From a virus, in IMG/VR virus record IMGVR_UViG_3300047311_000323, positions 1-64,000 of that record: a stretch of DNA of 64,000 nt; one strand, written 5' to 3'. Numbering within the stretch: position 1 is the stretch's first letter; every line of letters begins with the position of its first letter. Shown here piece after piece: positions 1-64,000 of the stretch. The position numbers and the translations under genes are program-made. The notes under the pieces were generated by a model that was given only the letters and a program-made list of their open reading frames with translations, did not search any database and was not told where the DNA came from.

Positions 1-3000
1 AGTCTTTCGATCTGTTCCTATATTGCCATTAGCAAAATAGTCTTTATCGGTTAAGTCTCCAACAATCTTAACTGTCATTACCTGAAGAATTGGTTGAGAT
101 ACAGATACAATAGATGTTCCTGAAGCCATTGATTCTTCTTGGATGGCATGCTGTGTATCAGTTTCTAATCTACCACCTGCGAAGTAATCAATTTTAGGGT
201 CGCCCGCTGCCAGGGTTACATTTAGAACTCTGGATGCTGGAGCAGAAATTTTAACCGCGACATTGCTTGTGCTAGTTACCGTTTCAGTTACCGCACCAAA
301 AGCATCAAAGTAATATCTGGTATTTGGATCGTTGGAAGTATCGAATAGTGGGCTCATCCAGAATTCAAGAGTTCCTTGCTTTCTTGTATCCAATATTCCA
401 TCGTTAGACATAATGATTGGCTCATCCAAAATTACCATACTCTCGCTGAAGTTATCATTGACAGTAAAGTCTGATTGGAAATGCTTGTGGTCATTGTTAG
501 TGCTAGAATAGAATCTAGCATCATTAGTGAACGGGAAGCTATCAAAATCAATCAACACTAATGTATTGGCATCAATCTTTGGTGGCTTCAAAGAGTTGAA
601 ATCTTTAGTTACAGAGTGTTTGTTGAGAGCAACCACTTCACCAATTCTAGTATCAGTTAACATGATTGAATAGATTGTTAGCTGATCGATGACAGCATTA
701 GCTTGGCTACTTCCTTGGAAGTCACTTCCAATATATAGTTTGGTGTTAAGTGCATCAAACTTTATTCTGGCATAAGTTGAATACTCTAGTTCGTAGAATC
801 CTTGGTCAAGGAAATACTGTTGACTTGGTAGGACGCTGGCCTCTAGAGTAAAATATCCGTTTTGCAAACCGCTACGGTATTGTGTAGTGTTCAATACCTG
901 ATAGATTGCATTAGCAAAATATGGTAATGGAACCGGGAACGACGCTGCGGTTGATTGTATAGTTAGTGAGTGCCTATCTGCTGATAAGCCGGTAATCAAA
1001 TAGAATCCCGCTACACTGGCTGGAGTATGGATAACTAGATAGTTATTGATATCCAATCCGCTGAATGTATTGTTTGGATCGGTAACTACATTATCAACAC
1101 CATTACCAGTCAAGGTATATCCGCCATTGATATGATAGCTGTATCTAATAACGGGGACAAAACCACTGGACTCGCTATGAGTGATTGGGTATTTCTCTTT
1201 CAATTCCAAAGCCAAAGCATTCTTGCTTGTATTGAGTGGCTTAACGTTTACCCAAACATAATTAGTGGAAATGAAAGTGTTGGTAAAATCTAGTGTACCG
1301 TAGTTAGTAAATGTAATTGTCTCATTGACAGTATTGCCTAACTCATTTACACCATTGATAGTTACTTGTACTGGTACGGAGAAATCAACATTGGTGCCAC
1401 TGATAGTAACTTGAATGGTTCTACCGATTTGAGCATTTGATGGCTTGGCGGTTGGCAAATAATTGGATACGAAAACGCCTGCCATTAGTGTAGAATTGGC
1501 CGGGCCAATAGCTACTGTTGGCGTAATGATTCTTGTTATGTTGGCTTCATCCAAATTGATTGGTGGCGGCAACTGGGTCTGTAAGACGTTCTCTACTTGA
1601 GAACTCCATACATAGTATTGCTTTTTAATGTCCTTGAAATTGAGACCTAGAGTTCTAATCAAAATCAAATCGTTTAGGAAAACATCATTTGAGATAGTTA
1701 AGATGTTATTGAAATTTGCATCCTGAGTAATATCATAAGCTGGATTAAGTGCTCTTACACCTGGGATTTCATTTTCAACATTTGAATAAACTTGGAATCC
1801 TGCACCAGATAATGTAAGTGGTGCTGGGTCGGTGATAGTAAGAGCATTTCCATTTACCTGAATTACACTGTATGTTAGGGCAAAGGATGAGTTATCTATT
1901 CTTAGCAAGAAGCCGGGCTTGACGCCTAATACGCCAAAGTCTGTTCCTGCAGATGTTACAACAGCAGAGCCGGCAACCGTATTTAGATCTGTGCCAGAAG
2001 TAAATGCATGAATGGTTGTAACTGCAATATTTGGAGCGATGTTAATCTCTGATGATACAGAGTAATCTGTCTGGTTGATAGAAAACTTACCACCAGTCAT
2101 GGTGATCTGCATTACATCACTTAGAACTAATGACTGACCATTGATTTGTGCAATGGTGTATCCAACTGGAGAGAACCCAGTTTCATTGATATGAATGGTA
2201 TCTCCAATAGAGATATTGAAATCACTAAAGTTGAGGCTAGAAGTAACTATTGTAGATCCGTCTGTTGTAACTAAATCATTAGAACCAACGATATCACGTG
2301 TAGCTAATCCAACTATTTCTTCTGGATTGACAGTTCTGAATTTCTCATGAAGATATGGCTGTAGCTTTTGTCCATACTTGATAATATTTGGAACTTCCAA
2401 ACCATCAATGAACAAATGCATTTCGTCACGGTTGTTTCTAGTATTCAGCTTCCAAGATGCTGCAACCATATGAGGAACGTTATTTCTCCAAGATGAAACG
2501 TCAGCACTGACAGAATACATCTTGTGATCTCTATCATAAACTCGGAAGTTCATGTATCCACTAACGTCTTTGAAAATAGAAAGTCTGTTTGAGTCTTTGG
2601 TCAATCCAAAATCTAAAATGAAGTGATCGACATCTGAGACAAAAGTAATGCCTTCATCAATTCCATAACCATCAAATGTTGGCCTGATGGTAAGACTGAC
2701 TTTGCTGGTACCAGTAAAGGTACTCATATTGGCCGGCTTGATTGGGCTAATAGGCTTTACGTCATAGAATTTACCAGTTGAAGAAATCTGGAACTGATAC
2801 GTATGATTATCAGGAGCTACATAACCATCAATGATCTCAACATACCAACGGAAGAAACTACCAGATACATCTTTATCATAGTAGATAAAGATACCATCTT
2901 TGTTCTTGTTTGGATGACCTGTAATGTTAGAACTCTTGCTTAGTGTAAAGCTATTTGCATCACTGAAGACTGGGTGATATTCTGAACCACCAACAAATAC

Positions 3001-6000
3001 TCTGTATGGGTCAATAGCATAACCATCTCTAGTAATAGTGAATGTTAAAGAGGCGTCGTTATCTATTCCATTCCACTGTGGTACAACCCAGCTTTCAAAT
3101 GTTCCCTCTTCTAGTCTTAGATTCGAATTGACAGGCAATGTAATAGTTTGATCTGGTTGGTCAACTAGAACGCCATTACCATAGTGAGCTGGTAGAAGCT
3201 GGAAGCTTCCAGTAGTATCTACACCAATAGGGAACAGTACGCTACTTCCTAGTGACCATATTTCAAATGCTGATTCGATAATTTCTGGTTCTACGTGAGT
3301 GATTATCTGACCAATGTTTTTAATAGCAGCAACCGTTGGACCTTGGATAAAAGAAGATAGGGCTGCTTGTAGAGCCTCACGGTATCTTTCTCTTTCTAGA
3401 CTCAAATCGAAAGTTGCTAGATCTGGAACATTAACTAACGTTCCAAAATTCTTTAGAAGCGCATCACGGAGAGCACCGACCTTGTAAGAAACATAGTAGT
3501 TGGTTCCAGTAGGTAGTGTTAAGTTTTTACGGAAGTCGATGACGTTATCACCATACTCATAGCTGACTAAGATTTCATCTGCTACATATGTATAGTCAAC
3601 AAAGAAGTCTCCCTTATTGTAATCAACAATGACTCTTTGTAGAGGAACAATGGTGAACGAGTATGTTACGTCACATAGATCACCAACTTGCGGAGCGCCA
3701 ATACCTGGTAGGACTAATTTTAATGGATTGCCTGGGACAATAGTACCAGAACCATTCCACAAAGATTGTGAGTCAGAAATTCTAGTTACACTGAATGTGT
3801 AAATGATTCCCGGTGAGAGATACGGGATATTCTCATTAAGAGTAATGAAATAGTTTGAACCGTCAAACTGAACGCTTTCAAATGACTGCTTGTTAATAGA
3901 TCCGACAGTGATGTTGAAGTTGCTACTAGTACTTACAACTCCAAAATTGATTGGGTTGCTACTGTTGGTTAGGTCATTAAACTCATAAACGCTTCTAACA
4001 AATTTGACAGCATTAGTTACTCCGGCAACGAATGTTGATTGAACAAAAGCACCAACTTGGTTCTGGAAAATTTGGTAAGGTGAAGACTCTACACCATTTA
4101 AGAATGCTTCGTCTGAGATATCTAGACCATCTGGAACAATTTCACCTTCACCGAATGAAGTATAAGAGAATTGCTTGTTCTTAGGGTTCAGAACACTGAT
4201 GCGATAGTAGATATCATCCACGCTAACAACATGTGGGAAATCTGGGACTATGCTGTTTTTCTTGTAGGTAACTGTACCAATATTGTCATCTTGTGTTGCA
4301 GAGACTGCGACATATACAACGCCATGCTGGTAGTCAACAATATACTCTCCAACCGAACTTAATCTATCTACATTGGTTGACGTATTGAATTCCTGATTAA
4401 ACCATATCTCTCTGACAAATATGTTGCCATTAGAGAATACTAAACTAGTGTTAAAGGAAGTTCCTAGACCATCTTGTGAAGAATTGACGACGGTATTATT
4501 TGCAAGAAAAATTGCGAACAATCTCAAATTGCTAGAATTGGCAGTGGTAGTATTGATGCCCAGAAGCTCATTAGTAACTGTGAAAAATGTGGAATTTTCA
4601 CCAGTCTCCTGAAGAACTCTTGGAGGGCTATTAAACCTAAAGTAAACTTGGTTATTGTTCCATCTATCTAATAGGTAGATTTCACCGGATGTCTCATTAA
4701 AAATCTGGAAGACATTAGTGATTGGCGAATTAAGAGTGGTTAATGAATTGAGAGCATTAAGTCTATTTCCAACTCTTTCATTAATAGATTCGATATGCGA
4801 ATCAGCAACATAATCTACGCCTGGGATTAGAACTTGTTCATAGTTGAATGAAATAATGCCTGGTTGGGTTACTAAGTTACCTAGTGGTAGAGCAACCAAC
4901 TCTAATAGGTCACTATCGTAAACATAGTCTATTTCTGGAGTGAATGTAAACTTGTAGTAGTATGTAGCTAATGGTGGTGAAGGGCCAGTACCATCATTAA
5001 GAGAGTCTGCGCCATATACATAGACTGTTCCAGTTGAGTAGTCTATCGAGTATACGCCTGGGAAAGAAGGTGGGGCGCTAAGACTAAATGGAATCTCAGT
5101 AATAAATGCCGGGTGAGGCATTCCAGTTCCAGAATTTGGATCGATAAAAACGACGCCACTAACCAATGGGGTATTGTTGCTAGCATCTGTGATTGGTGCG
5201 TGCTTCAATGCAAATATGTTGATGATAGGTGGGAGCACCTCTCTAACAGATTGTAGAGTCGCGAATGTATTTACAGTAGATGGATCAACTTGAATACCTA
5301 AACCTTTGTATTCGTATTCAACAACGATATGGAAGATTTGGTCTAGCGAAAATTTAGGATCACTTAGAATTACTTCATTGATTTTAACTTGGTTATTCTC
5401 AAGTAGCAAATAGCTAGAAGCAAAATCTTGGTCGAAAGTTGAATTGAGTAGCTGGTATCCTAGTCTGGATATTTCGTATTCAAAAACCGGGTCTGGAGTC
5501 AATAGTGTAAAAGTAATACTATTTACTCTGGTAACCGGATTATTACTTAGGTTGAAAGTTAGGGTATTGATATTGAATGTACCCAGACTATCATTCGAAG
5601 ATGGCTTAATGATCTCTGTAACCAATTGTCTTTGCAGAGTTACTGGATAAGAGGGGAAACTATCAAATACGAACGTAGTTGCAACTGGGGCTGCCGTTGG
5701 ACCAAAACCAACTCTAAATACATCATAGACCGCTTCTTCATATAGTCTTTCAAATGGAGTTTCGCTTTTGGTATGGATTTCATCAGCTACAGTAAAGGAT
5801 AGGTAATTCTCATTGCCGAGCTGTCTAATATCATAGAGTACTCTAGAAAAATTGACAGCAATAGACTGTATGTATTTGTTTACAACTGTGGTGGTATCGG
5901 TGGCGTTGTAAATATTGTTGCGGTAAAATGACTGCAGGTAGTCGTTAACTGGATTGTCTGGTGGAAGTGGTCCAGTAATGAGTAGCCTATTAGAGACCCC

Positions 6001-6288
6001 GTCCTCAGAAATTTTAGCATCCCCATTGAGAGACTCAAATGGGTGAAGTGTGGTAGACTGAAATTGTAGATAGTAGGCCGCGTATGGCGTTAGTGGCTGA
6101 CATGTAATAGACAGCACATTGCCGGTAATCGATACTTGCAGAACTTCTGAGTCGGGAACGTTATTGGTCTGTGAGAGGATAGAGACGTTTGCAGGCACTA
6201 GATCGCCAGTCAATGCTTCTGTAAAAGAAACATCGATACTGGTGCTGTTGTTTATAGCGTTATTAACTATCCTAAGAGTTGCTATCAT
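1..6288 (-). CDS. Giant baseplate wedge/tail-associated protein (P2 gpI/T4 gp7-like segment plus LamG-like domains); 3'-truncated by the window edge, >2,096 aa; absent from the ORF track
   Basis: ATG at 6288-6286 overlaps the TGA of baseplate J (ATGA). Translated by hand at several points, all in the same open frame: MIATLRIVNNAINNSTSIDVSF... at the start; ERYREALQAALSSFIQGPTVAAIKNIG at ~3300-3400; GTFESW, HMVAASWKL...MHLFIDG and GTLEFWMSP (LamG-like) further on; still open at base 1. The ORF track lists nothing in this frame, consistent with no in-frame stop before the edge. Confidence 0.85.
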   Translation of the reverse strand, partial: MIATLRIVNNAINNSTSIDVSFTEALTGDLVPANVSILSQTNNVPDSEVLQVSITGNVLSITCQPLTPYAAYYLQFQSTTLHPFESLNGDAKISEDGVSNRLLITGPLPPDNPVNDYLQSFYRNNIYNATDTTTVVNKYIQSIAVNFSRVLYDIRQLGNENYLSFTVADEIHTKSETPFERLYEEAVYDVFRVGFGPTAAPVATTFVFDSFPSYPVTLQRQLVTEIIKPSSNDSLGTFNINTLTFNLSNNPVTRVNSITFTLLTPDPVFEYEISRLGYQLLNSTFDQDFASSYLLLENNQVKINEVILSDPKFSLDQIFHIVVEYEYKGLGIQVDPSTVNTFATLQSVREVLPPIINIFALKHAPITDASNNTPLVSGVVFIDPNSGTGMPHPAFITEIPFSLSAPPSFPGVYSIDYSTGTVYVYGADSLNDGTGPSPPLATYYYKFTFTPEIDYVYDSDLLELVALPLGNLVTQPGIISFNYEQVLIPGVDYVADSHIESINERVGNRLNALNSLTTLNSPITNVFQIFNETSGEIYLLDRWNNNQVYFRFNSPPRVLQETGENSTFFTVTNELLGINTTTANSSNLRLFAIFLANNTVVNSSQDGLGTSFNTSLVFSNGNIFVREIWFNQEFNTSTNVDRLSSVGEYIVDYQHGVVYVAVSATQDDNIGTVTYKKNSIVPDFPHVVSVDDIYYRISVLNPKNKQFSYTSFGEGEIVPDGLDISDEAFLNGVESSPYQIFQNQVGAFVQSTFVAGVTNAVKFVRSVYEFNDLTNSSNPINFGVVSTSSNFNITVGSINKQSFESVQFDGSNYFITLNENIPYLSPGIIYTFSVTRISDSQSLWNGSGTIVPGNPLKLVLPGIGAPQVGDLCDVTYSFTIVPLQRVIVDYNKGDFFVDYTYVADEILVSYEYGDNVIDFRKNLTLPTGTNYYVSYKVGALRDALLKNFGTLVNVPDLATFDLSLERERYREALQAALSSFIQGPTVAAIKNIGQIITHVEPEIIESAFEIWSLGSSVLFPIGVDTTGSFQLLPAHYGNGVLVDQPDQTITLPVNSNLRLEEGTFESWVVPQWNGIDNDASLTFTITRDGYAIDPYRVFVGGSEYHPVFSDANSFTLSKSSNITGHPNKNKDGIFIYYDKDVSGSFFRWYVEIIDGYVAPDNHTYQFQISSTGKFYDVKPISPIKPANMSTFTGTSKVSLTIRPTFDGYGIDEGITFVSDVDHFILDFGLTKDSNRLSIFKDVSGYMNFRVYDRDHKMYSVSADVSSWRNNVPHMVAASWKLNTRNNRDEMHLFIDGLEVPNIIKYGQKLQPYLHEKFRTVNPEEIVGLATRDIVGSNDLVTTDGSTIVTSSLNFSDFNISIGDTIHINETGFSPVGYTIAQINGQSLVLSDVMQITMTGGKFSINQTDYSVSSEINIAPNIAVTTIHAFTSGTDLNTVAGSAVVTSAGTDFGVLGVKPGFLLRIDNSSFALTYSVIQVNGNALTITDPAPLTLSGAGFQVYSNVENEIPGVRALNPAYDITQDANFNNILTISNDVFLNDLILIRTLGLNFKDIKKQYYVWSSQVENVLQTQLPPPINLDEANITRIITPTVAIGPANSTLMAGVFVSNYLPTAKPSNAQIGRTIQVTISGTNVDFSVPVQVTINGVNELGNTVNETITFTNYGTLDFTNTFISTNYVWVNVKPLNTSKNALALELKEKYPITHSESSGFVPVIRYSYHINGGYTLTGNGVDNVVTDPNNTFSGLDINNYLVIHTPASVAGFYLITGLSADRHSLTIQSTAASFPVPLPYFANAIYQVLNTTQYRSGLQNGYFTLEASVLPSQQYFLDQGFYELEYSTYARIKFDALNTKLYIGSDFQGSSQANAVIDQLTIYSIMLTDTRIGEVVALNKHSVTKDFNSLKPPKIDANTLVLIDFDSFPFTNDARFYSSTNNDHKHFQSDFTVNDNFSESMVILDEPIIMSNDGILDTRKQGTLEFWMSPLFDTSNDPNTRYYFDAFGAVTETVTSTSNVAVKISAPASRVLNVTLAAGDPKIDYFAGGRLETDTQHAIQEESMASGTSIVSVSQPILQVMTVKIVGDLTDKDYFANGNIGTDRKT

Positions 6289-9200
6289 CTGGTTTCAGTG
6301 TTTATATTGATGCTGTTAGGCTGGAAATATTGATCTTCATTGGCGACTATGCTTAGTACTTGACCAGGAAGTCCAGTTACGTTGAAGAAAAGTATTCTAG
6401 CCCTATCTATACCCTGGACGCCCTGAGCTATATTGATTAATGTAATCTGGTCTATTGTTTGACCTAGCTGCGTGGTAGTCAAAGCTGCTACTAGTTGGTT
6501 ACGTAGATTCTGGAGAACCGTAGCAGAGGTGGTTAAGAAGTTCTGATTGACAACTACGTTCATAGTTAGGTCAATTAGAATCAACTTAGCAGATCTGGCT
6601 AGAACGTCCGCATTGATTGGACGGCTATTTTCTATTGTAAAGGTGGTATCTGATATCAACTTATTGTAGTTGTACTGTATCAGGATTCTTTCATTCTGCT
6701 TAGGGGCAAGATAGTTATAGAAGGATGTATATCTGGCACCAATACTTGGTCTGGTAAATGAAGTTGCACTAAACTTAGTAGCTTGAGAAGCCTGGAAACC
6801 GCTGTTTACATAGATTTGGTTAATCAAAGCGAATTTCTTATTTGTATATAACGAGCCAATTCTAGTATATGATAGATTTTCAGAGTCATTATCAACTGTG
6901 TAATAGAAAGTTACCCTAATCAAATCTCCTACAGTTGGTAGGTTATTGGTTGAGCCAGTTAATGTATTATTGGTTGTTGCTGGGAGAACAAAGTCCAGGT
7001 TCGGCAATAGCGGGTTGTAACGCATAGTGTCTGAGAAATACAGGTTAATAGCGATAGTAGTACCAACTACATCAAAAGTGGCCAATACGCTTGTAACAAT
7101 GTCACTTCCGGTGGAGAAGGTTTCTACCTTTTCGGCCTTGACAATCTTAGCAATTTTTATATTGGTCGGAATGCTGGCGGTGGAGCTGAGGCCCAAAGCT
7201 TTGCGCAAAGCTTCTTGTAAATTCTGCTGGAGGCCCGTGCTGGTCGCTGTGAAGATGACATCGCTAGCAAGGGTCATTGAGGTGCCGATAACGGACACTA
7301 CACCTACGTTGACAATCTGATCTACGATAGTTCCTACAATGCGAGTTGGAGCCTTTCGAAGATTTCCAAAGTTGAAGAACATAACATAAACCAAATCACC
7401 AACTGCCGCATTAACGGTTTTAGGAATGATTAGCCTGTTGTTAGCTTGGTCTATAGTACCAGTATAATTCCAAAGCTCTTGACCGTCTAGTACTCTAACT
7501 ACTGAAATCTGGTTAGCTGTAAGATGGTCTAGCGTATTGGTGATAGTGATGTTGTTAGTATTGACATTGTAGCCAATAATATCAAAGTAACCGTCATTAT
7601 TTGGGGCAATGGCGCCTGTAATTTTAATGCGCTTATTGGTTAGATCTGGCAGACTAGAAAAGTTAACTGACAAGCTGTTCAAATTGGCTTGGGTAGCGCT
7701 GATTGGTGTTATGTATCCGTCCAATACATTGAACAGTACAGTATCACTATTGTGCTCTACTACCTCAAAATTTAAACCGCTAGCCTGAGCTGTAAACTCA
7801 ATCAATGGGATAGTGAAGTTCTTGCTAATAGGATCTATTTCTAAATTATCAATACGTGTTCTAATGATTTGATTGCTGAAACTAAATGGCTGAAAGCGTC
7901 TGATATCATCGGCATAGTAAATAACCAATACACGATCGGCGGCAACAGGAACATTGAATCCAGTTAAAATAAGCTGGTAATTACCATCCACGCCCGTAAT
8001 AACTTGGCCTTCATGATCGGCATTCCATAGCTCTTTACCATCTGACAGTCTAACAACAGAAAGAACTTTATCGGCAAATAAGCTGTAATCAGATGCTGAC
8101 AAATCTAGTTCAACGAAAAATTGGTTGCTCAGATTAACTTGAACAATTTGATTTTCTCGTCTTGATACATTCACAACGCTGAAGTTGTTGAATCCACTAT
8201 TGTCAGATAGCGTATATCCATTTCCAGTACGGCTAGTTGGAAGAGAAATGATTGCTGAAGAGAACAAATCATTGACGTTGGCAATATACGTAACTCTTAG
8301 ACTTACTCTATCAGAAGACGATCCAACTAAGATAGATGGAATAGTAACTTGTGTTCCGTTGCTGCTGCCCTGTAAAGTTCCTGATTGGAAAATATTGGCA
8401 CTATTCATATAGACAGATACTCTGTCACCGATCTGAGCCGGGGTATCTGTTGGGAGTATGATGGTAGTTGTAAATACGATGTTGATACCAATAACTCCAG
8501 CTAAATTTGAGAAGGATCCATCGCCCTGTGCAGTCTTGTAAACTTCAGTGCCGTTATTCTTCCAGACGATAGAGTCCACCGATTCGGTAGCAATCTCCAA
8601 ATTGTTAACTACAACAGAAAGTCTGTTAACAAATGCTCCAGATTGAATTAGTTGGACGTAGCCATCTACTTGTAAATAGCTGTCTGTTGATACAATGGTA
8701 TCTACTGGGTGGGTTGTGGTTCCAATATAGAAGTTGTTGCCTGAGCTTAGGGCGAAATCGACCAACTCGGTTTTAATAGCGGATGGATATCCCCAGTCAA
8801 TGCTGTCGGTAACCGTTCTTGGATTTTGGGTGTTTAGCAATCCGTCAAAATCGGAGTACCTATCATAGTCTACTATCCAAGTATAGTCTACCTGTAAAAT
8901 ATCACTAGGTGAAGGTAGGGTGTTACCGGAAACCTTGATTCTTCCAGTATTATTGAATGGAGATGTGGCATCCAAATTTTGATTGGTAATTAGATATCTT
9001 TCACCGGTATTAGTATTGAAAACTCTAGTAACGTTGGTTGCTGGAGTGTGTAGCAATTGAATAATAGTACGGTCACTGGTAACCATACTGTTTTCATTTG
9101 TAACACCCAATTGCTGTTGAACGTCAGTTACTTGTTGTACTTCAGTGAACGTGGTTGGATCCTGGCCGTTGGCCTGGCCCTTGATTAAGTCTTCTTGGAA

Positions 9201-10379
9201 TGAAATCTGATTGTTCTTCCAAACAAACGTATCGAAACCAAATGGGCTACCACCATATACGCTAGTGTCTTTAACTAATAAGTAGTTACCAGAACCTCGA
9301 CCATATTGATCGATAGTGAATGGAATGAAGTTTGAACCGCTGATAGAGCCGGTCACTTGGGTTAGCGAGCTAACTGGTTGGGCTGGCAACTGACCGTTCT
9401 TGATATCCTTTACTCTCTTTTGAGAGATACTGAGGTTAGCATCAGCTACAATCTGTCCCAATACGAAATTGTTTTTGGAGCTGGTAGGATCGTTATTGTT
9501 ACTTTTATCCTGATAGATGAAGGTGTCAGTATTAGAAACATCATTAGTTCCCAGTACCACTACGTCTACCTTGCCTCCAGAACCCTCTGAGACAACCGTT
9601 AGAACGCCATTGATGGTTTCTGTTACCGTGCCATCACGAGTCATTAGCGGGTCGCCTGGCTCAATTACAACGGCATCCTGTACGCCAGTCACACTTAGGG
9701 CTGCGTTTAGGTACCCTAGCTGGGTTCCTACGCTGGAACCACTGAAGGTAGATAGAATACGGTTTCTAAAGGCCGCGTCCGTTTCTTGGTCAGTACCACC
9801 TGCAAAGCTAGCAACGTTAGTTACGTTACTGATGCCAGGAATACTGATTTTAGACAGGGTGTATTGGCCAATGTTACCAGATGAGCCTGGAGAAGATGCA
9901 ATTACTGTAACCTCAACCGCATATTGGTCTGTAATACCGGCAAAGGCTAACTGGGCCGAAAATTTGGTAGCCGTGGAGCGATAGAAATTGATATTGGATG
10001 GTACAATGGAGATACCAGTGGTAACACTAAATCCTAGACCGCCTGAAGTAAAGATTGAGGCGCCTTTGTTAACGTTGATAGTAGCATTCAAAGAAGAGAA
10101 TGTTAGAAGGGCCACTCCAGTAGATGGGGTGGACTGCTTTCTAATTAGTCCGAAGTTCTTTCCCAGTTTATCTAAGTCGGTACCAATAGACAATCTTAGT
10201 GATTGCTTATTGGAGACTCCCTGTAGCTCATCATAAAGAAGAGATAATTGGGATGATGGCCCCTCAATAAACAAATCTCTAGCCACTGTACCTGGTTTGG
10301 TATCCAAGTCTGGTTGAGCCGTTCTGAAAAAGTCTATCAGGTTGGCAATGATTTCATTGACTGACCTTATTGTGACCAT
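6285..10379 (-). CDS. Baseplate J-like wedge protein (T4 gp6/P2 gpJ family), enlarged
   Basis: N-terminal DTKPGTVARDLFIE, LDKLGKNFGLIRKQ and GGTDQETDAAFRNRIL...GT are baseplate J motifs; follows a gp25-like gene. Confidence 0.85.
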   Translation of the reverse strand: MVTIRSVNEIIANLIDFFRTAQPDLDTKPGTVARDLFIEGPSSQLSLLYDELQGVSNKQSLRLSIGTDLDKLGKNFGLIRKQSTPSTGVALLTFSSLNATINVNKGASIFTSGGLGFSVTTGISIVPSNINFYRSTATKFSAQLAFAGITDQYAVEVTVIASSPGSSGNIGQYTLSKISIPGISNVTNVASFAGGTDQETDAAFRNRILSTFSGSSVGTQLGYLNAALSVTGVQDAVVIEPGDPLMTRDGTVTETINGVLTVVSEGSGGKVDVVVLGTNDVSNTDTFIYQDKSNNNDPTSSKNNFVLGQIVADANLSISQKRVKDIKNGQLPAQPVSSLTQVTGSISGSNFIPFTIDQYGRGSGNYLLVKDTSVYGGSPFGFDTFVWKNNQISFQEDLIKGQANGQDPTTFTEVQQVTDVQQQLGVTNENSMVTSDRTIIQLLHTPATNVTRVFNTNTGERYLITNQNLDATSPFNNTGRIKVSGNTLPSPSDILQVDYTWIVDYDRYSDFDGLLNTQNPRTVTDSIDWGYPSAIKTELVDFALSSGNNFYIGTTTHPVDTIVSTDSYLQVDGYVQLIQSGAFVNRLSVVVNNLEIATESVDSIVWKNNGTEVYKTAQGDGSFSNLAGVIGINIVFTTTIILPTDTPAQIGDRVSVYMNSANIFQSGTLQGSSNGTQVTIPSILVGSSSDRVSLRVTYIANVNDLFSSAIISLPTSRTGNGYTLSDNSGFNNFSVVNVSRRENQIVQVNLSNQFFVELDLSASDYSLFADKVLSVVRLSDGKELWNADHEGQVITGVDGNYQLILTGFNVPVAADRVLVIYYADDIRRFQPFSFSNQIIRTRIDNLEIDPISKNFTIPLIEFTAQASGLNFEVVEHNSDTVLFNVLDGYITPISATQANLNSLSVNFSSLPDLTNKRIKITGAIAPNNDGYFDIIGYNVNTNNITITNTLDHLTANQISVVRVLDGQELWNYTGTIDQANNRLIIPKTVNAAVGDLVYVMFFNFGNLRKAPTRIVGTIVDQIVNVGVVSVIGTSMTLASDVIFTATSTGLQQNLQEALRKALGLSSTASIPTNIKIAKIVKAEKVETFSTGSDIVTSVLATFDVVGTTIAINLYFSDTMRYNPLLPNLDFVLPATTNNTLTGSTNNLPTVGDLIRVTFYYTVDNDSENLSYTRIGSLYTNKKFALINQIYVNSGFQASQATKFSATSFTRPSIGARYTSFYNYLAPKQNERILIQYNYNKLISDTTFTIENSRPINADVLARSAKLILIDLTMNVVVNQNFLTTSATVLQNLRNQLVAALTTTQLGQTIDQITLINIAQGVQGIDRARILFFNVTGLPGQVLSIVANEDQYFQPNSININTETR

Positions 10380-10388
10380 GAGCTATCC

Positions 10389-10820
10389 TTAGATGGTTGA
10401 AATGCTAAAAGCAGTAGTGATTGGTTTGAACCCTTTAGTCACACAACTTATTTTAACGTTGAAGAGTCTTGGATCAAATGCACTTCTCAATACAGATATA
10501 CCTGTTATTGCTGCAAGTTGTTCATCTGCGGTCATTTTTTGTTGAGATTTAACTTGTAGAGTTTGTAAATACTGTAAGTTGGTCAAGCAACTGTTTAATT
10601 GTGATTTGGCTATTTGTACTACTACGCTAGTCTGTTGAGGGTTTCCGATTACTGATCTCGACAAAAAAGAACCATATGACGGATGGATAGGGTTACCACC
10701 TACATCCGTCAGGCAAATCTTGAGAATGTCTTGGATAAGCTTTTCGCTATCCTCTACTTTTTGAAGGTCACCTTGGTTGACTACCAAGTCACCGTTAACG
10801 ATTTTTAGGTCAAAAGACAT
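10389..10820 (-). CDS. Baseplate wedge/sheath initiator, gp25-like
   Basis: DLKIVNGDLV...KLIQDILKICLTDVGGNPIHPSYGSFL fits the gp25/GPW family; start moved to the ATG at 10820 (SD GGTGGAG upstream). Confidence 0.8.
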   Translation of the reverse strand: MSFDLKIVNGDLVVNQGDLQKVEDSEKLIQDILKICLTDVGGNPIHPSYGSFLSRSVIGNPQQTSVVVQIAKSQLNSCLTNLQYLQTLQVKSQQKMTADEQLAAITGISVLRSAFDPRLFNVKISCVTKGFKPITTAFSISTI

Positions 10821-10836
10821 GCCGGCTCCACCTTGT

Positions 10837-10850
10837 AATGCAAAATTATT
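10837..10850 (-). promoter_or_regulatory. Candidate late-promoter motif AATAA-N4-GCATT
   Basis: AATAATTTTGCATT 17 nt upstream of the gp25-like ATG; motif recurs before other genes. Confidence 0.4.
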
Positions 10851-10887
10851 AGGCAATCCAATGGATTAAAGGTTGGCTCGGGGCCCT

Positions 10888-12759
10888 TCATCCAGAATTG
10901 GCAAGGTTGAGCGCGTTGTTATTCATGTAATCCTGGAAAATCTGGTCCATAATCTGATAGAAACTATTGACTGTATTGCATAAAGAGGTCATAGCTGGAG
11001 TAATTCCTGACCTGACATTCTGCAAAGTACCATCAGGCAATACAAGGATTTCCTCAGCCCTAATAACAGCATCCTCATCCAAAAACCCCAATAAATTACC
11101 AGTACCTTTACTGGCCGGATCGTTGAGCGGCATAACATAGAGAGCGCCCATAATAGCAACAATATCAGCTAAGCCCAATCCACTGAATTCTCCCATAATC
11201 ATTTCAATTATCTGAAGGGCATCACCGGCCTCTTCTAGCATCTTATTTCTTATGCCAGTTAGGTTCTCTTGTGACTTGGCGCTTAGATTTCCTTGAGCAT
11301 CTGAGGTACTTGCATCAAAAGTAAGCTTATAGTTAGAGAAAGCAAAATTTCCTGGGTCAGGAGTTGCTGTGGGCTCAATAATTGAGCCATTAAGATTAGA
11401 CATAACTACGCTAGCTTGCTTAGCAATAATGTCAAAATCGAAGGGTGTAAAAAGTGCAGGATCGATATTCTTACTAAGTGGCACACTACGTATAGAACAG
11501 CCACCTTCAGGCCCCGTAGTATCCGGTATAGGTAGCCAGTAATAGAAGCCCTGTCTAGCATGAACGATTCTCATAGAGTCAACTAGTTTGTATATCATTG
11601 AGCGCATAGTAGATAGGTATTGTGCGAAAGCTTGCTGCTGTGATAGGTTAAATACACTGCCACTAAAAATGTTACCAATAGTAGTGGTACCGATAGTTAT
11701 ACTTTGCAGTGCTTTGTTGCCCTTGATGTAGTCTATAGTGTTTTTTACATCAGCGCCAGCATCATTTACTGTTGGTGTTGAAAGCCTGTCTCTGATTACT
11801 TTTTCTAGTAATGGTCTTTCGGCTCTCGCAGTGCTACTCGTTTTCAAATAGCTGGCGTCATAAACAAATGGGATAGCGATTCTTTTAGATACACCAGTGG
11901 ATGTCTTAGATTCGGCGGCCCAGATGCTAAAGTCAATTCTAGGATCAACCATGAATGGCTTTATGATATGCTGGTGCTGCGATAGGATGTTGTAGCCTGC
12001 CTGATTAGGCTTAAATTGCTTACTAGGGTCTGCATTAATATCTTGAAAATCAGCAAGTCTAACTTCTCTATCTCCAGTTAGTGTATAGGTAGAAGCTATA
12101 TTGCCAGGCACAGAATAAGACTGGTTTTCAACCTTAAAATCAAATGGCTCTGTATTTTTGAATGGTTGGGCAAAAGGGCGTCTATTTACGTTACTACCTT
12201 TACCATAAGTTCCAGAAGTCAAAGATAATACGCCGGCCTCTACTGATTGAGGAACCGAAAAGATTTGAGCGCACTGAGATGCGTACTCTTCTCTTTTCTG
12301 TGATAAGTCTTCAAATTTAGTTCCGATGTTCGTTGCTATTCTTAGCTTTCTTTCCAGAGTAATAGAACGCTCAATATCTTCGCCCATAACAATATCAAAA
12401 CCAGGATTGTAAAAATCACTTTGGTCTGAATTGATTACAGGAAATCCAATAACTCGATAAAAAGCGTGGCATCTACTCTCCTGAGACAATTGAACAGGAG
12501 TAGTCGTGTTAGGAGTTCCAGCAATCGTATTGGCTGCGGGGTCGATGTTTAGCGCTTTAATCAGGTCTGCAGTTTTACTACCAGTTATGGTAATACTAAT
12601 CTGAGCCCTGATATCATCAATACCGATGTTCAAGCCAGGTTCGTTATCATCTGGCGTATGACCACCAGTAACGAAATGCTTGAACATCTTTTTGATATCA
12701 GGGTCAGAGTTCTGACTGCTTTGTGAATTGGCTTGTAGCGTATCATCTGTATCTGCCAT
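10888..12759 (-). CDS. Hypothetical baseplate-region protein
   Basis: 623 aa ORF in the baseplate operon, includes ESRCHAFYRVIGFPV; TAATG coupling with the upstream gene. Confidence 0.6.
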   Translation of the reverse strand: MADTDDTLQANSQSSQNSDPDIKKMFKHFVTGGHTPDDNEPGLNIGIDDIRAQISITITGSKTADLIKALNIDPAANTIAGTPNTTTPVQLSQESRCHAFYRVIGFPVINSDQSDFYNPGFDIVMGEDIERSITLERKLRIATNIGTKFEDLSQKREEYASQCAQIFSVPQSVEAGVLSLTSGTYGKGSNVNRRPFAQPFKNTEPFDFKVENQSYSVPGNIASTYTLTGDREVRLADFQDINADPSKQFKPNQAGYNILSQHQHIIKPFMVDPRIDFSIWAAESKTSTGVSKRIAIPFVYDASYLKTSSTARAERPLLEKVIRDRLSTPTVNDAGADVKNTIDYIKGNKALQSITIGTTTIGNIFSGSVFNLSQQQAFAQYLSTMRSMIYKLVDSMRIVHARQGFYYWLPIPDTTGPEGGCSIRSVPLSKNIDPALFTPFDFDIIAKQASVVMSNLNGSIIEPTATPDPGNFAFSNYKLTFDASTSDAQGNLSAKSQENLTGIRNKMLEEAGDALQIIEMIMGEFSGLGLADIVAIMGALYVMPLNDPASKGTGNLLGFLDEDAVIRAEEILVLPDGTLQNVRSGITPAMTSLCNTVNSFYQIMDQIFQDYMNNNALNLANSG

Positions 12760-14951
12760 TAGCCGCTATCCTTATCCCTAGATAGGTCGCCAGCATCACG
12801 ACGTGGCTGAGTGCCCGTGGTATCGCCGTCTCCTGTGAGTGGGATGTTGTCTGGTGCGTGTGGCGAGAAGACAAATTCGTAGTTTAGATTCTGTAGTGCA
12901 TGAACTGGAGGAACAGTACCATCAACTGAGCCCAAAGTGTTTGTACATAGGACTTGGTTTTGGAACGAGATGATAATCTCTCCCTGTCCAGGGTCTGTAC
13001 TAGTTAGATTGGCCGTGAATGCCTGATAACCGTCATAAGCAAATGGAGAGACGGTCCCAACAGTAGGTGTTGCTTTGATATTTTTAGCAACATTGGCCGC
13101 AACATCTGCTGGAATACCATTAGTAATTGGCAGCCCATTATTCTCATTAAGGTTGACGGTTATTACGATTGGTTGAGTAGTGAACTGAGAAGTCGGAGAA
13201 ATACTAAATGTACTCTCACAAGGATTGAATCCAATTCCAATGAGTCCGAAGATGGCGTCTTTAGCGTCAAGCTCTAGCTTATGCAAACAAGTAAGACAGG
13301 TTGTCTGGAATTCAGCAACACCAGCCACAGTCATATTAGAACGCAAGTTAGAGACGGCAGTTGTTAGACATTCTTGAGCTTGTGCTGTGTCTGGGAAGAC
13401 TCTGCCATTCCTGCCATGCACCTGGTCCGATAGGGCCGCAGACTGGAATCCTACCTGAGAGAACATAACGGTGTTCAAGAATCCAGAGTTTAGAGCGATG
13501 GCAGGCATACACTTCATGTTAACCAAGTTCTTCTGTAATAGTACGGGAAGGTTTGGTTTGAATGTATACTCCATATTGGAGAATGTGTATCCGTCAGTTG
13601 GCAATAGAACTGGGTTAGCGGAGAACTTCGCTGGCTTATGAATAAAGTTGCCAAGCGTAGCCTGCTTGTCAGTCTGAGATTGGGTGCCATCAGCATTATC
13701 CTGGAATCCGAATAGCTTAGTAGTACCATCATCTTCATAACCTAGGCCACCGCCAAGAGATAATACACCGGTTAAAACAAGTGAGGTCCCATTATTGTAA
13801 GCAAGTAAGTCCTGAGAAGGTACTTTCAAAACGATGCAATCCTTAAATCTAATGAATCTAGGATCGCCAGGTCTATTATCCCACTGCGATGGATTGTAGA
13901 ACAGTCTTAGGTCCATAGTATAGGCAGCCTGTCCCGGAGGAGTATTGGCGTCATACTTGGCATCTGTTGGGAAGAAGATTGGCTTTGGAACAACACTGTT
14001 ATTTACATCGAATGCATTAACAATGTTCTGGAAGGCTTGCTCTTGACTCTGGTTAGCGTCATACAACTGCCAGCTCTCTGTACGAAGATCAGAGGTTAAG
14101 AATAGGCTACCCAACGCTACATTGGTTTGATATCCTGCTTGCGGTAGATATTGGAATGTACCAGTCTTGTTAGTGAAGTTTCCTTGAACGATAGTTGGAC
14201 AGTAAGTAGCTGCGCAGCAACCATCGGTGCTACCTGGACCACCACCCTCACATGGAGGGATAGAGAAGATTAAGCTTAGGATGTCCTTGATGACCTGAAT
14301 AATGATTGTGAACAGAGCTAGTAGAACGAACAAGTTCTGGAAAATACACAACAGGGCGCCTAGCTTTTTAGCGATAGTGAGAACGCTGGTAGCATTAGCT
14401 GAGTTAAATGCTTTTACCAAAGCATTGATGTTTCTAAGAATTGCTTTGATGAGCTTTAGAATTTGATCAATGATGTACAAAATCAAAGCCAGCAATAATA
14501 GCAGCAATGATATGATCATTAAGATCAAAGCAAATATAGGAAATAGATTTAGGAACTCTGGGATACACTGAGTAAACAATCTATTAAGCGCCGAGATAAG
14601 GGCGAAAGGATTCATCAAAGCACATAGAACTTCGATAATACAGATAATAAGATTGAGAATCGGTAAGAAGAATTTATACAACATTAGGAATGGCATGAAC
14701 TGATCTAACAGCTTCATGATTCCGTCGTAAATATCTTTTCCAAAATTAGGATTTAATTGAGGTTTCAATGCTCCAGGAGGAATAAGCATTTGCAGCTTAT
14801 TCATCAAATCTAGCAAATCTTCTGGGAAATTGGTAGGATATGGAATAGTAGGTACTGGCAAAACCGAAGGAATGCCAAATCCCGGGAGGGAAGGACCACT
14901 AGGACCATCTGGAGAAGGGAATGAAACATCATTAGGACTGCAAGGACACAT
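12759..14951 (-). CDS. Hypothetical baseplate-region protein with long hydrophobic, Cys-containing helices
   Basis: 730 aa; starts MCPC; residues ~85-230 very hydrophobic (FALILMIISLLLLLLALILYIIDQIL); directly downstream of the spike-like gene. Confidence 0.6.
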   Translation of the reverse strand: MCPCSPNDVSFPSPDGPSGPSLPGFGIPSVLPVPTIPYPTNFPEDLLDLMNKLQMLIPPGALKPQLNPNFGKDIYDGIMKLLDQFMPFLMLYKFFLPILNLIICIIEVLCALMNPFALISALNRLFTQCIPEFLNLFPIFALILMIISLLLLLLALILYIIDQILKLIKAILRNINALVKAFNSANATSVLTIAKKLGALLCIFQNLFVLLALFTIIIQVIKDILSLIFSIPPCEGGGPGSTDGCCAATYCPTIVQGNFTNKTGTFQYLPQAGYQTNVALGSLFLTSDLRTESWQLYDANQSQEQAFQNIVNAFDVNNSVVPKPIFFPTDAKYDANTPPGQAAYTMDLRLFYNPSQWDNRPGDPRFIRFKDCIVLKVPSQDLLAYNNGTSLVLTGVLSLGGGLGYEDDGTTKLFGFQDNADGTQSQTDKQATLGNFIHKPAKFSANPVLLPTDGYTFSNMEYTFKPNLPVLLQKNLVNMKCMPAIALNSGFLNTVMFSQVGFQSAALSDQVHGRNGRVFPDTAQAQECLTTAVSNLRSNMTVAGVAEFQTTCLTCLHKLELDAKDAIFGLIGIGFNPCESTFSISPTSQFTTQPIVITVNLNENNGLPITNGIPADVAANVAKNIKATPTVGTVSPFAYDGYQAFTANLTSTDPGQGEIIISFQNQVLCTNTLGSVDGTVPPVHALQNLNYEFVFSPHAPDNIPLTGDGDTTGTQPRRDAGDLSRDKDSG

Positions 14952-14970
14952 TGTCTATTTATATATCCTT

Positions 14971-17067
14971 TCAAACAGATGTGGCTGGTAGCAATGCAAC
15001 TAGCCTGTGATTTACATACAGATTATCTGCATCGATGTAAATCGGACCATCACTTTTCATATTGATGCCCTGTGCTCCGTACAAGTTCAAAACTGATGGT
15101 GTCATAATAGTTACACCCTTAGCATCTACTCGGAACATATGAGCATATCCGCCGGCAAAGACTCTTAAGTCCATGGTAGCAATCCAAGTGTCATCTTTGC
15201 CCTTGAACCTTGCATCACTAGCTGCAATACCGAATCCACCTACCTGTACAAAAACATCCCCATCAAAATTTACCATAGCACTTCTATTATTTCGATCTCT
15301 ACCGATATTAGCAACCATCCCGCCAGCAGTATCTAACCAGAGAGACTGTCTGTCAATGGTATTTGCTCCGATGTTCATTTCCAAAGAACCATCTAGATTG
15401 ATAGAGCCGCTACGTCCACCAGCCTTAGCATCTGGACCGGATACCTTAATCTTAGTACTGACCAAATCTGACAAGTCTTTAATATAAGACGTATCAATAG
15501 GATCTTCCATAGTCTGTAACTGATAATTCTCAATTGTCCTACCATCTTGATGCAAAGAGCAGGTCTTCAAGATATCATGATAAGCTGTACCATGTCTAAT
15601 GCTATAGACGCTCTTAGCTACGAATTGGCTAATACGATCATGCGGACCAGCATCATTATTGTTTGTTCCATCTATTAGCTGTATGGATCCATGTAGGAAC
15701 TGTGGCTTACCACCCACATCAGCAGCGCTTGTTTCAAGCATAGGGGCGGCAAATGAATCTACGAAGATATCTTGGCTAACTGGCTGGCCACTCTTAGGGA
15801 ACCATAACTGATTAGGGTTGCTATTATCAGTGGTTGCAAAGGTAGAATAGTTTTCTGGTCTTACCAATAATGGAATGTTACCAGTCTCACTAGAGGCCGG
15901 TACATTTAGTTTGAATTGTCCTTCTTTATCAACATCAAAAGAGAATCTGCTACGTTGCAATTTAGCATTGTAGTTATCATCATTGATGCCTAACGCAGTG
16001 CCTTGATTAGTTGGCTTTGGATCTTTGCGAGAGTTGATCTCAAAATGGAAAGCGACGCTCTTTCTTTCAAGAGCGCGGATATTCAAATATGATTTTTTAG
16101 AATCAGTAGTGGCTACAGTTCCATTAGTTCTTAGTGTAGTGTCAGCAGTAAGGCCAATAGGAAGTGGAAGTCTATTTAGATCAAGGATGTTTCCGAAAAT
16201 GTCTACTACAGTACCTTTAACTTCTTCGATTAGGAAGTTAGGGGCAACTGAGCTTAGACTCATAGTATCGGCACGGCTACTGCGCCTATTGGGCGTACTA
16301 TAAACCTTTGCGGCTTGTGCCGTGGTAGTATACTTATTTGATTCAGAATTCAGATCATCTATATTAGATCCTAGCTGAAATTCATAGACAATTTGACGGT
16401 GTTCGACAAAGGCAGGATTCTTAGTTGGTCCAGTTCTAATGTCATTGGCAGTAGAAGTTGGATCTAAACCAATCACTGAGTAAATTGGATCGTATGCATC
16501 ATCTTCTAGTTTGGTACTTCCGCTGTATGATGCTGCCTGAGGATTTGGTTGTAAATCTCTTTTAACTAATCCGCCAACTTCACGATAGGCTTGCGTAAAA
16601 TGATTTTCGTTTTCAAAGTTGAAAGTAACAAGATTGCTTTTTGGATACTTCTGGCTTCCAGCAAAAACATGAATGTTATTTACATCAGATCCAATCTTGA
16701 TATTACTATCTAAATCAAGTAGTATCTTGGATGAGTCTGAAGAGCGAATAAGCATTTGGCCAGGTAACAACTTAGGAATGATGTTACGATTTTCTGGCTC
16801 GTAATTAACGAAATGGTACTGCCCTCCCAAACTCTGAGCTACTGTAACTGGAGTATTCTTAGCAGGTAGTGAACCGATAAACATACCAGCACTATCTATT
16901 AGAGGGAAAACTCGTGGGATACCCACAGAAGGCGCTTTACCCCTAATAGCATTAACTTCGGTTAACTGAACTCTAAATTCATTACCGGATGAATCGACTA
17001 TAGATCCGGCACGCAGCATGCCTGATGGTGGGTCGAATATGTTAATGCCTGCTTTTATAGTTGTCAT
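14971..17067 (-). CDS. Baseplate central spike-like protein (gp5/gpV type)
   Basis: Position after the hub; N-terminal OB-like segment (GMFIGSLPAKNTPVTVAQSLGG) and C-terminal beta-strand repeats (SINLDGSLEMNIG...VNFDGDVFVQVGG). Confidence 0.6.
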   Translation of the reverse strand: MTTIKAGINIFDPPSGMLRAGSIVDSSGNEFRVQLTEVNAIRGKAPSVGIPRVFPLIDSAGMFIGSLPAKNTPVTVAQSLGGQYHFVNYEPENRNIIPKLLPGQMLIRSSDSSKILLDLDSNIKIGSDVNNIHVFAGSQKYPKSNLVTFNFENENHFTQAYREVGGLVKRDLQPNPQAASYSGSTKLEDDAYDPIYSVIGLDPTSTANDIRTGPTKNPAFVEHRQIVYEFQLGSNIDDLNSESNKYTTTAQAAKVYSTPNRRSSRADTMSLSSVAPNFLIEEVKGTVVDIFGNILDLNRLPLPIGLTADTTLRTNGTVATTDSKKSYLNIRALERKSVAFHFEINSRKDPKPTNQGTALGINDDNYNAKLQRSRFSFDVDKEGQFKLNVPASSETGNIPLLVRPENYSTFATTDNSNPNQLWFPKSGQPVSQDIFVDSFAAPMLETSAADVGGKPQFLHGSIQLIDGTNNNDAGPHDRISQFVAKSVYSIRHGTAYHDILKTCSLHQDGRTIENYQLQTMEDPIDTSYIKDLSDLVSTKIKVSGPDAKAGGRSGSINLDGSLEMNIGANTIDRQSLWLDTAGGMVANIGRDRNNRSAMVNFDGDVFVQVGGFGIAASDARFKGKDDTWIATMDLRVFAGGYAHMFRVDAKGVTIMTPSVLNLYGAQGINMKSDGPIYIDADNLYVNHRLVALLPATSV

Positions 17068-17076
17068 TATAGCCTA

Positions 17077-20000
17077 TTACTTTGTTGTTGAATTAGCTAC
17101 AGCGGCGGGAACCTGCTCAAAACTAATCCAGCAATCAATAATATAACTAAAAAGAGCAGTTCTTAGAGCGTTATTGTTAGCTGACATTGCAGCAGCATCA
17201 GTTCCATCATCATTACCAACCGGATTAGAAGAACTTGGAGCGCCAGTATTAGTTGATGTAGTAGCCATTTGATTTCTTGCTGCATCAATAGCCTGTTGAG
17301 ATGGAGAGTGTCTAGATTTTTGATTATCCATATTTACAGGAACTACCTCAACCGATCCCTTTGGTAAACCTTTGTTTTCAACTGGGGCATTTTGGAAGCT
17401 TACAGATTTTGGACCACCACTTGGGTTTATCATCTGTTCAGCTATGCCATTAGCCTGTTGTTTAAGATTTATGCTAAGTGGATTTTTGTTGTCGTAATAG
17501 ATACGTAATTCAATTTTGGCCTTAACGTTATTACCGGCAGACGAATTAGAATTCAAAATGTATTGAGTGTTATACAAGATGTTGTTAAACACCTTGGTGT
17601 TGGTAGTAGTGTTTGGGTCTATTGAATTTGTTGACTCTTGTCCCGTTGAAAGTTGAATAGTGCCACCTTTAGTCTTCAACTGAAACACGCCCAAACTCTC
17701 TTCATTAGCCGAAGACTCTTGTCTGTGGATAACCATATCAGCCACTTCTTGATTCTTGTAAATCAACTTTCCAATGCTATCCATTACGGTTGGAATATAC
17801 TCTCCAATACCATGTCCATAAGTCAACTCTAATGTAGTAGTAAATCCACTACCTAAATCAAGAGAGTGAGAAACTGAGCTAACATAGAACAGCATGTTAC
17901 GGTCTTCCAAGAAGATAACTTCACCAGGCTGCATGTATTCATTGCCAGAGATAGTGAGTGAGCCGCTTAGGACGCTGTGCCTATCACGAGAAAGGATGAT
18001 AGCTGCATATGGGCCGAGCTGTGACGAAGGGTCTGTTAAAAATGGTACGTTGATTGTATACGGTTGTTTGAAACCATAGTTGCGCCACATGTCATAGTCG
18101 ATAGCAATGGCCGTAACCAAAGCGTTGCCGCCACCTGGGAATGTATTCAAACCAGGAGGGCCTCCACCACCTTCATTTTCAGAGAAGAATGGCAAAGTTC
18201 CGTGCACTTCAACGGAAGTATAATTGGGGGCGCGTTCGCCAATTCGTATGCTTCTAATCTGAGAGCGTCTAATAACATATCGGTCACCAGAGCCAGGACC
18301 GTAATCATCATATGACTCATCTTCTATCATATGCTCATACACTTCTGGAATGAAACTCTTCTTGAAATTGCCGGGGTTAAGTAAAGAGTTAGTGGTAGCG
18401 GTGCCATTATCTATTGACTTGAACTCTGTGGCATTTTTAATAGAATGATAGAACAGCTTAACTGCTGACTGCCATTCTTGCACATAGGTAGTTAACTCAT
18501 TGGTGACTTTGAAAATATCAACTGTCTGACCGGTATCTAGCTCAATTGCGGAGTTGGGCCCAGCTTGTGTTAGGTAGTCTTTGCTAGTGATGTATTGTCC
18601 AGACTTTGTCTGAATACGTGTGATTAACGTTTGGAAAACACTCTGCTGAAAAATAGAAGTAGTTGGTGCACTTGAAGTATTGCTACCGCTTTGTTTCAAG
18701 TTCTGCTGCTCTAGAGCCTGATTAAGTATGTAGTATTTTTCTGCACTTGAGAATAGAACTTTATTGGAAGTTCCAGCGCTTTTCACCGCTCCAAAATTAT
18801 CAAGTGATAAATCTGACGCGCTAGCCGCTGTACTTGGATTTGCAGCCAGTATTAGATTCTGATAGTTAGAGATGTTGTCGCTTGAATCAGAGACAAATTG
18901 AAATACAGCTCCATTACCAGCATTTACTGAAGACTCGAATAGAAAGGCCGTAGCCTCTTTGTCGCCCTCAAAATCTGCTGAGCTGTAAGCCCCTAAGATG
19001 GCACAATCTAGCCTTATTAGGTCTTCAAGAACCTCAATACGATTTCTTAGCGAACTTATCTGGTCTTCAAATAGGCTGTTCATAAACTCTGGAAATATCT
19101 GAACTCCTAGCGCGTGTTTCAGATAAATCATTCTATTGTATACTGAGCTTGGCATCCTATTATACTGGGGCGGCCTTACACGAATATGACCCTGTGAGTC
19201 ACAAAACACTTCTAGGTTGAGCAAGTCTGCTACATGTGAAATTTGAGAGGCCACATCGCTATACTCTGTGGAATACATTTCCACACCTTTAGCTAAGGCT
19301 TTATTGAACGCAGCAATATCGTAGTCTATGTCATAGTAATCGTCCACTATGAATAGGTTCTTATCTGAGTTGCCCCTAACATCATAAGACATACGTCTTG
19401 TTAGATAGTTAGTTTGCTTACGTAATTCTTTGCGGCCCGTAGAGTCAGACGGATCATTTTTCCCGTCAACTAGATTATTACTATCCGCTCCTGGTTGTGT
19501 GGTAACCGTACCAAAAAATTGGTTAGAGGCCGATTGAAATTCTCGGATGGTACTATCAATAGAGGCTCTAAGTACTTTAGCTTTACCCTGAAGTTCTGAT
19601 GCTCTAGCTTGTGATACGCTATTAGAAATTTGTCCCGGGATTTTTTCAGAGAAAGCATTGATAGCGCCCAAAGCGACTAGCGATCTTTGAACGTCTGCAA
19701 GTTCCTGTATCTTTTTATCTAGATCAGAATTCTTCTGTGTAATGGTAGATTGAGCCTGCATAGACTGCGCTATAGCGGCATCACTCATAACTAGATTTTT
19801 GAATGGAATGAAATTACCCCATAGAGAATTGGTCTTTGACAAACTAGTTCTCAATGAGTTAATGAAAGAGTAAGATGGGTCTTGTCTACTCTGAGGATCT
19901 CCCGTTATTCCATACAGATTCTGGGTGGTCTTGAAATAAGTTGCGTAGTTGTATGGTATACCAGTAATCAAAAGAGATATGACGTTCATAACATCTAGTC

Positions 20001-22158
20001 CAGCAAATGGCTGCTGATATGGATTGGTAATACCAACTAAATTAGGATCGTTAATGGTATTGATAGAGCCGTTTTGAACGAAAATTCCAATACCTTGTTT
20101 CCACTTATAAGCTAATCCATCAGGAGCATAAAAGACTCTTGTCAACCTTCCAGTAGTTGGGTCTATGCTCTGATCCTGAATGTAATTTCCCTGCGTAGCC
20201 TTCTGTCCAGTTAGCGCGCCTTGCTTATACTTGACTAGAGACTCTTTACCAGTTTGTGATAGCAAATATACGTTCTCATCGAGTAACTGTGGTGAGTGTC
20301 CAGATACGGTCCCATTGGTAGTGACATCATCAAAATTGGATTTGAACGGAGTTAATGGGTCGAAAATCATTCCGTTGAAATTATTAGTTCCCGGTTTGAA
20401 ATTGACTTTACCCTGTCTAAAATACAAAGTGTTATCACTGCCGCTTATGTCAACTGTGAATTTACCACCTGACCAATTGTCCAGTGCCGACTCTACTACT
20501 CCAGCGAAAACATGAGTACCTTCATTTTCAGAAGTAAATTGGCCTCTCATAGTGGCCCATAGATAGTTAGGGAAACTAGGACCAACAAACATATTCTTCT
20601 CTGCTTGTACGGCGGTATTTTTGCTTGGATTGAAAAGAGTACTAAGTTCGTTTTTGAATGCGGTTGCAGTATTATTGATATTTTGTAGAATGCCAAACCC
20701 ACTAAACATCTGAGTTAGCCCTGACAAAATTTTGTGGTCTACTTGGCTCTTGGACTTCATATAGACGTGGACTACGTCCATTGGCTGAACAATCAGTTTA
20801 CCAGAGAAGTTGAAACGCAACTTTCTACGAGCATAGTTGTATGACTTGTTATCAGCAGTGAAGTTACCTGCGGCATTAGATAGTAGTGTTATCTGTGAAT
20901 AGATAGTGGCGATAATTGATTGGAAAGCTTGCAGCTCTGAGTTGCCGTGGCTTTTGCTCTTAGCGTTATTCTTCCAAGGATAACCGGTATATCCTGGGCC
21001 TTTGTCTAGACCATCATAACCAGCAATTTCACCACCTCTTAAGAATTCGGCGGTTACATCAACGCCACCGCTTCCAGTTAGGCTTAAAGCGCCCAATGGA
21101 TTGAAAGTGAACTGAATCTCTACGCCTAGACGATCGATAATGGCTCTTACTCTTTTACCCAACAAGGTGTCAGGTTCTACCTTAAAAGTAATCGGGCTAG
21201 CGTTTCTGGCGCTTCTAATTTTATTCAGTTGGCTTTGTTGGCTGCTTATAACTTGATTAGCGGACTGTGCTCCAAACTGAAATGTCTTGCTATTGTAAAA
21301 CAGGTTGGTTGCATCACTAAGTGCCACTTCGATATCATAATCAGTAATTAGCATTGACTCATAAGGGTCAGAAATGCTAAGACTGAATCTACCAGGAGAC
21401 TTGATATCAGTCGTAGTAGTTGTGCTAATTCTTGTAAAATTAGTTAGCTCAATAGTTCCGGTACCAGATCCGAAGATAGACTGAAATAGATTAGTAGGAT
21501 CGGTTATCCAAGTAGTATACTGGTTAGTATGATTGAATGCTTGTAATGTACGCAGTCTATCTACTGTCTTAATGAAACTAGAAGCATCTTTATCTAATGG
21601 ATTACTTCCGCTACCAAAAGCGCCAAATAAATTGTTACCACCACCAAAAACACCACCTGCGCCACTATTGAATACATTGCCAGTAGCGGTATCGGCCAGC
21701 GTGATAATGAGGGGTAACAACTGTTCATTGACATTGCCAACTGCGGCTGTTACTTGTTGAATTTTGCTTAGCTTCTCAAGTGCAGAGATTTGATGACACT
21801 TATTCTGCATCAAAATTTTGATAGCCTTGTAGTAGAGCCTTTCGTCAGCATCCATAAAATCAGGACGAAAATTTTCTGCTACAGAAGAAAACATTCTCTT
21901 CTTCACTAGAACAGTTGCATTCGGCTCTTGCCATAGGGTATCAAATTGCTTTGGATCAGTATTGTAAGGGTCTCTTCTCAGATATCCCTCTTCAATGTAT
22001 CTTCTTTCAGCAGACTGGTCAAATTGGGACGCAAAATCGCCTAGAGAACCATACTTTACATTTTGGTCGTCAATGACGGCATCCAAAGATGTAGTGGTAT
22101 TTTCTCCCAAATTGAATTGGCTGCTTATCGCATCCCCTAAATCACCTAAAAAACTCAT
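17077..22158 (-). CDS. Baseplate hub protein (gp27/gpD-like), enlarged
   Basis: VFAGVV, LEVFCDSQGHIRVRPPQY and LTISGNEYMQPGEVIFL...FYVSSVSHSL...FTTTLEL are hub-type motifs; synteny. Confidence 0.75.
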   Translation of the reverse strand: MSFLGDLGDAISSQFNLGENTTTSLDAVIDDQNVKYGSLGDFASQFDQSAERRYIEEGYLRRDPYNTDPKQFDTLWQEPNATVLVKKRMFSSVAENFRPDFMDADERLYYKAIKILMQNKCHQISALEKLSKIQQVTAAVGNVNEQLLPLIITLADTATGNVFNSGAGGVFGGGNNLFGAFGSGSNPLDKDASSFIKTVDRLRTLQAFNHTNQYTTWITDPTNLFQSIFGSGTGTIELTNFTRISTTTTTDIKSPGRFSLSISDPYESMLITDYDIEVALSDATNLFYNSKTFQFGAQSANQVISSQQSQLNKIRSARNASPITFKVEPDTLLGKRVRAIIDRLGVEIQFTFNPLGALSLTGSGGVDVTAEFLRGGEIAGYDGLDKGPGYTGYPWKNNAKSKSHGNSELQAFQSIIATIYSQITLLSNAAGNFTADNKSYNYARRKLRFNFSGKLIVQPMDVVHVYMKSKSQVDHKILSGLTQMFSGFGILQNINNTATAFKNELSTLFNPSKNTAVQAEKNMFVGPSFPNYLWATMRGQFTSENEGTHVFAGVVESALDNWSGGKFTVDISGSDNTLYFRQGKVNFKPGTNNFNGMIFDPLTPFKSNFDDVTTNGTVSGHSPQLLDENVYLLSQTGKESLVKYKQGALTGQKATQGNYIQDQSIDPTTGRLTRVFYAPDGLAYKWKQGIGIFVQNGSINTINDPNLVGITNPYQQPFAGLDVMNVISLLITGIPYNYATYFKTTQNLYGITGDPQSRQDPSYSFINSLRTSLSKTNSLWGNFIPFKNLVMSDAAIAQSMQAQSTITQKNSDLDKKIQELADVQRSLVALGAINAFSEKIPGQISNSVSQARASELQGKAKVLRASIDSTIREFQSASNQFFGTVTTQPGADSNNLVDGKNDPSDSTGRKELRKQTNYLTRRMSYDVRGNSDKNLFIVDDYYDIDYDIAAFNKALAKGVEMYSTEYSDVASQISHVADLLNLEVFCDSQGHIRVRPPQYNRMPSSVYNRMIYLKHALGVQIFPEFMNSLFEDQISSLRNRIEVLEDLIRLDCAILGAYSSADFEGDKEATAFLFESSVNAGNGAVFQFVSDSSDNISNYQNLILAANPSTAASASDLSLDNFGAVKSAGTSNKVLFSSAEKYYILNQALEQQNLKQSGSNTSSAPTTSIFQQSVFQTLITRIQTKSGQYITSKDYLTQAGPNSAIELDTGQTVDIFKVTNELTTYVQEWQSAVKLFYHSIKNATEFKSIDNGTATTNSLLNPGNFKKSFIPEVYEHMIEDESYDDYGPGSGDRYVIRRSQIRSIRIGERAPNYTSVEVHGTLPFFSENEGGGGPPGLNTFPGGGNALVTAIAIDYDMWRNYGFKQPYTINVPFLTDPSSQLGPYAAIILSRDRHSVLSGSLTISGNEYMQPGEVIFLEDRNMLFYVSSVSHSLDLGSGFTTTLELTYGHGIGEYIPTVMDSIGKLIYKNQEVADMVIHRQESSANEESLGVFQLKTKGGTIQLSTGQESTNSIDPNTTTNTKVFNNILYNTQYILNSNSSAGNNVKAKIELRIYYDNKNPLSINLKQQANGIAEQMINPSGGPKSVSFQNAPVENKGLPKGSVEVVPVNMDNQKSRHSPSQQAIDAARNQMATTSTNTGAPSSSNPVGNDDGTDAAAMSANNNALRTALFSYIIDCWISFEQVPAAVANSTTK

Positions 22159-23126
22159 AGAAGTCCTGACAATGCTCCTACTATACCACCTGCGTTACCA
22201 GGATTTGCGACAACACCAATACTAGTATTAGTATTTATTTGCGTGTCTCCATTGAAAGAACCAGGAGTATTGTATGCACTGGGGCCGCTAGCTGGGCTGT
22301 TGTGCCATGGGAAGTAGTTGGTCCTGTATCCTCTTCTCTGAGTAACCATAAAGATCATGTTGTAATCAAGTAAGAAGTTATCGGCTCTTTCAGTAATAGT
22401 CATGCTATCAAAGAATCCACGATAGACCCAACCATTGTAATACATTTCAACACCAAATGCCAAAGAGGCTAATGATGGAATGTTTCTGGCTGACAAGTTA
22501 TTGTTTGGAGAATCAAGGCCAAGAATACCACCTAGTAATCCTGCGCCTCCAGCGCCGGCTGCTGCTTGATTTTGAGCGCCAAACAAACCACCAACTGCTT
22601 TGCCAATAGCGCTACCAGCACCATTTATTAGATTGTTAGCAAGGTCTGCCGAAGCGTTGTTGGCTGCGAGCGTCAAACCCGTAGCATCGAATGCATACTG
22701 TTCTGCACGGTAAAGTTCATAGAGCATATTGATGCCTTCAATTCCAGAACTACCAGTCGTGCCGCTGATACTAAGTTGGCTTAACTCTTCTCCCCAATAC
22801 TGTAGAGTATATCCTCCCTTAGTTCTATCCTTGTTGATAAGTTTCTTATGTGTATATGTGATGTTCTGTGGGTTAATGAACATTCTGACTGTTCCAAATT
22901 GTGGAACGAACCAGGTGATGATATTTCTACCAATCTTACCAGAGACACCTGGAGTAATCTTTGTATATGGTAATCCGTTTCCATCTGCAGATGGCGTAGA
23001 GGCCACAAGGAATCCATTAGATTCAAAAGCCGCCAGATTACTTTGCGTAAGTGGGTTAGCTCCGTTTAGAGCCGATTGAACTTTATTAATTCCGCCAATA
23101 GCGTCATCGAGAGAGAATTTAGCCAT
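22155..23126 (-). CDS. Tail tube initiator-like protein
   Basis: MFINPQNITYTHKK...RTKGGYTLQYWGEELSQLSISGTTG; lies between tape measure and hub. Confidence 0.65.
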   Translation of the reverse strand: MAKFSLDDAIGGINKVQSALNGANPLTQSNLAAFESNGFLVASTPSADGNGLPYTKITPGVSGKIGRNIITWFVPQFGTVRMFINPQNITYTHKKLINKDRTKGGYTLQYWGEELSQLSISGTTGSSGIEGINMLYELYRAEQYAFDATGLTLAANNASADLANNLINGAGSAIGKAVGGLFGAQNQAAAGAGGAGLLGGILGLDSPNNNLSARNIPSLASLAFGVEMYYNGWVYRGFFDSMTITERADNFLLDYNMIFMVTQRRGYRTNYFPWHNSPASGPSAYNTPGSFNGDTQINTNTSIGVVANPGNAGGIVGALSGLL

Positions 23127-23138
23127 TATAGTTTATCC

Positions 23139-25490
23139 TTATGGAGCTTTTACGCCCTGTGAGACTGTCGAGTTAGATGGTGTATGGTTGACTTGTGCTC
23201 CACAGTGTGGACAATTACCAGTGATGTTTACAGTGACTGCAACTGGAGTTGGTTGGCCAGGTGCGCCTTGAGCCGTACCACCTTGTTGTCTTGTTCCGGT
23301 TCCAGTTGGACCACCAGTACCAGTAGCGTTTGATGGTGGTGAGGGAGCAGGAATTTGTTGTCCTTTTCTGAGATAAGGTACAGGGTTTGAAGTGAAATTC
23401 ATTTTCGGCAAACCCGCTGCTGTAGTGGTGGCACTTGATGCCACCGCAGTTTTTGGAGTGCCTTGTGAACTATCCTGTTGTGGACCCGTTTTAACAGCAG
23501 AGAAATTTTGTTGAAGTGTATTAAGTGCTTTTTTCTGTTCATCAGTCATACTGGCTGACTTAGCTTGTTGATCTTTAATAGCGGCCAGCATTTTCTCATT
23601 AGCTGCCTGAGTAGTCTCTTTGTTTCCCGATCCAATAGCTTCTTTGAAACTCTTCCAAGCATCTGAGAAGGTAGCGGGTAAGTTTTTAACAGCTTCAGCA
23701 GTCTGCTTGAATAGCTGCGAGTTAGGATCTGATGTATTAATGGCTCTTTGTGAGGCGGCTAACCTTTCTTGTGAGCCTGGAGAAATTCCTGCTCCAGTAC
23801 CACTTCCACCAGCTATAGAGCTAGCACCGGCTCCAGTGAACATTTGTTGAGTGGTTGCTAAATTAGCATTACCAGCTCTAAAAGACATATTCTGTAAGTT
23901 TTTGTTAATCTCAGTAAGCTGTGTGTATGACCTCTTCTGCCAATCTTCACCACGCTTCATAGTATCGGCCAATACTTCTTCTGGCTTCTTTGCTTCGGTA
24001 GGAAGTTTAGTTCCCTCTTTTAGAGCCCTGATAAGAGAATCTGCTTCACCTGGAGATTTTGCCATGCTACCCAATGGGCCCTGTTGCAAAATCTGCATTT
24101 GACGAACATATTGCTGTGCTCCAGCCTCACTCTTCATACCTTCTTCTCTTGTAATAAGTGGGCCTGATAGTCTCTTGATTGTTGTCTCTACTTCGCCTCT
24201 TATCTTATCAAAATTTCCCTTAGCGATATCTTCTTGGACTTTGAGGGCTCCTCTTAATCCTCCACCACCACCTGACATAGTAGATAAGAATGCTTGCTGG
24301 CCCATGTTCATGTTCTTGATCTGAGTAGAATAGTTTTTGAACATCTCTACTGCATTCTGTGCAGGGACTCCAACTGCAACTAATTCTTGAACATAGTTCT
24401 TCATGGAATCAGCCATCCCTTGTGTCATCTTAGTTGCATCAGCACCGTTGTTGACAAACATCTTGAATTCATCAATGGCTCCATGCAAAGCTGACTGTAC
24501 ATCTTTGAACTGAGCACCCATATCATTCGCTACTTCAGTCATTCTAGCTGAGAATCTAAGAGCATCACCGCCCGAGATACTATACTCAGCCATAGCTTTG
24601 GACATATCAGCAAAAACTTCTTCTTGCTTACGACCAGCACCTACAGCATATTGAATGCTAGCTGTTAAGATGTTGGTTTTTTGGCCTGCGATTTCAAGGG
24701 GCGCAATTATTGCTTTGAATCCTCCGGGCATTCTATTGATTTCGGCCATATACTTAGCCGCTAGTTCTTGGTTGCCACCCAAAGCGTTCGAGCCACTTTC
24801 TAGTACTGTATTGAATTTGGCCATAACGTCGCCAATATTTTGAAATCCTTCACTCATTCCATCAGTTAGTTTATCAATACCTGTAAATAAGTCTTTAGCA
24901 TCTCCTGCCTGCATAGTTAGTTGGAACATAGCATTTTGCAGTCTTAGCGAGTTGTCAGCACTGGTTAACATGGCCATTGCAGATTCTGAAACTACATTAG
25001 TAAAGTCTTTAATCTTATTTTCTGCTGTTGTAATTGCCGCTCTTGCTACGTTAGTAACAGCACCACCCATAGCTGCCGCTGCTTTGGTTGCATCTTCAAG
25101 TTCTTTTTTAAGGATTCTGTAAACTGGACTTTGTTTCAAAGTCTCTTGCATATCCTTTATCTGACCAGTAAAAGTTAATAACCTACTAGTATCAACACTT
25201 GCTAATTGAGTAAAGGCTTCTTTGCTTCCCAAAATAGAAGTGCTTAAGGCGCCAAATCCGGCAGCCTGTTTGCTATTCATTTTATCTAGAGACTCAAATG
25301 AAAGACCTAATTTTTTCAAACCATCATTTAGAGAACCAAATGTTTGCTCCGCCATGTGGGTAAGGCTATTTACTTGGGAGATATTCTCATTAGATTGTTT
25401 AGTGTACTCATTATACTGATCCCACGCTTTCAACTGGTCTTCAGTCGGGGCAGCTATATTAGCACTTGTTGGATCATCAGGACCAGCCAT
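23139..25490 (-). CDS. Tape measure protein
   Basis: 783 aa Ala/Gly/Met/Gln-rich helical protein immediately after the chaperone pair. Confidence 0.75.
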   Translation of the reverse strand: MAGPDDPTSANIAAPTEDQLKAWDQYNEYTKQSNENISQVNSLTHMAEQTFGSLNDGLKKLGLSFESLDKMNSKQAAGFGALSTSILGSKEAFTQLASVDTSRLLTFTGQIKDMQETLKQSPVYRILKKELEDATKAAAAMGGAVTNVARAAITTAENKIKDFTNVVSESAMAMLTSADNSLRLQNAMFQLTMQAGDAKDLFTGIDKLTDGMSEGFQNIGDVMAKFNTVLESGSNALGGNQELAAKYMAEINRMPGGFKAIIAPLEIAGQKTNILTASIQYAVGAGRKQEEVFADMSKAMAEYSISGGDALRFSARMTEVANDMGAQFKDVQSALHGAIDEFKMFVNNGADATKMTQGMADSMKNYVQELVAVGVPAQNAVEMFKNYSTQIKNMNMGQQAFLSTMSGGGGGLRGALKVQEDIAKGNFDKIRGEVETTIKRLSGPLITREEGMKSEAGAQQYVRQMQILQQGPLGSMAKSPGEADSLIRALKEGTKLPTEAKKPEEVLADTMKRGEDWQKRSYTQLTEINKNLQNMSFRAGNANLATTQQMFTGAGASSIAGGSGTGAGISPGSQERLAASQRAINTSDPNSQLFKQTAEAVKNLPATFSDAWKSFKEAIGSGNKETTQAANEKMLAAIKDQQAKSASMTDEQKKALNTLQQNFSAVKTGPQQDSSQGTPKTAVASSATTTAAGLPKMNFTSNPVPYLRKGQQIPAPSPPSNATGTGGPTGTGTRQQGGTAQGAPGQPTPVAVTVNITGNCPHCGAQVNHTPSNSTVSQGVKAP

Positions 25491-25493
25491 TTA

Positions 25494-25814
25494 TCATTCC
25501 TTTAAAGCCGCTCTACGTCTTCTTCTAGGCAGCGGTTTTTCTTGTGGTGCTTCAAATACTCCAGGCAAACCGTCAGTGACCATTCGCATGGATTCTTCCA
25601 TATCTTCATCAGTAGATTCATGAACATTATCATTAAGCATCTGTTGTACTGCTTCCGCATTAAAGAAAGAGCCTAATAGATATGCGTGATTTTTAGCTAG
25701 TTCGGCATCATCTCTGTTATCGCCGAGCCATTGCTCAAAAAGCCACATTTTACGAACCGGGTCCATTTCCGTAATTTCAGGATCACCAATGTCAAGGGTT
25801 CTCTTCATTTTCAT
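25494..25814 (-). CDS. Tail assembly chaperone C-terminal part (gpT-like), probably expressed by -1 frameshift
   Basis: Open in the -1 frame back to the A7 run at the end of the upstream gene (IINEPEHRFHWELMKMKRTL...). Confidence 0.7.
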   Translation of the reverse strand: MKMKRTLDIGDPEITEMDPVRKMWLFEQWLGDNRDDAELAKNHAYLLGSFFNAEAVQQMLNDNVHESTDEDMEESMRMVTDGLPGVFEAPQEKPLPRRRRRAALKE

Positions 25815-25849
25815 AAGCTCCCAATGAAAACGGTGTTCCGGTTCATTTA

Positions 25850-26527
25850 TTATTTTTTTAGATCAGCAATGACCTCCTTGACCTGCTCTTCAGTCTTGGG
25901 ACTATACTTATTCTGAGCTTCCTGGGTCAAAGATACATATTCGCCGTATAATCTATGTAATAGGGCATGGTCAATCAGTTCAATAAACTCTAGTTTGGCC
26001 TCTAATTCATCTGAATTTAGAAACTGGTCAATAGCAACACCAGCTATGACGGTAACAGAGCGGGCAAGAAGCTGCTTTCTATTCTCAAAAATGAACTCGA
26101 CTTTACCATCGAATTCGGCAGTAGCTACGACAGCATCACGCAGTTCTTGGGAAGTCAGCGTCTGTAGTTTATACATTTGTCCACCGACATCTACCTCCCT
26201 GGTGAGCCTAGTCATGCCAATCAGCATTTCTATACGTCGTTTAGCACCATCAGAGAGCCTTTCCTTGCCCTCACGCTTGGCCTTCTTAGCTGCTAAAATG
26301 CCTCTTTCCATTTCAGACATTTCTCTCATAGGGCCTGGTTCTGGGGGCTGCATTTGAGATTGAAAATCTCTCATGGATCTCTCATCAAAAACAGGTGCCG
26401 GCTCACGTGGTTGGCGTGACCTTGGCATAGGTGGTTCTTCATAACCGGTATCATCAGGGATACTAACATCTCTCATAGGTTGACCCTGAAACTGTTTACT
26501 TCCAATTGGACTATCAAATTTTGGCAT
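25850..26527 (-). CDS. Tail assembly chaperone (gpG-like)
   Basis: Between tube and tape measure genes; ends CTA AAA AAA TAA. Confidence 0.75.
   Translation of the reverse strand: MPKFDSPIGSKQFQGQPMRDVSIPDDTGYEEPPMPRSRQPREPAPVFDERSMRDFQSQMQPPEPGPMREMSEMERGILAAKKAKREGKERLSDGAKRRIEMLIGMTRLTREVDVGGQMYKLQTLTSQELRDAVVATAEFDGKVEFIFENRKQLLARSVTVIAGVAIDQFLNSDELEAKLEFIELIDHALLHRLYGEYVSLTQEAQNKYSPKTEEQVKEVIADLKK
25853..25859 (-). other. Putative -1 programmed ribosomal frameshift slippery site A AAA AAA
   Basis: Heptamer just before the stop; the -1 frame is open and continuous with 25494..25814; canonical location for tailed phages. Confidence 0.7.
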
Positions 26528-26558
26528 TGCACAACTCCTAACAAATATATAACAAATG

Positions 26559-26590
26559 AAAAAGCGCTTGACTGTTTAGCCAAGCGCTTT
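26559..26590 (-). terminator. Intrinsic terminator after tail tube gene
   Basis: AAAGCGCTTG-N10-CAAGCGCTTT inverted repeat followed by a T-run on the minus strand. Confidence 0.7.
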
Positions 26591-26615
26591 AAGGAGTTGG
26601 GGTTATTAGAAAGGA

Positions 26616-27311
26616 TTAGAAGATGCCAGTAGAACTTGGTGGTCCGTACTGAGAAGTGCCAATGTCGATAAGACCGGCAGCATCCAATGAACCTCTTCTA
26701 CCACCACTACCCATGTCAGTCTGGGTTTCAATCCAGTTTGGATTGTTAGGACCACCGAATGGTTTGACCAAGTTGTTCTGGCCACCAACAGCAGCAGGTC
26801 CACCCTTAACTGTACTATAGATGTGTTCTGCTTCCCAAGTCATTGAGTCAGTAATAACCCAATCGCTTACTTGGTAAGTATAGTCAATACCAGAAATCCA
26901 TACATTCTTGATGATTGTAGTTACTTGAGCATCTGGTTGAAACTTTTGCTTATCGAAGATGATAATATCAAAAGGATAAGCTTGTGCGGCTACATGCAAG
27001 AATCCTCTATCAAAAGCTTCTGCAACTCGTAGTTTCTGGAATCTTACTCTCTGGCAAGTGCCAGTGATGTTTGTTGACTGGTTAGGTACCGAGTCAATGT
27101 GACCATCAGTTCCAACTTCGTCAATCATCTTGATAGCTCTCTTCTCAGAGATTGCCATCGACTGAACAGCACCAATTGGTTGATAACCACTTGGGGTTCT
27201 CACAGCCAATAAGATGTTAGTTGAAATTGCAGTATTAGTACTATTTGTTGTAGTACCATCAGGGTTAACTATTTGTAGTAGAGAACCAGTTTGTGGATAT
27301 CCTGTTGTCAT
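26616..27311 (-). CDS. Tail tube protein
   Basis: IGAVQSMAISEKR...EVGTDGHIDSVP...PFDIIIFD...IKNVWISGIDYTY; immediately after sheath. Confidence 0.8.
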   Translation of the reverse strand: MTTGYPQTGSLLQIVNPDGTTTNSTNTAISTNILLAVRTPSGYQPIGAVQSMAISEKRAIKMIDEVGTDGHIDSVPNQSTNITGTCQRVRFQKLRVAEAFDRGFLHVAAQAYPFDIIIFDKQKFQPDAQVTTIIKNVWISGIDYTYQVSDWVITDSMTWEAEHIYSTVKGGPAAVGGQNNLVKPFGGPNNPNWIETQTDMGSGGRRGSLDAAGLIDIGTSQYGPPSSTGIF

Positions 27312-27337
27312 TTATTTATACTCCCTGATTATATATA

Positions 27338-30166
27338 TCAAGCTCCCAAATTAGCTACTGTTACCTTAATATAGATCCAGTTGATTGGATAAACTGGTTG
27401 AACACTTACTGCAACGTTCCACTGACGTGGATCTAATGAGTCTTGCTGAACCGACAATCCCTTGAAGGCAGTAATCAATCCTTGAGAAATCAAGGCGTTG
27501 AGCAAAATGACCGCTTCTGTATTTAGCGAAGTTGAAGTGGTTGCTAGCTGTGGAGTTCCAATGAATCCTGCGAAACCACCACGTAGAACTTTAGCAACTC
27601 TATCTCTGATGAAGACGATAGAAATTTCTTGTTCTTCTGGGAATCCAGACTGGCTGGTTGTGATACCCCATACAACTCTACCACCGCCTGCGACTGGCTG
27701 TAGGGTGGTGACACCTGCTGCTGCCAACTGCTCAAGAACCAATGGAGAGAAGGTCTTGTTTCTCAAGATGGTGAATCCGCTGAATACCTTGTTGGTAAAT
27801 GGATTCTGTAGAGCCAAGTCTGCGTTTGCATATCCGGCTGCTGCCGCTGCGATATAGAATCCGTCTACTAGGACGTTTTCTGCACCCGCTTGAACAACAA
27901 TCTGATCTGGGTAGAAGTATACTGCTCTGAAGGTTGAACCGTAAGAGTTAGATACTGAGTAGTTTGCAAGGTCTTCTACGTTTCCTGCCAAGATGTCAGT
28001 AATGCTATCTCCTTGGATTCCTTCTAGGATACCAATGTCTTCTACGGCTGCTGGTTGAGCGCCAGTCAAGTTGGCTGGGGTCAAACCTTGGATTGCTCCG
28101 ATGAACAACACACGCTCTTTTCTGTTAGCGATATTGCTCATTGCGATACAATGGCTTAAGCAGTTCTGGAAGATAACTGAGATGGTTTGGTTTGGTAGTG
28201 GTACCAAGATATCACATTCAACAGTCTCTAGAACTTCTAGGGCATTGAGCCATCCTGCATCGAAGAAGGATGCGTCTCTAGCGTCAACAATAGTGACTCT
28301 GAGTTGGTTTCCGTTTGGAACGATGTTATGGTTCATTACCAAGTAGGTGCTGACATCAAGAGGGTCAAGAACTTCATATCTTAGGCCGCTCTCGCTTACA
28401 AAGGCCATCTGCAAGGTTAATGTATTGGTGAATGAGTCGTATGCGATGATATCGTATAGACCATTGTTACCAATAGTAGAACCATTGATTTGTAGTCTGT
28501 AGTCAGCAACCAAGTCTGGGATGTTGAAGTTGACAGCGGTGCTGTTTAGGTCGGCAGTAGCAGTGTTCAAGAAAGCAACCAAGGTGCCATCAGTACCAGA
28601 TAGTCCGGCGACTGGTAGTCCTGTTGAAATCTGAATAACTTCAAACGCCACACCAGATCCTTGAGAAACAAAGTCTGGGAAACCAGATGGAGTAGTTTCT
28701 GGAACTGGATCGCCCGGCTCACCGACTAGAATCGTCTGAATGCTTAGTTGACCATTGGATACGCCAGTGATGTCAAAGGTTCCGATGTTAGCTTTGTTAG
28801 TGGAATCGATAACCTTTAGCAACTTACCGATAAAGCTGGAGTCAAAGTGACCACTTTCAGCGCCGAAGACGGCCTGAGTTCCGAAAGCTGGTAGTCTGCC
28901 AATATATCCGTCGAATCCAGTTACCACAGTCTCAAAACTGTTGATAATGCTATAGTCATAGGACCATCCGGAAGGTGGAGCCAAATCGCTGAAGACGAAT
29001 TGACTTACAGTTGGATTACCGGCTGTACCCAAAGTGTAATATGGATACTTGTTTGGCAGCAACTGAGTCTCAACACCAGTGGTTAGATTAGTTACGAACA
29101 CATGGATGTTAGCATTGAAGTCTGGAGCGACACCCAATGGGAACGGGAAGATAAAGTCATCTACATTGGTAGATAGAGAATCAACAGATGGCTCCATTAC
29201 ATAAGATGTTCTTCTTGGTAGTGGAGGGGCTGCTTGAACGGCGAGCATGAAAGATGCGCCGTTGGCGTATAGTAGCTGACCACCCAAGCTTAGATTGTTA
29301 GTCAAGCTGGCTGGACCGCTGAAGTTTGTGATATCGCTAATACCCTGAGTTAGAGTTGGGTTGTTGATGTTAGCGAGTGGAATTTCAGTTGCAGTTAGAG
29401 AGTCACCACGAACTAGAACTCCGCTGTTAACGATAACCGTGAATGCATCACCTTCACGGAATGGAGATACCGTGATGCTGGAGACTTGAGTCTCAGTGAT
29501 GCTAAAGCTGAGGATACCATTGCTGACAACTTGTCCGTTAGCAAGCCAAACGATTGGATTACCATTGGCATCTAGCTTAGCGCCAGAGACAGAACCAAAT
29601 GCCAAGAACTTTGCAGTTCCGGCGATTGGTTGGTTCATCGCAGTTCTTTGAACAGAGACACAACGAACAGTCCAGGTTTCAGGTGGTGAGTTGTTATCTA
29701 CCAATGCCAAGCTGTTGAGGCTACCCAAACCAACGTTAGTGTTGAGTGGGGTGTAAAAAGAGCCGCCCTGATCTTGTAGATGGGCAGACTGCAATAGAAC
29801 ATGACCGGTGGTTGGATCTAACTGATAGTCGTAGTTGAAACTAAAGGTAGTCGTTGGAACAATTGGTCCAAGTTCGAATCCTACTAGTGGAACTCCGTTC
29901 TTAAAAATAGTTGTACGGTTCTGGATTACTGGAAAGTGCGCAAGAGCAAAGTGCCTGCCATCAGAACCCGAATTTGACGTGTACGTATCATTCAGACCGT
30001 CTTGACCACCACCTAGAGCTTGAGAAACCAAAATCTCGCTGGTTGAGCCTTGACCGATCATAGCTACGACACGAGAACCCCCAGGAAGCGCAACACCACT
30101 AGACTGGGTAATTACGTCGGTGAATACTCCTGGTAAGGCATTTGTTGCGCCTGGTATATTTGCCAT
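27338..30166 (-). CDS. Contractile tail sheath protein with large insertion domains
   Basis: N-terminal LPGVFTDV; C-terminal ERVLFIG, LEQLAAAGVTTL, RVVWGITT, EISIVFIRDRV, VQPVYPINWIYI. Confidence 0.9.
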   Translation of the reverse strand: MANIPGATNALPGVFTDVITQSSGVALPGGSRVVAMIGQGSTSEILVSQALGGGQDGLNDTYTSNSGSDGRHFALAHFPVIQNRTTIFKNGVPLVGFELGPIVPTTTFSFNYDYQLDPTTGHVLLQSAHLQDQGGSFYTPLNTNVGLGSLNSLALVDNNSPPETWTVRCVSVQRTAMNQPIAGTAKFLAFGSVSGAKLDANGNPIVWLANGQVVSNGILSFSITETQVSSITVSPFREGDAFTVIVNSGVLVRGDSLTATEIPLANINNPTLTQGISDITNFSGPASLTNNLSLGGQLLYANGASFMLAVQAAPPLPRRTSYVMEPSVDSLSTNVDDFIFPFPLGVAPDFNANIHVFVTNLTTGVETQLLPNKYPYYTLGTAGNPTVSQFVFSDLAPPSGWSYDYSIINSFETVVTGFDGYIGRLPAFGTQAVFGAESGHFDSSFIGKLLKVIDSTNKANIGTFDITGVSNGQLSIQTILVGEPGDPVPETTPSGFPDFVSQGSGVAFEVIQISTGLPVAGLSGTDGTLVAFLNTATADLNSTAVNFNIPDLVADYRLQINGSTIGNNGLYDIIAYDSFTNTLTLQMAFVSESGLRYEVLDPLDVSTYLVMNHNIVPNGNQLRVTIVDARDASFFDAGWLNALEVLETVECDILVPLPNQTISVIFQNCLSHCIAMSNIANRKERVLFIGAIQGLTPANLTGAQPAAVEDIGILEGIQGDSITDILAGNVEDLANYSVSNSYGSTFRAVYFYPDQIVVQAGAENVLVDGFYIAAAAAGYANADLALQNPFTNKVFSGFTILRNKTFSPLVLEQLAAAGVTTLQPVAGGGRVVWGITTSQSGFPEEQEISIVFIRDRVAKVLRGGFAGFIGTPQLATTSTSLNTEAVILLNALISQGLITAFKGLSVQQDSLDPRQWNVAVSVQPVYPINWIYIKVTVANLGA

Positions 30167-30207
30167 GTTAAATCCTTCTCACTCGGTTTTGTGGATTGTA
30201 TCACTAA

Positions 30208-30221
30208 AATGTAGTAATATT
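30208..30221 (-). promoter_or_regulatory. Candidate late-promoter motif
   Basis: AATATTACTACATT upstream of the sheath gene. Confidence 0.4.
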
Positions 30222-30305
30222 GCTATCCTTGGCGCTATATTACCACAATTTGTTGTCTTGCTTGGTCTTAAACGTTTCATTTTGCCCCTACTCATCCACA
30301 GTATC

Positions 30306-31130
30306 TTACATTTTTAGTAGCATATCTGCTGTATTAACTTCTGTATTGACAGTCAAGTTGGCTGCCGCTGGGGTCTGTCTCGACAAATCAGCAAAGGACG
30401 CTGTGAAGAGAATGGCATCGATTGTGCTGGCAACCGGTATTTCTCTTCGCCATTCCGTTCTTATCTCTAATGTTAAAGATTGCCTAAATAGCTTATCATT
30501 TCGATCGTCAGTTTCTGACGGGGCACCAATTGAAATAGGTTTGACTATGATTCCTATTTCATGAAGAGTATCAAAATGTATCTCCGTAAAGCACATTCCA
30601 ATCAACTCCACCAAGTCATCTCTAGCCCTTAAACTGCGGCTCATTACGTCAACAACTATCGAGCCTTCCCAGGCTCCTGATGTTACTAAAGCGACTGGCT
30701 TTCTAACGAAAGTCTCATTGCCATATCCATCAACAAATAATACATTATCGTATTTTACTTCACCCTGGTCACGATTGATAGAAATTGGAACATAACGAGA
30801 TCCGCCACTTTTGATTAAAATGGCAGGATAGAAGATACTATCGTATCTAAAATTCTCTCCAATAAAAATACGAGTAGGTAGAACTGGATTAGGGTTCAAT
30901 TCTGGATGAGCGCCTGGACCACGTGGTAAATCTGCACCTGGTGGGAGATCAGTATGATCTGTTGTATTAGGGAAACCCCATTGATCTTTGGAAAAATGGT
31001 AATAACTATCTTTAGAAAAGAAATCACGCAATGTAGCAATGATGATTTCTTTTGGGTATACAATCATCGACGCTTGTACGATATTGTATATTCCGAAAAG
31101 GTCTGATTTAAAGAAGTTATTCGAAGACAT
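30306..31130 (-). CDS. Tail completion/terminator-like neck protein
   Basis: Directly upstream of sheath; YPAILIKS...GAWEGSIVVDVMSRSLRARDDLVELI. Confidence 0.6.
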   Translation of the reverse strand: MSSNNFFKSDLFGIYNIVQASMIVYPKEIIIATLRDFFSKDSYYHFSKDQWGFPNTTDHTDLPPGADLPRGPGAHPELNPNPVLPTRIFIGENFRYDSIFYPAILIKSGGSRYVPISINRDQGEVKYDNVLFVDGYGNETFVRKPVALVTSGAWEGSIVVDVMSRSLRARDDLVELIGMCFTEIHFDTLHEIGIIVKPISIGAPSETDDRNDKLFRQSLTLEIRTEWRREIPVASTIDAILFTASFADLSRQTPAAANLTVNTEVNTADMLLKM

Positions 31131-31144
31131 AAGAGAATGTCAGA

Positions 31145-31507
31145 TTATGTGTTGGGTGGAGCGCCAGGTTTTCCAGCAGCTACCCAAGCTAAAAATTGAT
31201 TAAAGAGTTCAGCATTGTTCGGCGTGTTAGCAGGTGGCGCTTCAGCAAAATCAGACGGTAAATGCTCAGCTTCATGCGCTGGCCTTAGTTCTGGCAATGG
31301 AGTACCCGGATCAACAGTGACTATTCCTTTTGCAATCTCTGATGACCTAATAAGGGAAACGTTGTTTTGATACATTATGTTGAATAGTTCAAGTAAAACA
31401 ACACTATAACCCTCTACAACTTCTTGATCTGTTCCAAAATGTTCCGTGATGAAACCATCTGGGAAATTAGGATCATTTTTTGCCACTTTATATGCTACGT
31501 ACTTCAT
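31145..31507 (-). CDS. Hypothetical protein (possible tail fibre assembly factor)
   Basis: 120 aa; abuts the Gly-rich fibre gene (TAAATG). Confidence 0.5.
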   Translation of the reverse strand: MKYVAYKVAKNDPNFPDGFITEHFGTDQEVVEGYSVVLLELFNIMYQNNVSLIRSSEIAKGIVTVDPGTPLPELRPAHEAEHLPSDFAEAPPANTPNNAELFNQFLAWVAAGKPGAPPNT

Positions 31508-32599
31508 TTATGCCACCCATGAAATTTCAATGAAACCGGCTCCGCCCCAACCACCGAGACCGCCTTCATGAGTATTGTTAAAGTCCCAATTTTCACCACC
31601 GCCGCCTCCTCCGCCACCACCACCCCAAGTACCAGAGATGCCGTAGACAGCGAATGGATATCCATCAAACCCTTGAGCGCCTTGACCACCATTACCACCA
31701 GTTGAGATGGGATTGTTAGAGACGCCTCCAGCATGTCCACCGCCTGCTACAGAGTATTGGTTAGCAGCACGGTTAACTGAATGCGCTACGCCTTGTACAT
31801 AACCAGTAGCAAAAAATCCGCCCGGAGTTGCCATTGATTGAACAACTTGTGGGGCTGGGTTTGCTGTACCACTTAGAGCTGCGTTAGAACAGTCGCTTCC
31901 TGTTGCGAAAGACAATGAGTTAATGGAAATTAATCCACCTTCTTTACCGCCTTTACCACCAGGTAATACAAGACTTCCAAATATGCTAGCGGCCCCATCA
32001 GCACCAGGGTTACCCGCTCTAGATCCTCCACCGCTTACGATATTGGCTACACAGTTATTTGTTCCGCCAATACCGCCTTGTCCAACGGAGATGGGATAAG
32101 ATACACCAGGTGTAACAGCTACTACTTGTGTAATAGTAGGTGCAGCCCAACCACCACTACCACCATAAGCAAAATTAGTTTGGCTTCTTCCGCTAGAGCT
32201 TCCACCAGCGCCTCCGCCTCCACCGCCACCACATCCTGTAAGAATTACATATTTGATACCGGCTGGGCAAATCCAACTACCAACAGAAATAGATCCAATA
32301 GCCCCAATTTGGTAACCAGTGAATATGGTATTAGCACCACCAGTACAACCTAGAAACTGAGTGGCATTTGTATTGGTATATGTAACAGTTACGTAGGCAT
32401 AAACACCAAGTGAAGTAAGGGTTTGTACGCCTAGTTGTCCACTAGTTGGAAATCCTGCTGTAGAAACAACATTGATTGTTCCAGTAGGCAACGGTACGTT
32501 GTTAGAACCCGCAGTTATTGTTGTATATTGATTAAAACCCGCTCCAGCAGAAGATGTTGCAGGGGCGAATATTTGTTTGAAAAGTCTAGGGCTACTCAT
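31508..32599 (-). CDS. Glycine-rich tail fibre-like protein
   Basis: WICPAGIKYVILTGCGGGGGGGAGG ... GGGGGGGGG ... GGWGGAGFIEISW: the common phage Gly-rich fibre domain. Confidence 0.75.
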   Translation of the reverse strand: MSSPRLFKQIFAPATSSAGAGFNQYTTITAGSNNVPLPTGTINVVSTAGFPTSGQLGVQTLTSLGVYAYVTVTYTNTNATQFLGCTGGANTIFTGYQIGAIGSISVGSWICPAGIKYVILTGCGGGGGGGAGGSSSGRSQTNFAYGGSGGWAAPTITQVVAVTPGVSYPISVGQGGIGGTNNCVANIVSGGGSRAGNPGADGAASIFGSLVLPGGKGGKEGGLISINSLSFATGSDCSNAALSGTANPAPQVVQSMATPGGFFATGYVQGVAHSVNRAANQYSVAGGGHAGGVSNNPISTGGNGGQGAQGFDGYPFAVYGISGTWGGGGGGGGGGENWDFNNTHEGGLGGWGGAGFIEISWVA

Positions 32600-32608
32600 T
32601 GTTTACCT

Positions 32609-35600
32609 TTATACTATTGACCAGCCGTTTGTTCCAGCTACTAGTGTAACACAGCTAAATGGGGCTATCATAATGTAATCAACTGCAAGTCCATCTATTG
32701 TTTCAGTATTAACCGCTCTATGCAAAGTTACTGGACTTGCATCAAAGACTCCGGTAACATCTTTAATTGTTATTCTTCTGCCAGGCGGAGACAAACTAAT
32801 CTGTGGAAGATTGACTACCATGGCTGCCGATGGGGTGAGAAGAATGATATCATCATCTACGACAACTGTATAAGGTATTAATCCGTTACCAGTTGCTGTT
32901 CTGTTAGTTGGTTGGGTCGCTGGAGTATTTAGATTAGTCCTATATCTCCAAGACAGTGGCATACTCTTAACAAGATTCTGATCAGTGCCGTTGTAAGTAG
33001 AGCTATCAAAGAAGTTACCTAATACATCAACTGAACCAGTGGCCGGAGCTAGAATGTACCCGTTGGTAAGCGTAGTTCCTGACCTAAAGAAGAAGTTGTT
33101 GTTTATGAGTCCGTTGGTTGCATTAACTACTGAAATCATAGAGCTTGGTGCAGAAGTGGCACCACCGATAATGAATCTATTGCCTAGGAAGCTAAAGCTG
33201 TTGGGAGCAGCGCTGCCGGCTGTGATTGGAAGCATTGTTCCGATAGCATTCCAATTGACCGTACAGTTAAGCATGTTTCCAAGCACGCTCCAAGTTGTGC
33301 TAGTTGAGTTTAGATTAAATGTACAGTTGCTTACAGTACCGTTGAAATCAACAGTAATTGTTGCGCCGGTCGCAGCAACGTTAATGGTACAGTCTTTTGC
33401 AATGGTTCCACTGAAATTAATGCTCTCGGTAGCGCCATTCAAATTGATAGTGACATTCTCTAGTCTAGTATTAGCTAGGAACTGTAGTGGACCACCAGTA
33501 CCAGTGACATTGATTGTAGTATTGCTGATTAGCGTATTGAATGTAGTTAGATGTCCACCACCAGTTGGATTGAAATTGATGGTACATCCATTCATTGGAG
33601 AACCGTTGTAATCCAATGTCTGAACATTCAATGTGATGTTATCTAGGCCAACATTCAAAACTGACAAAGCACTGGTTGGACTAAAGGTAGTAGTACCATC
33701 ACCAGCTAATCTGGCTGGGTTGTTGAATGTCAATCCGCCAGCAGGGAAGCTAGTGAATAGACCTTTAACACGAACAGCACTATTGTAGCTGGCATTCAAG
33801 TTGAACCAAGATGCCAAAGCTTCGAAGCTTCTAAATTCTCCATTATTAGCATCTACACATAGGGTGGAAATTTCTCCCCAATCCTTTTTGTAAACAAACT
33901 TTCTTGCATCTTTAGCTGTTAGTGCAATAGTGGCAGAAGGACCAGAACCAGTAACAACAGAAGACACTATGTATAGAACAGTTAGGTCGGGTCTCTTATT
34001 GATTAAATCTGAGAAGAAAACGGCCGGCATGTTGTAGGTGTTTGAGCTAACCACATCAAAAGCCGTGAAAGTTCTAACAACTCCAGGAGTAACCAAAACA
34101 TTATCTGCATCTAACAATGGGATGGCGTCATAATCACCATCTCCGTTAATACATACTGCCCAGTTAATATTCCATAGATTGAAGTTGTAGGATTCTCTTA
34201 TAACAGGGATGTTAATTGAGTCGTTATTTATATCAATTATTTTACCATTGACTAGAACAACTCCACCACTTAGGTTTACAATGCCCTCAAGCCCACTGTA
34301 TACATTGAAGATATCGAATCCACGAATTGGCCCATTAGAGTGTAGTAACTTTTCCGGAATTGCCATGAAGTCAAATACCGAGTCACTCAAGTCCTTTTCG
34401 CTGATGTTTCCGAACTGTCGCCTGTCCACGATTTTGTTAACTGTTTGAGTTGTATCGTTAACTTGGCAAGTTCCAAGCAACATAAGCTCGGTATCTAGCT
34501 GTAGAGTTGGGAACAACTGGAAATCTAGTCTTTGATTTGTAAAATCAGTTAGAACGTTGCTGGAATCAAGAATGACATCAATGTAGTCTATGTTTGTTTC
34601 ATCATAGAATCTAATAATGTCGCCTCTCTTGCCCTGAGTGCGTGGACCGAAGTGTGTAAGGCTGGTGCCATCGTAGGAAGCTAAATATCCGTCGAATAAT
34701 CCCGAAGTGCTGCTGTAGCTGAACATATTCAGAGTGATCTTGTTTACAGATCCGAACTGATATCCTCTTAGCTTTGGAGAGATAGCAACAATATCCAACT
34801 TGGCAAGCTGAACATATCCAAATAGCGTAGTTCCGTTGACGGTAATGTTGTTTCCGCTAACGGTAAATCTTCCTCTTTCATGAGTGAATGTTTTACCAAG
34901 TTGGTTTACATAAACCTCAAAGTGTTTCTTGAATGGAGTGACAACAGTAAAGTCTGTTGCCGACTCAGCATTGAAAGATACAGAGTCCGAGCAGAAGTAA
35001 ACAGCAACAGGCGCGAATGGCTGCAATGTTACAGATGGCGAGAATCCTGCTGCATGTACCGAGTCATATACGGTAATGTCTGTATAAACGTTCGGCGCAC
35101 AATTGAAATTTACCGACTGTATAATGAAGCGTCCAAAATCAATCAAACCGCCAGAGCCAAGCGACTGGACAACAATCGTTTTTCCAACTTTAAGACCAGT
35201 TGTATCTAAATTGAGTGGAATACGATAAGTTGTCTGGACTCTTCCTACTTGAACCTGTACGTTCTGTAGAGTGGCTACCCAGTAACCGTCTCCGTATCCA
35301 TCCAATGCCTGTGAATCCTCAATAGCTAATCTTTCTGTTTCAGAACCATTGACATAGTAGTTGTTTCTTCGAAGAGGAACAAATAGCTTCGTTGGGTTTA
35401 GAGCTGCTGCCGATGAACCATAAGAGGTCATAAATGGCGGGCTGGCCACACCAGATCCGGTTGAACCAAATCCTAACGGATCAGGAGCGACTGTTCCTAC
35501 TACTGGAACTACCGAGATTACGTTGTTAGGGAAGTGAAGACTATTCTCTAGTGTACTGATAGAACCGTCAGGAGCAATTACCGTACTAACGATAGAAAAC

Positions 35601-37153
35601 GCACTGTTGTGGTATGAGTCTGCTAGACAAATACCAAACTCTCCACCTGAATTAAAGGCAGTAAATCTATAGTTGAAACCAACTGCGCGGAAAGCATTGT
35701 TAGTTGATTGAACAATGGATTCAATTGAGTAAAGCCCTGGTGTCTTACCTTGATTTCCAGTTACGTCAATGCCTGGTAAGAAGGTATAACCATCTACAGC
35801 GTGTCCTGTTGGATAGAATGCTAAGTATAACAGATAGTGAGTTTCATCAAACTGATCTGGGTCAAAACCAACACCGGTAGCTTGGGCGCCACGTGGGTTG
35901 TTGACAATTAGGCTTGGTGTGCCGCTAAACTGATTGTTAACTGCGGAAAGTGATAGCTCGCCATACTTATTGTTGTTGGCTAATGGCCTATCGATTCTGG
36001 CAATAGCATTTGGTGAATAAGCTTGGTTTTTACCAGCAATTCTAACCAAGTATTTCTTGCTACCCATGGTTGGGCTGTACTTCTTCTCTTTGATGACGTA
36101 TGGGACTTCAATGTTGTATCCGTCACCATAGTGAACCCTAATGATATCTCCTGGTCTAACAAGAGCGAAGAGAGAGTCGAAGTAGCTGGAGTTTTGATCA
36201 GCTAGAGGTGGGTTAAAGACAACAATGTCATCACCAGAGTTGATATCATCAAACGGGCTGCTGTTGTTTCCAATGTTGAGCAAATAAGCAATAGCTGGAG
36301 TAGGCGGAACAACGAATTGTCCATATCCGTCTACAGTCAGATTGGAAGACTGAGAAACTCTAGAGATACCACTGCTGTACAAGTTTTGAATTCTTGTTCC
36401 TAGCAAGAAGATGCTTTGGCTATCAATGTAGTCAGCAAACAACTGTAGGTTGTCTAACGTTTGTGGGATGTTATTGAATCTGCTAGGGTCGATGAAAATG
36501 CCACTACCAACGTGAGCAAAGTATGTTGAATATACAGAGCCGTTGTTTGTAGTGATGATATTACGGATACCGAATGGAGAGCCATCCGCCCATTGATGAG
36601 CTAGAAGTTCTGCGTTCATATCTGCAACTACAGTGTAAGATTGAGTGTTATCTCTTAGTACACGTAAATTGTTCTTTAGGAATTGGTTGGTGTTATTGCT
36701 AACGTCAATTTGATCCATCGTGTGACGATAGATGGCACCAATTAGATGTGGCTCAAGCTTGATGCCCTCAGTGTTAATCCAACCAAGGACGGTGTTTACA
36801 TCGAGAACTAAATCTCTGGTGTAGTTGAACAAGTCTTGAGTTCTGAAATCTAGACGTAATTTAGATTCTGGGATTCCAGCAGCCTCTGCAATTTGGTCAT
36901 TTCTGATTGGAAGAGTAACTAATCCTAAACTGGTGATGACAGAAGCATTCGGCGTTCCATCTGGGTTAATGAAAACTCCCAAACGAGCGGCCAATGATGG
37001 GGCGCTACCAGCAATGTTAGTTCCCAATGCAGTTTCAATTTGGACAACAGCATCCCTTAAAGCATTGATGGCCTCTCCACCAATCTCTGTAAGATTGTCA
37101 TTAACCGCTGGCAGCGTTGAATCATCATCAATGTTGTTTGGATAGTTACTCAT
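32609..37153 (-). CDS. Large tail fibre/structural protein
   Basis: 1514 aa; N-terminal YPNNIDDDSTLP; beta-helix-like Asn/Thr repeats near residues 1150-1400; C-terminal VVNLP...GRRITIKD...ETIDG fibre-tip motif. Confidence 0.65.
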   Translation of the reverse strand: MSNYPNNIDDDSTLPAVNDNLTEIGGEAINALRDAVVQIETALGTNIAGSAPSLAARLGVFINPDGTPNASVITSLGLVTLPIRNDQIAEAAGIPESKLRLDFRTQDLFNYTRDLVLDVNTVLGWINTEGIKLEPHLIGAIYRHTMDQIDVSNNTNQFLKNNLRVLRDNTQSYTVVADMNAELLAHQWADGSPFGIRNIITTNNGSVYSTYFAHVGSGIFIDPSRFNNIPQTLDNLQLFADYIDSQSIFLLGTRIQNLYSSGISRVSQSSNLTVDGYGQFVVPPTPAIAYLLNIGNNSSPFDDINSGDDIVVFNPPLADQNSSYFDSLFALVRPGDIIRVHYGDGYNIEVPYVIKEKKYSPTMGSKKYLVRIAGKNQAYSPNAIARIDRPLANNNKYGELSLSAVNNQFSGTPSLIVNNPRGAQATGVGFDPDQFDETHYLLYLAFYPTGHAVDGYTFLPGIDVTGNQGKTPGLYSIESIVQSTNNAFRAVGFNYRFTAFNSGGEFGICLADSYHNSAFSIVSTVIAPDGSISTLENSLHFPNNVISVVPVVGTVAPDPLGFGSTGSGVASPPFMTSYGSSAAALNPTKLFVPLRRNNYYVNGSETERLAIEDSQALDGYGDGYWVATLQNVQVQVGRVQTTYRIPLNLDTTGLKVGKTIVVQSLGSGGLIDFGRFIIQSVNFNCAPNVYTDITVYDSVHAAGFSPSVTLQPFAPVAVYFCSDSVSFNAESATDFTVVTPFKKHFEVYVNQLGKTFTHERGRFTVSGNNITVNGTTLFGYVQLAKLDIVAISPKLRGYQFGSVNKITLNMFSYSSTSGLFDGYLASYDGTSLTHFGPRTQGKRGDIIRFYDETNIDYIDVILDSSNVLTDFTNQRLDFQLFPTLQLDTELMLLGTCQVNDTTQTVNKIVDRRQFGNISEKDLSDSVFDFMAIPEKLLHSNGPIRGFDIFNVYSGLEGIVNLSGGVVLVNGKIIDINNDSINIPVIRESYNFNLWNINWAVCINGDGDYDAIPLLDADNVLVTPGVVRTFTAFDVVSSNTYNMPAVFFSDLINKRPDLTVLYIVSSVVTGSGPSATIALTAKDARKFVYKKDWGEISTLCVDANNGEFRSFEALASWFNLNASYNSAVRVKGLFTSFPAGGLTFNNPARLAGDGTTTFSPTSALSVLNVGLDNITLNVQTLDYNGSPMNGCTINFNPTGGGHLTTFNTLISNTTINVTGTGGPLQFLANTRLENVTINLNGATESINFSGTIAKDCTINVAATGATITVDFNGTVSNCTFNLNSTSTTWSVLGNMLNCTVNWNAIGTMLPITAGSAAPNSFSFLGNRFIIGGATSAPSSMISVVNATNGLINNNFFFRSGTTLTNGYILAPATGSVDVLGNFFDSSTYNGTDQNLVKSMPLSWRYRTNLNTPATQPTNRTATGNGLIPYTVVVDDDIILLTPSAAMVVNLPQISLSPPGRRITIKDVTGVFDASPVTLHRAVNTETIDGLAVDYIMIAPFSCVTLVAGTNGWSIV

Positions 37154-37181
37154 TATTCACCAATTATATAACTAAAAAGTC

Positions 37182-37646
37182 TTAGACTTGTCCTCTAGTT
37201 GGCAAATGTTCTGGCGGTATTTGTTCAGTTGGAACATCTTGATCAGAATTTACATTTGCATTTCTATTTCTATTACCCGAAAATCCTTGAGCAAAATTTG
37301 CAATCTTTTGATAGAACAAAGCCTTGATTGTACGGTACATTAGAGTAGAAAAAGTGCCAGCAACTAATCCAAAAATGATTCTATCTCCTCTTTGGACAAT
37401 TCCGGCGGCATTTGCAGTGAATCCTGGATAAGGAAACGTTTTAAGTAGGATGGCCGCTACCACTCCAAGTACAATTGGCATGATAGGAAGAACTAAGTGA
37501 TTCCATAGATTAGAGGTAGTTAAGTCTTTCTTAGCAACAGTGGCCAAGTACTCGACTATTAGGCGGAAAACGTACATTACCGTAGCTACAGCTAGTCCGA
37601 AGAAGACGAACTGCCAGCTCAGTAGAACTTGCAGAATTGGATCCAT
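37182..37646 (-). CDS. Membrane protein, holin-like (about 3 hydrophobic segments)
   Basis: Three hydrophobic stretches and a polar C-terminal tail. Confidence 0.5.
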   Translation of the reverse strand: MDPILQVLLSWQFVFFGLAVATVMYVFRLIVEYLATVAKKDLTTSNLWNHLVLPIMPIVLGVVAAILLKTFPYPGFTANAAGIVQRGDRIIFGLVAGTFSTLMYRTIKALFYQKIANFAQGFSGNRNRNANVNSDQDVPTEQIPPEHLPTRGQV

Positions 37647-37717
37647 AAAAAACTCCTTGCCGGGAAACCCTTGCAGATATACGAAAGAATTGATATGGGA
37701 AGCGGAAACTTAAGTAT

Positions 37718-39469
37718 TTACTGGGACTTCGAGTCAACCATTAGTCTCCATCTTAGACTGCTGTTATCCCAAACTACTTCGGCCCCATATCCGTCTGCAC
37801 CTACAATGTATTGAGAGTTAGCTGCTCCGAAGAATCTAATTCTATTATTGCTAGTGCTATTAGTATCTTCGTTAGAAATGATCAGCCTAGATGTACTAGT
37901 AGAAAGTAGGGCAATCTTTCTAATAGTTGATGCAGATGAAGGGGCGGCTGGCGCTACAAGGCCGCTGAGTAAAATGTCAGTAGCGGCACCGTCACCAGTA
38001 AATCTGATAACGACTGCTGGATTGCTGCTACCATCTGAGGTTGCTACGTTATTTAGCTGACCTGCTCCAGACTGGTCTATTCTTACTTCAGTAGCAGGTA
38101 GGTTTACAGTGGCCCATTCTAAATCTGTAGCACCAACATTAGTTCTAAGAACCTGTAGAGACGCGCCTCTAGCAAAACGAACGAAATTAGTACCATTGCT
38201 TCTGAGAATATCACCTACGGCAGTGGCAGTATCAGTGATAGTGTTATTAGATGCGTTAATGGTTTTGTTTGTTAGTATATCTGTAGTTCCCTGAGCAACT
38301 AAGGTATCGTTTGCGTTTGGCAAAATAAGAGTCTTGTTGGAGGCAGAGGGGGACCATGATAAGTCTCCAGTAATACCACCGTTTTTGTACTGTATAGATG
38401 CGTCTGTTTGGAATTTACCACCAGTATATCTAATGTTAGCAGTTGCAGCGGCATCAAAGACACCGGCAGTTACCGTTGCGAAACCCGTTCCAGATGGCGT
38501 GCTGCCAGATGGAGTAAAGTAACCCAGCGTACCGGCCGAAACGCCTAGGAACGTACCGTTGGCTCCCTTAGCTAGTCTAGTGAATTTAGTTCCAGAAATT
38601 ATAGCTAGAATATCACCAAGAGCAGCGCTGGTATCAGTAATGGTATTGTTAGTTGCGTTAACAGTCTTGTTGGTTAGTACATCTGTAGTTGTTAGTGTAA
38701 CTAAGGTATCTGTGACATCTGGGAAAGTGATAGTTTTGTTAGTGCCCGTTGGAACCCAATGCAAATTTCCTGTGATAGCACCATTCTTGTATTGAATGTC
38801 TACATCTGTTTGAAACACAGTAGTGTAACGGATGTTGGCAGTGGCTGTAGCGTCATAAGTTCCAGCCGTCAATGTAGCAAAACCAGTACCAGATGGAGAG
38901 CTTGGAATACCGGTTGGCAACCAAGTTGATCCGTTCCAAACTAGTGCTTGTCCAGGGTTTGGGGCGGTAGCGCTAACTGGACGAGTTTGAAGTCCAGTGA
39001 CTACAGGAGAGCTGGCAGTACCACCATTTAGGTCCCCAAGAAGTTTGATGGTTCCAAAAACGGCATTGGTAGCATTAGTAAGAACACCAGGTGCCCAGTT
39101 AGAACCGTTCCATGTCAAAATATTGTTGAGCGTTGGGGTCGTGTTACTGACCGGGAATCCCTGTAAACCACTGACCTTAGGATTTAAAGCAGTAGTTCCT
39201 GTTCCAAATAAGTCTCCGCCTAATTGAATAACACCTTTACTTGCCGTAGTAGCGTCAGGCACAGATGGAACAATGATAGTACCAGCCAAAGCAGCAATAG
39301 CTGTTTGAACATCCGTTATGTTGGTGGAACCAATCAAAATCGGTGGTGATAAATCGATAGAGCCTGCGACATGCCTAAAATCACTGCCCTCGACATGATG
39401 TTGAAAATCATATCGATCTGTGACTAGGTGGCCTACGCCTGGCTTAAAGTTAGGGTTTATTGGACTCAT
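37718..39469 (-). CDS. Tail fibre protein with internal tandem repeats
   Basis: Two copies of GxIxLxGDLxG(T)...PxVxGLQ...LxWNGSxWxP and two copies of PSGTGFAT..AG..DA.ATANIRYT...TNKT.NA.NNTITDT. Confidence 0.7.
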   Translation of the reverse strand: MSPINPNFKPGVGHLVTDRYDFQHHVEGSDFRHVAGSIDLSPPILIGSTNITDVQTAIAALAGTIIVPSVPDATTASKGVIQLGGDLFGTGTTALNPKVSGLQGFPVSNTTPTLNNILTWNGSNWAPGVLTNATNAVFGTIKLLGDLNGGTASSPVVTGLQTRPVSATAPNPGQALVWNGSTWLPTGIPSSPSGTGFATLTAGTYDATATANIRYTTVFQTDVDIQYKNGAITGNLHWVPTGTNKTITFPDVTDTLVTLTTTDVLTNKTVNATNNTITDTSAALGDILAIISGTKFTRLAKGANGTFLGVSAGTLGYFTPSGSTPSGTGFATVTAGVFDAAATANIRYTGGKFQTDASIQYKNGGITGDLSWSPSASNKTLILPNANDTLVAQGTTDILTNKTINASNNTITDTATAVGDILRSNGTNFVRFARGASLQVLRTNVGATDLEWATVNLPATEVRIDQSGAGQLNNVATSDGSSNPAVVIRFTGDGAATDILLSGLVAPAAPSSASTIRKIALLSTSTSRLIISNEDTNSTSNNRIRFFGAANSQYIVGADGYGAEVVWDNSSLRWRLMVDSKSQ

Positions 39470-39509
39470 TTATTCGCCTTAAATTCTAGTAATATGCAAG
39501 CTTATTGCA

Positions 39510-41087
39510 TTACGGCAAGATGATTGTATGAGTATGTCCTAGAACTTCCATTACTTGACCATTTACAATCGGGTGGTTATGACCTTGTGAGAGGGCAGTA
39601 GTTTGATTTATCTGAGAAACTGACAAAACCTTTTCATTTATGACAATCTCGTGGCTGTGTGGCGGGATTCCAGGAGTAAATCCAAGGCTGGTATTGAGCT
39701 TGGATGGGAAATCAGCCGTATTCCTAAAAATACGAATCTGGTAAGCCACATCAGTCTTACGAACTCTAAAGGTCTTAAGATGTTGACCGCCATCCAAACC
39801 ATTGATAGTATTATTCCTTATTACATCAGAAACTTCATATCTAAACTCTTCATTATCATCCTGATCAAATAGAACTAAGATATCTCTAGTCTTAATTGTA
39901 GGAACTGTTAATGTCCATATATCCAATGGGAATTCAGATTCCATTCCAGCTTCATGCATTTTGAGATTTTCAGCAGTTGGACCTGGTCTGACCAAAATTC
40001 TTCCATCAGAATGACGAGGATCAAAGTACTGTTCATATCCAAAGACAAACTTGGTGCCATAGCAGAATGGACAACGGTCATCTGGGTATTCACTAGATGC
40101 TAGATAGCAAGAACAAGTTATACCTGTCTGTACTCTTCTAATCAAAACAGCAGGACGACCTGTTACAGATAAGAGTATGTCTTGACGCTGAGTATTTTGA
40201 TCTTGTAGTGACATTCCACGGAAGATATTGAAATTTCCATAGGCGTCAATACATCCTTGCTCTCCACCAATGTAGCTTCCGACACAAGTGCCATTTAGCA
40301 ATAGAACTGGATCAGTTCTGTGATAACCAGAATAATCATATGGCGGAAAAGTTACGTTAGCAGCATCCGCAGCACTTAAGTCTGTTGACAAGTAATCTTT
40401 AGCAACTTGGTGATATCCATCAAGGATAGTAAATGGGAAATTAGGATATTCAAATCTAGATTGGCAAGCAAAAATCGCATCCCATCCTGAATCTTCTTCA
40501 ATGGCAAATACGCTAACGATTGGACTCCAGGTATTGTATCCATCATAGCCTGATACTGTGTGCAAAGTAATAGGAGTAAAGTTGATTCCTCTACCATTGA
40601 TTGGAACAATCAAATTTTTGTTGACAGGGTCGACTGCTAAGTATTGAATAAGCTCAACACCTACTCTAATGAATCCGTTTCCAGGGAATCCATCGACATC
40701 TACTAACGGAATGATTAGATCAGTAGCTGTAATATCGCTACGCAACATGCTGCTTGGATAGAAGCGAACGTTGTCATGAGAAACCGGAAGGTTCTGTAAA
40801 AAGTTAACAAAAGTTGGGTTGTACTCTACTGGCCTCATAGAGAACCAATAATCTTGGCCTGGAGTTAGATCAATGATGTTAGCTGACGTAGCACCATCAA
40901 CAATAACGAACTTAACCCCTTCGGTAAAGATGGTTCGTCTATCTGTAGAATAATACAGATGATAAGCTATCTTGTTTGTGTACGTGTCGGGCTGTGCAGG
41001 AAACCAAGCCATATTTATGGTATGACCGTCTCCGAGGGACGTAACTGCGTCCAAACCAGACATGATAGGGTTAGAGTAATGAACCAT
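39510..41087 (-). CDS. Head closure/neck protein with extra domains
   Basis: VLIRRVQTGITCSCY...CPFCYGTKFVFGY and WTLTVPTIKTRDILV...RYEV resemble head-closure proteins; FN3-like N-terminus; His-rich C-terminus. Confidence 0.55.
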   Translation of the reverse strand: MVHYSNPIMSGLDAVTSLGDGHTINMAWFPAQPDTYTNKIAYHLYYSTDRRTIFTEGVKFVIVDGATSANIIDLTPGQDYWFSMRPVEYNPTFVNFLQNLPVSHDNVRFYPSSMLRSDITATDLIIPLVDVDGFPGNGFIRVGVELIQYLAVDPVNKNLIVPINGRGINFTPITLHTVSGYDGYNTWSPIVSVFAIEEDSGWDAIFACQSRFEYPNFPFTILDGYHQVAKDYLSTDLSAADAANVTFPPYDYSGYHRTDPVLLLNGTCVGSYIGGEQGCIDAYGNFNIFRGMSLQDQNTQRQDILLSVTGRPAVLIRRVQTGITCSCYLASSEYPDDRCPFCYGTKFVFGYEQYFDPRHSDGRILVRPGPTAENLKMHEAGMESEFPLDIWTLTVPTIKTRDILVLFDQDDNEEFRYEVSDVIRNNTINGLDGGQHLKTFRVRKTDVAYQIRIFRNTADFPSKLNTSLGFTPGIPPHSHEIVINEKVLSVSQINQTTALSQGHNHPIVNGQVMEVLGHTHTIILP

Positions 41088-41141
41088 GGTACCCTAATTC
41101 GATTTTATTAGCCGACGGCTGGACAAGCTGGCGCGGAATGA

Positions 41142-41666
41142 TTAAACTTTTGCCATCAAGGTCTCTTTCTTTTCTTCGACCTCTTTTTTACTTTCAACTT
41201 CGTGGTGTTCGAGCAAATCATCAACATATTGTTCAGCTTCTTGATCACCAAACTGGTCGGCAATGTACTGTACCTGGTTCTGGAATCCTTCTTGCTCATA
41301 TGGGTTGTCCAAATAGCTTCCGTCATCCGAACTCTTGGTAGCTTTAGTGCCGGTCGTCTGCTGTAGCCAGTGAGTCATCTCATGGACGCCATAGGAAAAG
41401 TCCTTGAACCAATCACCATCCGTCAATAGCTTGTAATTGTAAATAATAACACCATGATCTGTCTTGGCAGATACATCTAAGTTGCCAAACATCATTGGAA
41501 TATAATCGATTTCAGAAATATCCACTTTATACTCGTCAAACATCTTCTGGACTACCTCATTTTGCTTGAGGTACTCGCGCATTTTCTTAATCATCCTATT
41601 TAAAGACTTGTAAGGCAGCTTTTTGATTTGAGAAAGTGGAATTTTCTCTTCACCTTTGGAACTCAT
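41142..41666 (-). CDS. HExxH zinc metallopeptidase-like protein
   Basis: VHEMTHWLQQ plus downstream YLDNPYEQEG (candidate third Zn ligand Glu). Confidence 0.65.
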   Translation of the reverse strand: MSSKGEEKIPLSQIKKLPYKSLNRMIKKMREYLKQNEVVQKMFDEYKVDISEIDYIPMMFGNLDVSAKTDHGVIIYNYKLLTDGDWFKDFSYGVHEMTHWLQQTTGTKATKSSDDGSYLDNPYEQEGFQNQVQYIADQFGDQEAEQYVDDLLEHHEVESKKEVEEKKETLMAKV

Positions 41667-41671
41667 ACTAG

Positions 41672-41691
41672 ATATGGATAAATATCCATAT
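41672..41691. promoter_or_regulatory. Palindrome between divergent peptidase and 2H genes (operator-like)
   Basis: ATATGGATA-AA-TATCCATAT perfect 9-bp inverted repeat in a 37-nt divergent gap. Confidence 0.4.
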
Positions 41692-41703
41692 TATCGAGGA
41701 CAC

Positions 41704-42321
41704 ATGGCTTTTTTGGGAATCAGAATACCACACGAAACGGCACGCTTACTAGCTCAGATTGATGTACCAGGCGAGAAAATCGCTACATCTGAGATGCACA
41801 TCACCCTTTTGCACTTTCAAAGCGAATGGCCTATCTCCGAATTGGCCAAATCATTGGAAGCTACCTACGAGGTGGTTTCTAAGTTCCATCCATTCCTGGC
41901 TAAGATAAATAAGGTTAGCTCGTTCCCTAAAAATCCAGAAGGTGTACTACCCGTTATTGGCAAAGTAGATTCTGATGACTTGATGGAGCTACGTAAAAAG
42001 TTAGCCGAGAATTTTGATGATGAGAACATCGACTTCTCTAAAACGCACAAAGATTTCAAGCCACACGTAACTCTAGCGTACGCAGAAGAAAAACCGGATG
42101 AAGAAAAGTTCCATCCGGTTGAATTCGTGGTTTCAGAGATTGTATTGTGGGGTGGCGACCACGGGGACGATCGAATTTTTGTTACGTTCCCGCTAGCAGG
42201 CCCAAAGATGGATAAGAATGCTATCTTACTCAAGAAGATTGAAATCTTCGAGAAGATTGCCGGCAATCCTTTACAGGATTACTTGACTCCATCTAAAGAG
42301 CGCAGAAAAACTGAGCGTTAA
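41704..42321 (+). CDS. 2H phosphoesterase (LigT/ThpR 2'-5' RNA ligase superfamily)
   Basis: Two HxT motifs, MHITL and PHVTL; start moved to ATG 41704 after SD GAGGA. Confidence 0.85.
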   Translation: MAFLGIRIPHETARLLAQIDVPGEKIATSEMHITLLHFQSEWPISELAKSLEATYEVVSKFHPFLAKINKVSSFPKNPEGVLPVIGKVDSDDLMELRKKLAENFDDENIDFSKTHKDFKPHVTLAYAEEKPDEEKFHPVEFVVSEIVLWGGDHGDDRIFVTFPLAGPKMDKNAILLKKIEIFEKIAGNPLQDYLTPSKERRKTER

Positions 42322-43217
42322 ATCAATCTACGAGCACGCAAATGTCTTAGTCTTGCAAATGCCGGATTGATAGCGCTGGTCATACTGAATACACCCAAAC
42401 CTCTTGGTCCTGGACGCAAGCTGTTCTTAATGTACTTCAGCTTTTCCCAGTAGTGAGCTAGTAGTGTGCTGTATTGCGTTTGCATCAGCTCAGAAACCGT
42501 TGGTGGGTTGAAACTCAATCCGTTATCCGTGATTTGGAATTCACGACCACGTTCGATTAGTGCTTTGGATGATAGCGCGTATAGTGTAGCACCTTCAACT
42601 AGAATTTCACCAAACTGATCCACGAAATCATCATCGTCAAACTTGAAGAAGGTGAAGTAAGGTACTTGGTTGAAATCCCACAGAGCGGTAGCAATAAAAG
42701 TCGTAAGCATTGCGATAGAAAAGATATCGCAGTCAACATAGATGGTGTTACCATAAGCGTCGGCTGATTTCGCTTTACCAGCACTGTTAAGTCTAGCTTT
42801 CAAAGACTTGATTAGCTTGTTGATGTTGATAGTGGCACACTGCGAGTAGCTGAACCCTGGGTCATCTCCTAAATGGACATAACCATCAGAGTTGATGCTT
42901 GGAATCTGTGTATGGTCAACAACGAAGGTAAAAGTAGTTTCTACACGAAATCCGTTGACGTAGCCAACCCAGATATCGTTGAAGGCGCCGTATGGTCCGT
43001 TGATTGGCACGGTAAAGATATAAGAATACTTGCCGGTCGAGATTTGGCTAACTCCCGCTGAGGTCGGTGCTAGGGCCACCAGGCCGCTTGGTTGAACGAT
43101 AGAAATTGTTGGGAACGAATCAGTGTTGACTGGGTTACCCATCATATCCTTAAATTGTACGGTTAAATTGACTTGATCTGTAACGTCAATTAATTCACCG
43201 CGCGCTTTGATCGTCAT
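42318..43217 (-). CDS. Head-tail adaptor/neck protein with N-terminal Ig-like domain
   Basis: C-terminal helical adaptor-like domain (LIKSLKARL...EILVEGATLYAL...FQITDNGLSF); synteny. Confidence 0.6.
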   Translation of the reverse strand: MTIKARGELIDVTDQVNLTVQFKDMMGNPVNTDSFPTISIVQPSGLVALAPTSAGVSQISTGKYSYIFTVPINGPYGAFNDIWVGYVNGFRVETTFTFVVDHTQIPSINSDGYVHLGDDPGFSYSQCATININKLIKSLKARLNSAGKAKSADAYGNTIYVDCDIFSIAMLTTFIATALWDFNQVPYFTFFKFDDDDFVDQFGEILVEGATLYALSSKALIERGREFQITDNGLSFNPPTVSELMQTQYSTLLAHYWEKLKYIKNSLRPGPRGLGVFSMTSAINPAFARLRHLRARRLI

Positions 43218-43579
43218 GTGGCAGTTCCTACTGTTACTCCGTAATTACCAAACGGAGCAGTTACAATTAGTTGGAAAATCGTTTGATAGAAATTGGGTGT
43301 TCCCGGTCCATTGTAGGTTACGTCTACTAAGTAGCTTCCAACTGAGGCCCCACCTGTTGGTAAAGCAAATTGGAAGTAATAAAGACCCGTATCCAGTCTA
43401 GTCATGGATTGAGGGAATCCAGTAGCCAGCGTCAAATTTGGGAAGATAATTCTGGTGATTTCAGGCGTAGCGTAACCATCATGTGGAAGTCCAGAATCCG
43501 CACGCTGGCCGTAACCGTCCTTAGTTTCTAGGAAAATTGTGGCTTTTTGTCCAGGGAAATAGTAGAGTAAAGTCGTCAT
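43214..43579 (-). CDS. Small Ig-like virion protein, paralogous to the N-terminus of 42318..43217
   Basis: KDGYGQRADS...TRLDTGLYYFQF versus KDMMGNPVNTDS...SQISTGKYSYIF; ATGA overlap. Confidence 0.6.
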   Translation of the reverse strand: MTTLLYYFPGQKATIFLETKDGYGQRADSGLPHDGYATPEITRIIFPNLTLATGFPQSMTRLDTGLYYFQFALPTGGASVGSYLVDVTYNGPGTPNFYQTIFQLIVTAPFGNYGVTVGTAT

Positions 43580-43649
43580 AGTTATCCTAACACTTATACA
43601 GTTCTATGCAGTTCTAATGCTGCAATACCAGAGTCAACTCTAATTTATC

Positions 43650-43663
43650 AATATGTAAGCATT
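43650..43663 (+). promoter_or_regulatory. Candidate late-promoter motif
   Basis: AATATGTAAGCATT upstream of plus-strand gene 43677; orientation follows the gene. Confidence 0.4.
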
Positions 43664-43676
43664 ATGATGTATTACT

Positions 43677-44105
43677 ATGAAAAAAAACACTACCCACTTT
43701 TGGATAACCAACATGTCACCAAGGAATGTTACCTTGGCAGATTTGGCCATGAATATCAGGGCCTTTTCTACAGTTGATCTGTTGGATAAGAGACACTATA
43801 AATACACTCTGGAACAGCTTCTAAAATCTAAGGAATCTGGTTCTTTATTTAAGAAGAGTAATATGATTGTAGTGCGTGAAGTAGCTCCACCTGATCCGGA
43901 AAAGAACAGAATAGCAATTGTATATGGCTCCATCATCCCAGACAGGGTACGCTCTCTCTACAAGGTTAATGAAGAAGAGTACGAAGAGCTGAAAGTCTCA
44001 AATGAAGACCAGAAGAAGCAAGATGAAATCTATGCCGAAGAAAACGCTGATCTAGCTGAGATTGACTTGCAGAGAAGCGTTATCAACCCACCTAAGAAGG
44101 TATAA
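43677..44105 (+). CDS. Hypothetical protein (distant member of the N-terminal anchor-like family)
   Basis: THFWITNMSPRNVTLADLAMNIRAFSTVDLL...SKESGSL resembles the N-termini of 45948, 47768 and 57949 genes. Confidence 0.6.
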   Translation: MKKNTTHFWITNMSPRNVTLADLAMNIRAFSTVDLLDKRHYKYTLEQLLKSKESGSLFKKSNMIVVREVAPPDPEKNRIAIVYGSIIPDRVRSLYKVNEEEYEELKVSNEDQKKQDEIYAEENADLAEIDLQRSVINPPKKV

Positions 44106-44107
44106 CT

Positions 44108-44293
44108 ATGCATTCTCGCAAACGGTTAGCTAACGTTATTGATCAGATTCTAACATCCGAAAAGGAGCAGTTAGAAGAAGTCGAGGCATCCACAGTTGAC
44201 GACTATAAAAAGTTGAACGACAAGTGTGATGAGGTTATTTGTAAGATAAAGAAGAGGAAAGGCAAGTCCAACATCCAACAATCTGGAGAATAA
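44108..44293 (+). CDS. Small hypothetical protein
   Basis: 61 aa, tightly coupled (TAATG) to the next gene. Confidence 0.5.
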   Translation: MHSRKRLANVIDQILTSEKEQLEEVEASTVDDYKKLNDKCDEVICKIKKRKGKSNIQQSGE

Positions 44294-44604
44294 TGCCTGA
44301 CAACAGGGACAAAGATAGAATAATTCCTCTTATTGACCAAATCAACAAGAGAGATCTAGAAATCATTCTGGAGGTCAACAGAAAAGCTGTTGAAATCGAG
44401 ACGGCGGTTGCCGATCAGAATGAAGAGATCATTACTTTGCTTAATGATAACCAAGAATCACAAGAAAACATTGAGAAGAAACTAGATAAACTTTTAGATC
44501 ATGCCGAAGACACATCTAAAGACCTATTCAAGATTCAAGTGCTATTTGTTTCCGGACTACTAGCTTTAGTAGCTCAGATCATCCAAATTTTTCTGAAGAA
44601 GTAA
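44293..44604 (+). CDS. Coiled-coil protein with C-terminal membrane anchor (XhlA/holin-like architecture)
   Basis: Heptad-like acidic region then LFVSGLLALVAQIIQIFLKK. Confidence 0.55.
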   Translation: MPDNRDKDRIIPLIDQINKRDLEIILEVNRKAVEIETAVADQNEEIITLLNDNQESQENIEKKLDKLLDHAEDTSKDLFKIQVLFVSGLLALVAQIIQIFLKK

Positions 44605-44838
44605 TCAGTTCTTCATAATTTCGACATTAGTTGCTTTTGGCGTCCCGTGTTTATTAACACCGAGACCAAAGGAAACTTTTTGATGTTTGTAGAGGGTTTT
44701 GAATCCTTCACAAGCGACATCAGAGAAGTGAACAAACATGTCTTTCTGTTTGACACCTTCTTTTTCCCAGCCAATGAATCCAAAACCACGCTTTGGGTCA
44801 AACCACAATACTTCGCCGTAAAACTTTTCGTCGGTCAT
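44605..44838 (-). CDS. Cold-shock domain protein
   Basis: GEVLWFDPKRGFGFI (RNP1) and DMFVHFS (RNP2). Confidence 0.9.
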   Translation of the reverse strand: MTDEKFYGEVLWFDPKRGFGFIGWEKEGVKQKDMFVHFSDVACEGFKTLYKHQKVSFGLGVNKHGTPKATNVEIMKN

Positions 44839-44840
44839 GT

Positions 44841-45182
44841 TTACTTATCCTTATATACTAACTCGCCATCCACCCAAAGTTCTCCCATATGGGAGTCCAA
44901 ACCTGGAATGACTAAGGTGTTACTTTGCTTCAAAGAAGCGAAGCATTCACCTAACAGTTTGTATACCTCTATTGCGCCGTACTTGCTAATATCCTTCTTC
45001 TTTTCGTCTGTATTAGCCTCGCGCATTAGTTTATCAAATTTTGCAAAAAGAACAAGCATGTCCTTTTCACGTCCCGCCCATTTGGCAACTGTAAGAAACT
45101 TTTTACGGGTTTCTCTTTCACTAGTGACCTTTTCACTCATATCATCTGGATTTGATGTGTCCATTTGAAAATTCTTACTCAT
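44841..45182 (-). CDS. Hypothetical protein
   Basis: 113 aa ORF in an operon with HNH and cold-shock genes. Confidence 0.6.
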   Translation of the reverse strand: MSKNFQMDTSNPDDMSEKVTSERETRKKFLTVAKWAGREKDMLVLFAKFDKLMREANTDEKKKDISKYGAIEVYKLLGECFASLKQSNTLVIPGLDSHMGELWVDGELVYKDK

Positions 45183-45498
45183 GACTGGCTCCGATTTTGA
45201 AAGACTTGTTCTTGAATTCTATGTAGGGCTTATCAATGCCCTCAATGTTTCTTTTTCCATCTAGTTCGTAAATAAGAGTGCGCCCATTTGGCGGTTGTGT
45301 GGATGGATATACACCGATGATTTTGAGTCGGCCTGTATGGGTTAATGCATGACAGTTAGCACACAAAATTGCTAGGTTAAAGTCATGGTTGGTAGTGTTT
45401 AATTCTGTTCTTTCTATAATATGATGCAATTCTAGTAGCTTAGGGTCGCAAACATTGCACGATTCAATCTCACATTTATTCTTAACTAACTTACTCAT
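45175..45498 (-). CDS. Small HNH endonuclease
   Basis: CESC...ELHHII...NLAILCANCHALTH. Confidence 0.8.
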   Translation of the reverse strand: MSKLVKNKCEIESCNVCDPKLLELHHIIERTELNTTNHDFNLAILCANCHALTHTGRLKIIGVYPSTQPPNGRTLIYELDGKRNIEGIDKPYIEFKNKSFKIGASHE

Positions 45499-45515
45499 GC
45501 GCTTTCTATATCAGG

Positions 45516-45857
45516 TTAACGAGTGGCCCAAGCTTCTACACGAACAGTGCCGGTACCGGAAAACCAAATCTTAGTAATCGGTCTATTCTGAAATATTAAC
45601 TCTCTTGGAGCAGTAGCCAAGCTACCATCAAGGGTTCCATGCACATCAGTACCATTAAAAGAGTATTGGATGTTAGTTGCTGCAGCCGGTACCCAAAACA
45701 TTACAGTATAGGTAGGGAAAGTAATGAGAACGTCACAATTGGTTACGAAAGTACCCGGTGTGGCCGAGCCTGGAGTAACAGTCTTGAAATAATTGAAGCT
45801 TTTACCCCATGTAATCGGGGCAAGTGGGTTATTTGTGCGGTCGTAAGGAAATCCCAT
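45516..45857 (-). CDS. Small beta-rich hypothetical (virion accessory?) protein
   Basis: 113 aa, SD AGGAG, aromatic/Thr-rich beta-sandwich-like sequence. Confidence 0.6.
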   Translation of the reverse strand: MGFPYDRTNNPLAPITWGKSFNYFKTVTPGSATPGTFVTNCDVLITFPTYTVMFWVPAAATNIQYSFNGTDVHGTLDGSLATAPRELIFQNRPITKIWFSGTGTVRVEAWATR

Positions 45858-45898
45858 TGTTATACTCCTACTACTATATAGAATTATTACCTAAAAAG

Positions 45899-45925
45899 AA
45901 AAGACCCGCCAAAAGCGGGTCTTTT
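45899..45925 (-). terminator. Intrinsic terminator (possibly bidirectional)
   Basis: AAAAGACCCGC-CAAAA-GCGGGTCTTTT with A/T tails on both sides. Confidence 0.8.
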
Positions 45926-45947
45926 TGAAATTACTTATTGAATCAAG

Positions 45948-47642
45948 TTAGTCAGTTTTTAGAATTGATGCAAAATTAAGTGGGTTAACTGCATTTCCAC
46001 CAAATCCAGTGCCTGCGCCTCGTGCAGCAACTAAATTTGCCCAGGAATTAGTTGTAGGTCCGACATAGGTACCATCACCTACTGGAGCATATGTAGAAGT
46101 TGCGGTTCCAAGAACGAAGTCATTAGTTCCCGGAATAGAACCAGTAATAGATGGAACATAGCCATCACCAACATAAGCGAAAGTGGACCCTGATGCTACT
46201 CCAACGCCACCACCAGCTTGTCCAGATCCCCAAAGTGCCTTAGAAATATTAGGCCCGCCAACCGTGCCTCCACCATTATTTGAGAAAAAAGTAACGCTAG
46301 AAGCACTTGATACCATCAAACCATGACCGGCAAGATTAGAGCCTCCATTACCACCAGCAACACCATCAAATATTGCTGCAGAGAAAAGTCCTAATCTATT
46401 AGATCCAACAATTGATAGTGACGTGCCTTGCCAAAGTACATCAACGGCGAACTGAAGGGCAGAACCAGTTGGTGAAAACCCAGTTGCACCGCCTCCGATA
46501 TATCCACCAGCATAAAATCTAACAAGACTACCACTAAGAGGTCTAATAAGCTGTCCAGTTGGCTGACAACAGTTTTGAAGGTTGTTAAATGTTCCTGATG
46601 CTGGTAATATGGATTTAGAAAACTTGCATTCATATACCGTACCCGATGTGTTTGTAGAAAGTTCAGGACAATAATCACCGGTAAGATCAAGATCTCTAAA
46701 AAATAAAGCTGACCCAAATGGAGGGCCGGCGGAATTAGTGCGTATTTGCATAACCCTAATAGATCCCAACTTAAGAGTATATAGAGTTTGCAATACAAAA
46801 GTATCAGTATTAGCTATTGCAACTTGATTTGCATCAGCAATCAAAGATCCAATAGTTGGTTTAGTACAAGGCTCACTTAGACGCCAAGCATTTGCTGTAA
46901 GGTCTTTAGCTGTCCAGAAATAAGCGCCTACGGTTGAATCAAATATACGTTGAGCAACAGTTACGCCACCAGTTGCAGTAAACTGCCATGGAGTATTAGT
47001 TGCACGGTTTCTTTGGGTAACAGCCGTTACTGTTAATGGGGTAGATACGGCCACTCCGCCAAGGAATAGTAGACGAACGTTACCGTCTAAAACAACATCA
47101 ATATTAAGGGGGTCTGTAGTTGGAGCGTGACCTAACATATTAACAGTAATGGTGACACCTGGAGCGGTATTAGCTCCAGTTGGAGATAGCAAATTTCCTT
47201 TGCCCCAACGAGATGACAACTCTGCAACAGTTTTAATTGCTGTACCGATAGTAGTCCCATCATTAACATCAGATCCATTAGTAGGATCAACATACCAGGA
47301 TGTTTGAGTCAGTGGATTATTGGTAAGAGCAGAGCCAGATGCCCCGCTTGGATTAATACCGATACTTTTTAAGAATCCACTTTGAAGTGGGTCTGATGTA
47401 TTGAAATTAACGGTAGATGCAAGTACCTGTAAAGCGCCACCTGACAGAAGATTTTTAAGTGGGCCTTTGAGAACCGCAACCCTAATATCTTCTTCAGTTA
47501 CTCCAGGAACATCCATAACGTCAAGTTGACCACCAGGGTTTATCTTAGTATTGAATACTTTGATAGACCTATTTATAGAACTATTGTTTTTTACAACGAA
47601 AGTAATAGTCGCGCTGGGATTAAATGCTGACGGTGATGACAT
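45948..47642 (-). CDS. Spike/fibre-like protein: shared N-terminal domain plus beta-helix-like body
   Basis: N-terminus clearly paralogous to 47768..49543; WYVDPTNGSDVNDG...IKT motif typical of pectin-lyase-like beta-helix proteins. Confidence 0.65.
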   Translation of the reverse strand: MSSPSAFNPSATITFVVKNNSSINRSIKVFNTKINPGGQLDVMDVPGVTEEDIRVAVLKGPLKNLLSGGALQVLASTVNFNTSDPLQSGFLKSIGINPSGASGSALTNNPLTQTSWYVDPTNGSDVNDGTTIGTAIKTVAELSSRWGKGNLLSPTGANTAPGVTITVNMLGHAPTTDPLNIDVVLDGNVRLLFLGGVAVSTPLTVTAVTQRNRATNTPWQFTATGGVTVAQRIFDSTVGAYFWTAKDLTANAWRLSEPCTKPTIGSLIADANQVAIANTDTFVLQTLYTLKLGSIRVMQIRTNSAGPPFGSALFFRDLDLTGDYCPELSTNTSGTVYECKFSKSILPASGTFNNLQNCCQPTGQLIRPLSGSLVRFYAGGYIGGGATGFSPTGSALQFAVDVLWQGTSLSIVGSNRLGLFSAAIFDGVAGGNGGSNLAGHGLMVSSASSVTFFSNNGGGTVGGPNISKALWGSGQAGGGVGVASGSTFAYVGDGYVPSITGSIPGTNDFVLGTATSTYAPVGDGTYVGPTTNSWANLVAARGAGTGFGGNAVNPLNFASILKTD

Positions 47643-47717
47643 TAATTACTCCTAAAATTACGGTCGACCGTGCGACCTATTATAATAAGGGAATATTGCT
47701 AAGTATCTTAAAGCAAA

Positions 47718-47747
47718 ACGGACTTATTCATCATTGAATAAGTCCGT
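47718..47747 (-). terminator. Intrinsic terminator
   Basis: ACGGACTTATTCA-TCAT-TGAATAAGTCCGT 13-bp stem followed by TTTGCTTT on the minus strand. Confidence 0.75.
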
Positions 47748-47767
47748 CCCACCAACTCACATTTTTA

Positions 47768-49543
47768 TTAGAACGTCATATCAGCAGTCAATATGGCGTG
47801 AGCGTTCTTATCAACATTATGGAGACTTCCTGCGGAAAGCAGGTTTGCCCAAGTCGTTGTAACGGCTGCATTATATACTCCAGTTCCAGAATTGTATGAC
47901 TGAGCTGAATTTACTCCACCAAGCGCAAATTCACCCGATGTACCTGTAAGTTTCAGGTTTGCTCCAGCAGTTGAAGCTGGTTGATTAGATGGGTTTCCGT
48001 AACCAAACGTGCAGTTTGAACTGATGAAGACACCGTACCCAGTATTGTTGGCGCCATATAGATTTGTTCCTTGGGCAGCATTTGCGTTAGAAGAGCACCA
48101 GAAAGATCCGTTGAGTCCAACCTGTCGGCCACCAACCAAGATTCCATGGGAAGGTGAATCGAAGATTCCTAGAAGAGAGCATCGAACACTTCCGTGGATG
48201 ACGATAGGGGCGAGACCTCCGACACCTCCATAGGAAAGGAAGGATGTAATGAAACTCGCAGTACTTCCCACTTCAATATAGATAGTTCCATTAAGGTTCA
48301 AACCTGCGGAGAATTGAACGGGCTTAAAGAAACGTGCATTACATCCTGAAGATGCCGCTCCAATAGAGTTAAATGAGCAGTTGATGAAATAATTGATTGC
48401 ATCAAATCCACCAGTGTTTGAGTTAGTAACCTGTGTTCCTGCGTTATCGATAATTGTCGAAGAAAATTTACAGGAGTTAAAAATCGCGAAAACATTTCCG
48501 GCTGAGATGCACACCGCAGCATCATGGGAATTTCCAGTATATCCTGTAAGATCAACGTTCATAACTCCAAGGCGAGATGCTGAAGTCGCATCGGTATCGT
48601 TTCCACCAATCTGTGCTCGAATATCAACGTCACCCCAGACGAGTGTAGGAAGGTCTTCTATAACAAAAGTATCGCCGGGAACAATACTGTTCGTAGGAAT
48701 AGCATTGGTGGCGCCGAATGCTGCGGGATTAAACTGATAACTGTTCGTTCCTGGTTGGCTGATATTACATGGATTTCCTGCTCCATTCGTTTTTGCGACC
48801 CAAAAAACCGCGTTATTGGCCGTACCACTAGTCATACGAAGACGCTTTCCGACATACAAAGACCAATCTGCAACTCCACCAGAGTTGAACGTCGCTTGAA
48901 CGTTATTGGTTTGATCGGATGCAACGAACGTACTAACAGTGCTCGTAAGGAGAGTTGTTGGCGTACCGATAACCGTTATAAATGAACCAATTTTTGTAGT
49001 GACATTTAGGTTCAGTGGATCGGTCTTTGGGATACTTGAAAGAATATTGATCGTTGTGAAATAGGCAATTTGTCCATTCGAGTTAAGGCGGGAGCCAGTG
49101 AGCGTTGGATATCCAGCTCCAATGCGGCGAGTTAATTCAGCCAAAGTTTTGATTGGAACAAGTGATGTGGCGCCACTATTTGTGTCAACGCCATTTACCG
49201 CATCAATATACCAGTTTGCTTGTGTCAGCGCACCAGAAGCAGATGTACCAACAGGTATTCCAATGCTTGTTAAAAAAGCTCCATGAACAGCATCTACGGT
49301 TGTAAAATTAACGGTAGATGATACTACCTGTAAAGAACCTCCTGCTAATAATGCCTTAAGAGAACCTTTAGTAACCTCTGTTCTAATGTCTTCTTCAGTT
49401 ACTCCGGGAACATCCATCAGGTCAAGTGTACCACCTGGATTGATTTTAGTGTTGAAGATTTTAATAGAACGCCCAATTGAACTATTATTTCTGATTATAA
49501 AGCTTATGTCAGTACTTGTATTAAATGCAGATGGTGATGGCAT
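47768..49543 (-). CDS. Spike/fibre-like protein, paralog of 45948..47642
   Basis: MPSPSAFN...NTKINPGGTLDLMDVPGVTEEDIR; WYIDAVNGVDTNSG...PIKT. Confidence 0.65.
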   Translation of the reverse strand: MPSPSAFNTSTDISFIIRNNSSIGRSIKIFNTKINPGGTLDLMDVPGVTEEDIRTEVTKGSLKALLAGGSLQVVSSTVNFTTVDAVHGAFLTSIGIPVGTSASGALTQANWYIDAVNGVDTNSGATSLVPIKTLAELTRRIGAGYPTLTGSRLNSNGQIAYFTTINILSSIPKTDPLNLNVTTKIGSFITVIGTPTTLLTSTVSTFVASDQTNNVQATFNSGGVADWSLYVGKRLRMTSGTANNAVFWVAKTNGAGNPCNISQPGTNSYQFNPAAFGATNAIPTNSIVPGDTFVIEDLPTLVWGDVDIRAQIGGNDTDATSASRLGVMNVDLTGYTGNSHDAAVCISAGNVFAIFNSCKFSSTIIDNAGTQVTNSNTGGFDAINYFINCSFNSIGAASSGCNARFFKPVQFSAGLNLNGTIYIEVGSTASFITSFLSYGGVGGLAPIVIHGSVRCSLLGIFDSPSHGILVGGRQVGLNGSFWCSSNANAAQGTNLYGANNTGYGVFISSNCTFGYGNPSNQPASTAGANLKLTGTSGEFALGGVNSAQSYNSGTGVYNAAVTTTWANLLSAGSLHNVDKNAHAILTADMTF

Positions 49544-49617
49544 TAAATGCTCCTAAAATTTACAACCTTTTGAGGTATCCCATAAATAGGAGATTATTGC
49601 CAATCTACTTAAAATTA

Positions 49618-50478
49618 TTACATTATGTAGTTAGCTACCGCATCTTTGTAGCCCTTTTCCATCATCTCTTGTATTTTCTCCGGCCTAAAGTCCAAAAGGT
49701 CTTCAATCAAATTAGTTTCTGGCCTAATGATGTTCAATTTAACGAGCTTCTTATGAGTCAGCATGTTTTGGGCTAGTATATTGTACATTTCTACCTTCTC
49801 AATATCATTAGCCATGATTTTATCAGTAGATAGGTCAATGCTGCGTTTTAGAATGTCAACAGTGGTCGGATTTTCGATGAATTTTTTGGTTCTAACAGCC
49901 GGATTGGTGATGATGACATCGATAATGTCGGCCCCAAGCTCTACTGCCTTCTTGATTGGCGAGATTTCTTTGATTCCACCGTCAGTCCAGAGCTGACCAA
50001 GGAATTCTACAGGCGTTAGCATGCCTGGGAATGAGGAAGAGGCGATAACAGCATCGATAAAGTGATCTGATGTCTGATCAAAAATGGTATACTTGCCTGA
50101 ACTAAGAGAAACGGTGCCTACATTTACCTGTTTTCCACTTTCCCTAATCTTGGCAAGGTCAATTTCAGATTTTAGAAGGTTATGTAGTGGCGAGCTGTCG
50201 TAAAAGCTCTTTTTCCAGATAGCGTGCCATCGACCAAAGGGAAACCAGCGCTTGTATATCGAGGAATTGTTTAGCTGAGACCACATTTCGGCCAGTTTGT
50301 TCGAAGACTCTATTTCTTGGCCAGATTTGTACATAGCTAGGAAGGCAACGTTGATAGCTCCAACGCTGACACCGCACAAGGCATCATAACTCACTTGTTT
50401 TTCGCCCAAAATGTATTTCAGCGCTCCGGCCTGATAACTACCTTTAGAGCCGCCACCACTCAACACTAGCGCTCTCAT
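49618..50478 (-). CDS. Patatin-like phospholipase
   Basis: LVLSGGGSKG oxyanion loop, GVSVG nucleophile elbow, DGG catalytic Asp. Confidence 0.9.
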   Translation of the reverse strand: MRALVLSGGGSKGSYQAGALKYILGEKQVSYDALCGVSVGAINVAFLAMYKSGQEIESSNKLAEMWSQLNNSSIYKRWFPFGRWHAIWKKSFYDSSPLHNLLKSEIDLAKIRESGKQVNVGTVSLSSGKYTIFDQTSDHFIDAVIASSSFPGMLTPVEFLGQLWTDGGIKEISPIKKAVELGADIIDVIITNPAVRTKKFIENPTTVDILKRSIDLSTDKIMANDIEKVEMYNILAQNMLTHKKLVKLNIIRPETNLIEDLLDFRPEKIQEMMEKGYKDAVANYIM

Positions 50479-50536
50479 TTGACCTCTCTGACTTAGGGTC
50501 CTACAATGAATATATCAGTTTAATGAGTGGAAATAA

Positions 50537-50567
50537 CAATGCCCAGCGTTTAAGACACTGGGCATTG
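50537..50567 (-). terminator. Intrinsic terminator
   Basis: Minus strand CAATGCCCAGTGT-CTTAA-ACGCTGGGCATTG then TTATTT; one G-U wobble that pairs only on the minus strand. Confidence 0.75.
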
Positions 50568-50590
50568 AAGTCTTTCAATTATTTCTATTC

Positions 50591-51499
50591 TTAGGACATT
50601 GCTTTCCAGCCATCATAGCTGTGAACACATTGTCCAACGAAGCTAGAATTACCAGTTACTCTAAATGTATTAGAGATTGTAGTGTGCTCGGTTTCCATTG
50701 CGGTCTTGGTTGCACCGAAATAGGTTACATAACTTGGAGTTACGCTAATGGTTTCAGATCCACACATAAGCGGGATATTCAAACCGGCCTGAGAAGCATA
50801 ATCATACCATGGTTGGAAGAACGTAATCTGTCCAGGGCCATCAGTACCGTTATCGGCTGCGTGGTCACGATAAGCACCAACAACAGTTAGATCGGAGTTG
50901 TCCATAATGTGTTCACCGTCTTGAGCAGACTTTCCATTATAGGTGAAAGATGCGCGGGTGCCGTCGTTGTCCTTAAGGAAGAATCCAGCAAAGCAACCAA
51001 CTGGAACATTCAAAGTGGTTCTAAACATTCTCATTAGATCACAGAAGCCTGCTGCGTTAGTAGCGTTGTCATAGTTTGTGTCAGTCCAGTACTCAGCGTC
51101 AAACATTACACCGTCAAAATTATTAGTGGCAGTAGTGGTTTGATTCTGGAACCAAAGAAGATTCTTTAGAATGTTAGTAGCTACCCAAGAGTGGTTTGAA
51201 CCCCAATCGGTGCTGCCAGCAAGTGCCCAAACTTTAATACCACTTCTGTGAGCGGCATCAATAAATTTGCGTAGAGTAGTTAGCTTAGTAGAAGTCCAGT
51301 TAGAGCCTCCAAGATACTGCCACATATCTAAAAATAGATAGTTGATACCTTGAGTTCCACAGAAGCTTAGCAAGCTGTTCATTTTAGTGTCAGAGCTTAA
51401 TGGATCTTGTGATGAGTTAGAAGTAACCCAAACAAACATTCCTCTTCCTAAATTACTGTTTGGTGGTACTGGTGGCGTAGAAAGTGCGTTTACAACCAT
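50591..51499 (-). CDS. Putative glycoside hydrolase-like TIM-barrel protein
   Basis: GMFVW...GINYLFL...FIDAAHRSGIKVWAL...FDGVMFDAEYW resembles GH18/GH-like barrels (DGxxxDxE). Confidence 0.55.
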   Translation of the reverse strand: MVVNALSTPPVPPNSNLGRGMFVWVTSNSSQDPLSSDTKMNSLLSFCGTQGINYLFLDMWQYLGGSNWTSTKLTTLRKFIDAAHRSGIKVWALAGSTDWGSNHSWVATNILKNLLWFQNQTTTATNNFDGVMFDAEYWTDTNYDNATNAAGFCDLMRMFRTTLNVPVGCFAGFFLKDNDGTRASFTYNGKSAQDGEHIMDNSDLTVVGAYRDHAADNGTDGPGQITFFQPWYDYASQAGLNIPLMCGSETISVTPSYVTYFGATKTAMETEHTTISNTFRVTGNSSFVGQCVHSYDGWKAMS

Positions 51500-51569
51500 G
51501 TGTTAGTTCCCCTGTTAAAGTTATAACTTTTCCTTACTAACCAATGTTATTTTATTAGTTGTCGGACGA

Positions 51570-52607
51570 TCAGAACTCTAAATAATCGAACGAACCTAAT
51601 GTAGTTGAGGCTGTCACTGCGTCCGGCCTACTGTTGATGAATATAAAGTTGGGTCCTGCAATAGCAATAGGAATTTCCCATTCATAATAAGAGACTACTT
51701 GGTTAGCCGAACCATATCTAATTGATCCACTCAAATTTTTCTGAGCCAAATTTGCTGTTAATGGACTTCCTGTTGCTTGAACAGTAACAGCTCCGTTCGT
51801 AACAGTGGATCCAGCTCTAACAGCCAATAAATAGCATGTTTTGCCAGTTGGAATATAATGGTGCGCCCAGAAAGTAGAGTTGTCAGTAGCTGCAATAGTG
51901 CCTACAGTACCGCCGCCTCCAGCATTGTTTACAAACAATGAAACAGTTCCAACATTAGACCCTGTAGATCCAACTGTAATAACTTCCATCTTCTCAATGA
52001 ATTGGATATCGCTAACAGATGTAGCCACGGCAGTGATACCATTCATAGTTACTGTGGTTGTTTTTGGACCAACCATACTACCATCATAGTAAGTTATCTT
52101 AACTGTACGAGCGCCTGTACCAGCCGAAGTATCGTTAGCGCTGGAAGATGAAACGCTTCTTGTAGCGGCGGCTACTGGTTGAATATAAGTTGTTGCACGC
52201 AATGAAACGGTTGTCGCTGCTGATGTAGGAACATAACCATTTACTGTTCCAGAATTGACTCCTGGAAGAATACCAAATGCAGAGGCGTAACTAATGTCAG
52301 TATAGACGGGATCTCCAAAAGAATCTGTTCTAGAAATTCTTTTGTTTGCGGTAGGCTGATAGTTGGTTGTAAAATCTGTTTTATCGGAGTCGTTTTGTCC
52401 CTGAGAATAACCACCAGTAATAATACTGTCTGGAACTGTTCCTTTCCAAATAGTACATGCATGTACTTCTGGAATATCATAAAAATAAACAGTATAAACG
52501 GTGCCATCATCATCATATTGATAAACACCGCTTTTAGTAGATAAAATTGTTTTCCAATCTGTCCAAGTATAGCTTCTAACAATAAAATTTGCAAACGATA
52601 TAGCCAT
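51570..52607 (-). CDS. Modular virion accessory protein (domain A + domain C)
   Basis: N-terminus shared with 52616 gene (QYDDDG..Y...IWKGTVP...D..DF.TNY); C-terminus shared with 52616 and 53861 genes. Confidence 0.65.
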   Translation of the reverse strand: MAISFANFIVRSYTWTDWKTILSTKSGVYQYDDDGTVYTVYFYDIPEVHACTIWKGTVPDSIITGGYSQGQNDSDKTDFTTNYQPTANKRISRTDSFGDPVYTDISYASAFGILPGVNSGTVNGYVPTSAATTVSLRATTYIQPVAAATRSVSSSSANDTSAGTGARTVKITYYDGSMVGPKTTTVTMNGITAVATSVSDIQFIEKMEVITVGSTGSNVGTVSLFVNNAGGGGTVGTIAATDNSTFWAHHYIPTGKTCYLLAVRAGSTVTNGAVTVQATGSPLTANLAQKNLSGSIRYGSANQVVSYYEWEIPIAIAGPNFIFINSRPDAVTASTTLGSFDYLEF

Positions 52608-52615
52608 GTTATTCC

Positions 52616-53857
52616 TTATTGCTCATAGTAGTCGAAAGCGCCACGATATGTCAATGATGTGTTAGCTTCAGTAGTTACGTACATTATAATTCTTCCAGGG
52701 CCCACTAACTGAATTGGAGTTCCATAGTTACGTGTGTTGGTTCCCGACTGTGTAGCAGATCGAACGTAGTCTGAGATCTGAGCTTCAACCGCCGTTGCAA
52801 CTCCAATAGTTTTTCCTTTAAGAAAGAAAAGGGCTCCTCCACCATTGACAACTACGGATTGTGATGTGATGTATAATGTTTTACCAGTAGCAACGTAATG
52901 GTGTGCCCAATAAGTACGATTGTCTCCAACCGCAATAGTTCCAACTGCACCACCACCACCAGCCGTGGCAGCGAAGAGTGTAATTGTGCCAGCGTTAGAA
53001 CCGCCAGATCCAACCGATACAACTTCTATCTTCTCGATGAAACAGATGGTGGTAGAAACGGTATTAACGTTCGCTGTTCCATTGAGATTGATAGTCTCAG
53101 TAGAAGGGCCCGCTCCCGTGCTGTCATAATAAGTGATCTTGATTTGACGTGCGCCAGTACCAGCAGAGTTAGTATCATTAGCACTTGAGGAAGCTACTGA
53201 ACGCTGAGCATTAGCACTCTGCTCAGTATATGTAGTTCTTCTTACAACAGATGTAGTAATAGATGATAAAGCAATATCACCAAACGAGAATCCACTTGTT
53301 GTAGATGCTCCGGCAGGAGCAGTAACAATTCTACCAGAAGAATCTGTTAAAATGGTTTGTGCATTAGTGCCGTCAAAACCACCAATCAAAACAGGATTTC
53401 CAATGGCAGTAGCGCCATCTGCTGCACGCCCCTCTACCTGAGAAGTAGATGAACCAGTAATAGCAACTTGAACACGACCATAACCATCAGTAGCAATAGA
53501 TTGAGCGTTAGTTCCATCTTGCCCGGCCACCAAAACTGGATTGGAAGCAATAGTCTGTCCATCTCGTGATATTTGTAAACCGATAGGCTTATTTGCATTA
53601 GCTTTATAGTTGGTTTCGAAATCTGATTTATCAGCATCATTGGTAGCTTGAGCATAACCCGCAGCAATAACATTGTTAGGTACGGTTCCCTTCCAGATTA
53701 TAGTTACATAAGCTATAGATGGACCATCAAATGCAAATATGCTGTAGACTACTCCATCATCATCATATTGCATAAGTAATAACTTACTTGCAACCGAAGC
53801 TTTAAAAGCGGTCCAAAATCCTGATATGACAGAGGGTGCATTTATATTAAGTGGCAT
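52616..53857 (-). CDS. Modular fibre-like protein (domain A + GxDGTN repeats + domain C)
   Basis: Two NPVL.GG.DGTNAQ repeats between the shared domains. Confidence 0.65.
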   Translation of the reverse strand: MPLNINAPSVISGFWTAFKASVASKLLLMQYDDDGVVYSIFAFDGPSIAYVTIIWKGTVPNNVIAAGYAQATNDADKSDFETNYKANANKPIGLQISRDGQTIASNPVLVAGQDGTNAQSIATDGYGRVQVAITGSSTSQVEGRAADGATAIGNPVLIGGFDGTNAQTILTDSSGRIVTAPAGASTTSGFSFGDIALSSITTSVVRRTTYTEQSANAQRSVASSSANDTNSAGTGARQIKITYYDSTGAGPSTETINLNGTANVNTVSTTICFIEKIEVVSVGSGGSNAGTITLFAATAGGGGAVGTIAVGDNRTYWAHHYVATGKTLYITSQSVVVNGGGALFFLKGKTIGVATAVEAQISDYVRSATQSGTNTRNYGTPIQLVGPGRIIMYVTTEANTSLTYRGAFDYYEQ

Positions 53858-53860
53858 TGT

Positions 53861-56245
53861 TTATAGCTCCCAGAAATTAAAGCCGCCAAAGAAGGGGGTG
53901 TTAGAGCCATTAGGTACTACATACAAAGTAATTCTAGCAGGACCAGGTATTCTTAGGGGCACAACGAAATTACGGACTACAGATGAAGTATTCGCTGAAA
54001 ATACAATAGAGTCAGTAATCATTTTCTCGGCAGAAGTAGTTACCGTAGGATCCACATTCATAATGAATGTAGTAGCTCCTTGATTGGTATTAGTTCCGGC
54101 CATAAAAGATGTTAAGTTCATAGTTATGCCTGATGCAACATAATGATGAGCCCATATAGTCTGATTATCTCCTCTACCATTTGCGATATTATTAATACTG
54201 ATAGTTCCAATCGTACCACCACCTCCACCAGTTGATACGAAAAGTGATATAATTCCAATATTAGAACCATTGGATCCCACACTTACAACTTCCATTTTCT
54301 CAATAAAACAAATGTTGGTGTTGGAAGTATTAACTGGTGTAGTACCATTTAGAGTAACTGTTTCAGTAAATGGTCCAGTCATTGTAACAGTATAATATGT
54401 TATCATTACTTGGCGAGCGCCCGTACCCGCTGAAGTATCGCTGGCATTACCTGAAGAGACAGATCTTTGTGCGTTAGCGCTTTGTTGAGTATAAGTTGTA
54501 GCCCTTACAGCTTGGAGTGTATTGGCTGTACCAATAACACGTCCAAAACTAATGCCTCTCAAAGAATTAGATGGCGCACCATAATCTACTGTATATACAT
54601 TTCCTATAGTATCAGTTGTAATTGACTGTACATTAGTGCCGTCTTGGCCACCCATCAAAACTGGATTGCCAGTTACGGCGGCCCCATCAGCAGCCGCACC
54701 AACTACAATGGCGCGGCCTGATGTATCAGTTAATTTGGTCTGAACATTGGTGCCGTCAAATCCTGCAGTAAGAACTGGATTGCCAGAGACGGCAGCACCA
54801 TCCGCAGCCAAACCTTCTACGGCTACCTTTTGCTCTCCAGCAGTTAAAACAGTAACGGCACTACCATTGATCTGAGTTTGGTTAAATGACCAAGGTGGAG
54901 TTCCCTGTTGAACAGTCCAAGTTCCACTTTGAGAAGCTGGAATGGCTGTTTGATCAGAAGCAATGACCATTGGCACAGAGTTGGCCATTGTTTTTTGACC
55001 AACTGTGGGAGCAGTTGAGCCCAACCAAGCGCCTATGTTAGTATCTAATCTGCCACCAACTAAAGCTCCTGGTAATTGTGTAGAACTTACTGGTTGAGTA
55101 ACTGCACTACCATCTACTTTAAGGGCATTAGAGGCGGTTACAGTTGCTGAATTACCACCCTGACTAATAGTTGTAAGCCAGGGTGTTGTGTTGGCGGTAT
55201 TTCCAGGTTGCACGGTCCAAGTACCAGATTGTGTAGCTAGAATATTAGAATCATTGGATACTGTTACTCTTGGAATACCAGCGCCACTAGTTCCTGTTCC
55301 AGTAACAACATTGCTGCCACCAAACTGAGAAACGTTTTCTACCCAAGGAGAAGTCCCCTGATTGGATGTTACTGTTCCAGAAACTGGTTGTATGGTTGTT
55401 CCAGTTGGATCTACTCTTACAGTACCATCGGTGGCTGTTCTAATTGAGCGTGCATTTGTTCCATCAGAACCCGCTATCAAAACTGGATTGCCGGCCACCG
55501 CAGCGCCATTGGCGGCTGCTCCAATGATGATTTGTCTACCAGATGAATCAGTGAAAAATGGTCGAAGGTTAACGCCATCTGAACCGCCTACTTGAACAGC
55601 AGTAGATGGAATGGCTATTCCGATTGTAGTTTCGGAGGCTAGTTGTGCCCTTAGATTCGAGGCGGTAGGTTGTACTACTGTAAAATCACCAGTACCAGAT
55701 ACCGTCCAAGAACCACCTTGATTAGCAGTTACGGTTCCAGAGATTGGTTGAGTTGTAGTTCCAGTTGGGTCAATTCTGATTGGATCAGAAGAGGTTCCAA
55801 ATTCAACAGAACCTCCACCCGATGCTTTACGTAAACCAACACCCAAAATCCACTGTGTGCCACCACCAGTATCCAAATCAAAAATTCTAGCTGGTCGTAG
55901 ATTAGTACCATCACTTCCGCCAATTAGCGTAGAGAAACCCGGAATAGCTGCATCGTTAGCACTAACAGAAGCATTGGAAGCAGTAATATTTCCAGAAATA
56001 GGAATTGGAGTTCCTAGAGGGTCTCCTTGAATAGTAATAACACCACCATAAGGAACTCCTGGAAATCCGGCACCAACTATAAGTTGGTATCCGTCAGAAG
56101 TAACTTTGATAAATCTAGCATTAGTACCATCAGAACCGGCACTTATTAGTGATGAGGTGGCGGCAGGAATGACGGTGCCATTCTCAACGGCCATTGCATC
56201 GCCATCAATATCATATAGTACTGCTTCTGCGCCTTGTCCTGACAT
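53861..56245 (-). CDS. Modular fibre-like protein (domain B + about six GxDGTN repeats + domain C)
   Basis: Repeats such as GNPVLIAGSDGTN, GNPVLTAGFDGTN, GNPVLMGGQDGTN; C-terminal SAGTGARQV.ITYY...WAHHYV. Confidence 0.65.
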   Translation of the reverse strand: MSGQGAEAVLYDIDGDAMAVENGTVIPAATSSLISAGSDGTNARFIKVTSDGYQLIVGAGFPGVPYGGVITIQGDPLGTPIPISGNITASNASVSANDAAIPGFSTLIGGSDGTNLRPARIFDLDTGGGTQWILGVGLRKASGGGSVEFGTSSDPIRIDPTGTTTQPISGTVTANQGGSWTVSGTGDFTVVQPTASNLRAQLASETTIGIAIPSTAVQVGGSDGVNLRPFFTDSSGRQIIIGAAANGAAVAGNPVLIAGSDGTNARSIRTATDGTVRVDPTGTTIQPVSGTVTSNQGTSPWVENVSQFGGSNVVTGTGTSGAGIPRVTVSNDSNILATQSGTWTVQPGNTANTTPWLTTISQGGNSATVTASNALKVDGSAVTQPVSSTQLPGALVGGRLDTNIGAWLGSTAPTVGQKTMANSVPMVIASDQTAIPASQSGTWTVQQGTPPWSFNQTQINGSAVTVLTAGEQKVAVEGLAADGAAVSGNPVLTAGFDGTNVQTKLTDTSGRAIVVGAAADGAAVTGNPVLMGGQDGTNVQSITTDTIGNVYTVDYGAPSNSLRGISFGRVIGTANTLQAVRATTYTQQSANAQRSVSSGNASDTSAGTGARQVMITYYTVTMTGPFTETVTLNGTTPVNTSNTNICFIEKMEVVSVGSNGSNIGIISLFVSTGGGGGTIGTISINNIANGRGDNQTIWAHHYVASGITMNLTSFMAGTNTNQGATTFIMNVDPTVTTSAEKMITDSIVFSANTSSVVRNFVVPLRIPGPARITLYVVPNGSNTPFFGGFNFWEL

Positions 56246-56286
56246 GTTTCTCTCTTCTTAGTTTAATGCTGAATTATGAACAAAAT

Positions 56287-56316
56287 AAAAAGCTTGCTAT
56301 TACTAGCAAGCTTTTT
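56287..56316 (-). terminator. Intrinsic terminator (possibly bidirectional)
   Basis: AAAAAGCTTGCTA-TTAC-TAGCAAGCTTTTT; GUAA tetraloop on the minus strand. Confidence 0.8.
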
Positions 56317-56346
56317 AAATAATTCACTTATTCCCAATCAATCAGA

Positions 56347-57390
56347 TTATGGGGTCAATTCAGTTACAAGCACAGTTCCGACTGTGGCACCTGGTGCGAA
56401 AGCATCGATGTTTCCAGTGTAGTCGTTTGGAACTTCCCAATATGCTTGCTTAAATAGTGGGGTAGTAAAACTAGTAGTGCTTGCAGTAGTACCAAGCTTG
56501 ATGTATAGAGTCTTGTCAGTGTTATTGAAGATAGATACAAATACTCTGGTAGGACTAGATGCGATCAAAGTATTGTTGGCGTTAGGCGTAATAGCTACAG
56601 AAGTAACAGTGGAAGTAGCTGCCTTGTTGGTAGTTACGAATCCTGTGACACGCAAGTTACCAGAAGTATCTAATGATAGTGGGTTAAGCTGTCCAGTGGT
56701 GTATGTTGGAGCGGCTGTAGTTACATAACCACCACTGTTCATTACGTCAGCAGCAGTAGCGTTTGCGGTACCAACTGCATATACACCATCAATTCTCAAA
56801 CCACCAAGAGTAGTTAGAGATAGCGCGCTTAGATTGCCGTTGACAAGTGTTGGTGCAGCAGTAGCTACGATACCACCTACCTGAGTATCAAATCCGAGGG
56901 CGGCAGCGTTGTCGCTTCCTACAGATGGATTGGCCGCAGTGATGTTACCGGTTACATAAATTGGATTAAGTGCAGAACCTTGAATCTGACCATAACCGTC
57001 GGTAATGGTGATTGGCCATGCATTGGCTAGAGTGTTTGGAGTTCCCTGGTTAGAAGTAACTGTACCGCTTACAACCCATGGGGAAGTAGACTGAGTTACA
57101 GCAACTGTGCCAGAGACAGAGCTGACTGCAACCGTACCAGATACAGGAACCGGAGCACCTGCCGGGTCTCCTTGGATAGTAAGTACGCCACCTACTGGAG
57201 TTCCAGCAGTACCGGCGCCAACCATGACAGGACGACCTAGGGAGTCGATTAGAATAGTACGAGTGTTTGTACCGTCATTGCCGGCAAACAAAATACTACG
57301 AGTTCCCGTAATAAACGGGTCCCCGGAGACTACGGCTAATTCATACCCGTCTGAGCTGAATAATACCGATGATGGAGATAGGCTTGACAT
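56347..57390 (-). CDS. Modular fibre-like protein (domain B + repeats + domain D)
   Basis: N-terminal SVLFSSDGYELAV like 53861 and 57452 genes; C-terminal LYIKLG.TAS.T.FT..LF...Y.EVP..YTG.IDA shared with 57452 gene. Confidence 0.65.
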   Translation of the reverse strand: MSSLSPSSVLFSSDGYELAVVSGDPFITGTRSILFAGNDGTNTRTILIDSLGRPVMVGAGTAGTPVGGVLTIQGDPAGAPVPVSGTVAVSSVSGTVAVTQSTSPWVVSGTVTSNQGTPNTLANAWPITITDGYGQIQGSALNPIYVTGNITAANPSVGSDNAAALGFDTQVGGIVATAAPTLVNGNLSALSLTTLGGLRIDGVYAVGTANATAADVMNSGGYVTTAAPTYTTGQLNPLSLDTSGNLRVTGFVTTNKAATSTVTSVAITPNANNTLIASSPTRVFVSIFNNTDKTLYIKLGTTASTTSFTTPLFKQAYWEVPNDYTGNIDAFAPGATVGTVLVTELTP

Positions 57391-57451
57391 AGTTGTTTTC
57401 CTAAGTTAAAATTATAACTTTCTACTACAATATGGGTTTAGTAGTAGTTTA

Positions 57452-57949
57452 TTATGGGGTTAATTCGTCTATTCTTGCAAATCCGTTAGCTGCCGACCAA
57501 ACTGCATCTATTTCTCCAGTATAACCATATGGAACTTCATAATAACTGAGAGGAAATAGTTTGATTGTGAAATCTGTTAAGCTGGCGGTACCACCCAGCT
57601 TAACATAAAGTAAAGCATTAGAGTCATTGTAAACAGTAGCTCCTAATCGAATTCCATTTGAGGGCAATAGAACAACACTAGAAACAGAACCCGCCACACT
57701 AGATGTGACGCTGATAGACGGTTTGGCTGCCGAAACAGTAAAAGAATTGTTTGGAGAAATGGCAACGACCAAAGCTCGGTCGGCTGGCGTGGCAGCAGTA
57801 TTAGATGGCGTAACCGCAACAGGACCATGTCCCGCCGGGTCATTTAATACGCTTTCTGTTTGTAAACGATAGACGTATCCATCGTAGAATACCCCTATGG
57901 GATTGCCAAGCTCGTCAAACAGAATTGCTGCTGGTGATTCATTTGACAT
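57452..57949 (-). CDS. Short modular protein (domain B + domain D)
   Basis: AILFDELGNPIGV; LYVKLGGTASLTDFTIKLFPLSYYEVPYGYTGEIDA; ends ELTP like 56347 gene. Confidence 0.65.
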   Translation of the reverse strand: MSNESPAAILFDELGNPIGVFYDGYVYRLQTESVLNDPAGHGPVAVTPSNTAATPADRALVVAISPNNSFTVSAAKPSISVTSSVAGSVSSVVLLPSNGIRLGATVYNDSNALLYVKLGGTASLTDFTIKLFPLSYYEVPYGYTGEIDAVWSAANGFARIDELTP

Positions 57950-58644
57950 TAGATTATCGTCCTTGTTCTTGTAGATTCAAAAGCAGTACTGTAAGTTATT
58001 GCATCGACAACAGTATGAATAATAGTAACTCCATCATAATCATACATGTTCCAATGAATCTGAGTTGGGAAATGGCTAGAGTTATATGTGATGAATTTCT
58101 CAACTAACTTTTTTGTTTTGGCAACATCTAGATACCATGTAATGGAAGAAGGGAATGGACTTCCTGTTGGAAGAACCTCTTTGAAAGCTCCAGACGCAAA
58201 GCCGTCTCCTGGACCTTCATCAATAAAATGAATGAGCTGCCTTAGCGTCTGATGCTCGAATGGTGTAATACCTCCACCACCACCAGAAGCAATTAGACCT
58301 TGAACATATCCATCAAGCTCATCGTATCCAATTGCTACGCCCTCAGAGAATCCATGAGAATACAACCAGGCACGTTGCCTGTCGCTGAACTGCAACAGAT
58401 CAATATTACTGGATACCAATTGAATATCACCATTCAAAAGTTTATGACGTAGAACGCCTTTCAATAGAGACGCCCTAATGTTAGATTCCTCAATTCCAGG
58501 AATCTGCAACAAATCTCTTGTATCACCAAAGTTAATTGGATAGTTGAAAATAGAAATAGTCTTCTTACGATCGGTGCAGGTATTTCTGACGATGAAGTGA
58601 GTATTATACTTTAGGGAATATGCGAAGTTACTTTCACTACTCAT
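57949..58644 (-). CDS. Virion accessory protein with the shared N-terminal domain
   Basis: FIVRN...ISIFNYPINFGDTRDLLQIPGIEESNIRASLLKG matches the N-termini of 45948 and 47768 genes. Confidence 0.65.
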   Translation of the reverse strand: MSSESNFAYSLKYNTHFIVRNTCTDRKKTISIFNYPINFGDTRDLLQIPGIEESNIRASLLKGVLRHKLLNGDIQLVSSNIDLLQFSDRQRAWLYSHGFSEGVAIGYDELDGYVQGLIASGGGGGITPFEHQTLRQLIHFIDEGPGDGFASGAFKEVLPTGSPFPSSITWYLDVAKTKKLVEKFITYNSSHFPTQIHWNMYDYDGVTIIHTVVDAITYSTAFESTRTRTII

Positions 58645-58647
58645 AGC

Positions 58648-59358
58648 TTATCCCTCTTTATGAAATCGGTCCCTAATGGTTATCGTGATGGTTCTTTCTA
58701 CATCTGGATTATCAGCGCTTGCTTTACACCCATCAAATAGTTTCTCTATCAACGAGTCATAACCTTTAGTGGCGACATCGCTCTTAGTGATTTCTAAAGC
58801 TTGCTTAACATCTTTACGAGTAAGATCTTCGTCCTTGGCAAGGATAACTCTAGTTAAATCGGTTTCACTCATTCTTGTCAAATCATCGTGAGTTAAACGA
58901 TATCTAACATTCAACAACTCTTCTAAATAATCAAAACTACCAACACCAGGCTGGTTCTGTGCTGCAAACTCTCCGTCATCAATACCGGTACGCATACCCT
59001 TATCAACTGCTGTCAATAGAATGCGAGCATTGCTGTCCTGCCATTCATGTTCTCTACCGTAAACATTCTTGAGGGCATTAAGTGAGTTACGTAATTTGGC
59101 AAAGTTCTTGACTCGTTGTGCTAGTCCCTCAGAAAGAAACATCTCACTACGGTTATAGTTCTGAAGACCCCTACGTGGATTGTATTCAGTTTCCTGATCA
59201 ATACGACGAGTGTCAAAAGCCATTTTGGTAAAACCTTGGCCAGAAGAAACGGATGCCAAAGCAACTTTTCTAAGTTGCCTGGATTGCTTTCTAGAACTCA
59301 CATTCTGTGAACCCCTAGAAATCAGATTGTAAAGCTCGGTAACCTCTAACAAACTCAT
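58648..59358 (-). CDS. Hypothetical protein
   Basis: 236 aa charged helical ORF with SD GAGGA. Confidence 0.65.
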   Translation of the reverse strand: MSLLEVTELYNLISRGSQNVSSRKQSRQLRKVALASVSSGQGFTKMAFDTRRIDQETEYNPRRGLQNYNRSEMFLSEGLAQRVKNFAKLRNSLNALKNVYGREHEWQDSNARILLTAVDKGMRTGIDDGEFAAQNQPGVGSFDYLEELLNVRYRLTHDDLTRMSETDLTRVILAKDEDLTRKDVKQALEITKSDVATKGYDSLIEKLFDGCKASADNPDVERTITITIRDRFHKEG

Positions 59359-59389
59359 TTTCCTCTGTCTTTTGATAGAACTCTATCAT

Positions 59390-59403
59390 AATGCCCTTTT
59401 ATT
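59390..59403 (-). promoter_or_regulatory. Candidate late-promoter motif
   Basis: AATAAAAGGGCATT upstream of the 58648..59358 operon. Confidence 0.4.
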
Positions 59404-59443
59404 ACACACCGCGCGCCTTGACACGTAATTTTTAAGTTTTAGA

Positions 59444-60676
59444 GTGCCCAGCATGGAACATCTACCTATTTCTACACACCTTATTCACCCACAAGCAATT
59501 GAGGTATGTCGAATCCTAAATCAAAACAACTATCAAGCCTTTATTGTGGGCGGATGTGTGCGAGACCTTCTCCTGGGGCAGACGCCCAAGGACTGGGACA
59601 TCACGACCGATGCTTCTCCTCAGAGAATCATGGAGATTTTCCCCAAGACTATTCCAACTGGCCTGCAACATGGTACGGTAACGGTCTGTATGGGCGAAGG
59701 TGTCGAAAACCACTTCGAGGTTACTACGTTCAGAATCGAAGGCGCATATTCAGACGGTCGTAGGCCCGATGAAGTCACTTTCGTAATGAATGTAGAGCAA
59801 GACTTGGCAAGGCGAGACTTAACCATCAATGCCATTGCTTATGACCCGCTTACCAATGTATGTGTAGACCCTTTTCACGGAATTGAAGACCTCCAACAAG
59901 GTCTAATTAGGGCAGTAGGTAATCCTGCTATCCGATTCCAAGAGGACGGCTTGCGCATCATGCGAGTGGCTCGATTTGCGGCTAGATTTGGCTACCAAGT
60001 AGAAGAAGAAACCATAAAGGGCATGTCAGAGAACCTAGAGACCTTGAAAAGGGTCTCAAAGGAGCGAATTCGAGATGAATTATGCAAGACTCTGATGGCT
60101 AGTAACCCAAATATAGGGTTGCGAATTCTATCTTCAACTGGGGCATTAAAAATAGCTGCTCCATCCTTGCGATTTCACCCTGAAGCTCGTGATTTCCCTT
60201 GGGCCGGTGAGTTAGAGACAAGAATAGCTGTTCTTTACCTTCATCGTCTCCAGGAAGTAGAGGCTGAACTAGAAAGTTTGAAATTCTCTAACCGAGAAAT
60301 CAAGAAAGTTTTACTGCTTCAGGAGCTGTTTGGACGCTGGTGGCGAGCGTCGCATTGGGGCGATTCCGAAGCCTATAAGGTGTTTATAAGCATCATCAAG
60401 AACCGATCCATAGACGACTACCCCTCTACCTTACAGCAATTTATAAGGTTGGGAGAGTCGCTTGGTTACCCCGTTCAAGAATGGCTTAATCTTTATCAAA
60501 ATGAAGTCGTTTTTGCTCGTAAAGAGATGCTGATAAATGGTAATGATTTGATGGAGGCCGGCATGCCTGCTGGTCCTAAATTGAAAATAGCTTTGGATAA
60601 GTGCTATAATGAAATTTTGCTTCATCCCGAGCATAATACCAAAGCTTACTTGCTAGAAGTAGCTAAGCGAGCTTAA
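59444..60676 (+). CDS. cca: CCA-adding tRNA nucleotidyltransferase (class II)
   Basis: VGGCVRDLLLG..PKDWDITT, EVTTFR, DLARRDLTINAIA, RFQEDGLRIMRVARFAARFG; start GTG 59444 or ATG 59453. Confidence 0.92.
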   Translation: MPSMEHLPISTHLIHPQAIEVCRILNQNNYQAFIVGGCVRDLLLGQTPKDWDITTDASPQRIMEIFPKTIPTGLQHGTVTVCMGEGVENHFEVTTFRIEGAYSDGRRPDEVTFVMNVEQDLARRDLTINAIAYDPLTNVCVDPFHGIEDLQQGLIRAVGNPAIRFQEDGLRIMRVARFAARFGYQVEEETIKGMSENLETLKRVSKERIRDELCKTLMASNPNIGLRILSSTGALKIAAPSLRFHPEARDFPWAGELETRIAVLYLHRLQEVEAELESLKFSNREIKKVLLLQELFGRWWRASHWGDSEAYKVFISIIKNRSIDDYPSTLQQFIRLGESLGYPVQEWLNLYQNEVVFARKEMLINGNDLMEAGMPAGPKLKIALDKCYNEILLHPEHNTKAYLLEVAKRA

Positions 60677-61224
60677 TCGTTCTTTGGGGCCTTGGATTTT
60701 ACATCTAGGGCCTTAAAGAGTTTATTATGAGTGCTTCTCAAAAAGTCTTTCTGAGTATCAGATAGCTTGTCTTTATCATTACGCAGTTGCTCATGAATTT
60801 GATGAGATAGTTCTTGAGAGTCTTTAAAGTCTAATGGCATCAACTGCAATTCGAATTGGACGCCATCAATATCTAGATTAACATCAGTTACTCCAGGATA
60901 TTCAAGTCCGCAATCATTGGTATCCTTTTTTTTAGAGTCTTTTACTTGGCCTTTGAATACTTTCTTAAGCAAGTCCACAACTTCTTTAGGATTGTATTCT
61001 TGAGAGAAGAAAAGCCTACCTCTGGCCAAATCTGGAAGGATGCCGGGATCGGATTCACGATCTCGCAGCATTTTCTTTTTGATGCTGAGGTATGGCTTTA
61101 AGTTGGTTTCCAACAGAAAATCATGTGGTGGCAAGTCTGCAAGCTGAGACTGCACGTGCTGCATAGCCTTGTTCAAACTGGGCATGAGGTGCATGTATTG
61201 CTTTCGAAGTTTCTTGGAGTCCAT
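60673..61224 (-). CDS. RelA/SpoT-like (small alarmone synthetase fold) nucleotidyltransferase, divergent
   Basis: K-PYL-S-IKK-K-ML-R, D-LA-R-G-R, G.EYPG and FELQLMP align by eye with SAS motifs; start moved to ATG 61224 so it does not overlap the divergent HNH gene. Confidence 0.6.
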   Translation of the reverse strand: MDSKKLRKQYMHLMPSLNKAMQHVQSQLADLPPHDFLLETNLKPYLSIKKKMLRDRESDPGILPDLARGRLFFSQEYNPKEVVDLLKKVFKGQVKDSKKKDTNDCGLEYPGVTDVNLDIDGVQFELQLMPLDFKDSQELSHQIHEQLRNDKDKLSDTQKDFLRSTHNKLFKALDVKSKAPKND

Positions 61225-61258
61225 GATTATATGCGGGGTTATAGACAGGCGAGGTTTC

Positions 61259-61936
61259 ATGACTAAATTACGAGATTTAACGGGCCAAAGATTCGGAAGA
61301 TTAATTGTTTTGGAGCGAGGTGAGAATCTATCACGCCCACCTTGTAAATCACATCCTAATGGAAAATCTAGAATCACATGGGTTTGTCAATGTGATTGCG
61401 GTACGATCAAAACAATTTCTGCTGAAAAGTTGTATCACAAAAAGAGCCCAACACGTTCTTGTGGTTGTTTAAACACTGACACTAATAGGGCTAAAGCTTA
61501 CTTAATGCATAAAGCCAATACTAAGTATCATCCTAGTATTGGAACAGCGCGCGGGATCTGGGCTAAAATATACAAAGATGGCCCCGATGGCCTTTCTTTT
61601 GAAGAGTTCTATGATCTTTCTCAAAAACCATGTCATTACTGTGGCTCTAAACCAAACAATTCTCAAAACAGTCCTATGAGTGATAAGTTAGCCTCAGCCT
61701 TTGCTAAAGAAAATGGCACATTTGTATATAATGGATTAGATAGAATAGATAGCACCAAACATCATACATTAGATAATGTAGTACCATGTTGTAAATGGTG
61801 CAATTATGCAAAAAGAGAGCGTACAACAGAAGAATTCAAAGCTTGGGCTAAACGATTACATGACAATTTGTTCATACAAAAAGAAACGGACTCTAATTGC
61901 TTAGAGTCCGTTTCGGAACTTGCTTTAGTCAGTTAA
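61259..61936 (+). CDS. Free-standing HNH homing endonuclease
   Basis: DLTGQRFGRL, WVCQCDCG, TRSCGC, CHYCG, GLDRIDSTKHHTLDNVVPCCKWCN.AK; start moved to ATG 61259 (SD GAGG). Confidence 0.85.
   Translation: MTKLRDLTGQRFGRLIVLERGENLSRPPCKSHPNGKSRITWVCQCDCGTIKTISAEKLYHKKSPTRSCGCLNTDTNRAKAYLMHKANTKYHPSIGTARGIWAKIYKDGPDGLSFEEFYDLSQKPCHYCGSKPNNSQNSPMSDKLASAFAKENGTFVYNGLDRIDSTKHHTLDNVVPCCKWCNYAKRERTTEEFKAWAKRLHDNLFIQKETDSNCLESVSELALVS
61883..61914 (-). terminator. Intrinsic terminator of the major capsid gene
   Basis: GAAACGGACTCTAA-GCAA-TTAGAGTCCGTTTC then TTTTT on the minus strand, ~30 nt after the capsid stop. Confidence 0.8.
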
Positions 61937-61941
61937 GCTTA

Positions 61942-62955
61942 TTAGGCTCCGACGACTACGCTCTTTCTACCAGCGGCACAGCCTCTTGGGTTAACAATGG
62001 CGATACCAATGATTTCGCTAACTACCCAACCCAACTTTAGTTGTTTTGGTTCATCGGCAGGGAGTACTTCAATATCCTGACGGATTGGCATTACTCCTAC
62101 AAATTCTGGATCGGCTACACCGTAGATGGTTCCAGGTGGAACAATCTTGCTGACCATGATGTCAGTACCCCAGATGTGGGCGTATAGACCGGTCTGTAGA
62201 ACTTCTCTCATAGTTACTGGATCGAAGTCACCACCACCAACACCTTGTCCACCACCAGAACCCCACTTGAGGATGTCAGTGAACTCGTTGATGTTCATGA
62301 AGTACTTAGTAGTTACTAAGTCCCAACGATCAATCTGTTGCTTGATTTCGACCAAGTCTCTCTTTAGAAGACCTGCATCGGCGATGTCAGTGAGAGTGTT
62401 CTCAACTGAGGCAGCGGCATCCAAGGCGGCAAAGATGTTTGCATCTTCTTGAGCCATGATTTCCTGACGTGCCTTTTGAACAGCTCTGTCAATGACGTTG
62501 AATCTACGACGCTTGACTTCAGCGATACGAACCGTTGGGTTCGCGTAGATTTCAAACTCTGGAACAACTACACGGTCACCGAATACACGGGACTCTGGAC
62601 CAGTACCGTTGGAAGAGATAACAACTGCGGCAACGTCGATATCTCTATCGTAAGTTGGAATTGCTCCCTGTGGTAGTGGGTCAACAACCAAGGCACGACG
62701 AGCGATACCATGGTAATCGAGGTTTCTACGGATTGGGTTTGCCATAGCCTGAGCTAGAGCAATCTTTCCGTCTTGAGTCATGATTGCGCGAGTGATCAAT
62801 TCATCACGCTTCTCATCGCTCAATGCTGGTTGACCAGCTAGTCCTTGGTTTGCAGGGACATTCTCTTCGAGAATGGCTGCGTACTTTACCAAGGCTTGCA
62901 ATGCATCCTTGAAAGATGAGGCGTTAATTTCGCCCTTGCCGCTAAACATATTCAT
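61942..62955 (-). CDS. Major capsid protein (HK97 fold, encapsulin-like family)
   Basis: LAQAMANPIRRNLDY.GIARR.L.VDPLPQGA, PEFEI.ANPT.RI.EVK.RRFNVIDR; strong SD AGGAG; follows a decoration-like gene and precedes a strong terminator. Confidence 0.85.
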   Translation of the reverse strand: MNMFSGKGEINASSFKDALQALVKYAAILEENVPANQGLAGQPALSDEKRDELITRAIMTQDGKIALAQAMANPIRRNLDYHGIARRALVVDPLPQGAIPTYDRDIDVAAVVISSNGTGPESRVFGDRVVVPEFEIYANPTVRIAEVKRRRFNVIDRAVQKARQEIMAQEDANIFAALDAAASVENTLTDIADAGLLKRDLVEIKQQIDRWDLVTTKYFMNINEFTDILKWGSGGGQGVGGGDFDPVTMREVLQTGLYAHIWGTDIMVSKIVPPGTIYGVADPEFVGVMPIRQDIEVLPADEPKQLKLGWVVSEIIGIAIVNPRGCAAGRKSVVVGA

Positions 62956-63009
62956 AGTTTCTCCTAGAAAAATTTGCCAGTCTTACCAGCTTATATTCTT
63001 ACGTTAAAA

Positions 63010-63090
63010 GGGTGAGAGGGGTCCTTGCGGACTTCGAGAATGACAAGCTTGCGCTTGGCATCTCCCCCAGCCTCTCGGCCAGAGAAGTTT
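63010..63090 (-). ncRNA. Candidate structured RNA element in the capsid 5' leader
   Basis: GC-rich intergenic island with CAAGC-GCAA-GCTTG and GTCC-GCAA-GGAC hairpins and complementary flanks. Confidence 0.5.
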
Positions 63091-63099
63091 ATTCAGCTA

Positions 63100-63828
63100 T
63101 TAGCCGATTGGTGGTGCAAAGTAGATGGTTGCAAACGTAAAGGCTCTTGGTTGAACCGAGGATACGTTTCCAGATGGGCTATTCAAAGCAGCTACTAAGT
63201 AGTTTGGAGTGGTTACCAAAGAACCGTTGGTGTTGAACTCAACTAGAGAAGCAACGACTGGGGCGCCGGAGAGCTTGTTACCAGCAGCATTTGGAGTCAA
63301 AAGACCCAAACTGGTGAAGCTTAGTGCAGCACCGACTGTGAGGGCAACGTTAGTTGGAATCAAACCGTTAGCGGCAGTGTCTACTGCGTCTAGGGAGACT
63401 GCGTAGAGACCTGGCTTGTCCCAGCAAGTTGTCTTGCCAGAGCCGGTTGAGGTGTGAGGTCCGAGGACGGCTCCACCAGTTACTTGCTGTCCGACAGCTC
63501 CACCAACAACAGATCCAAAGAGAGTTCCGTATCCGGTAATACCGTCATCGGAGAGCATCAATGGACGAGATGCGTTAGTTAGAGAAGTCGATCCATCAAA
63601 CTTACGAGATACTGCTGGACGCTTAAACGTACCAGAGGTATTGACGTAACCGTCAAATACATCGTAAGCTGCTTGATCAAGACCTGCGGTTGTTACACCT
63701 GGTTGACCACTTGTAGTTACTGCGGCGAAAGATACCACTTCACCACCCTTGAGGGTCAAAACATCAGAGTCAAGACCGTCAAACTGACCTAAAGGCTGAG
63801 TGCCTGGTTGCAAAAGTTTTAGAGACAT
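63100..63828 (-). CDS. Capsid decoration/cement-like protein
   Basis: Immediately upstream of the capsid gene; Gly/Thr-rich beta protein; capsid-like codon bias. Confidence 0.6.
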   Translation of the reverse strand: MSLKLLQPGTQPLGQFDGLDSDVLTLKGGEVVSFAAVTTSGQPGVTTAGLDQAAYDVFDGYVNTSGTFKRPAVSRKFDGSTSLTNASRPLMLSDDGITGYGTLFGSVVGGAVGQQVTGGAVLGPHTSTGSGKTTCWDKPGLYAVSLDAVDTAANGLIPTNVALTVGAALSFTSLGLLTPNAAGNKLSGAPVVASLVEFNTNGSLVTTPNYLVAALNSPSGNVSSVQPRAFTFATIYFAPPIG

Positions 63829-64000
63829 GGTTTTATCCTATTTAATCTATCAAATGCCCTTTGGGGCACGGTAACTTACACCTTTAACTTACAAAATTCA
63901 TAAAGCATACTCGTTTATTGATATGTTTTCAAATAAAAAGTTGCCTGTATTGCAAAGATATTGGGCTATGCCCAGATTATTTGCCGAAAAGACCACCAAA

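Follow-up and report, generated by a model that had tools for sequence, protein, structure and literature searches.

The two convergent genes behind the major capsid gene of this phage, one for a CCA-adding enzyme (cca) and one for a protein that its predicted structure assigns with confidence to the small-alarmone-synthetase (SAS) fold, are independent optional cargo of one insertion hotspot and not a dependent pair. They lie in a window of 64,000 nucleotides, positions 1 to 64,000 of the IMG/VR virus record IMGVR_UViG_3300047311_000323. The SAS-like gene represents a new phage subfamily of a known enzyme kind, the RelA/SpoT type, with a rearranged ATP site. Our best reading, to which we commit only tentatively as a whole, joins the independence of the two genes to an SAS protein that is real, under selection and probably active as an SAS-type enzyme. 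The genes that define the locus are as follows:

61942..62955, minus strand: major capsid protein gene, upstream anchor of the variable slot (PHROG 2522, 2.9e-81)
61259..61936, plus strand: HNH homing-endonuclease gene, inserted after the capsid-gene terminator and ahead of the SAS gene (PHROG 1035/374)
60673..61224, minus strand: SAS-like gene, 183 aa, divergent RelA/SpoT-synthetase fold, same strand as the late head genes, optional cargo
60673..60676, no strand: TTAA, overlap of the two convergent stop codons (cca, SAS), read from the sequence
59453..60676, plus strand: cca, 407 aa, class II CCA-adding tRNA nucleotidyltransferase, on the strand opposite the late head genes, optional cargo
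58648..59358, minus strand: conserved late-block gene, 236 aa, downstream anchor of the variable slot

Across 80 related loci the major capsid protein is 90-99.7% identical. The 236-aa late-block protein has no match in Pfam or PHROG, and its gene is present downstream of the slot in 51/51 loci used. What lies between these anchors varies. L011-L013, the closest relatives, have no HNH gene at this position, LAGLIDADG or HNH genes occupy it in other relatives, and besides homing endonucleases the slot is also used by unrelated genes. This interval, bounded by the major capsid gene and the conserved late gene after it, is a cargo insertion hotspot. The phage belongs to a lineage of soil megaphages of roughly 450 kb, the 100%-complete relatives having genomes of 446-481 kb; in a collection of cultured phages, blastn (DNA) and tblastn (protein) recovered no close relative. 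The genome also encodes several tRNA functions, namely 12 tRNAs, a Thg1-like and a Pth2-like protein and a second mini-CCA gene.

The association of the SAS gene with cca was assessed in 51 distinct capsid-anchored loci from relatives of this one lineage, a sample that gives the test modest power. Here, the slot was taken to run from the major capsid gene to the next conserved late gene, and its cargo states were tabulated for each locus. Both genes were found in 14 loci, the SAS gene only in 5, cca only in 21 and neither in 11; cca, present in 35/51 loci overall, was about equally frequent in SAS-bearing (14/19) and SAS-less loci (21/32; Fisher OR 1.47, p 0.76). On the capsid-gene tree there were at least 8 changes of SAS state and at least 7 of cca state, gains and losses of the two were uncorrelated, and cca remained unchanged in 4/5 independent SAS contrasts. 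Whole-record searches, in which the positive controls were recovered (4/4), found both genes in one record (G009), cca only in another (G007) and neither in two more (G005 and G006), and the 100%-complete relatives cover the both, cca-only and neither states. A further record, 76% complete and the sole SAS-only record searched whole, carries the SAS gene without a full-length cca (G001). The alleles also have separate histories: in L011 the SAS protein is 91% identical to that of the window and the cca protein only 64%, a mosaicism showing that alleles of the two genes recombine apart.

An earlier note, made from the letters of the window, had described the genes as face to face with a shared stop, which is exact, since the stop codons overlap in TTAA, and had proposed from this that they form a tRNA 3'-end control/repair module. 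In such a pair one enzyme would modify CCA ends and the other rebuild them, or cca would act as antidote. The counts above do not bear it out, and we now regard a functional pair as quite unlikely; the note's own caveat, that the genes may be neighbours by coincidence, is preferable given the independent states, the changes on the tree and the allele mosaicism. Several observations speak for a pair: convergent overlap, of 6-23 nt in relatives, is kept in 14/19 SAS-bearing loci down to 41% SAS identity, SAS remnants persist next to cca in two loci (L042 and L046), a terminator-like hairpin of cca lies within the SAS 3' end in the closest sub-clade, and the relative of the SAS gene in phage phiN3 likewise has cca within 4 kb. 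The SAS remnants count for independence as well. Set against a pair are the uncorrelated gains and losses, the records with one gene and not the other, the different allele histories, the opposite strands and a probable difference in timing. The cca protein also has no HD phosphohydrolase domain by Pfam, and it would have no obvious way to remove a 3'-pyrophosphate. In addition, unrelated genes fill the SAS position beside cca, as in L043, where a 178-aa gene is convergent with cca in the same place. This 178-aa ORF was considered as a hidden SAS and rejected (hhalign probability 0.1). An amber-gated HD gene elsewhere in the genome was likewise rejected as an SAS partner, for instance an alarmone hydrolase: it has no Pfam HD match, occurs in the SAS-less records G005 and G007 and did not turn up in G001, which carries the SAS gene. 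Literature searches returned no described phage SAS-cca pair.

The cca call of the earlier note is upheld. By its sequence the product is a full-length class II CCA-adding enzyme, with head-domain motifs (A-E) and neck, body and tail domains. It matches Pfam PolyA_pol (2.4e-38), PolyA_pol_RNAbd and tRNA_NucTran2_2, all three above cut-off. Its alignment with the Geobacillus stearothermophilus CCA-adding enzyme (PDB 1MIV; E 7e-55, residues 17-400) covers the full length, and all head-domain motifs are shared, with GGxVRD/DxD, RRD and EDxxR in place. Phage tRNA nucleotidyltransferases (PHROG 2244) match it at 9e-67. Compared with known CCA enzymes the protein itself is ordinary; the gene stands out by lying antisense within the late head operon and by its optional presence. 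The enzyme would maintain the CCA ends of host and phage tRNAs and nothing more. The two genes had been placed at 59444-61224, and both reading frames exist, but the GTG at 59444 lies 9 nt upstream of the ATG at 59453, which is conserved in 11 relatives and is the start of cca. Four signals flank the two genes:

59418..59445, plus strand: predicted sigma-70-like promoter of cca (TTGACA, 16 nt, TAGAGT; 10/12 matches in a promoter scan)
60679..60721, plus strand: terminator-like hairpin for cca, just after the cca stop and within the last SAS codons (terminator scan)
61228..61233, minus strand: CATATA, starting 3 nt ahead of the SAS start codon, what is left here of a conserved junction, TTTTCTGGCATATAGAT-ATG
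61883..61914, minus strand: intrinsic terminator-like hairpin (14-bp stem, GCAA loop, T run), directly after the major capsid gene

The predicted promoter ends 7 nt before the ATG of cca, which would leave a very short leader or none. Its TTGACA box and spacing are kept in 10/11 relatives whose cca proteins are only 53-69% identical. Because cca has a conserved sigma-70-like, host-type promoter of its own, it is probably expressed early, driven antisense. The hairpin after its stop is strong (MFE -27.1 kcal/mol, z -5.3) and persists in three relatives (L011, L012 and L015), where substitutions leave the base pairing intact; a different strong hairpin takes its place in L017, and it is missing in more distant relatives. 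The SAS gene lies on the late strand. A hairpin equivalent to the capsid-gene terminator is found upstream of the SAS gene in relatives, and in those without the HNH insert the TTTTCTGGCATATAGAT-ATG junction, defined from the upstream regions of 19 relatives, follows directly behind that terminator. This gene order suggests that SAS expression is probably late and attenuated.

The 183-aa SAS protein, whose start at 61224 is backed by conserved N-termini in 30 homologues, is strongly divergent, since a six-frame search of the genome with Pfam RelA_SpoT (PF04607) does not register the gene. On the protein itself this model gives E 0.01 and 16.5 bits, below the gathering threshold of 27 bits, and 19/31 family members match it, the best at 6.6e-8. 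It is therefore the profile and the fold, and not Pfam's own threshold, that place the window's protein in the superfamily. With the family profile searched against PDB, RelQ/RelP-type enzymes were the top matches. The AF2 model (pLDDT 92.5, pTM 0.86) resembles small alarmone synthetases across its whole length. Foldseek with this model returned RelP/RelQ/SAS1 at the top (E 3e-6) and a probability of 1.00 against RelP, RelQ, Rel, Tas1 and FaRel2, and structural alignment gave a VIA Z of 15.3 to RelQ (rmsd 2.9 over 169/183 residues), 13.7 to RelP and 11.3 to Tas1. We are accordingly confident, on the strength of the model, that the protein has the small-alarmone-synthetase fold, of nucleotidyltransferase type with a five-stranded sheet framed by helices, and the RelA/SpoT-like call that the earlier note made for 60673..61224 is upheld by these searches. 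The gene is under purifying selection (dN/dS 0.09-0.12 against close relatives). All close family members measure 174-198 aa; about a dozen 50%-identity clusters consist of solo proteins of 174-193 aa, and no fusion or targeting peptide was seen. A broad alignment (A2) was too diverse for locus finding.

The active site combines retained and altered elements. All of the SAS-like motifs previously noticed are present (K43xxxS47xxxK51xxR54, D65xxR68xR70, Y109 and E125xQ127), as are the losses noticed with them: N41 stands in place of the strand-1 arginine (the position of R64 in FaRel2), D114 replaces the loop histidine, and ELQLMP is read where EIQIRT is canonical. The loss of the histidine is specific to the sub-clade, most of the family keeping it. 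Residues were mapped onto the donor-site residues of FaRel2 (PMC11782079) and onto those of RelP (PMC7983052). Equivalents of K43, S47, K51, D65, R70, Y109, E125 and Q127 are kept from the FaRel2 donor site; of the two canonical arginines that sandwich the donor adenine (RxKxxxS and DxxGxR), only R70 remains. R68 occupies the usual strand-2 glycine of DxxGxR (G93 in FaRel2), and it may compensate for the lost strand-1 arginine. Over two tiers of the clade K43, K51, D65, Y109 and E125 are invariant and S47, R68, G111 and Q127 nearly so.

From this pattern we infer that the protein is probably an active pyrophosphokinase of the SAS type. A pseudoenzyme that keeps the fold and binds nucleotide or RNA, or a head-block protein with a structural or decoy role, would fit the loss of the strand-1 arginine, of the loop histidine in the sub-clade and of the RT of EIQIRT, as well as the sub-threshold Pfam score and the position among head genes. 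We consider this highly improbable, because K43, S47, K51, D65, Y109, E125 and Q127 are invariant or nearly so among proteins only 20-50% identical, which is the pattern expected for catalysis and not for a scaffold, and R68 is a plausible replacement for the lost arginine. With the same three elements gone, the protein may depart from all characterised enzymes in activity or in substrate.

Comparison with known systems places the protein nearest to RelQ/SAS1 and RelP/SAS2 (PDB 5DEC, 5DED, 6EWZ, 6FGK and 2BE3), housekeeping enzymes that form homotetramers with an allosteric site. Like them it is a single domain (~190 aa in those enzymes), and the shared fold extends from the N-terminal helix to the two C-terminal helices. 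Also in common are the two Mg-binding residues (Asp and Glu), a phosphate cradle of Lys, Ser and Lys, the Tyr used for stacking and the Gln. The likeness is one of fold, and identity is only 14-19%; the phage protein lacks the strand-1 Arg, has an extra Arg at the glycine of DxxGxR and reads ELQxMP for EIQIRT, and it is basic, phage-encoded and optional where RelQ/RelP are acidic. The toxSAS enzymes (FaRel2 8PU4, CapRel 7ZTB/9ERV, PhRel and PhRel2) share the catalytic fold and the basic character, and some are likewise phage- or prophage-borne, but they are structurally further from the phage protein than RelQ/RelP (Foldseek E 1e-4 to FaRel2; VIA Z 11.0 and 10.6 to CapRel). Their cognate antitoxins, adjacent or fused, are of pseudo-Zn-finger, Panacea, SAH and other types. 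Unlike them, the phage SAS lacks both an antitoxin, whether as a neighbour or in fusion, and a pseudo-Zn-finger domain, and it lies in a lytic-type late gene block instead of a defence island. Its neighbours in relatives vary between homing endonucleases, unrelated ORFs, cca and the next late gene.

The nearest annotated relatives, from large cultured phages, are the 'RelA/SpoT family protein' gp279 of Sinorhizobium phages phiN3, phiM12, phiM7 and phiM19, gp92 of Paraglaciecola GD virus 1 and PHROG 37685. They match the family profile at E 1e-20 to 1e-13 and make up the clade's second tier, and one of them was the top BFVD match of the SAS model (TM 0.71). These proteins have K43, S47, K51, D65, R68, Y109, E125 and Q127 in common with the window's SAS at an identity of ~20-24%. 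They are longer (230-260 aa), with an N-terminal extension of 40-60 residues and an acidic tail, both missing from the family of the window's protein, and their genes sit among early-type small genes and not behind a capsid gene. Several other BFVD matches were virion proteins of >1000 aa of the polyvalent and MuF-fused kind, whose RelA/SpoT modules have been proposed to be co-delivered with DNA and to elicit an alarmone-like response (Iyer et al. 2017, PMC5512222); the window's SAS, by contrast, is a solo domain.

According to our reading, the enzyme would bind ATP-Mg using D65 and E125 as metal-binding carboxylates, with K43, S47 and K51 contacting phosphates and Q127 the base in the donor site, while the clade-specific R68 of strand 2 would stand in for the usual strand-1 arginine. 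A purine nucleoside, stacked against Y109, would then receive the beta,gamma-pyrophosphate on its 3'-OH, and a (p)ppGpp- or (p)ppApp-like product would reprogram host physiology. We slightly favour a free purine nucleotide as the acceptor, a call that falls short of even chances and is weak because no sequence signature separates tRNA-using from nucleotide-using SAS enzymes (Kurata et al.); a 2025 paper in mBio likewise gives no sequence rule for the two kinds of acceptor. A nucleotide acceptor is suggested by the nearness of RelQ/RelP, which make (p)ppGpp, in structure and sequence over the full length including the C-terminal helices, and phage RelA/SpoT domains have earlier been read as alarmone-type effectors (PMC5512222).

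Less probable, though a serious candidate, is an enzyme that acts independently of cca and pyrophosphorylates the 3'-terminal adenosine of some or all tRNAs, as FaRel2, PhRel, PhRel2 and CapRel do. It would be used against the translation of the host or a competitor, with the phage's 12 tRNAs or other tRNA-end enzymes escaping or compensating. The family is basic (median pI 9.05), which favours RNA binding given that charge is reversed in RelP/RelQ where FaRel2 binds tRNA (Kurata et al.). Near the N-terminus a conserved KKLRK patch is reminiscent of the anchor with which the FaRel2 N-terminus binds tRNA; tRNA-using toxSAS hold the acceptor stem via a basic patch and an N-terminal helical anchor (PMC11782079; Kurata et al.). 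The richness of the genome in tRNA functions points the same way, as do the neighbourhoods of relatives in other phage lineages, where the SAS relative has cca at 4 kb, Pth at 1 kb and Rnl1 at 10 kb in phiN3, PNKP at 1 kb and Rnl1 at 3 kb in L107, and a 2H RNA phosphodiesterase at 1 kb in GD1. In Desulfovibrio phage 7757 and a Variovorax phage, however, no RNA-end neighbours accompany the SAS relative, and cca is 25 kb away or absent, so that a thematic link of the clade to tRNA and RNA-end enzymes survives weakly. Further against a tRNA acceptor, the nearest structures are those of RelQ/RelP and not CapRel or FaRel2, and neither the PADLOC defence models nor NCBIfam match the window's protein, a result with which distant kinship is still compatible. 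A general late block of tRNA charging would also hurt the phage itself, no antidote gene is conserved beside SAS, and the HD gene found elsewhere in the genome shows no co-variation with SAS. The 2H phosphoesterase near 41704, once suggested as a further RNA-end repair component, is a real gene (41656-42321) but lies 17 kb away and has a weak alternative reading as Acb1-like.

A bolder version, which we think improbable, is that the SAS protein is a late-made and possibly virion-delivered pyrophosphokinase with an acceptor new for the fold or with selective tRNA targets. If true, a donor site rebuilt by shifting the arginine from strand 1 onto strand 2 would distinguish an enzyme class specific to phages. 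Such an enzyme would switch host translation or nucleotide pools as the next infection begins, and early cca together with the phage's own tRNA set would restore what the phage needs.

The analysis removes an attractive "toxin plus repair" story as unsupported, and its approach, in which flanking core genes serve as anchors and cargo states are tabulated between them, is reusable for other claims based on adjacency. It documents a cargo hotspot right behind the extremely conserved capsid gene of soil phages of roughly 450 kb. For the new SAS subfamily, the presence of a second tier in cultured Sinorhizobium, Paraglaciecola, Desulfovibrio and Variovorax phages makes the choice between an alarmone and a tRNA-end function directly testable.

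The window belongs to a virus record of 198,396 bp that CheckV rates as 45% complete; complete relatives of this phage span 446-481 kb. Almost all of the window's genes lie on the minus strand, those for very large structural proteins among them. The small-alarmone-synthetase-like (SAS) gene and cca, encoding a CCA-adding enzyme, occupy an interval (the slot) between the major capsid gene and a conserved late-block gene:

58648-59358, minus strand: conserved 236-aa late-block gene, slot boundary
59453-60676, plus strand: cca, starting at an ATG, within the slot
60673-61224, minus strand: SAS-like gene, 183 aa, within the slot
61259-61936, plus strand: HNH homing endonuclease gene, within the slot
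61942-62955, minus strand: major capsid gene (PHROG 2522), slot boundary

The SAS and cca stop codons overlap in TTAA. The SAS start at 61224 is fixed by the N-terminus MDxKKLRKQY, conserved among 30 homologues of 173-198 aa. The Pfam RelA_SpoT model scores the window's protein below threshold (E 0.01, 16.5 bits) and matches 19 of its 31 relatives (best 6.6e-8), and a PDB search with the family profile ranked RelQ/RelP-type enzymes first. Foldseek matched the AlphaFold model (pLDDT 92.5, pTM 0.86) to RelP, RelQ/SAS1, long Rel enzymes, Tas1 and FaRel2, and VIA-align superposed it on RelQ over 169 residues (Z 15.3, rmsd 2.9), with lower scores for RelP (Z 13.7), an exported SAS (12.1), Tas1 (11.3) and CapRel (11.0/10.6). 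Among viral models the best match was a protein of Sinorhizobium phage phiN3 annotated as RelA/SpoT; next came several phage proteins of >1000 aa with a RelA/SpoT domain. The RelA/SpoT-type fold proposed in the earlier note is thus borne out by Foldseek, AlphaFold, VIA-align and the PDB profile search alike.

The donor site of FaRel2 comprises R64, K66, S70, K74, R77, D90, G93, R95, Y128, E145 and Q147 (PMC11782079); the window's protein carries, in the same order, N41, K43, S47, K51, R54, D65, R68, R70, Y109, E125 and Q127. Comparison of the clade's two tiers, at 20-54% identity, shows K43, K51, D65, Y109 and E125 to be invariant and S47, R68, G111 and Q127 nearly so; R54 is not conserved. 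The residue mapping also confirms the three features that had been reported missing, namely the strand-1 Arg, the loop His and the RT after ExQ, the loss of the His (D114) being limited to the window's sub-clade. R68, an Arg at the usual glycine, is a clade signature and may stand in for the lost Arg by stacking the donor adenine. Against close relatives the dN/dS of SAS is 0.09-0.12, compared with 0.03-0.04 for the capsid gene, which marks SAS as a functional gene under weaker constraint. Its fold and its catalytic residues place the protein in the RelA/SpoT synthetase superfamily; it falls short of the Pfam cut-off and lacks two of the canonical motif features.

The family profile matched 226 of 1.84 billion representatives (E <=0.001), about a dozen of which form a compact core group of 174-193 aa. 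The protein is a divergent sub-family within the known RelA/SpoT synthetase kind, and its nearest annotated kin in large cultured phages are uncharacterised "RelA/SpoT family proteins". It has no antitoxin beside it and matched no defence model, which speaks against a toxSAS module; nor is it a domain of a polyvalent protein. The more distant, phiN3-like second tier comprises proteins of 230-260 aa with acidic C-terminal tails, several of which (P0059, P0060, P0063, P0064, P0067-P0069 and P0072 in the broad alignment A2) begin M-[KLI]-[TS]-F-x-E-[FY]-[LIV]-x-E. This start resembles the capsid-targeting peptide of T4 internal proteins, a hint that those relatives may be packaged in the virion. 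The window's family lacks the extension, so packaging is no more than a lead.

According to Kurata et al., no clear signature in the sequence marks the toxSAS that use tRNA, and any call of the acceptor is therefore weak. A free purine nucleotide has close to an even chance: RelQ and RelP are the nearest enzymes by sequence and structure over the whole length, and RelA/SpoT domains that phages carry in polyvalent and MuF-fused proteins delivered with the virion have been proposed to trigger alarmone responses (PMC5512222). Transfer to a tRNA or RNA 3′ end is less probable. In its favour, the proteins of the family are basic (median pI 9.05) and share a conserved patch of basic residues at the N-terminus, and relatives lie near cca (4 kb), Pth (1 kb) and Rnl1 (10 kb) in phiN3, and 1 kb from a 2H phosphodiesterase in Paraglaciecola GD virus 1. 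The core-family member P0049, which shares 31% identity with the window's SAS and sits in another kind of phage neighbourhood, is flanked in locus L107 (3966-4949, 6001-6576, 9448-10698) by the classic tRNA-repair pair, a T4-type polynucleotide kinase-phosphatase gene (1 kb) and an Rnl1-type RNA ligase gene (3 kb). RNase H and DnaJ-domain genes, however, are the neighbours in Desulfovibrio phage 7757 and in a Variovorax phage, where cca is 25 kb off or absent. A non-catalytic protein is very unlikely, and the remaining weight falls to other explanations. The DnaJ-domain gene directly adjoins the SAS relative in Variovorax phage V45v66 (L111, 4697-5725, minus strand) and is one 151-aa ORF away in phage 7757 (L110, 7061-8134, plus strand).

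The window's phage genome is rich in tRNA functions. It carries 12 tRNA genes (four Thr with all anticodons, four Arg, two Glu and two CUA, the amber-reading suppressors), a Thg1-like gene of the tRNA-His guanylyltransferase family (PF04446, 4.4e-18), and genes for Pth2-like and mini-CCA proteins. Positions of the tRNA genes with those near them, and of a phosphoesterase gene in the window, are:

144833-151836 and 197341-198396 of the whole record (G000), and 10043-10831 (minus strand) of locus L009: tRNA genes, Thg1-like gene and nearby genes
41656-42321 of the window, plus strand: 2H/LigT-type phosphoesterase gene (PF13563 4.5e-12, LigT_PEase 3.2e-9), antisense to structural genes

A NadA-like ORF and an M23 peptidase gene lie near the tRNA and Thg1-like genes. 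An HD gene beside the suppressor tRNAs was rejected as a SAS partner, as its presence does not co-vary with SAS. The 2H gene matches the anti-CBASS Acb1 family below threshold (6.5e-5, 23 bits where the cut-off is 27) and could serve RNA-end healing or cyclic-nucleotide counter-defence.

The cca product has three Pfam domains typical of Bacillus-type CCA-adding enzymes, and Pfam detected no HD domain in it. Residues 17-400 align to 1miv, the enzyme of G. stearothermophilus (E 7e-55), and the motifs GGxVRD/DxD, RRD and EDxxR are all preserved, in agreement with its earlier designation as a class II enzyme. The plus-strand gene and its shared stop also stand, but comparison with 11 relatives moves the start from GTG 59444 to ATG 59453. 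In 10 of these 11, whose proteins are merely 53-69% identical, cca is preceded by a TTGACA box and a -10-like element at a constant distance from each other, which suggests an almost leaderless gene with a host-type promoter, probably expressed early. Directly 3′ of its stop, within the final SAS codons, lies a strong hairpin (-27 kcal/mol, z -5.3). It is a feature of the window's sub-clade: L011, L012 and L015 have it too, with substitutions that leave the pairing intact.

Where relatives lack the HNH insert, a terminator hairpin comes after the capsid gene, and a conserved TTTTCTGGCATATAGAT-ATG junction, compared in the upstream regions of L001-L019, then runs directly into SAS; no Shine-Dalgarno sequence was found in this junction. 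The window retains the hairpin (61883-61914) and one element of the junction:

61228-61233, minus strand: CATATA element, 3 nt before the SAS start codon

A similar motif, GATATATA, is reported before other genes of this genome, and the CATATA element may be a signal for initiation or a promoter, specific to the phage or to its host. Given the gene order behind the capsid terminator, SAS would be transcribed together with the late genes of the head, behind an attenuator, and cca is antisense to that transcription.

The earlier note had joined SAS and cca into a candidate tRNA 3′-end control/repair module, and our literature search found no paper describing such a phage pair. Of six long contigs found through SAS, five have the convergent overlap with cca and one lacks cca. 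Because this sample had been chosen on SAS, we re-sampled on the capsid protein, which yielded 80 IMG/VR loci with capsid-protein identities of 91-100%, and 51 distinct intervals that have the capsid and 236-aa genes at their ends:

SAS and cca: 14 loci
SAS only: 5 loci
cca only: 21 loci
neither: 11 loci

Here cca is nearly as common without SAS (66%) as with it (74%; odds ratio 1.47, Fisher p 0.76), and the co-occurrence that a module would predict did not appear. On a maximum-likelihood capsid-gene DNA tree SAS needs a minimum of 8 gains or losses and cca a minimum of 7; in the five well-supported independent SAS contrasts, a sample of low power, cca was the same in four, with no sign of coupling. 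Among whole related records, G009 (481 kb) carries both genes, G007 (448 kb) cca only, and G005 (447 kb) and G006 (452 kb, terminal repeats) neither, all at CheckV 100%; in G001 (327 kb, 76%) SAS was present and full-length cca was not found, in searches that recovered 4/4 positive controls. A separate 255-259-aa mini-CCA gene lies elsewhere in all of these alike.

The two genes also have differing allele histories: locus L011 is 99.7% identical to the window in capsid, 97% in the 236-aa gene and 91% in SAS but merely 64% in cca, and cca identity is <=69% in every relative compared. L042 and L046 hold an intact cca beside C-terminal SAS remnants only. In L043 an unrelated 178-aa ORF (3674-4210, plus strand) without a family match takes the convergent position of SAS next to cca; a hidden SAS was ruled out (hhalign probability 0.1). 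In L086 a collagen-repeat/BclA-C-like gene (8089-9123, plus strand) is convergent with cca and overlaps it by ~80 nt at its 3′ end, and further slot cargo includes LAGLIDADG-methylase fusions and a DUF4379 protein. A true functional module is therefore quite unlikely despite the overlap in the SAS-found contigs; independent states, separate allele histories, SAS remnants and other cargo make the adjacency a property of an insertion hotspot rather than of a two-gene system. Genes adjoining the capsid gene in loci L019-L103 fall to 39-69% identity. The capsid protein itself is 90-99.7% identical across the 80 metagenomic relatives, and an unusually frozen capsid thus adjoins a highly mosaic slot.
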